16,424 nucleotides of DNA from an uncultured Deferribacteres bacterium (GTDB lineage Bacteria > Zhuqueibacterota > Zhuqueibacteria > Zhuqueibacterales > Geothermadaptataceae). Location: NCBI GenBank assembly GCA_964014485.1, contig CAXHAT010000176.1, positions 1 through 16,424 on the forward strand, written 5' to 3'. A model generated the notes under the pieces. The model was not told the DNA's origin and did not search any database. It saw only the letters and a program-made list of their open reading frames with translations. This document shows, in pieces, positions 1 to 16,424 of the stretch. Made by a program: the position numbers and the translations under genes. Positions within the stretch are counted from its first letter, which is position 1. Each line of letters starts with the position of its first letter.

Positions 1-8
1 CAGCCCCT

Positions 9-33
9 GGATTCCCGCCTGCGCGGGAATGAC
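9..33. repeat. REP/dRS3-like palindromic repeat unit GGATTCCCGCCTGCGCGGGAATGAC
   Basis: Sequence shows an ATTCCCGC-N4-GCGGGAAT hairpin. It matches the widespread GTCATTCCCGCGNAGGCGGGAATCC repeat type. A partial inverted copy lies at 16380-16394. Confidence 0.75.
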
Positions 34-65
34 TTTAACGAGAGTTTCTACGGCGTCACGGCTAT

Positions 66-93
66 CGCATAACATCAGATCTGATGTTATGCG
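66..93. repeat. Perfect 28-bp palindrome CGCATAACATCAGATCTGATGTTATGCG
   Basis: Read directly from the sequence. It sits in a looser inverted repeat spanning about 48-110. Confidence 0.8.
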
Positions 94-349
94 CCAGCCT
101 GATAGCGTAGCGGCTAAATGAAAACAGTGCTTTTAGGTCATAAAAACAACAGCGGCCGGAGTTTGTTCTAACACATTCCGAAGTTTCGGGTTCCGCCGGT
201 TCAAGCCGGGCGTGGCGACTCGTTTTGATCATGCCCAATCATTGTGTGTAAAAAATTCACTGTCGTCTCTTTACTGCGGAAATATATAATCGGCGACGAT
301 TGATGCAAGCGATTTAAAAACAAAGGTTTAAGCTCTGGGATTCTGCTCT

Positions 350-365
350 TGGCATGTCGCTTGCT
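350..365 (+). promoter_or_regulatory. Putative sigma54 (RpoN) -24/-12 promoter
   Basis: TGGCATGTCGCTTGCT fits TGGCACG-N4-TTGCW with exact GG-N10-GC spacing. It lies about 50 nt upstream of ATG 415. Confidence 0.65.
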
Positions 366-414
366 AAATTACGGATAAATCACGTTGGTTCATTTTCCAA
401 GAAGGAATGTTCGA

Positions 415-873
415 ATGAAAAAGAAGATATGTTTACTTTTATTCGTCGCGACATGTTTGTTGGGTGTCGGCTCATACAATTCAGCGCAGGCGCAGACAAA
501 GCTTGGCGTACGCGGCGGGATTTATTTTGAGCAGGACGAAGTTTTCGCGGGCGCGCACTTTTTACACAAAATCAGCCGCAGAATCATGTTTAATCCCAAC
601 TTCGAATACGTTTTTGTCGATCCGGGAAATTTGTTTACTTTGAATATTGACGCGCATTATGATCTGCCGTCAACTTCGAACACGATTTTTCACGTCGGCG
701 GCGGGCTTGGGATAAGCCGCGCTTCTTTTAACGGCAACAGCAACACGGAAACCGCTCCAAATCTCTTGGCTGGAATGAGCTTCGGCCGGCGCGGAACCAT
801 TCCATTTATTCAGCTCAAAGTGATGTTTTTTGACGAAACGCAACTGGCGTTGGCCGCCGGATTGACGTTCTAA
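415..873 (+). CDS. Small outer-membrane beta-barrel protein (OmpA/OmpW-like transmembrane barrel)
   Basis: ATG 415 follows GAAGGA; the ORF track starts at 385. It has a signal peptide MKKKICLLL...AQA, amphipathic Gly/aromatic beta-strands and a C-terminal Phe (GLTF). Confidence 0.75.
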   Translation: MKKKICLLLFVATCLLGVGSYNSAQAQTKLGVRGGIYFEQDEVFAGAHFLHKISRRIMFNPNFEYVFVDPGNLFTLNIDAHYDLPSTSNTIFHVGGGLGISRASFNGNSNTETAPNLLAGMSFGRRGTIPFIQLKVMFFDETQLALAAGLTF

Positions 874-883
874 CTGCCGCGAC

Positions 884-919
884 GGCGTCGGGTGAAGATT
901 TCGTTCGACGCTACCTTTT
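884..919 (+). terminator. Putative intrinsic terminator
   Basis: GGCGTCGGGTGAA/TTCGTTCGACGCT stem (with G-U pairs) followed by ACCTTTT, just after stop 873. Confidence 0.5.
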
Positions 920-1094
920 ACGCTTTTTATCTCGCCCGCATCTTTAAATAAAATCCCCTCAAAATTTGACTATTAAAAAAACTCAATCGTCTGTCCGGAC
1001 TGCGTTTCTTCCAAAACGTTTGGATTCAAGCTGGATTCGTCATTTCTTGTCATTTGAAGATTGCAAGACAAACTGAACTAATGTGAGCGATTGA

Positions 1095-1562
1095 ATGAAG
1101 AAGAAAATCAACGTGGAAAAAAGGGTGCATGATTTGGAGAAAAAAATGCGCCTGCAAAACTTTGCCCTTCTGCTTTTTGCGGCAATTTTTGTTGGGGCCT
1201 GGTTTCAGGAGCATGCCGCGCCTGAAGTTTTAAAAGCGCGCCGTTTTGTTCTGGTCGATGGAAAAGGATTGGCGCGCGCAGAGATTAAAATCGACGATGG
1301 CTGCGCGGGATTTTATGTTTTGGATGCAGCACAAAAAACGCGCGTTTCGCTGACGCATGATTCGAGTCAAACGGCGCTTTTTCTTTGGGACGGCGCCGGG
1401 CATGTGCGCGTAGGCGCAGCCCAATTTGCGCACGGCGGCGGCGGTTTTACCCTGCACGGGCCGGAATCGAAAGGCGCGGCCGCGCTTTATTTGAAAGGGA
1501 AGGGCAGTTTATCTTTTTATGACGCGGAAGGCCACCGAACGCATCGCGTGCCTGAAAAATAG
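1095..1562 (+). CDS. Hypothetical membrane-anchored protein with beta-rich repeats
   Basis: 155 aa: short N-terminal coiled coil, one hydrophobic segment, then repeated hydrophobic-D-x-x-G-x-x-R beta-hairpin-like units. Ends just before a strong hairpin. Confidence 0.7.
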   Translation: MKKKINVEKRVHDLEKKMRLQNFALLLFAAIFVGAWFQEHAAPEVLKARRFVLVDGKGLARAEIKIDDGCAGFYVLDAAQKTRVSLTHDSSQTALFLWDGAGHVRVGAAQFAHGGGGFTLHGPESKGAAALYLKGKGSLSFYDAEGHRTHRVPEK

Positions 1563-1566
1563 CGAT

Positions 1567-1604
1567 TTTCATTCACCCCGTACTTCGGCACGGGGTGAAT
1601 GAGA
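1567..1604. terminator. Hairpin between convergent genes, probable bidirectional terminator
   Basis: TTTCATTCACCCCGT / ACGGGGTGAATGAGA stem capped by a C(UUCG)G tetraloop. Confidence 0.65.
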
Positions 1605-1654
1605 TAGAATTTGCTTTAATTTTCAAAATTCATGTGCGGGACACCGGGTAAGAG

Positions 1655-2368
1655 TTACGATTCTGGGTTTTTGATATTGACGGGCAAAGCATTGCGGAGC
1701 GTGACGGCTTCCGGTGAGACGGCGCAATCATAAGCGATGACTTCAACGCCTTGCGATGCTGCGGTAGCAAGCGTTTTGGCGTACTCAGGGTCGATTTCCC
1801 AAGCCGGTTCAAATGATCGAACGTCTTCGCGTTGAACGACAAACAGCATGGCCGCGCGATCACCATTTTTCACCACGCGCATCAATTCTTCGAGGTGCTT
1901 CAAGCCTCGTTTCGTGACCGCATCGGGAAATTGTGCATGAGAATTTTCAGCCAAAGTCACGCTTTTGACCTCGACGTACGTCACGCTACGGTCTTGCATT
2001 TCAAGCAAAAAATCTGCGCGGCTGTTTTCTCCGTACTTGACTTCCCGTCTCAGATTGCGGCAATTTTTGAGTTCGCGAATGTAGCCTTCTCGAATTGCTT
2101 CTTCGGCAATTTTGTTGGCCAAAGCCGGATGCACGCCAACCCAGGAATCCGCGGCTTTAACCAATTCCCAGGTAAACTTGAGTTTTCTCTTTGGGTTTTG
2201 CGACTCGGAAAGAAACGCCTGGGCGTTTTCTTCTAACAATCCTATCATGCTCCCCGGGTTTGCACAATGCGCCGTGACAACTTCGCTGGAATCAAGCCGG
2301 ACGTCCGCTAAAAAACGCTTGTAGCGTTTCAACAGCCTGCCATGAATCAGCTTCGTTTTGTACTTCAC
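1655..2368 (-). CDS. sfsA: DNA/RNA nuclease SfsA (sugar fermentation stimulation protein A)
   Basis: Motifs KRYKRFLADV, HCANPGSM, SRADFLL, YVEVKSVT, FPDAVTKRGLKHLEEL. The likely GTG start at 2368 overlaps the ybeY stop (GTGA overlap). Confidence 0.95.
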   Translation of the reverse strand: MKYKTKLIHGRLLKRYKRFLADVRLDSSEVVTAHCANPGSMIGLLEENAQAFLSESQNPKRKLKFTWELVKAADSWVGVHPALANKIAEEAIREGYIRELKNCRNLRREVKYGENSRADFLLEMQDRSVTYVEVKSVTLAENSHAQFPDAVTKRGLKHLEELMRVVKNGDRAAMLFVVQREDVRSFEPAWEIDPEYAKTLATAASQGVEVIAYDCAVSPEAVTLRNALPVNIKNPES

Positions 2369-2793
2369 TTGCCGATTGCTCCAAACCACTGCAAAAATGA
2401 ATCTTCGAGCGTTCGCATCTCCGCTTTTTGAGCAAGCGTTGCATCTTCAAAGCCAAGCAAATGAAGCATGCCGTGGATCACAAGGCGGGCCAATTCTTCC
2501 TCGAGGGTGCAATGATATTTTTCGGCGTTTTCCTGTGCAATTTCAGGGCAGATGTAAACGTCGCCCAGGATTTTTTTGTCGGGAGATTCCCCCAAATTGA
2601 AAGAGATGACGTCTGTCGGCGCCAATTTTTTGAACCAGGACTTGTTCAACGCGACGATTTCTTCCTTCGAGACGAAGTTCATCGAGACGTCGCATTTTTC
2701 TTTCTGGTAAGCATTCCAGACGTGTTGAGCGAGCAAACGAAACCCGGCACGCCGTAAATCAGAAAACGGGCTGGAATTAAACGTTCTGACCAT
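2365..2793 (-). CDS. ybeY: rRNA maturation factor/endoribonuclease YbeY
   Basis: Motifs LNKSW...PTDVISF, LGDVYIC, HGMLHLLGFED. Conserved phoH/HD/ybeY context. Likely start ATG 2793. Confidence 0.92.
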   Translation of the reverse strand: MVRTFNSSPFSDLRRAGFRLLAQHVWNAYQKEKCDVSMNFVSKEEIVALNKSWFKKLAPTDVISFNLGESPDKKILGDVYICPEIAQENAEKYHCTLEEELARLVIHGMLHLLGFEDATLAQKAEMRTLEDSFLQWFGAIGK

Positions 2794-5176
2794 TGGCGGG
2801 GACGGTTTCTTTTTGGACGGATTTGGCCGCTGGTTCCGCCGCCGCTTTCTCTTCAATCGAGTAGCCGGTGATTTTGTTTTGATCCGGATATTCGACGCGC
2901 CCGTGAAAAGCGCCGGTGAGAATTTGAATAAAAGCGTTTTGAATTTTCGTCAAATCTTTCAGCGTCAACGGCGAATCGTCGAGTTCTGAGTTTTTAAAAC
3001 GATCATCGATAATGCCGTTCACCAAATTTCTAATGCGCGTGACGGTCGGTTCTTTCAGCGTGCGCGAAGAAGCTTCAACGGAATCCGCCAGCATAACAAT
3101 GCCGGTTTCTTTCGATTGCGGTTTGGGGCCCAGGTAGCGAAAATCAGACTCGTTTATTTTTTTTGTCTCTTTTTGTGATTTTGTTGAAGCCTTTTCATAG
3201 AAATAACTCACAAGGCTCGTGCCGTGATGTTCAGAAATGACGGCCTGGATTTCTCTAGGCAAGCCGTACTCTTTAGCCAGCTCCAATCCGCGTTTCACAT
3301 GGTTCGCAATGATGAGATAACTCATTCGCGGCGATAGCTTTTCGTGCGGATTTTCGCGTCCCTGCTGGTTCTCGACGAAATATTCCGGCTTGTCCATTTT
3401 GCCAATATCGTGATAATACGCTCCAACTCTGGCCAGAAGCGAGTTGGCGCCAATCGCTTCCGCCGCCGCTTCAGAAAGTGATCCGACCAGAATGCTGTGG
3501 TGGTAGGTTCCCGGGGCGCGTAACGCCAATTCTCGCAAAAGCGGTTTATTCAAGTCCGACAGTTCGAGCAGTGTTGCGTCGGTGGTCATGTCGAAAACGT
3601 ATTCGTAAATCACCATAAAACCGTAGATAAAAATCGGGCTGAGAAAACCGTTGACGACGCCATAAAGAAGGCTCCTGCCAAGCTCTTCCGCGCTGGAATA
3701 TCGAAGCAACTCCAGCGCTATGATCGACACGACGAATCCTGCCGTAATCCAGACGATTGACTTAAATAGCCAGGAGCGCGAGCGAACGAGCCGAACGGAA
3801 AGAACACTCGTTGAGCCGACGATGAACGTCATGAAAGCGATCGAAAATTCATTACCGCGCAACCCGCCGAGCAAGAGCGCAAGCGTAACCGTTCCCATAA
3901 AACCGACCTCGGCGCCTAGGAAAATGGTCAGCAGGGCGGGGCAGATGGCAATAGGCAGCAGGTAAATCGGCAGAGAAAAACTATTCATGAAATGAGATAG
4001 AACCAGGACGAGCAGCAGAGAAACGGCCACCATCAAAACCTGACGTGCGTTATCAAAAACACGGCGTTTGACCAGAAAGAGATAGACTGCCAAAATCGTC
4101 AGGCTGAGCAGCGCGATGGTCAATCTACCGCTTAAAGGCAACAGAAAATTTAAGCCCCCGGTGCTTTCGTCACGCTCGGCGATGGCTCTTGCATAAGAAT
4201 TGAGTTTGAGGACATGATCCGCCGTGACGCGCACATTGCTGTCGATGATTTTTTCTTTTTCCAGCACGGTGCCGCGCGCCCGAGGAACGCCCGCCTCCGC
4301 TTCGGCGATTCTGTTTTCGGTCTCTTCATTTTGATAAATGAGATTCGGGCGGATTAGCGCGCTCAAGATTGCAAAAGAAGGCTTGACGACGACATTCGCG
4401 CTGTCTTCTGAAAATTTGATTCTCAGTTTTTCCAGAATTCTATCGTTGATCGTCGTTAAGTTTGAAAAAAGCGCTTTTTCTTCAAGAAATTCGGTTTTCC
4501 CGTCGTCAATGGCGATCTTTGCCGAGGCGTTAGGGAAGGCCTTGTCTTCAATATTTAGCAAACCGATGGCATAGATATCGCGAGAAATTTCCAGCAGGCG
4601 TTCACGAACATCTGAGAAGCGAAATTTGTCGACTGATTGCTCTTGTTGTCTTTTGGACTTGCGCTTTTCGTTTTCGGGTTCGTTCAAAATAACTTCCTGG
4701 GCGAAAAACGAAACAACGTCATTTTTGTCGACGACCTTCAGGAAATCGAGCAGTGCGTTGAGCTCGCGGTTTTTGGCGCTGTCGGGCCATTCGGCGCGCA
4801 AAATTGTATGCATTGAATCCAGCGCCGCTTCAATTCTGCTCAAATAAATCGTTTCTGCGCTGTCGTTTCTGACAAAAACCGGCGCAACCGCCGCTTTTGC
4901 TTCCAGAACTTCTTTGGCGTAGACGTCTTCCGGCTTGTTAATCGAAAAAGTGAATTGCGCAACGATTTGATCGCCGACGTAGATTTCGCCCTCTTTTAAA
5001 TCAGCGAACTGGTATGACTTCCCGCTGGGAAAAAGCATAACGATAGCGATGAGCAAAAGCGAAGCGATAAGAATCTGTTTGGAATAAGCCTGTAGCGTAT
5101 CCGCTTTTTTCTTGCGATCTGACTTTAGCGCATCGCGAAATTTTGAAATAGAAGTGTTTGTCTGCGTTTTGGCCAT
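2777..5176 (-). CDS. 7TM-HD family membrane phosphohydrolase (7TMR-HDED + 7TM + HD; PgpH/YqfF-like)
   Basis: N-terminal TM, large extracytoplasmic domain and multi-TM block. Motifs LLELSDLNKPLL, APGTYHHS, YYHDIGK, EHHGT, MLADSVEA. Confidence 0.93.
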   Translation of the reverse strand: MAKTQTNTSISKFRDALKSDRKKKADTLQAYSKQILIASLLLIAIVMLFPSGKSYQFADLKEGEIYVGDQIVAQFTFSINKPEDVYAKEVLEAKAAVAPVFVRNDSAETIYLSRIEAALDSMHTILRAEWPDSAKNRELNALLDFLKVVDKNDVVSFFAQEVILNEPENEKRKSKRQQEQSVDKFRFSDVRERLLEISRDIYAIGLLNIEDKAFPNASAKIAIDDGKTEFLEEKALFSNLTTINDRILEKLRIKFSEDSANVVVKPSFAILSALIRPNLIYQNEETENRIAEAEAGVPRARGTVLEKEKIIDSNVRVTADHVLKLNSYARAIAERDESTGGLNFLLPLSGRLTIALLSLTILAVYLFLVKRRVFDNARQVLMVAVSLLLVLVLSHFMNSFSLPIYLLPIAICPALLTIFLGAEVGFMGTVTLALLLGGLRGNEFSIAFMTFIVGSTSVLSVRLVRSRSWLFKSIVWITAGFVVSIIALELLRYSSAEELGRSLLYGVVNGFLSPIFIYGFMVIYEYVFDMTTDATLLELSDLNKPLLRELALRAPGTYHHSILVGSLSEAAAEAIGANSLLARVGAYYHDIGKMDKPEYFVENQQGRENPHEKLSPRMSYLIIANHVKRGLELAKEYGLPREIQAVISEHHGTSLVSYFYEKASTKSQKETKKINESDFRYLGPKPQSKETGIVMLADSVEASSRTLKEPTVTRIRNLVNGIIDDRFKNSELDDSPLTLKDLTKIQNAFIQILTGAFHGRVEYPDQNKITGYSIEEKAAAEPAAKSVQKETVPANGQNV

Positions 5177-5191
5177 TTTTGAAAACGCCCT

Positions 5192-6169
5192 TTAGGTTGC
5201 TTCGTCGAAGGCGCTGTACGCTTTGATGATTTCGCGTACAAGACGATGCCGAACGACGTCATTTTCGTTTAGCTGCACAAAAGCGATCCCTGGAATGTCC
5301 GCCAAAACCGTTCTAACCTGAATCAGCCCTGATTCAGCCCCGTTCGCCAAATCTATCTGTGTGATATCGCCGGTGACAATGGCTTTCGAACTCATGCCCA
5401 GCCGGGTCAAAAACATTTTCATTTGCTTGGGCGTTGTGTTTTGCGCCTCGTCTAAAATTACAAAAGCGTTGTTGATCGTGCGCCCCCGCATATAAGCCAA
5501 CGGAACAACCTCGACGATTTTTGTTTCGAGGTACTTGTTCATTTTGTCAGCCTGGAGGATGTCCGAGAGAGCGTCATACAGAGGTCGGAGGTAGGGATCG
5601 ACTTTTTCCAGAAGATCGCCAGGAAGATAGCCGAGGCTTTCGCCGGCTTCAACGGCGGGGCGCGTTAGAACTATGCGCGAAACTTGTTTGTCCCGCAAAT
5701 GCGCCATTGCCATGGCTACGGCGAGGTAAGTTTTGCCTGTTCCGGCCGGGCCGATGGCGAATGTCAGATCGTTATTGGCGACGGTTTTGACATAATCCGC
5801 CTGAGCTTCCGTTCGCGGCCGGATTGCCGAATCTTTGGTGTAAATCACCGGCGGCCATTTCCCGTTTTCCGATTGATGGAAGCCTTCGAGTCCGTTAGAA
5901 TTTCGGCAGACGACGCCGATTATAGCGTTGACGTCGCTTTCGCTAATTTGGTTGTTTCTTTCTGAGAGGATGATCAACTCAGAAAAGATTTTTTCTCCTT
6001 TTTGAACCGAATCTGGCGCGCCCTTTAAGATAATTTCGGAACCTCGCACAGTGATTTTTGAGTCCAAAGCGGCTGAGATTTTTTTAAGGTGCCGATCATT
6101 CTGACCCAAAAGCATGGTTTGGTCGATTCCACTGACGTCTAATCGCTGTACGACTTGTTTGTCCTGCAA
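5192..6169 (-). CDS. phoH: PhoH family ATPase (PhoH-like/YbeZ)
   Basis: Walker A GPAGTGKT, RPAVEAGESLGYLPGD, PLAYMRGRT, ILDEAQN, GDITQIDL. TTG start with AAGGAG RBS. Confidence 0.95.
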   Translation of the reverse strand: MQDKQVVQRLDVSGIDQTMLLGQNDRHLKKISAALDSKITVRGSEIILKGAPDSVQKGEKIFSELIILSERNNQISESDVNAIIGVVCRNSNGLEGFHQSENGKWPPVIYTKDSAIRPRTEAQADYVKTVANNDLTFAIGPAGTGKTYLAVAMAMAHLRDKQVSRIVLTRPAVEAGESLGYLPGDLLEKVDPYLRPLYDALSDILQADKMNKYLETKIVEVVPLAYMRGRTINNAFVILDEAQNTTPKQMKMFLTRLGMSSKAIVTGDITQIDLANGAESGLIQVRTVLADIPGIAFVQLNENDVVRHRLVREIIKAYSAFDEAT

Positions 6170-6291
6170 GTATTTTTGTCTCCTTAAATTACAAAAAGCC
6201 CAACGCGAAAGACCGACGGTCTGTTACATTGAGCTTTCGATTTTACCAACCCGAGAATGAGTTCAAAAAAATCACCCATAAGGTTTCCTAC

Positions 6292-6332
6292 AAAAAAAAC
6301 AGGCTATAAGCCGTGAACTGACTTATAGCCTG
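6292..6332 (-). terminator. Intrinsic terminator downstream of the LysM gene
   Basis: Perfect 11-bp stem CAGGCTATAAG/CTTATAGCCTG followed by T8 on the minus strand. Confidence 0.85.
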
Positions 6333-6358
6333 AAAAATTCATCTATTGCAGTTCGGAG

Positions 6359-7219
6359 CTAACGAGGAATTCTCAAGACTTGGTACGGGTAGATGATGCT
6401 CGCATCAACTTCGCCGCCGTCTTGATTGTAGAAGCTTGCCTTATTTTCCTCGTAGAGCCTTGTCCACTGAGTCGGATCTCCGTAAACATCGGCCTTTCCG
6501 GCAATTTTGTGGAGAAAATCGCCTTGTTCTACAAGATACTCATTCGGCCCGACGCCTCTCTGAATCTTGAAAACCTGATCCGGGAAGATCATATCCGGAT
6601 CTTCAATTTGGTCTGCATTCACAGAGTAGATGCGGATCCACTGGAACGGGTCGCCGTAAATGTCGTCTTTCTTCGAAATCTTCCACAAGTAATCGCCGCT
6701 CATGACTGTGTAGTCGTCATACATAGACTTCGGCATGCGATCACGCAGTTGGGTGATTTTTCCTTCGATTGACGCGACTCTGTTCTGCATTTCGGTCAAG
6801 GCATAAATACGGCTTTCTTTGAGCGTATTTAATCTGCTCTCAATATCATCCAACTCGGCGCGGCGCTTATAAAGTTCCTCCGGAGAAAGCGCAGCAAGCC
6901 CGTCGAGTTCGCGTTCTAGAGCAGCGAGTTGTTGGCGATATGCTTCAACGCCGGCTTCGTCCGTGCCGATCAAAGCATAGATGTCCTGCCATGTCTTTTT
7001 TGTTTGGGCGTCAGCGTCGGTAATTTGTGTCTGAAGGCCTGACTTTTCCGTTTCGCAATTCGCCAAATCGGCTTCTGCTTTTGCTAATCTGTCTTTTGCC
7101 GCCTGCAAATCGGCTTCATACTGCTTCATCGTCATTTTTTGTGCAAACGCCGTTGTTGCAGAGGTGAATAAACCCAAGCCAAGCGTGGCAATCAGGCAGC
7201 CTTTCACCATTGATCTCAT
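6359..7219 (-). CDS. Exported coiled-coil protein with two C-terminal LysM peptidoglycan-binding domains
   Basis: Signal peptide (AFA) and long heptad region. LysM units YTVMSGDYLWKIS...IYSVN...PDMIFPDQ and YLVEQGDFLHKIA...IIYPYQVL. GAGGAG RBS. Confidence 0.9.
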   Translation of the reverse strand: MRSMVKGCLIATLGLGLFTSATTAFAQKMTMKQYEADLQAAKDRLAKAEADLANCETEKSGLQTQITDADAQTKKTWQDIYALIGTDEAGVEAYRQQLAALERELDGLAALSPEELYKRRAELDDIESRLNTLKESRIYALTEMQNRVASIEGKITQLRDRMPKSMYDDYTVMSGDYLWKISKKDDIYGDPFQWIRIYSVNADQIEDPDMIFPDQVFKIQRGVGPNEYLVEQGDFLHKIAGKADVYGDPTQWTRLYEENKASFYNQDGGEVDASIIYPYQVLRIPR

Positions 7220-7256
7220 TTCATACTCCTCGCAAGTTTAAAACTAAAAACTACCC

Positions 7257-7526
7257 TTATTCACCCAGTCGTCTCTTGACAGCTTCGAATTCGTCTTGTG
7301 CAGCTTTGAGTTCACGTTGTTTTGCAGCGAGTTGCGATTCAAGGCTAGACTTTTCGGATTGGCAATCACTGAGCTTTTGCTCGGCGGCCGCTGCTGCGGC
7401 TTTTGTCTCTTCCAATTGGCGTAACTGTTGTTCGTTAGGTCCGCTGCTGCAACCCATTGAAATGAGCAGAGCGGCTGCGCCAATCGAAAGCACCCATTTG
7501 GAAAATGATTTGGGCGTTCTGGACAT
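7257..7526 (-). CDS. Small coiled-coil lipoprotein (89 aa)
   Basis: ATG 7526 follows GGAGGT. Signal peptide ends ISMG-C, followed by SSGP and an Ala/Glu/Lys-rich coiled coil. Confidence 0.8.
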   Translation of the reverse strand: MSRTPKSFSKWVLSIGAAALLISMGCSSGPNEQQLRQLEETKAAAAAAEQKLSDCQSEKSSLESQLAAKQRELKAAQDEFEAVKRRLGE

Positions 7527-7687
7527 CGAGAGCACCTCCTTCCTTTTGGAAAACTTTTGTTTTACAGTGGTTTTTCTCAAGAATTTACGTTGAAAAAAAA
7601 ACAACGCAGAGTCTTGTTTTTTAATAACTAATGACAAAAGTGCGCTAAGTATAGCGATTAATTCAGTTTTTGTCAAGCAAAAAGGAT

Positions 7688-9457
7688 TTACTCAGCCAAG
7701 CGCACGCCAAGCTCGGATAGTTGCGTCTCGTCAACGCTGCTCGGAGCTCCGTCCATAAGAGAAAGCGCGCTGTTTGTTTTCGGAAATGCGATCACGTCGC
7801 GGATCGATTTTCTTCCGGCCAAAAGCATAACCATGCGGTCGAAGCCGAAAGCGACGCCGCCGTGTGGAGGCGCGCCGTAGTCTAAAGCGTCAAGTAAAAA
7901 TCCGAATTTGTTTTTTGCCTCTTCAGCGTCGATGCCAAGCAAAGAGAACATTTTATTCTGCAATTCGCGCGTGTGAATCCTGATGCTGCCGCCGGCGATT
8001 TCGTTGCCGTTGAGAACCAGATCATAAGCTCTGGCGCGAGCGGCGCCCGGATCCGTTTCAAGTTTGTCAAGATCTTCTTCCATCGGCGAAGTAAACGGAT
8101 GATGAATGGCAATATAGCGCTGTTCTTCCTCGTCAAACTCCAACAATGGGAATTCAGTCACCCAGAGCAAGGAATGCTGATCTTCCGGGATAAGCTCTTC
8201 GTTTTTAGCAACTTGCAAACGAAGTTGTCCAAGCGACTCGTTGGCGACGGCCAGCGTATCCGCAACCATCAAAACCAAATCCCCGGAGACCGCATCGGCT
8301 TTTTGCAGAACGGCAGCGCGAATTTCTTCCGAGAAAAATTTTGTCAGATTGCTGTCCCAGTCGCTTTCGCCGACTTTGACGGCGACAAGCCCTTTGGCGC
8401 CAAAAGTTTTGACGAAATTCGTCAGCGTATCGATCTGCTTGCGTGAATAGCCAGCGCCGTTTTTGACAAGTATACCTTTAATCGCTCCGTTCCGCGCTAA
8501 ACAATCGTTAAAGACGCGAAATTCGCTCTCCAGAACCGTGTCTGAAAAATCGATCAACTCCATGCCAAATCGCAAGTCAGGCTTGTCGCTGCCAAATCGA
8601 TCCATGGCGTCGCGATAAGTCAGTCTCTGGAACGGCGCGTTTAATTCAACGCCCAGCGTTTCTTTAAATAACGTAACCATCAGTTTTTCGACCATGGAGA
8701 AAACTTCTTCCATGCCGACAAAACTCATTTCCACATCAATTTGCGTAAATTCAGGCTGACGGTCGGCGCGCAAGTCCTCGTCGCGAAAGCATTTGACGAT
8801 TTGAAAATAGCGGTCGTAGCCGGCGACCATCAATATTTGCTTATAAGTTTGCGGCGACTGGGGCAGCGCATAAAATTTCCCCTTCTGCACGCGGCTGGGC
8901 ACGAGAAAATCACGTGCGCCCTCGGGCGTGCTGCGCATAAGAATGGGCGTCTCAACTTCGACGAAACCATTTTCATCAAAATAACGGCGGACGATTTGGT
9001 AGACCTGGTGACGCAGTAAAATATTTTTTTGCATCGCCGGGCGGCGCAGATCGAGATAACGATATTTGAGCCGCAGATCTTCCGAGACGTCAATGCGGTC
9101 GAGAATTTCAAACGGCGGAGTTTGCGCTTCATTTAATATACGCAACTCTTGCGCATGAACATCGATTTCGCCGGTTGCCAGATTTTTGTTAATCATGCCT
9201 TCCGGTCGGCTTTCAACTTGACCCTTAATTGCGATGACAAATTCGCCGCGCAGCGCCTTTGCCTGCTGGTAAATTTCGCCGTCTTCAGGATTGAAAACGA
9301 TCTGAGTCAGGCCGTAGCGGTCGCGAAGGTCGATAAAAATGACGCCGCCATGATCGCGATTGCGATCCACCCAGCCGCAGAGCGTTGCTTCTTCGCCGAT
9401 GTTTTTTGCACTTAACTCGCCGCAAGTATGCGTTCTTTTTGTATAGTCAATCGTCAT
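7688..9457 (-). CDS. aspS: Aspartate--tRNA ligase (probably non-discriminating Asp/Asn type)
   Basis: Motifs RTHTCG, RDHGGVIFIDLRD, TPEGARDF, LPQSPQ, FRDEDLRADRQPEFTQ, GAD insert, GAPPHGG, IRDVIAFPK. Confidence 0.98.
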   Translation of the reverse strand: MTIDYTKRTHTCGELSAKNIGEEATLCGWVDRNRDHGGVIFIDLRDRYGLTQIVFNPEDGEIYQQAKALRGEFVIAIKGQVESRPEGMINKNLATGEIDVHAQELRILNEAQTPPFEILDRIDVSEDLRLKYRYLDLRRPAMQKNILLRHQVYQIVRRYFDENGFVEVETPILMRSTPEGARDFLVPSRVQKGKFYALPQSPQTYKQILMVAGYDRYFQIVKCFRDEDLRADRQPEFTQIDVEMSFVGMEEVFSMVEKLMVTLFKETLGVELNAPFQRLTYRDAMDRFGSDKPDLRFGMELIDFSDTVLESEFRVFNDCLARNGAIKGILVKNGAGYSRKQIDTLTNFVKTFGAKGLVAVKVGESDWDSNLTKFFSEEIRAAVLQKADAVSGDLVLMVADTLAVANESLGQLRLQVAKNEELIPEDQHSLLWVTEFPLLEFDEEEQRYIAIHHPFTSPMEEDLDKLETDPGAARARAYDLVLNGNEIAGGSIRIHTRELQNKMFSLLGIDAEEAKNKFGFLLDALDYGAPPHGGVAFGFDRMVMLLAGRKSIRDVIAFPKTNSALSLMDGAPSSVDETQLSELGVRLAE

Positions 9458-9594
9458 CTAAGATTTCCGTTTTTGGGCCGTTATTAAAAAATGAGCGCTT
9501 AATTTATCATTTTTTTTGCAAATGCAAACCTTTCCTTTTGCCTGTTTTGAGCTTGCTCTCTCCATTTTCCGGAAATTGCTTCTATTAATAACGC

Positions 9595-10212
9595 ATGTCT
9601 GCAAATCAATCAAAATGTGTTCTTTTTTGCGCGCTTTTCGCATTGTCCTGCGTGTCGAATTCCTTCGCTCAAACACAGGATAAAACTGACGGGCGGGTAA
9701 TCCGGGTTTACACGCTGGCCTATACTAACGATGAGAGCACCGGACGCGCCGTTTTCCCCGGAGCCGGCGTCGAACTTCAGATAAAACTTTCCCAAAACCT
9801 TCTGCTCGGTCTACCTTTTGATTTTGCGAGCTATCGCAGAACTTTGCGCTTGCAGAGCGGTGAGGTTGAACACGGACTCAAAACGTATCGCGCCGGTTTA
9901 AGCGTTATGTTGCAAAAACCAGCATTTTCAAGAATGAACTTTGAGGTCGCCGTCGACGGTCATGTCCTGATCATTCACTTCGAAGGCTTCGTTCTTGGGA
10001 ATTCGATGACCGGGAGCGTCAGACTTGCGGATCGCAGCGAATTGCAATTCTCTCCGGCGATTCGCTTGGGCGGCGCTTTGAGCTTAAAAAAAACGCTGGC
10101 AATGCATTTGCATTTCGGGCGGAGTTTTTGGCGGCTGGCGAACGAAAATGACAAAGGCTCGCATTGGTCGCCAGGCTCTCGCGTACAATTCGGTTTGACG
10201 TACCTCTTTTGA
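9595..10212 (+). CDS. Exported hypothetical protein, probable outer-membrane beta-barrel
   Basis: Signal peptide ending SFA, alternating beta-strand pattern, C-terminal VQFGLTYLF (BAM beta-signal-like). Confidence 0.65.
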   Translation: MSANQSKCVLFCALFALSCVSNSFAQTQDKTDGRVIRVYTLAYTNDESTGRAVFPGAGVELQIKLSQNLLLGLPFDFASYRRTLRLQSGEVEHGLKTYRAGLSVMLQKPAFSRMNFEVAVDGHVLIIHFEGFVLGNSMTGSVRLADRSELQFSPAIRLGGALSLKKTLAMHLHFGRSFWRLANENDKGSHWSPGSRVQFGLTYLF

Positions 10213-10221
10213 GTAGACTCC

Positions 10222-11019
10222 ATGCAAAACACTGGATCATGTCGAGACAGAATTTTTCGAACATCTTCGCCATTGATAAAAACAATGTTGGCAGGCTTGC
10301 TGACTCTTTTGACGCTTTCTTCAGAAATCCTTTTCGCGCAGCAAACATCAAAAACCGTTAAATTACCGACGGCGGTCACGCTTTACGAACTGCCTTCAAC
10401 CAAAAGCAGGCAAGTCGCCATGCTGCCGGCGGGAACGCACATTCGCATGATTCGCAAACGCAACGCATGGTTTCAGGTGGGCTTTGGCCGCAGACAAACC
10501 GGCTGGATGTTCTTGGGCGCGCGAAACGGCGCTGCGGCAAAAAATGCGGATCGGACGCCAAAACCCATTCGACAAACCTCACTTAACGCCGATGCACCGT
10601 TCCCTTCAAAAGGGGGGCTTTCTCTGTCGCTTGGATTTATGGGCGGCGATTTTTCTTACATCGGCAAGTTCCACTATTATAACATGCCAAACGGCGCTCT
10701 GGAAGGTTCTTTTCAATTCGTTGCCGGAAATACTTTAGCGCTTTATCCGATGGACATGAACTTCAAATTCTTCTGGCGCCGAATTAACACGTTCCGCAGT
10801 TACGTCAGCGCCGGATTTGGAATTATCACCAGCGTGCCGGTAAAATCAGCCGACGCCAAGTCAAGCTCGAATCTGTCATTCAATTACGGTTTGGGATTAC
10901 AAAAGCCGTTACAATCACGAACTTTTGTCAGAATTGATCTCCGCCAGTTTCTTGTTTTTGGCGATCAAAGCATTTTGAATTTTTTAGAACTCTCCGCCGG
11001 TTTGGGGATTTCGCTCTGA
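10222..11019 (+). CDS. SH3 domain-containing outer-membrane beta-barrel protein
   Basis: Bacterial SH3-like segment (LYELPSTKS...LPAGT...WFQV...TGW), a linker, then a barrel ending ELSAGLGISL. The true start may be downstream (about 10273-10285). Confidence 0.75.
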   Translation: MQNTGSCRDRIFRTSSPLIKTMLAGLLTLLTLSSEILFAQQTSKTVKLPTAVTLYELPSTKSRQVAMLPAGTHIRMIRKRNAWFQVGFGRRQTGWMFLGARNGAAAKNADRTPKPIRQTSLNADAPFPSKGGLSLSLGFMGGDFSYIGKFHYYNMPNGALEGSFQFVAGNTLALYPMDMNFKFFWRRINTFRSYVSAGFGIITSVPVKSADAKSSSNLSFNYGLGLQKPLQSRTFVRIDLRQFLVFGDQSILNFLELSAGLGISL

Positions 11020-11042
11020 GCTCATCAACCAGGAAAACACAC

Positions 11043-11588
11043 ATGCGAAAATGGACTTCCGCCTTATTCATTATTCTCATTTTTACAACTTTGGCCGAAG
11101 CGCAGCAGCCCAAACGGAAAGCCCCGCGTCTCCACGAAATCGCGCCGTTTCTCGGCTTTTATGCTCCGGATCGTTTCGAAACGTCGTTCACTTACGGGGC
11201 GCGCTACTATTACCGAATGAGCAGAAAAAACAGCGCGGGCGCGGTCATTGGCTTCGCAAAAGCGGGGCAGGATTTCTTTAGAAAATCCATCAACTTAGCG
11301 CCGGTTGCAGGGTCGGATCGCGTTATTTTTCATGCCGTTCGCTTTATGCGCACAATGATCGTTCGCAGCCGCATTCAGCCGTACATCACAACGCAGCTCG
11401 GCTTGACGAAGATGCACGACGAATACAATATGACGCTGGGTCTTGGGCTGGGAACGCGCGTGATCACCAAGAAGAAAACCACGTGGCGCTACGAGATTAT
11501 CTCGCACTTCTTTCGCAGCGGCGCGGACGTGACTTCCTGGACGAACAAGACCATTGAACTTGCGTTTGCGCTGGGCTTTTATTTGTGA
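11043..11588 (+). CDS. Outer-membrane beta-barrel domain protein
   Basis: AGGA RBS and signal peptide ending AEA. Segments EIAPFLG, YGARYYY, QPYITTQLG, LGLGLGTR and C-terminal IELAFALGFYL. Confidence 0.8.
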   Translation: MRKWTSALFIILIFTTLAEAQQPKRKAPRLHEIAPFLGFYAPDRFETSFTYGARYYYRMSRKNSAGAVIGFAKAGQDFFRKSINLAPVAGSDRVIFHAVRFMRTMIVRSRIQPYITTQLGLTKMHDEYNMTLGLGLGTRVITKKKTTWRYEIISHFFRSGADVTSWTNKTIELAFALGFYL

Positions 11589-11621
11589 GAATCGATGCTC
11601 ATTGAAAGCGATGAGCAATTC

Positions 11622-11637
11622 TGGCACAATGGTTGTA
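11622..11637 (+). promoter_or_regulatory. Putative sigma54 -24/-12 promoter for the downstream sRNA
   Basis: TGGCACAATGGTTGTA has an exact TGGCAC -24 box and GG-N10-GT spacing. The -12 box is TTGTA rather than TTGCA. Predicted +1 is about 11648. Confidence 0.6.
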
Positions 11638-12136
11638 TTAGTCTGGGCAGTTAGCGATTGACGACAGGACGTCGAGAATACGCTTGCGGGTTTTCAAGGA
11701 ATGAAAGCTCAACGGCTCGCTAAAAAACACTCTGACAGGACGTTGGAGAAAAATGAAACGACAAAATTGTAATTACAGAATTGTCGTTCAAAACAAAAAG
11801 CTTCCTGCAAGATGCGGGAGGCCGAAGCAGTGACATAGCTGGTCTGACTGCATCTCGCTTCGGTCAAAAACCAGGGATGTTTGATCCAGGGAATTCGGTG
11901 CAAGGACGCGCCGGGACATGCTTAGGACAGAGCATTGAAGTCGATTGCTCTTCAAGGATGAAGAGAAAGCGGGTGGAACTCTTTTCATCCGTCGCCGCAG
12001 GGAATGGCGGCGTTTTTCGAAGCAACCGACTGGTTCACGGGATCAAGCAAGAGGTCATGCCAGGGACAAGCAAAAACTTGACTTCAGGGATAGAAATTGG
12101 CCGTATTCATCAATGAAAGGCCAGCTATGTTTTTTA

Positions 12137-12204
12137 AGTAATTAGTTATTGGTAAATAGTGATTAGAACTGCTCACCAATAACTAATTACTAAACACTAT
12201 TTAC
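12137..12204. repeat. AT-rich heptamer tandem/inverted repeat element
   Basis: TAATTAG-TTATTGG-TAAATAG-TGATTAG, a spacer, then CCAATAA-CTAATTA-CTAAACA-CTATTTA. Includes a perfect 17-bp inverted repeat at 12137-12153/12175-12191. Confidence 0.8.
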
Positions 12205-12266
12205 TTATCCGCAGGGACGCGGTGTTTCGCTTCAAATCTCAGGGTTGAGATCAGTGTTAGGACAAA

Positions 12267-12295
12267 GCGCGCCAGGGATTTGGCGCGCATTTTTT
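12267..12295 (+). terminator. Intrinsic terminator of the putative sRNA (loop carries AGGGA)
   Basis: GCGCGCC-AGGGATTT-GGCGCGC followed by ATTTTTT. Confidence 0.7.
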
Positions 12296-12501
12296 CGCCG
12301 TAGATAACACTAAGGCTCATCCGAAAATAACTTTTCGGAGTTCGCTCATGTTTGCGACGGATTTGTCCGAAAAAAATGAAGAATAGCGAGTTATTCAGAG
12401 CTTTTTTTCGGGCAAAGACGGCGTGAAGGTGAGATGAAATCCGGGAAGGTATTTTTGGATGAACCGTAAGGTCGAGGAAAGACCAAAGAGGAGAAGACTC
12501 A

Positions 12502-12801
12502 ATGAAAGACCGCGTCACCAGTCGCGTCGATGTTATTGGTTTGGAAAACAGCCGCTCTTTTTGCACTCCGCATATTTCGCTTTTGGGCAGGCAAATTCTG
12601 AAATCGTTTCGTTTCGTTTTTGTCACCAGCGACAATCCTCTCTGTTACTTCAGGGATCATCAAACCATCATTATCAACCTTCCGTCACGACCAGAAAAAC
12701 CAAGTTCGTACCAAGCGTTAATCCCGAAAAATCAGCCGATCGTCATTGATGGGAAGCCAGAAGTTCCTTTCAGATTTGGCGATTGCTATCGTATCGAATA
12801 A
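12502..12801 (+). CDS. Hypothetical protein (99 aa)
   Basis: ATG with GAGGAG 8 nt upstream. No recognisable domain. Confidence 0.4.
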   Translation: MKDRVTSRVDVIGLENSRSFCTPHISLLGRQILKSFRFVFVTSDNPLCYFRDHQTIIINLPSRPEKPSSYQALIPKNQPIVIDGKPEVPFRFGDCYRIE

Positions 12802-13039
12802 ACAAACCTTGTCGCAACTGAATGATCAACCGTTTTGGGTTTGCGATATTTTATTTTGACGAACGATATGCTCTGGGAATAGACTGAAGTTTGAACTACG
12901 AGCGACAGCCGTTCTGCTTAAGGCTGAGCTGAAGGCATGCATCGTCGTTTGCAGTTCAAGCTTTAGCTTGCGAATAAAGGGCGTTTTCGGTCAATCGATC
13001 TGATTTATGCACCAAGGACAGGACATCTGGAAAACAGGC

Positions 13040-14188
13040 ATGTTAGCCCAGTTTACAAGCGTGATGAAGCGCGCTCTTTTGACTGCCGTCGTCTCGATTT
13101 TCGGCATAATGCAAAACAGTTTCGCCGAAGATAAATTTGGCCTTACGACGACGATTTTCAATGACAACAGCGGACTCGCCGTGCAAGCCCCGATGTTTCA
13201 GCTTGCGAAAGATTTGAGCGAAGTGAGCATCTTCTCCATGCACTTGCTCATTGACCGCGTCAACATCCCGCCTTTTCGCGGCATTTCCGGCGCGCCGGTT
13301 CCCACGGACGCCGTCACAGGCGCTTCCCGTCCTGCAACCGCCGATTCCGGCGACGGCTCTTTCATCAAAAGACGCAGTGAAGTTTTGGCGACCTGGACGT
13401 ATCGCAGGGCGGATTTTTCCGGCTACTACTCAGCGGAGAGCGATTATATCGGCAGGCTCGTTTCCGTCGGGATAAATAAAGATTATCTGCAAAAAAACAC
13501 CAATTTTGCCGTGCGGCTGGCCTACGGCTCCGATACGGTCAAGCCGACAGGCCGCGATTCAACGCTTTCCAAAACTTCGCTTTTGGGCAACGCCACGCTC
13601 ACCCAAACCTTGTCGAAAAAAACGATCATGCGTTTGGGGCTGGACATGTCGTACTCGGACGGTTTTCAATCCAATCCGTATCGCCTCGTTTCAGTCGGCG
13701 GCGGCAATTTCCCGGAGACGCATCCGCAAACGCGCATTCGCGTCGCGGGCTTTGCCAAGCTTAACACCTACATTAAATCGATGGACGCGGCGCTGTGGTT
13801 TGACTATCGCTTGTACGGCGATGATTGGGGCGTGCGCTCTCATGCGCTGGGCGTGAAGTTTTACCAAAACATGTCGAAGCGCTTGTTGATGCGTTACCGC
13901 TACCGTTTCTACACGCAGAGTCAGGCGTATTTTTACCAGGACGTCTATTCGATTACGCAAACGCCGACGTTTTTCACCGGCGACTACAAATTGATGCATT
14001 TTCATTCACATATTTTCGGCGTGAAAGCCGTCTATCATGCGCCGTTTTTGGAGCGTTGGCTCCGTTTCGCGACTGATCCTGAGCTGAGCGTGAAGTACGA
14101 GAGATTTTTCACTTCAGAAAATTTCGCCTTTACTACAGCCAATTTCGGCGCGAATATTTTACAAATCGGCGTTTCGTTTGGATACTAA
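13040..14188 (+). CDS. DUF3570-family outer-membrane beta-barrel protein with putative flavinylation motif
   Basis: Family-like motifs DAVTGAS, SAESDY, GFQSNPYR, DYRLYGDDWG, RYRFYTQSQAYFY, GDYKL. Signal peptide MKRALL...SFA and C-terminal Tyr. Start uncertain (13007, 13040 or 13064). Confidence 0.85.
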   Translation: MLAQFTSVMKRALLTAVVSIFGIMQNSFAEDKFGLTTTIFNDNSGLAVQAPMFQLAKDLSEVSIFSMHLLIDRVNIPPFRGISGAPVPTDAVTGASRPATADSGDGSFIKRRSEVLATWTYRRADFSGYYSAESDYIGRLVSVGINKDYLQKNTNFAVRLAYGSDTVKPTGRDSTLSKTSLLGNATLTQTLSKKTIMRLGLDMSYSDGFQSNPYRLVSVGGGNFPETHPQTRIRVAGFAKLNTYIKSMDAALWFDYRLYGDDWGVRSHALGVKFYQNMSKRLLMRYRYRFYTQSQAYFYQDVYSITQTPTFFTGDYKLMHFHSHIFGVKAVYHAPFLERWLRFATDPELSVKYERFFTSENFAFTTANFGANILQIGVSFGY

Positions 14189-14223
14189 CCAGCGGTCGCA
14201 ATAACGGGAACAGGAGGTTTCTC

Positions 14224-16185
14224 ATGCAACCAGAAAAAGCTGCCACGGAAGGGTGGATAAATGGAGTGCTGGATTTTTGGAAGAGAGCGGCATGGAAGGC
14301 CAAAAATCCAATAATCCAACATTCCAATAATTCAACTATTAGAAACACTAGCGTTGCAACCGTCAGCAAGGTGTTTCTGAAAACCTTGCTCGGCATGACA
14401 ATTCTCGCCGGGTGTCAAAGCGCGCCGGAGGATTTGGCGCAAACCGACTCCATCATTTTTGTCAAATCGACTTCAAATCGCTTTTTGAACACCAACTTCA
14501 TCTCAAACCAGACGACGAGCAACCTTTTTATGCTGTCGCCGATTTCGCCGAACGGAACGCTGACCAATCTCACCAATCTCACTGGCGAAGGCGCCGCCGT
14601 GGCTGATCCGGACATTTCCTACGACGGCTTGCGGGTGATTTTTTCCATGAGAACAGATCGTAACGGCAACTGGCATCTCTACGAAATGAATGTCGACGGC
14701 TCCGGCATTCGTCAGCTTACCTCCGGCGATTCCGACAACTGTGATCCGACGTACTTGCCTGACGGACGCATTATGTTCAGCTCAAATCGCACGTTTTATC
14801 GCGACGAATATGAGCGACGGCCTGTTGAAGTGCTTCACATCATGACTGCGGACGGGAGCAGCATTGAGCGCGTCTCTTTTAACATGAGCGACGATTTCGA
14901 TCCAATTGTTTTGCGCGACGGACGCATTGCCTGGACGCGCTGGGAGCATCACGGGACGCAAAACCGTTTCCCGCTCTTTTTCACACATCCGGACGGCTCG
15001 TCGACCTTTCTGCACTTCGGCTCGCATAATCGCAATTTTTGGCACGCCCGCGAACTGGAGGACGGGCGGCTGGTTGCGATTATGTCGAACCGGGTGCAGG
15101 TGGATCGCGGTGCGCTGGTGATTATCGACGCTGAAAATCAGTCCGGAGATCGCGGCGAAGGAATCACCAATTTGACCGAGCATATTTCCATCAGCGGCGA
15201 CACGACGAGCTTCAAATATCCGTTTCCGCTGCCTGACGGACGTTTGGTCGTGAGCTACGCGCCGGAAGGCCACGAAGCGGGCGATTACGGCTTGTACCTG
15301 ATTAATCGCGACGGTTCGAGCCTGAGCTTGCTATACAACGACCCTGAAACAAATGAATTGGACGCCGTTGTGGTTTCACCGCGCCCACGCCCGCCGGTAA
15401 TACCCGATATTCTCAACAAGGCTGCAACGACCAGCGTGGTGTTGAACCAGAACGTTTACAACCGTCAGCGCAACGACGGCCAGCAGATTCCCGAGCCGGA
15501 CGAGGTCAAATCTGTGATGGTCGTTGAAGCAATTCCGCAGCAATCCAGGAATCGCAACGGCATGACGAGTTTTGAAAGCAAGCGCGTGATCGGCACAGCG
15601 CCGATTCTGCCGGACGGTTCTTTTGCCATCGAAATTCCTTCGAATACGCCGGTCGCGTTTAATCTGCTTGATTCTTTGGGCCGCGCGATTGTGATCAAAC
15701 GCAGTTGGTTCTACGCCCGCCCCGGCGAACGTTTCGAAAATTGCACCGGGTGTCACGGCGACCGCGAAGGGCCTTCCACGAACCCCAATCCAATGGCGCT
15801 CACCGCGCAGCCGACGAACTTGAACGTGCCGGAAGCGGAGCGCGAAGTCATCGCTTTTTCAAACGCCATCGCGCCGATTATCGAAAATAAATGCGTCTCG
15901 TGTCACGTTGGCGCGACACCGCCCGGCAATCTCGATCTGTCTTTGACCGCGCCAGCGGAAGAATTTCCGATTGCTTATCAAAATCTCATGGATCGCGGAC
16001 GTGATCCGCACTTGGTCGAAGTTTCGCGCGTGCCTTTTTCGCGCCGCAGTCATCTCGTCGATGTTTTGCTTGGCCTTGACGACCGCGCCGGAGTCGGCCC
16101 GCATTTGACCGGAGAGAACGCTTTAACCGCTGATGAAATTCGTAAAATTATTACCTGGATCGATCTGGGCGGGCAATATGAATAA
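14224..16185 (+). CDS. HzsA (hydrazine synthase alpha)-related lipoprotein: TolB/PD40-type beta-propeller, middle domain and two c-type heme motifs
   Basis: AGGAGG RBS and lipobox LAG-C64. Repeats DPDISYDG, DPTYLPDGRIMFSS, PFPLPDGR. Middle domain IGTAPILPDGSFAIEIP...PGE. CTGCH at aa 507-511 and CVSCH at aa 557-561. Confidence 0.85.
   Translation: MQPEKAATEGWINGVLDFWKRAAWKAKNPIIQHSNNSTIRNTSVATVSKVFLKTLLGMTILAGCQSAPEDLAQTDSIIFVKSTSNRFLNTNFISNQTTSNLFMLSPISPNGTLTNLTNLTGEGAAVADPDISYDGLRVIFSMRTDRNGNWHLYEMNVDGSGIRQLTSGDSDNCDPTYLPDGRIMFSSNRTFYRDEYERRPVEVLHIMTADGSSIERVSFNMSDDFDPIVLRDGRIAWTRWEHHGTQNRFPLFFTHPDGSSTFLHFGSHNRNFWHARELEDGRLVAIMSNRVQVDRGALVIIDAENQSGDRGEGITNLTEHISISGDTTSFKYPFPLPDGRLVVSYAPEGHEAGDYGLYLINRDGSSLSLLYNDPETNELDAVVVSPRPRPPVIPDILNKAATTSVVLNQNVYNRQRNDGQQIPEPDEVKSVMVVEAIPQQSRNRNGMTSFESKRVIGTAPILPDGSFAIEIPSNTPVAFNLLDSLGRAIVIKRSWFYARPGERFENCTGCHGDREGPSTNPNPMALTAQPTNLNVPEAEREVIAFSNAIAPIIENKCVSCHVGATPPGNLDLSLTAPAEEFPIAYQNLMDRGRDPHLVEVSRVPFSRRSHLVDVLLGLDDRAGVGPHLTGENALTADEIRKIITWIDLGGQYE
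14246..14334. repeat. Octamer tandem/inverted repeat element inside a CDS
   Basis: CGGAAGGG-TGGATAAA-TGGAGTGC-TGGATTTT-TGG ... CCA-AAAATCCA-ATAATCCA-ACATTCCA-ATAATTCA. Confidence 0.75.
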
Positions 16186-16186
16186 A

Positions 16187-16317
16187 GTCATTGGCCTTCG
16201 GCGTCATTTCGCTGACGCTGTCATTGGCCTATCGGCGTCACTAAGCCATTTTCAAGCAAATGACACGGAGTGAATGACTCAATGACGGCGTCAGCCAAAT
16301 GACGCGAAGCAAATGAC
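16187..16317. repeat. GTCATT/AATGAC nested inverted-repeat element
   Basis: 16187-16225 is an imperfect inverted repeat of 16281-16317. There is an internal direct repeat at 16187-16206/16220-16240 and five AATGAC copies in the right half. Confidence 0.75.
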
Positions 16318-16379
16318 ATAACTGATGTTACGCACTCTTGGAAATTTCTCAAACTGCACCAGAGAAACGTCGCTTTTAC

Positions 16380-16394
16380 GTCATTCCCGCGCAG
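16380..16394. repeat. Truncated REP/dRS3-like unit GTCATTCCCGCGCAG
   Basis: Exact reverse complement of positions 19-33. Confidence 0.6.
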
Positions 16395-16424
16395 CAGGCT
16401 GTTGCAGAATAGAAAATTTCTCAA

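Follow-up and report, generated by a model that had tools for sequence, protein, structure and literature searches.

Among the RNAs that antagonize CsrA, CsrB is arranged as an open string of hairpins and RsmB of Erwinia measures 479 nt, and RNAs of the CsrB type build up by internal duplication. For CsrA, the SELEX consensus is given as RUACARGGAUGU, with the GGA of most ligands placed in a six-base hairpin loop, and the repeat of CsrB as CAGGA(U/A/C)G; two sites bridged by one CsrA dimer are reported to lie 10-63 nt apart, and residues L4 and R44 of the protein are named as critical (PMC7652899). The same report describes fliW as absent from Gammaproteobacteria and as anti-correlated with BarA-UvrY (PMC7652899). 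CsrA decoy RNAs are presented as a Gammaproteobacterial feature, FliW being given as the antagonist elsewhere (PMC7652899; PMC4894983). In the account of Dugar et al. (2016; PMC4894983), FliW is anti-correlated with CsrB/C, and whether FliW cooperates with RNA-mediated control is described as unknown. That account also deals with the flaA RNA of Campylobacter jejuni, a coding mRNA with two sites and tied to flagellin, and with non-flagellated Campylobacter species, described as being without csrA and fliW (PMC4894983). CsrA decoy RNAs are not expected in the lineage of the bacterium considered here, and in the literature searched here neither KSB1 nor any non-flagellate carrying FliW was reported to have a Csr-type decoy RNA.

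The window analysed here, a stretch of 16,424 nucleotides, belongs to the metagenome-assembled genome (MAG) of an uncultured marine bacterium (8.4 Mb, 97% complete). Relatives of one host protein bear the labels candidate division KSB1, 'bacterium', Cytophagia or Calditrichaceae. Gammaproteobacteria does not occur among these labels, in line with the initial annotation, which had called the genome apparently non-gammaproteobacterial. For positions 11622-12295, that annotation had proposed a single CsrB/Rsm-like sponge RNA of about 650 nt. We favor, with moderate confidence, a narrower reading, in which the + strand of about 11640-12135 encodes a CsrA-titrating non-coding RNA that is lineage-specific and evolved independently. 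Because the RNA appears to be expressed, is strongly folded and carries about a dozen CsrA motifs in hairpin loops, it is probably a CsrA decoy. We infer the strand of the transcript, its ends, its binding by CsrA and any link to FliW.

A gap of ~900 nt holds the interval 11622-12295. Its upstream neighbor is a 181-aa gene that falls in no known family (11043-11588), and on the other side come weak ORFs, followed by a DUF3570 gene (13007-14188). The interval is a composite made of a core of ~490 nt, a multi-copy AT-rich palindrome and a 3' module of 88 nt. The candidate decoy RNA core (11640-12135, + strand, both ends approximate) contains 16 GGA, 11-12 of which are accessible CA(R)GGA, ACAGGA or UUAGGA sites. 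On the 5' side, three + strand hairpins are found: ttgacg-ACAGGA-cgtcga (11658-11675), the GGA of which has an unpaired probability of 1.0, and then, from sequence and predicted fold, gggttttc-AAGGAAT-gaaagctc (11688-11710) and ctctgac-AGGAC-gttggag (11730-11748). They are followed on the same strand by a hairpin without GGA, identified by repeat analysis and folding, which is a palindrome with a perfect core and contains TGTAATTACA (11757-11788). In the densest block (11868-11935, + strand), four adjacent sites spaced 14-21 nt are carried by the hairpins aaac-CAGGGAT-gttt, CCAGGGAAT, ggtgc-AAGGAC-gcgcc and atgctt-AGGACA-gagcat. Further along the + strand lie the predicted hairpin ctcttc-AAGGAT-gaagag (11948-11965) and a GGA-loop hairpin, cgtcgcc-GCAGGGAAT-ggcggcg, followed by TTTTT (11990-12017). 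The latter resembles an internal terminator, and two of the RNA contigs described below read past it, to 12117 and 12122. Two more CAGGGA sites of the + strand, at 12061 and 12085 (12061-12090), are predicted to be mostly single-stranded, with unpaired probabilities of 0.51 and 0.53. Finally, the minimum free energy (MFE) structure contains a long-range helix that encloses most of the GGA hairpins. Its 5' arm (11833-11845, + strand; 13 nt, 92% complementary) pairs with a 3' arm (12118-12130) running into TTTTTT (12130-12135), and the segment 12118-12135 of the + strand is likely the 3' end of the core RNA.

The core is divided from the 3' module by an AT-rich palindromic, REP/MITE-like repeat with arms of TTAGTGA-type heptamers (12134-12207). 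Nine further copies of this element, alignable over ~75 nt, were found at E<=0.01 on eight contigs (C332, C297, C3 with two copies, C154, C91, C165, C275 and C57). The 3' module (12208-12295, + strand, 88 nt) has no RNA cover. It contains three sites and a strong terminator. They consist of ccgc-AGGGAC-gcgg, UUAGGACAA and gcgcgcc-AGGGATTT-ggcgcgc, the last of which is the terminator (12267-12295) and runs into A and TTTTTT; its stem has 9 pairs, of which 7 are GC, and its loop includes a GGA. Three units of the module repeat units of the core (GCARGGACGCG, TTAGGACARAGC and CCAGGGAWTT). The module would represent a second, small decoy RNA or else the original 3' end, severed by the inserted repeat. 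A second palindromic repeat, common to C32:18917-19077 (82% over 150 nt, with matches in both orientations), lies outside the RNA at 12306-12465.

The exact count of triplets on the + strand of 11622-12295 is 19 GGA as compared with 4 TCC, which agrees with the manual figures of the initial annotation (about 19 and about 4) and with the strand-specificity that it claimed. The 16 GGA positions that it listed all fall 0-3 nt before a GGA, and its nine written hairpins are present in the sequence as described. By context, the interval holds 7 AGGA, 7 AGGGA, 1 TCCT and 0 TCCCT. There are 10 copies of CA(A/G)GGA, whereas 0.26 would be expected at the rate of the whole genome (Poisson 3e-13), and when both strands of the 8.4-Mb genome are scanned in segments of 674 nt for CARGGA, the locus ranks first with 10, the runner-up having 6. 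With a strict definition of the hairpins, namely A(N)GGA in a loop of 4-9 nt closed by at least 4 pairs, the + strand of the locus reaches 8 per 700 nt and its minus strand has none. This is the top value of the genome, for which the rate is 0.56; the next count, 6, is found at six loci. The loop types at the locus are CARGGA (10), ACAGGA (2) and UUAGGA (2), and several of the loops have six bases. The motifs fit both the SELEX consensus and the CsrB repeat. The site density is ~1 per 30-40 nt, and 9 of the 10 gaps between accessible sites, as obtained by subtraction of the predicted site positions, measure 14-63 nt and are within the bridging range of 10-63 nt. The stems of the GGA hairpins are all different, and none recurs elsewhere in the host genome. 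In a loose count of any GGA, several loci of the genome outrank the present one, namely tandem repeats or coding sequences with the GGA in CGGA or TGGA contexts.

Folding of 11640-12300 gave a z-score of -11.3 for the + strand and of -9.3 for the minus strand. In the MFE structure of 11640-12130, 8 of the 16 GGA are in hairpin loops, whereas 100 dinucleotide shuffles of the core place 1.57 there on average and never more than 5; the excess of loop GGA over shuffled sequence, which the initial annotation had proposed to look for, is therefore present. In the same segment, the unpaired probability exceeds 0.5 for 11 of the 16 GGA. The raw number of GGA is explained by the local dinucleotide content, since the shuffles keep 13.3 GGA on average (maximum 18). 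What is exceptional at the locus is the context of the motifs, their placement in loops and their strand bias, rather than the number of GGA.

Expression was examined with contigs from four RNA-Seq runs of one seawater metatranscriptome study, which carry no strand information. Of the words of 11000-13000, 12-15% occur in the four runs. Five contigs, 151-457 nt long, 95-97% identical to the window and found in 4/4 runs, together cover 11608-12122; they map at 11608-11758, 11738-12122, 11668-12060, 11662-12064 and 11662-12117. When the contigs were mapped on 10500-13500, depth was zero in every bin of 10500-11509 and 12217-13500, so that in all four runs ~1 kb of flanking genes on each side has no contig cover. 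An RNA covering the core and none of the neighboring genes is what the initial annotation would lead one to expect. The single RNA of about 650 nt that it proposed is not supported, as the cover stops at ~12122 and the interval is interrupted by a repeat. The ends of the contigs may be assembly breaks at repeat or variable sites, instead of RNA ends.

These contigs also show how the sequence varies in a related strain, which differs from the window by 14 substitutions and one 1-nt deletion. No GGA is substituted, and the deletion, at 12063, turns the first AGGGA of 12061-12090 into AGGA, so that all 16 GGA sites are kept. The chance that substitutions would leave GGA untouched is ~0.2 if GGA is taken as ~10% of the covered bases, and the retention is not significant. 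At predicted pairs, 4 of 5 changes keep the pair, numbers too small for a test. In the outermost pair of the 11757-11788 palindrome, both bases are changed, giving a non-pair.

The protein partner required by the decoy reading is encoded by the host. Its genome contains a single csrA (PF02599, 85.7 bits), the product of which (88 aa) can be aligned end to end, over residues 1-56, to E. coli CsrA (1Y00) and keeps L4 and R44; a search of the genome for csrA and fliW was among the checks proposed in the initial annotation. The gene (G000:C16, 49553-49708) adjoins fliW (49745-50104) on one strand, forming a fliW-csrA operon. The alternative of an sRNA instead of FliW, which was implicit in that annotation, fails because fliW adjoins csrA in this genome. 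Searches of the host genome (97% complete) with Flagellin_N, Flagellin_C, FHIPEP and Flg_bb_rod, each of which matched in 4 known flagellates used as controls, gave no match; genes for flagellin, FlhA and the rod were not found there. Within the order, FlhA is present in 8/8 genomes from three genera of the host's family, and was found neither in the host genome nor in G001 nor in the sister family (0/19 genomes). In the sampled genomes of that sister family, flagellin is found in 0/9, FliW in 9/9 and CsrA in 14/14 (the counts for the sister family and the order include two unpublished genomes, G016 and G023). Flagellar loss with retention of fliW-csrA is thus common to the whole sister family and is no accident of assembly. 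A survey of KSB1 reports flagellar genes in only two of four clades (PMC9012183). Among flagellated relatives, seven flagellin leaders were taken as a view of the local CsrA site, four of which have a clear start. In two of these four, L097 (ACAAGGAT) and L099 (AAAGGAC), a GGA lies upstream in an A context; in L098 nothing but the Shine-Dalgarno GGAGGA is seen, and the GGA of L095 are in other contexts.

Compared with CsrB and CsrC of E. coli and RsmB of Erwinia, the locus is similar in being a long, multi-hairpin, non-coding RNA with CA(R)GGA-type loops and internal unit repeats, in having, at the 3' end, a hairpin with GGA in its loop and a T-run after it, and in its presumed titration of CsrA dimers. 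It differs from them by its lack of sequence or structure homology. The Rfam search of the window at the gathering score gave no match, and with 11400-12600 at E<=10 no Csr/Rsm model was recovered either, the matches being isrJ at E = 9.6 and spurious plant miRNA models on the AT-rich palindrome. Nor is a GacA/UvrY box matched near the locus. With the consensus that we take to be TGTAAG-N6-CTTACA and up to 3 mismatches, a scan of the window yielded 2 matches (8065 and 9897), neither near the locus, as compared with 3.2 expected. Moreover, unlike CsrB, the RNA has a domain closed by a long-range helix, and its site density is lower than the one we assume for CsrB. Unlike the hosts of CsrB, the present one has the label KSB1 (FCB group), and fliW is part of its genome. 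As in RsmX, RsmY and RsmZ of Pseudomonas and Legionella, A(N)GGA is found in hairpin loops and in single-stranded linkers, and the 3' module, with its 88 nt, three sites and terminator, has the size of an Rsm RNA; however, no Rfam model of these RNAs is matched, and the core is four times longer. The proposal of a CsrB-like sponge stands as regards motif array, loops and strand bias, and is not supported as regards homology and length. The flaA leader of C. jejuni (PMC4894983) is comparable in that it titrates CsrA, as the present RNA would, in a host with FliW. Unlike flaA, the candidate described here is non-coding, has about a dozen sites and occurs in a genome without flagellin. With respect to the flagellin-FliW-CsrA partner switch, fliW adjoins csrA in this host, and flagellin and export-apparatus genes were not found. 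The clade of non-flagellates to which the host belongs is the opposite of the non-flagellated Campylobacter species as described in PMC4894983, which are without csrA and fliW. In the best-supported reading, the locus would work like CsrB yet belong to no known family. What is new is the setting, in which FliW is present and the flagellum absent.

Of the other explanations, the one that survives best is that of a structured non-coding RNA with another job: it might, for instance, serve as a scaffold, sequester some other RNA-binding protein or regulate by base-pairing, and its GGA loops would work for that job instead of for CsrA. The strong fold, the cover in RNA libraries and the lack of Csr/Rsm homology would all be expected of such an RNA. 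The same holds for the 110-nt stretch of 11750-11865, where no GGA is accessible and a separate palindrome lies, and for the long-range closing helix, which is unlike the open hairpin strings that we associate with CsrB. However, the loops match the CsrA consensus beyond the GGA itself, 10 of them being CARGGA. In addition, CsrA is present and intact in the host, and we know of no protein other than CsrA that reads a CARGGA-type motif. A different function of this kind is considered unlikely.

It can also be proposed that the locus is a pile-up of duplicated hairpin units and inserted repeats in a gene-poor spacer, transcribed and without selected function. Two repeat elements do lie within or beside the locus, units are duplicated inside it, and it is not conserved outside the species. 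BLAST against 40 relatives found no counterpart of the locus. A covariance model built from 11862-12018, the densest part, was run on 29 genomes of the order, and in the 28 other than the host it gave only weak matches to coding sequences (best foreign E = 0.028). A pattern scan for three CARGGA with gaps of 5-25 was made on 151 genomes of the phylum, 90 of which had at least one match; in the follow-up, 30 loci were examined and 15 genomes of the order re-run. Among the matches listed, those examined were all coding sequences, simple tandem repeats or a dispersed hairpin repeat. The two other CARGGA-triplet matches in the host genome are inside ORFs. The dispersed repeat belongs to a related genus, looks selfish and carries the identical loop motif, so that such GGA-loop hairpins can spread without being a decoy gene; relatives also carry CAAGGA tandem repeats. 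The collections searched contain no further genome of the host's genus. Since no counterpart was found in the relatives searched, conservation lends no support to a function beyond one strain that is 95-97% identical. Against a mere pile-up, each GGA hairpin of the locus has its own stem, none recurs in the genome and all are on one strand. As judged from the contigs, the RNA is also far more abundant than its neighbors in 4/4 RNA runs, and internal duplication is expected of CsrB-type RNAs as well. We regard an accumulation of repeats without function as improbable.

The locus could instead be an untranslated part of an mRNA, as a 3'UTR processed from the transcript of the 181-aa gene or as a leader through which CsrA controls the downstream genes, from 12502 onward, but this appears still less probable. 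No convincing promoter was found, as such an origin would have it. A weak sigma-70-like match on the + strand (11602-11630) consists of TTGAAA, a 17-nt spacer and CACAAT, with TG before the second hexamer, and the promoter-like sites in the region number 2, with 2.0 expected. One RNA contig begins at 11608, 20 nt past the upstream stop codon. This position is within the sigma-70-like match, and the true start may therefore be further upstream. A sigma-54-like TGGCAC-N5-TTGT (11622-11636, + strand) is judged to be a chance match; the genome has 12 such matches, and TGGCAC-N5-TTGC is not enriched as compared with other spacings. The host has rpoN. An inverted repeat, TGCTCAT-N8-ATGAGCA (11596-11617), begins 8 nt past the stop of the 181-aa gene and has no T-run after it; from its sequence, it may serve as an operator or mark where the upstream transcript ends. 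However, neither neighbor of the locus is covered by RNA in the four runs, and the terminator at 12267-12295 and two repeats separate the RNA from the downstream genes. Furthermore, no array follows the homologues of the upstream gene at 20 or more other loci. Homologues of this 181-aa gene came from the order (14 genomes), from 12 metagenome contigs and from 8 species genomes, and no GGA-hairpin array was found behind them; the one apparent case, with 12 sites in L025, turned out to be a 12-nt tandem repeat within a 415-aa ORF, and the contig of the closest relative ends 56 nt past the gene. Lastly, a small protein gene, such as the 111-aa frame at 11781-12116, is highly improbable even though open frames of 64-111 aa exist, since the longest of them starts with TTG, a Pfam search of two ORFs in the region gave no match, and the 1-nt deletion of the related strain at 12063 would frameshift two spanning + strand ORFs including the 111-aa one, which argues against coding, in keeping with the absence of a coding signature supposed by the initial annotation.

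If the RNA is a CsrA decoy, as we favor, many of its hairpins would display CA(A/G)GGA, ACAGGA or UUAGGA in their loops as sites to which CsrA dimers bind. Several dimers would be held on one RNA and thereby kept off their mRNA targets, and the level of the RNA would set the amount of free CsrA. As this host has no flagellum, it lacks flagellin, the usual input of FliW; a regulatory input would be provided by an RNA antagonist. A more speculative extension, which we put forward only tentatively, is that the KSB1 lineage kept FliW-CsrA after the loss of the flagellum and rewired it, a decoy RNA replacing flagellin and its mRNA as the signal for free CsrA. Independently of the locus, the fact that a clade without flagellar genes always retains fliW-csrA indicates that the pair has a function beyond flagellin homeostasis.

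If such a rewiring is true, the locus would be an independently evolved analogue of CsrB outside Proteobacteria, and CsrA in this organism would be under the joint control of a protein antagonist and an RNA antagonist. It would be a counter-example to the reported anti-correlation between FliW and Csr sRNAs, as well as to the idea that FliW-CsrA exists solely for flagellum assembly. With a dedicated, expressed RNA of many GGA-hairpin sites in a bacterium that carries FliW, the cooperation of FliW with RNA-mediated control would become testable, and CsrB-like decoys would have arisen more than once.

Two palindromic repeats were found within the window. The first, at 12134-12207, is AT-rich, with arms made of TTAGTGA-type heptamers, and has at least nine other copies in the window's own genome, often preceded by a T-run; the weak Rfam matches of this sequence to plant miRNA models were considered spurious. 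The second, about 160 nt in length, is present at two loci, window 12306-12465 and positions 18917-19077 of another contig of the same genome (G000:C32), whose copies are 82% identical and align in both orientations. Further downstream, a gene for a DUF3570 protein (window 13007-14188) adjoins that of a 653-aa protein (14224-16185), which combines the middle domain of hydrazine synthase alpha (PF18582) with a PD40 propeller repeat and also bears a cytochrome c motif.

Short tandem repeats are found in intergenic regions of several related genomes (G015:C27:50910-51160; G020:C98:6387-6464 and the ends of G020 contigs C241 and C301; G009:C72:877-970) and of the window's own genome, where (GGAGTCAT)n occupies the last 70 nt of contig C255, at the contig end. 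CAAGGA is the building unit of several of them. For example, a (GCAAGGR)n repeat of about 250 nt starts directly 3' of a stop codon and is followed by a second repeat having an 8-nt period (CATCAAGC-type units). Since their periods are 7, 8 and 11 nt, these intergenic repeats are taken to be non-coding. A 12-nt tandem repeat of the metagenome contig L025 (2799-2930; about 11 copies of TGCAACAAGGAA-type units) only mimics a GGA-hairpin array: it is coding and lies within a 415-aa ORF, upstream of a homologue of the 181-aa gene that precedes the candidate RNA in the window.

G005 and G002, two genomes from one flagellated genus of the same family as the window's genome, contain a dispersed repeat about 25 nt long that forms a hairpin, GCAAGC-A(A/G)GGAT-GCTTGC. 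It is found at G005:C389:7396-7451 (about 1490-1570 of the sequence L106), at G005:C164:8417-8472 (L101) and at about 60 further places in the two genomes; BLAST matches number 49 in G005 and 14 in G002. At two intergenic loci, it is arranged as tandem triplets. Its six-base loop fits the CsrA consensus, and the repeat looks like a REP-like element bearing a putative CsrA site.

The window's genome carries a fliW-csrA operon (G000:C16:49553-50104; L001, L002), adjoining genes for a 74-aa membrane protein and, by eye, an inositol-monophosphatase-like protein; flagellar genes are not among these neighbours. FlhA and flagellin are both absent from this genome, from G001 and from the sampled genomes of the non-flagellate sister family (all 19 for FlhA, all nine for flagellin). 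FliW and CsrA are nevertheless present, in 9/9 and 14/14 sampled genomes of that family respectively (the counts include the unpublished genomes G016 and G023). A clade without flagellar genes has kept the fliW-csrA operon.
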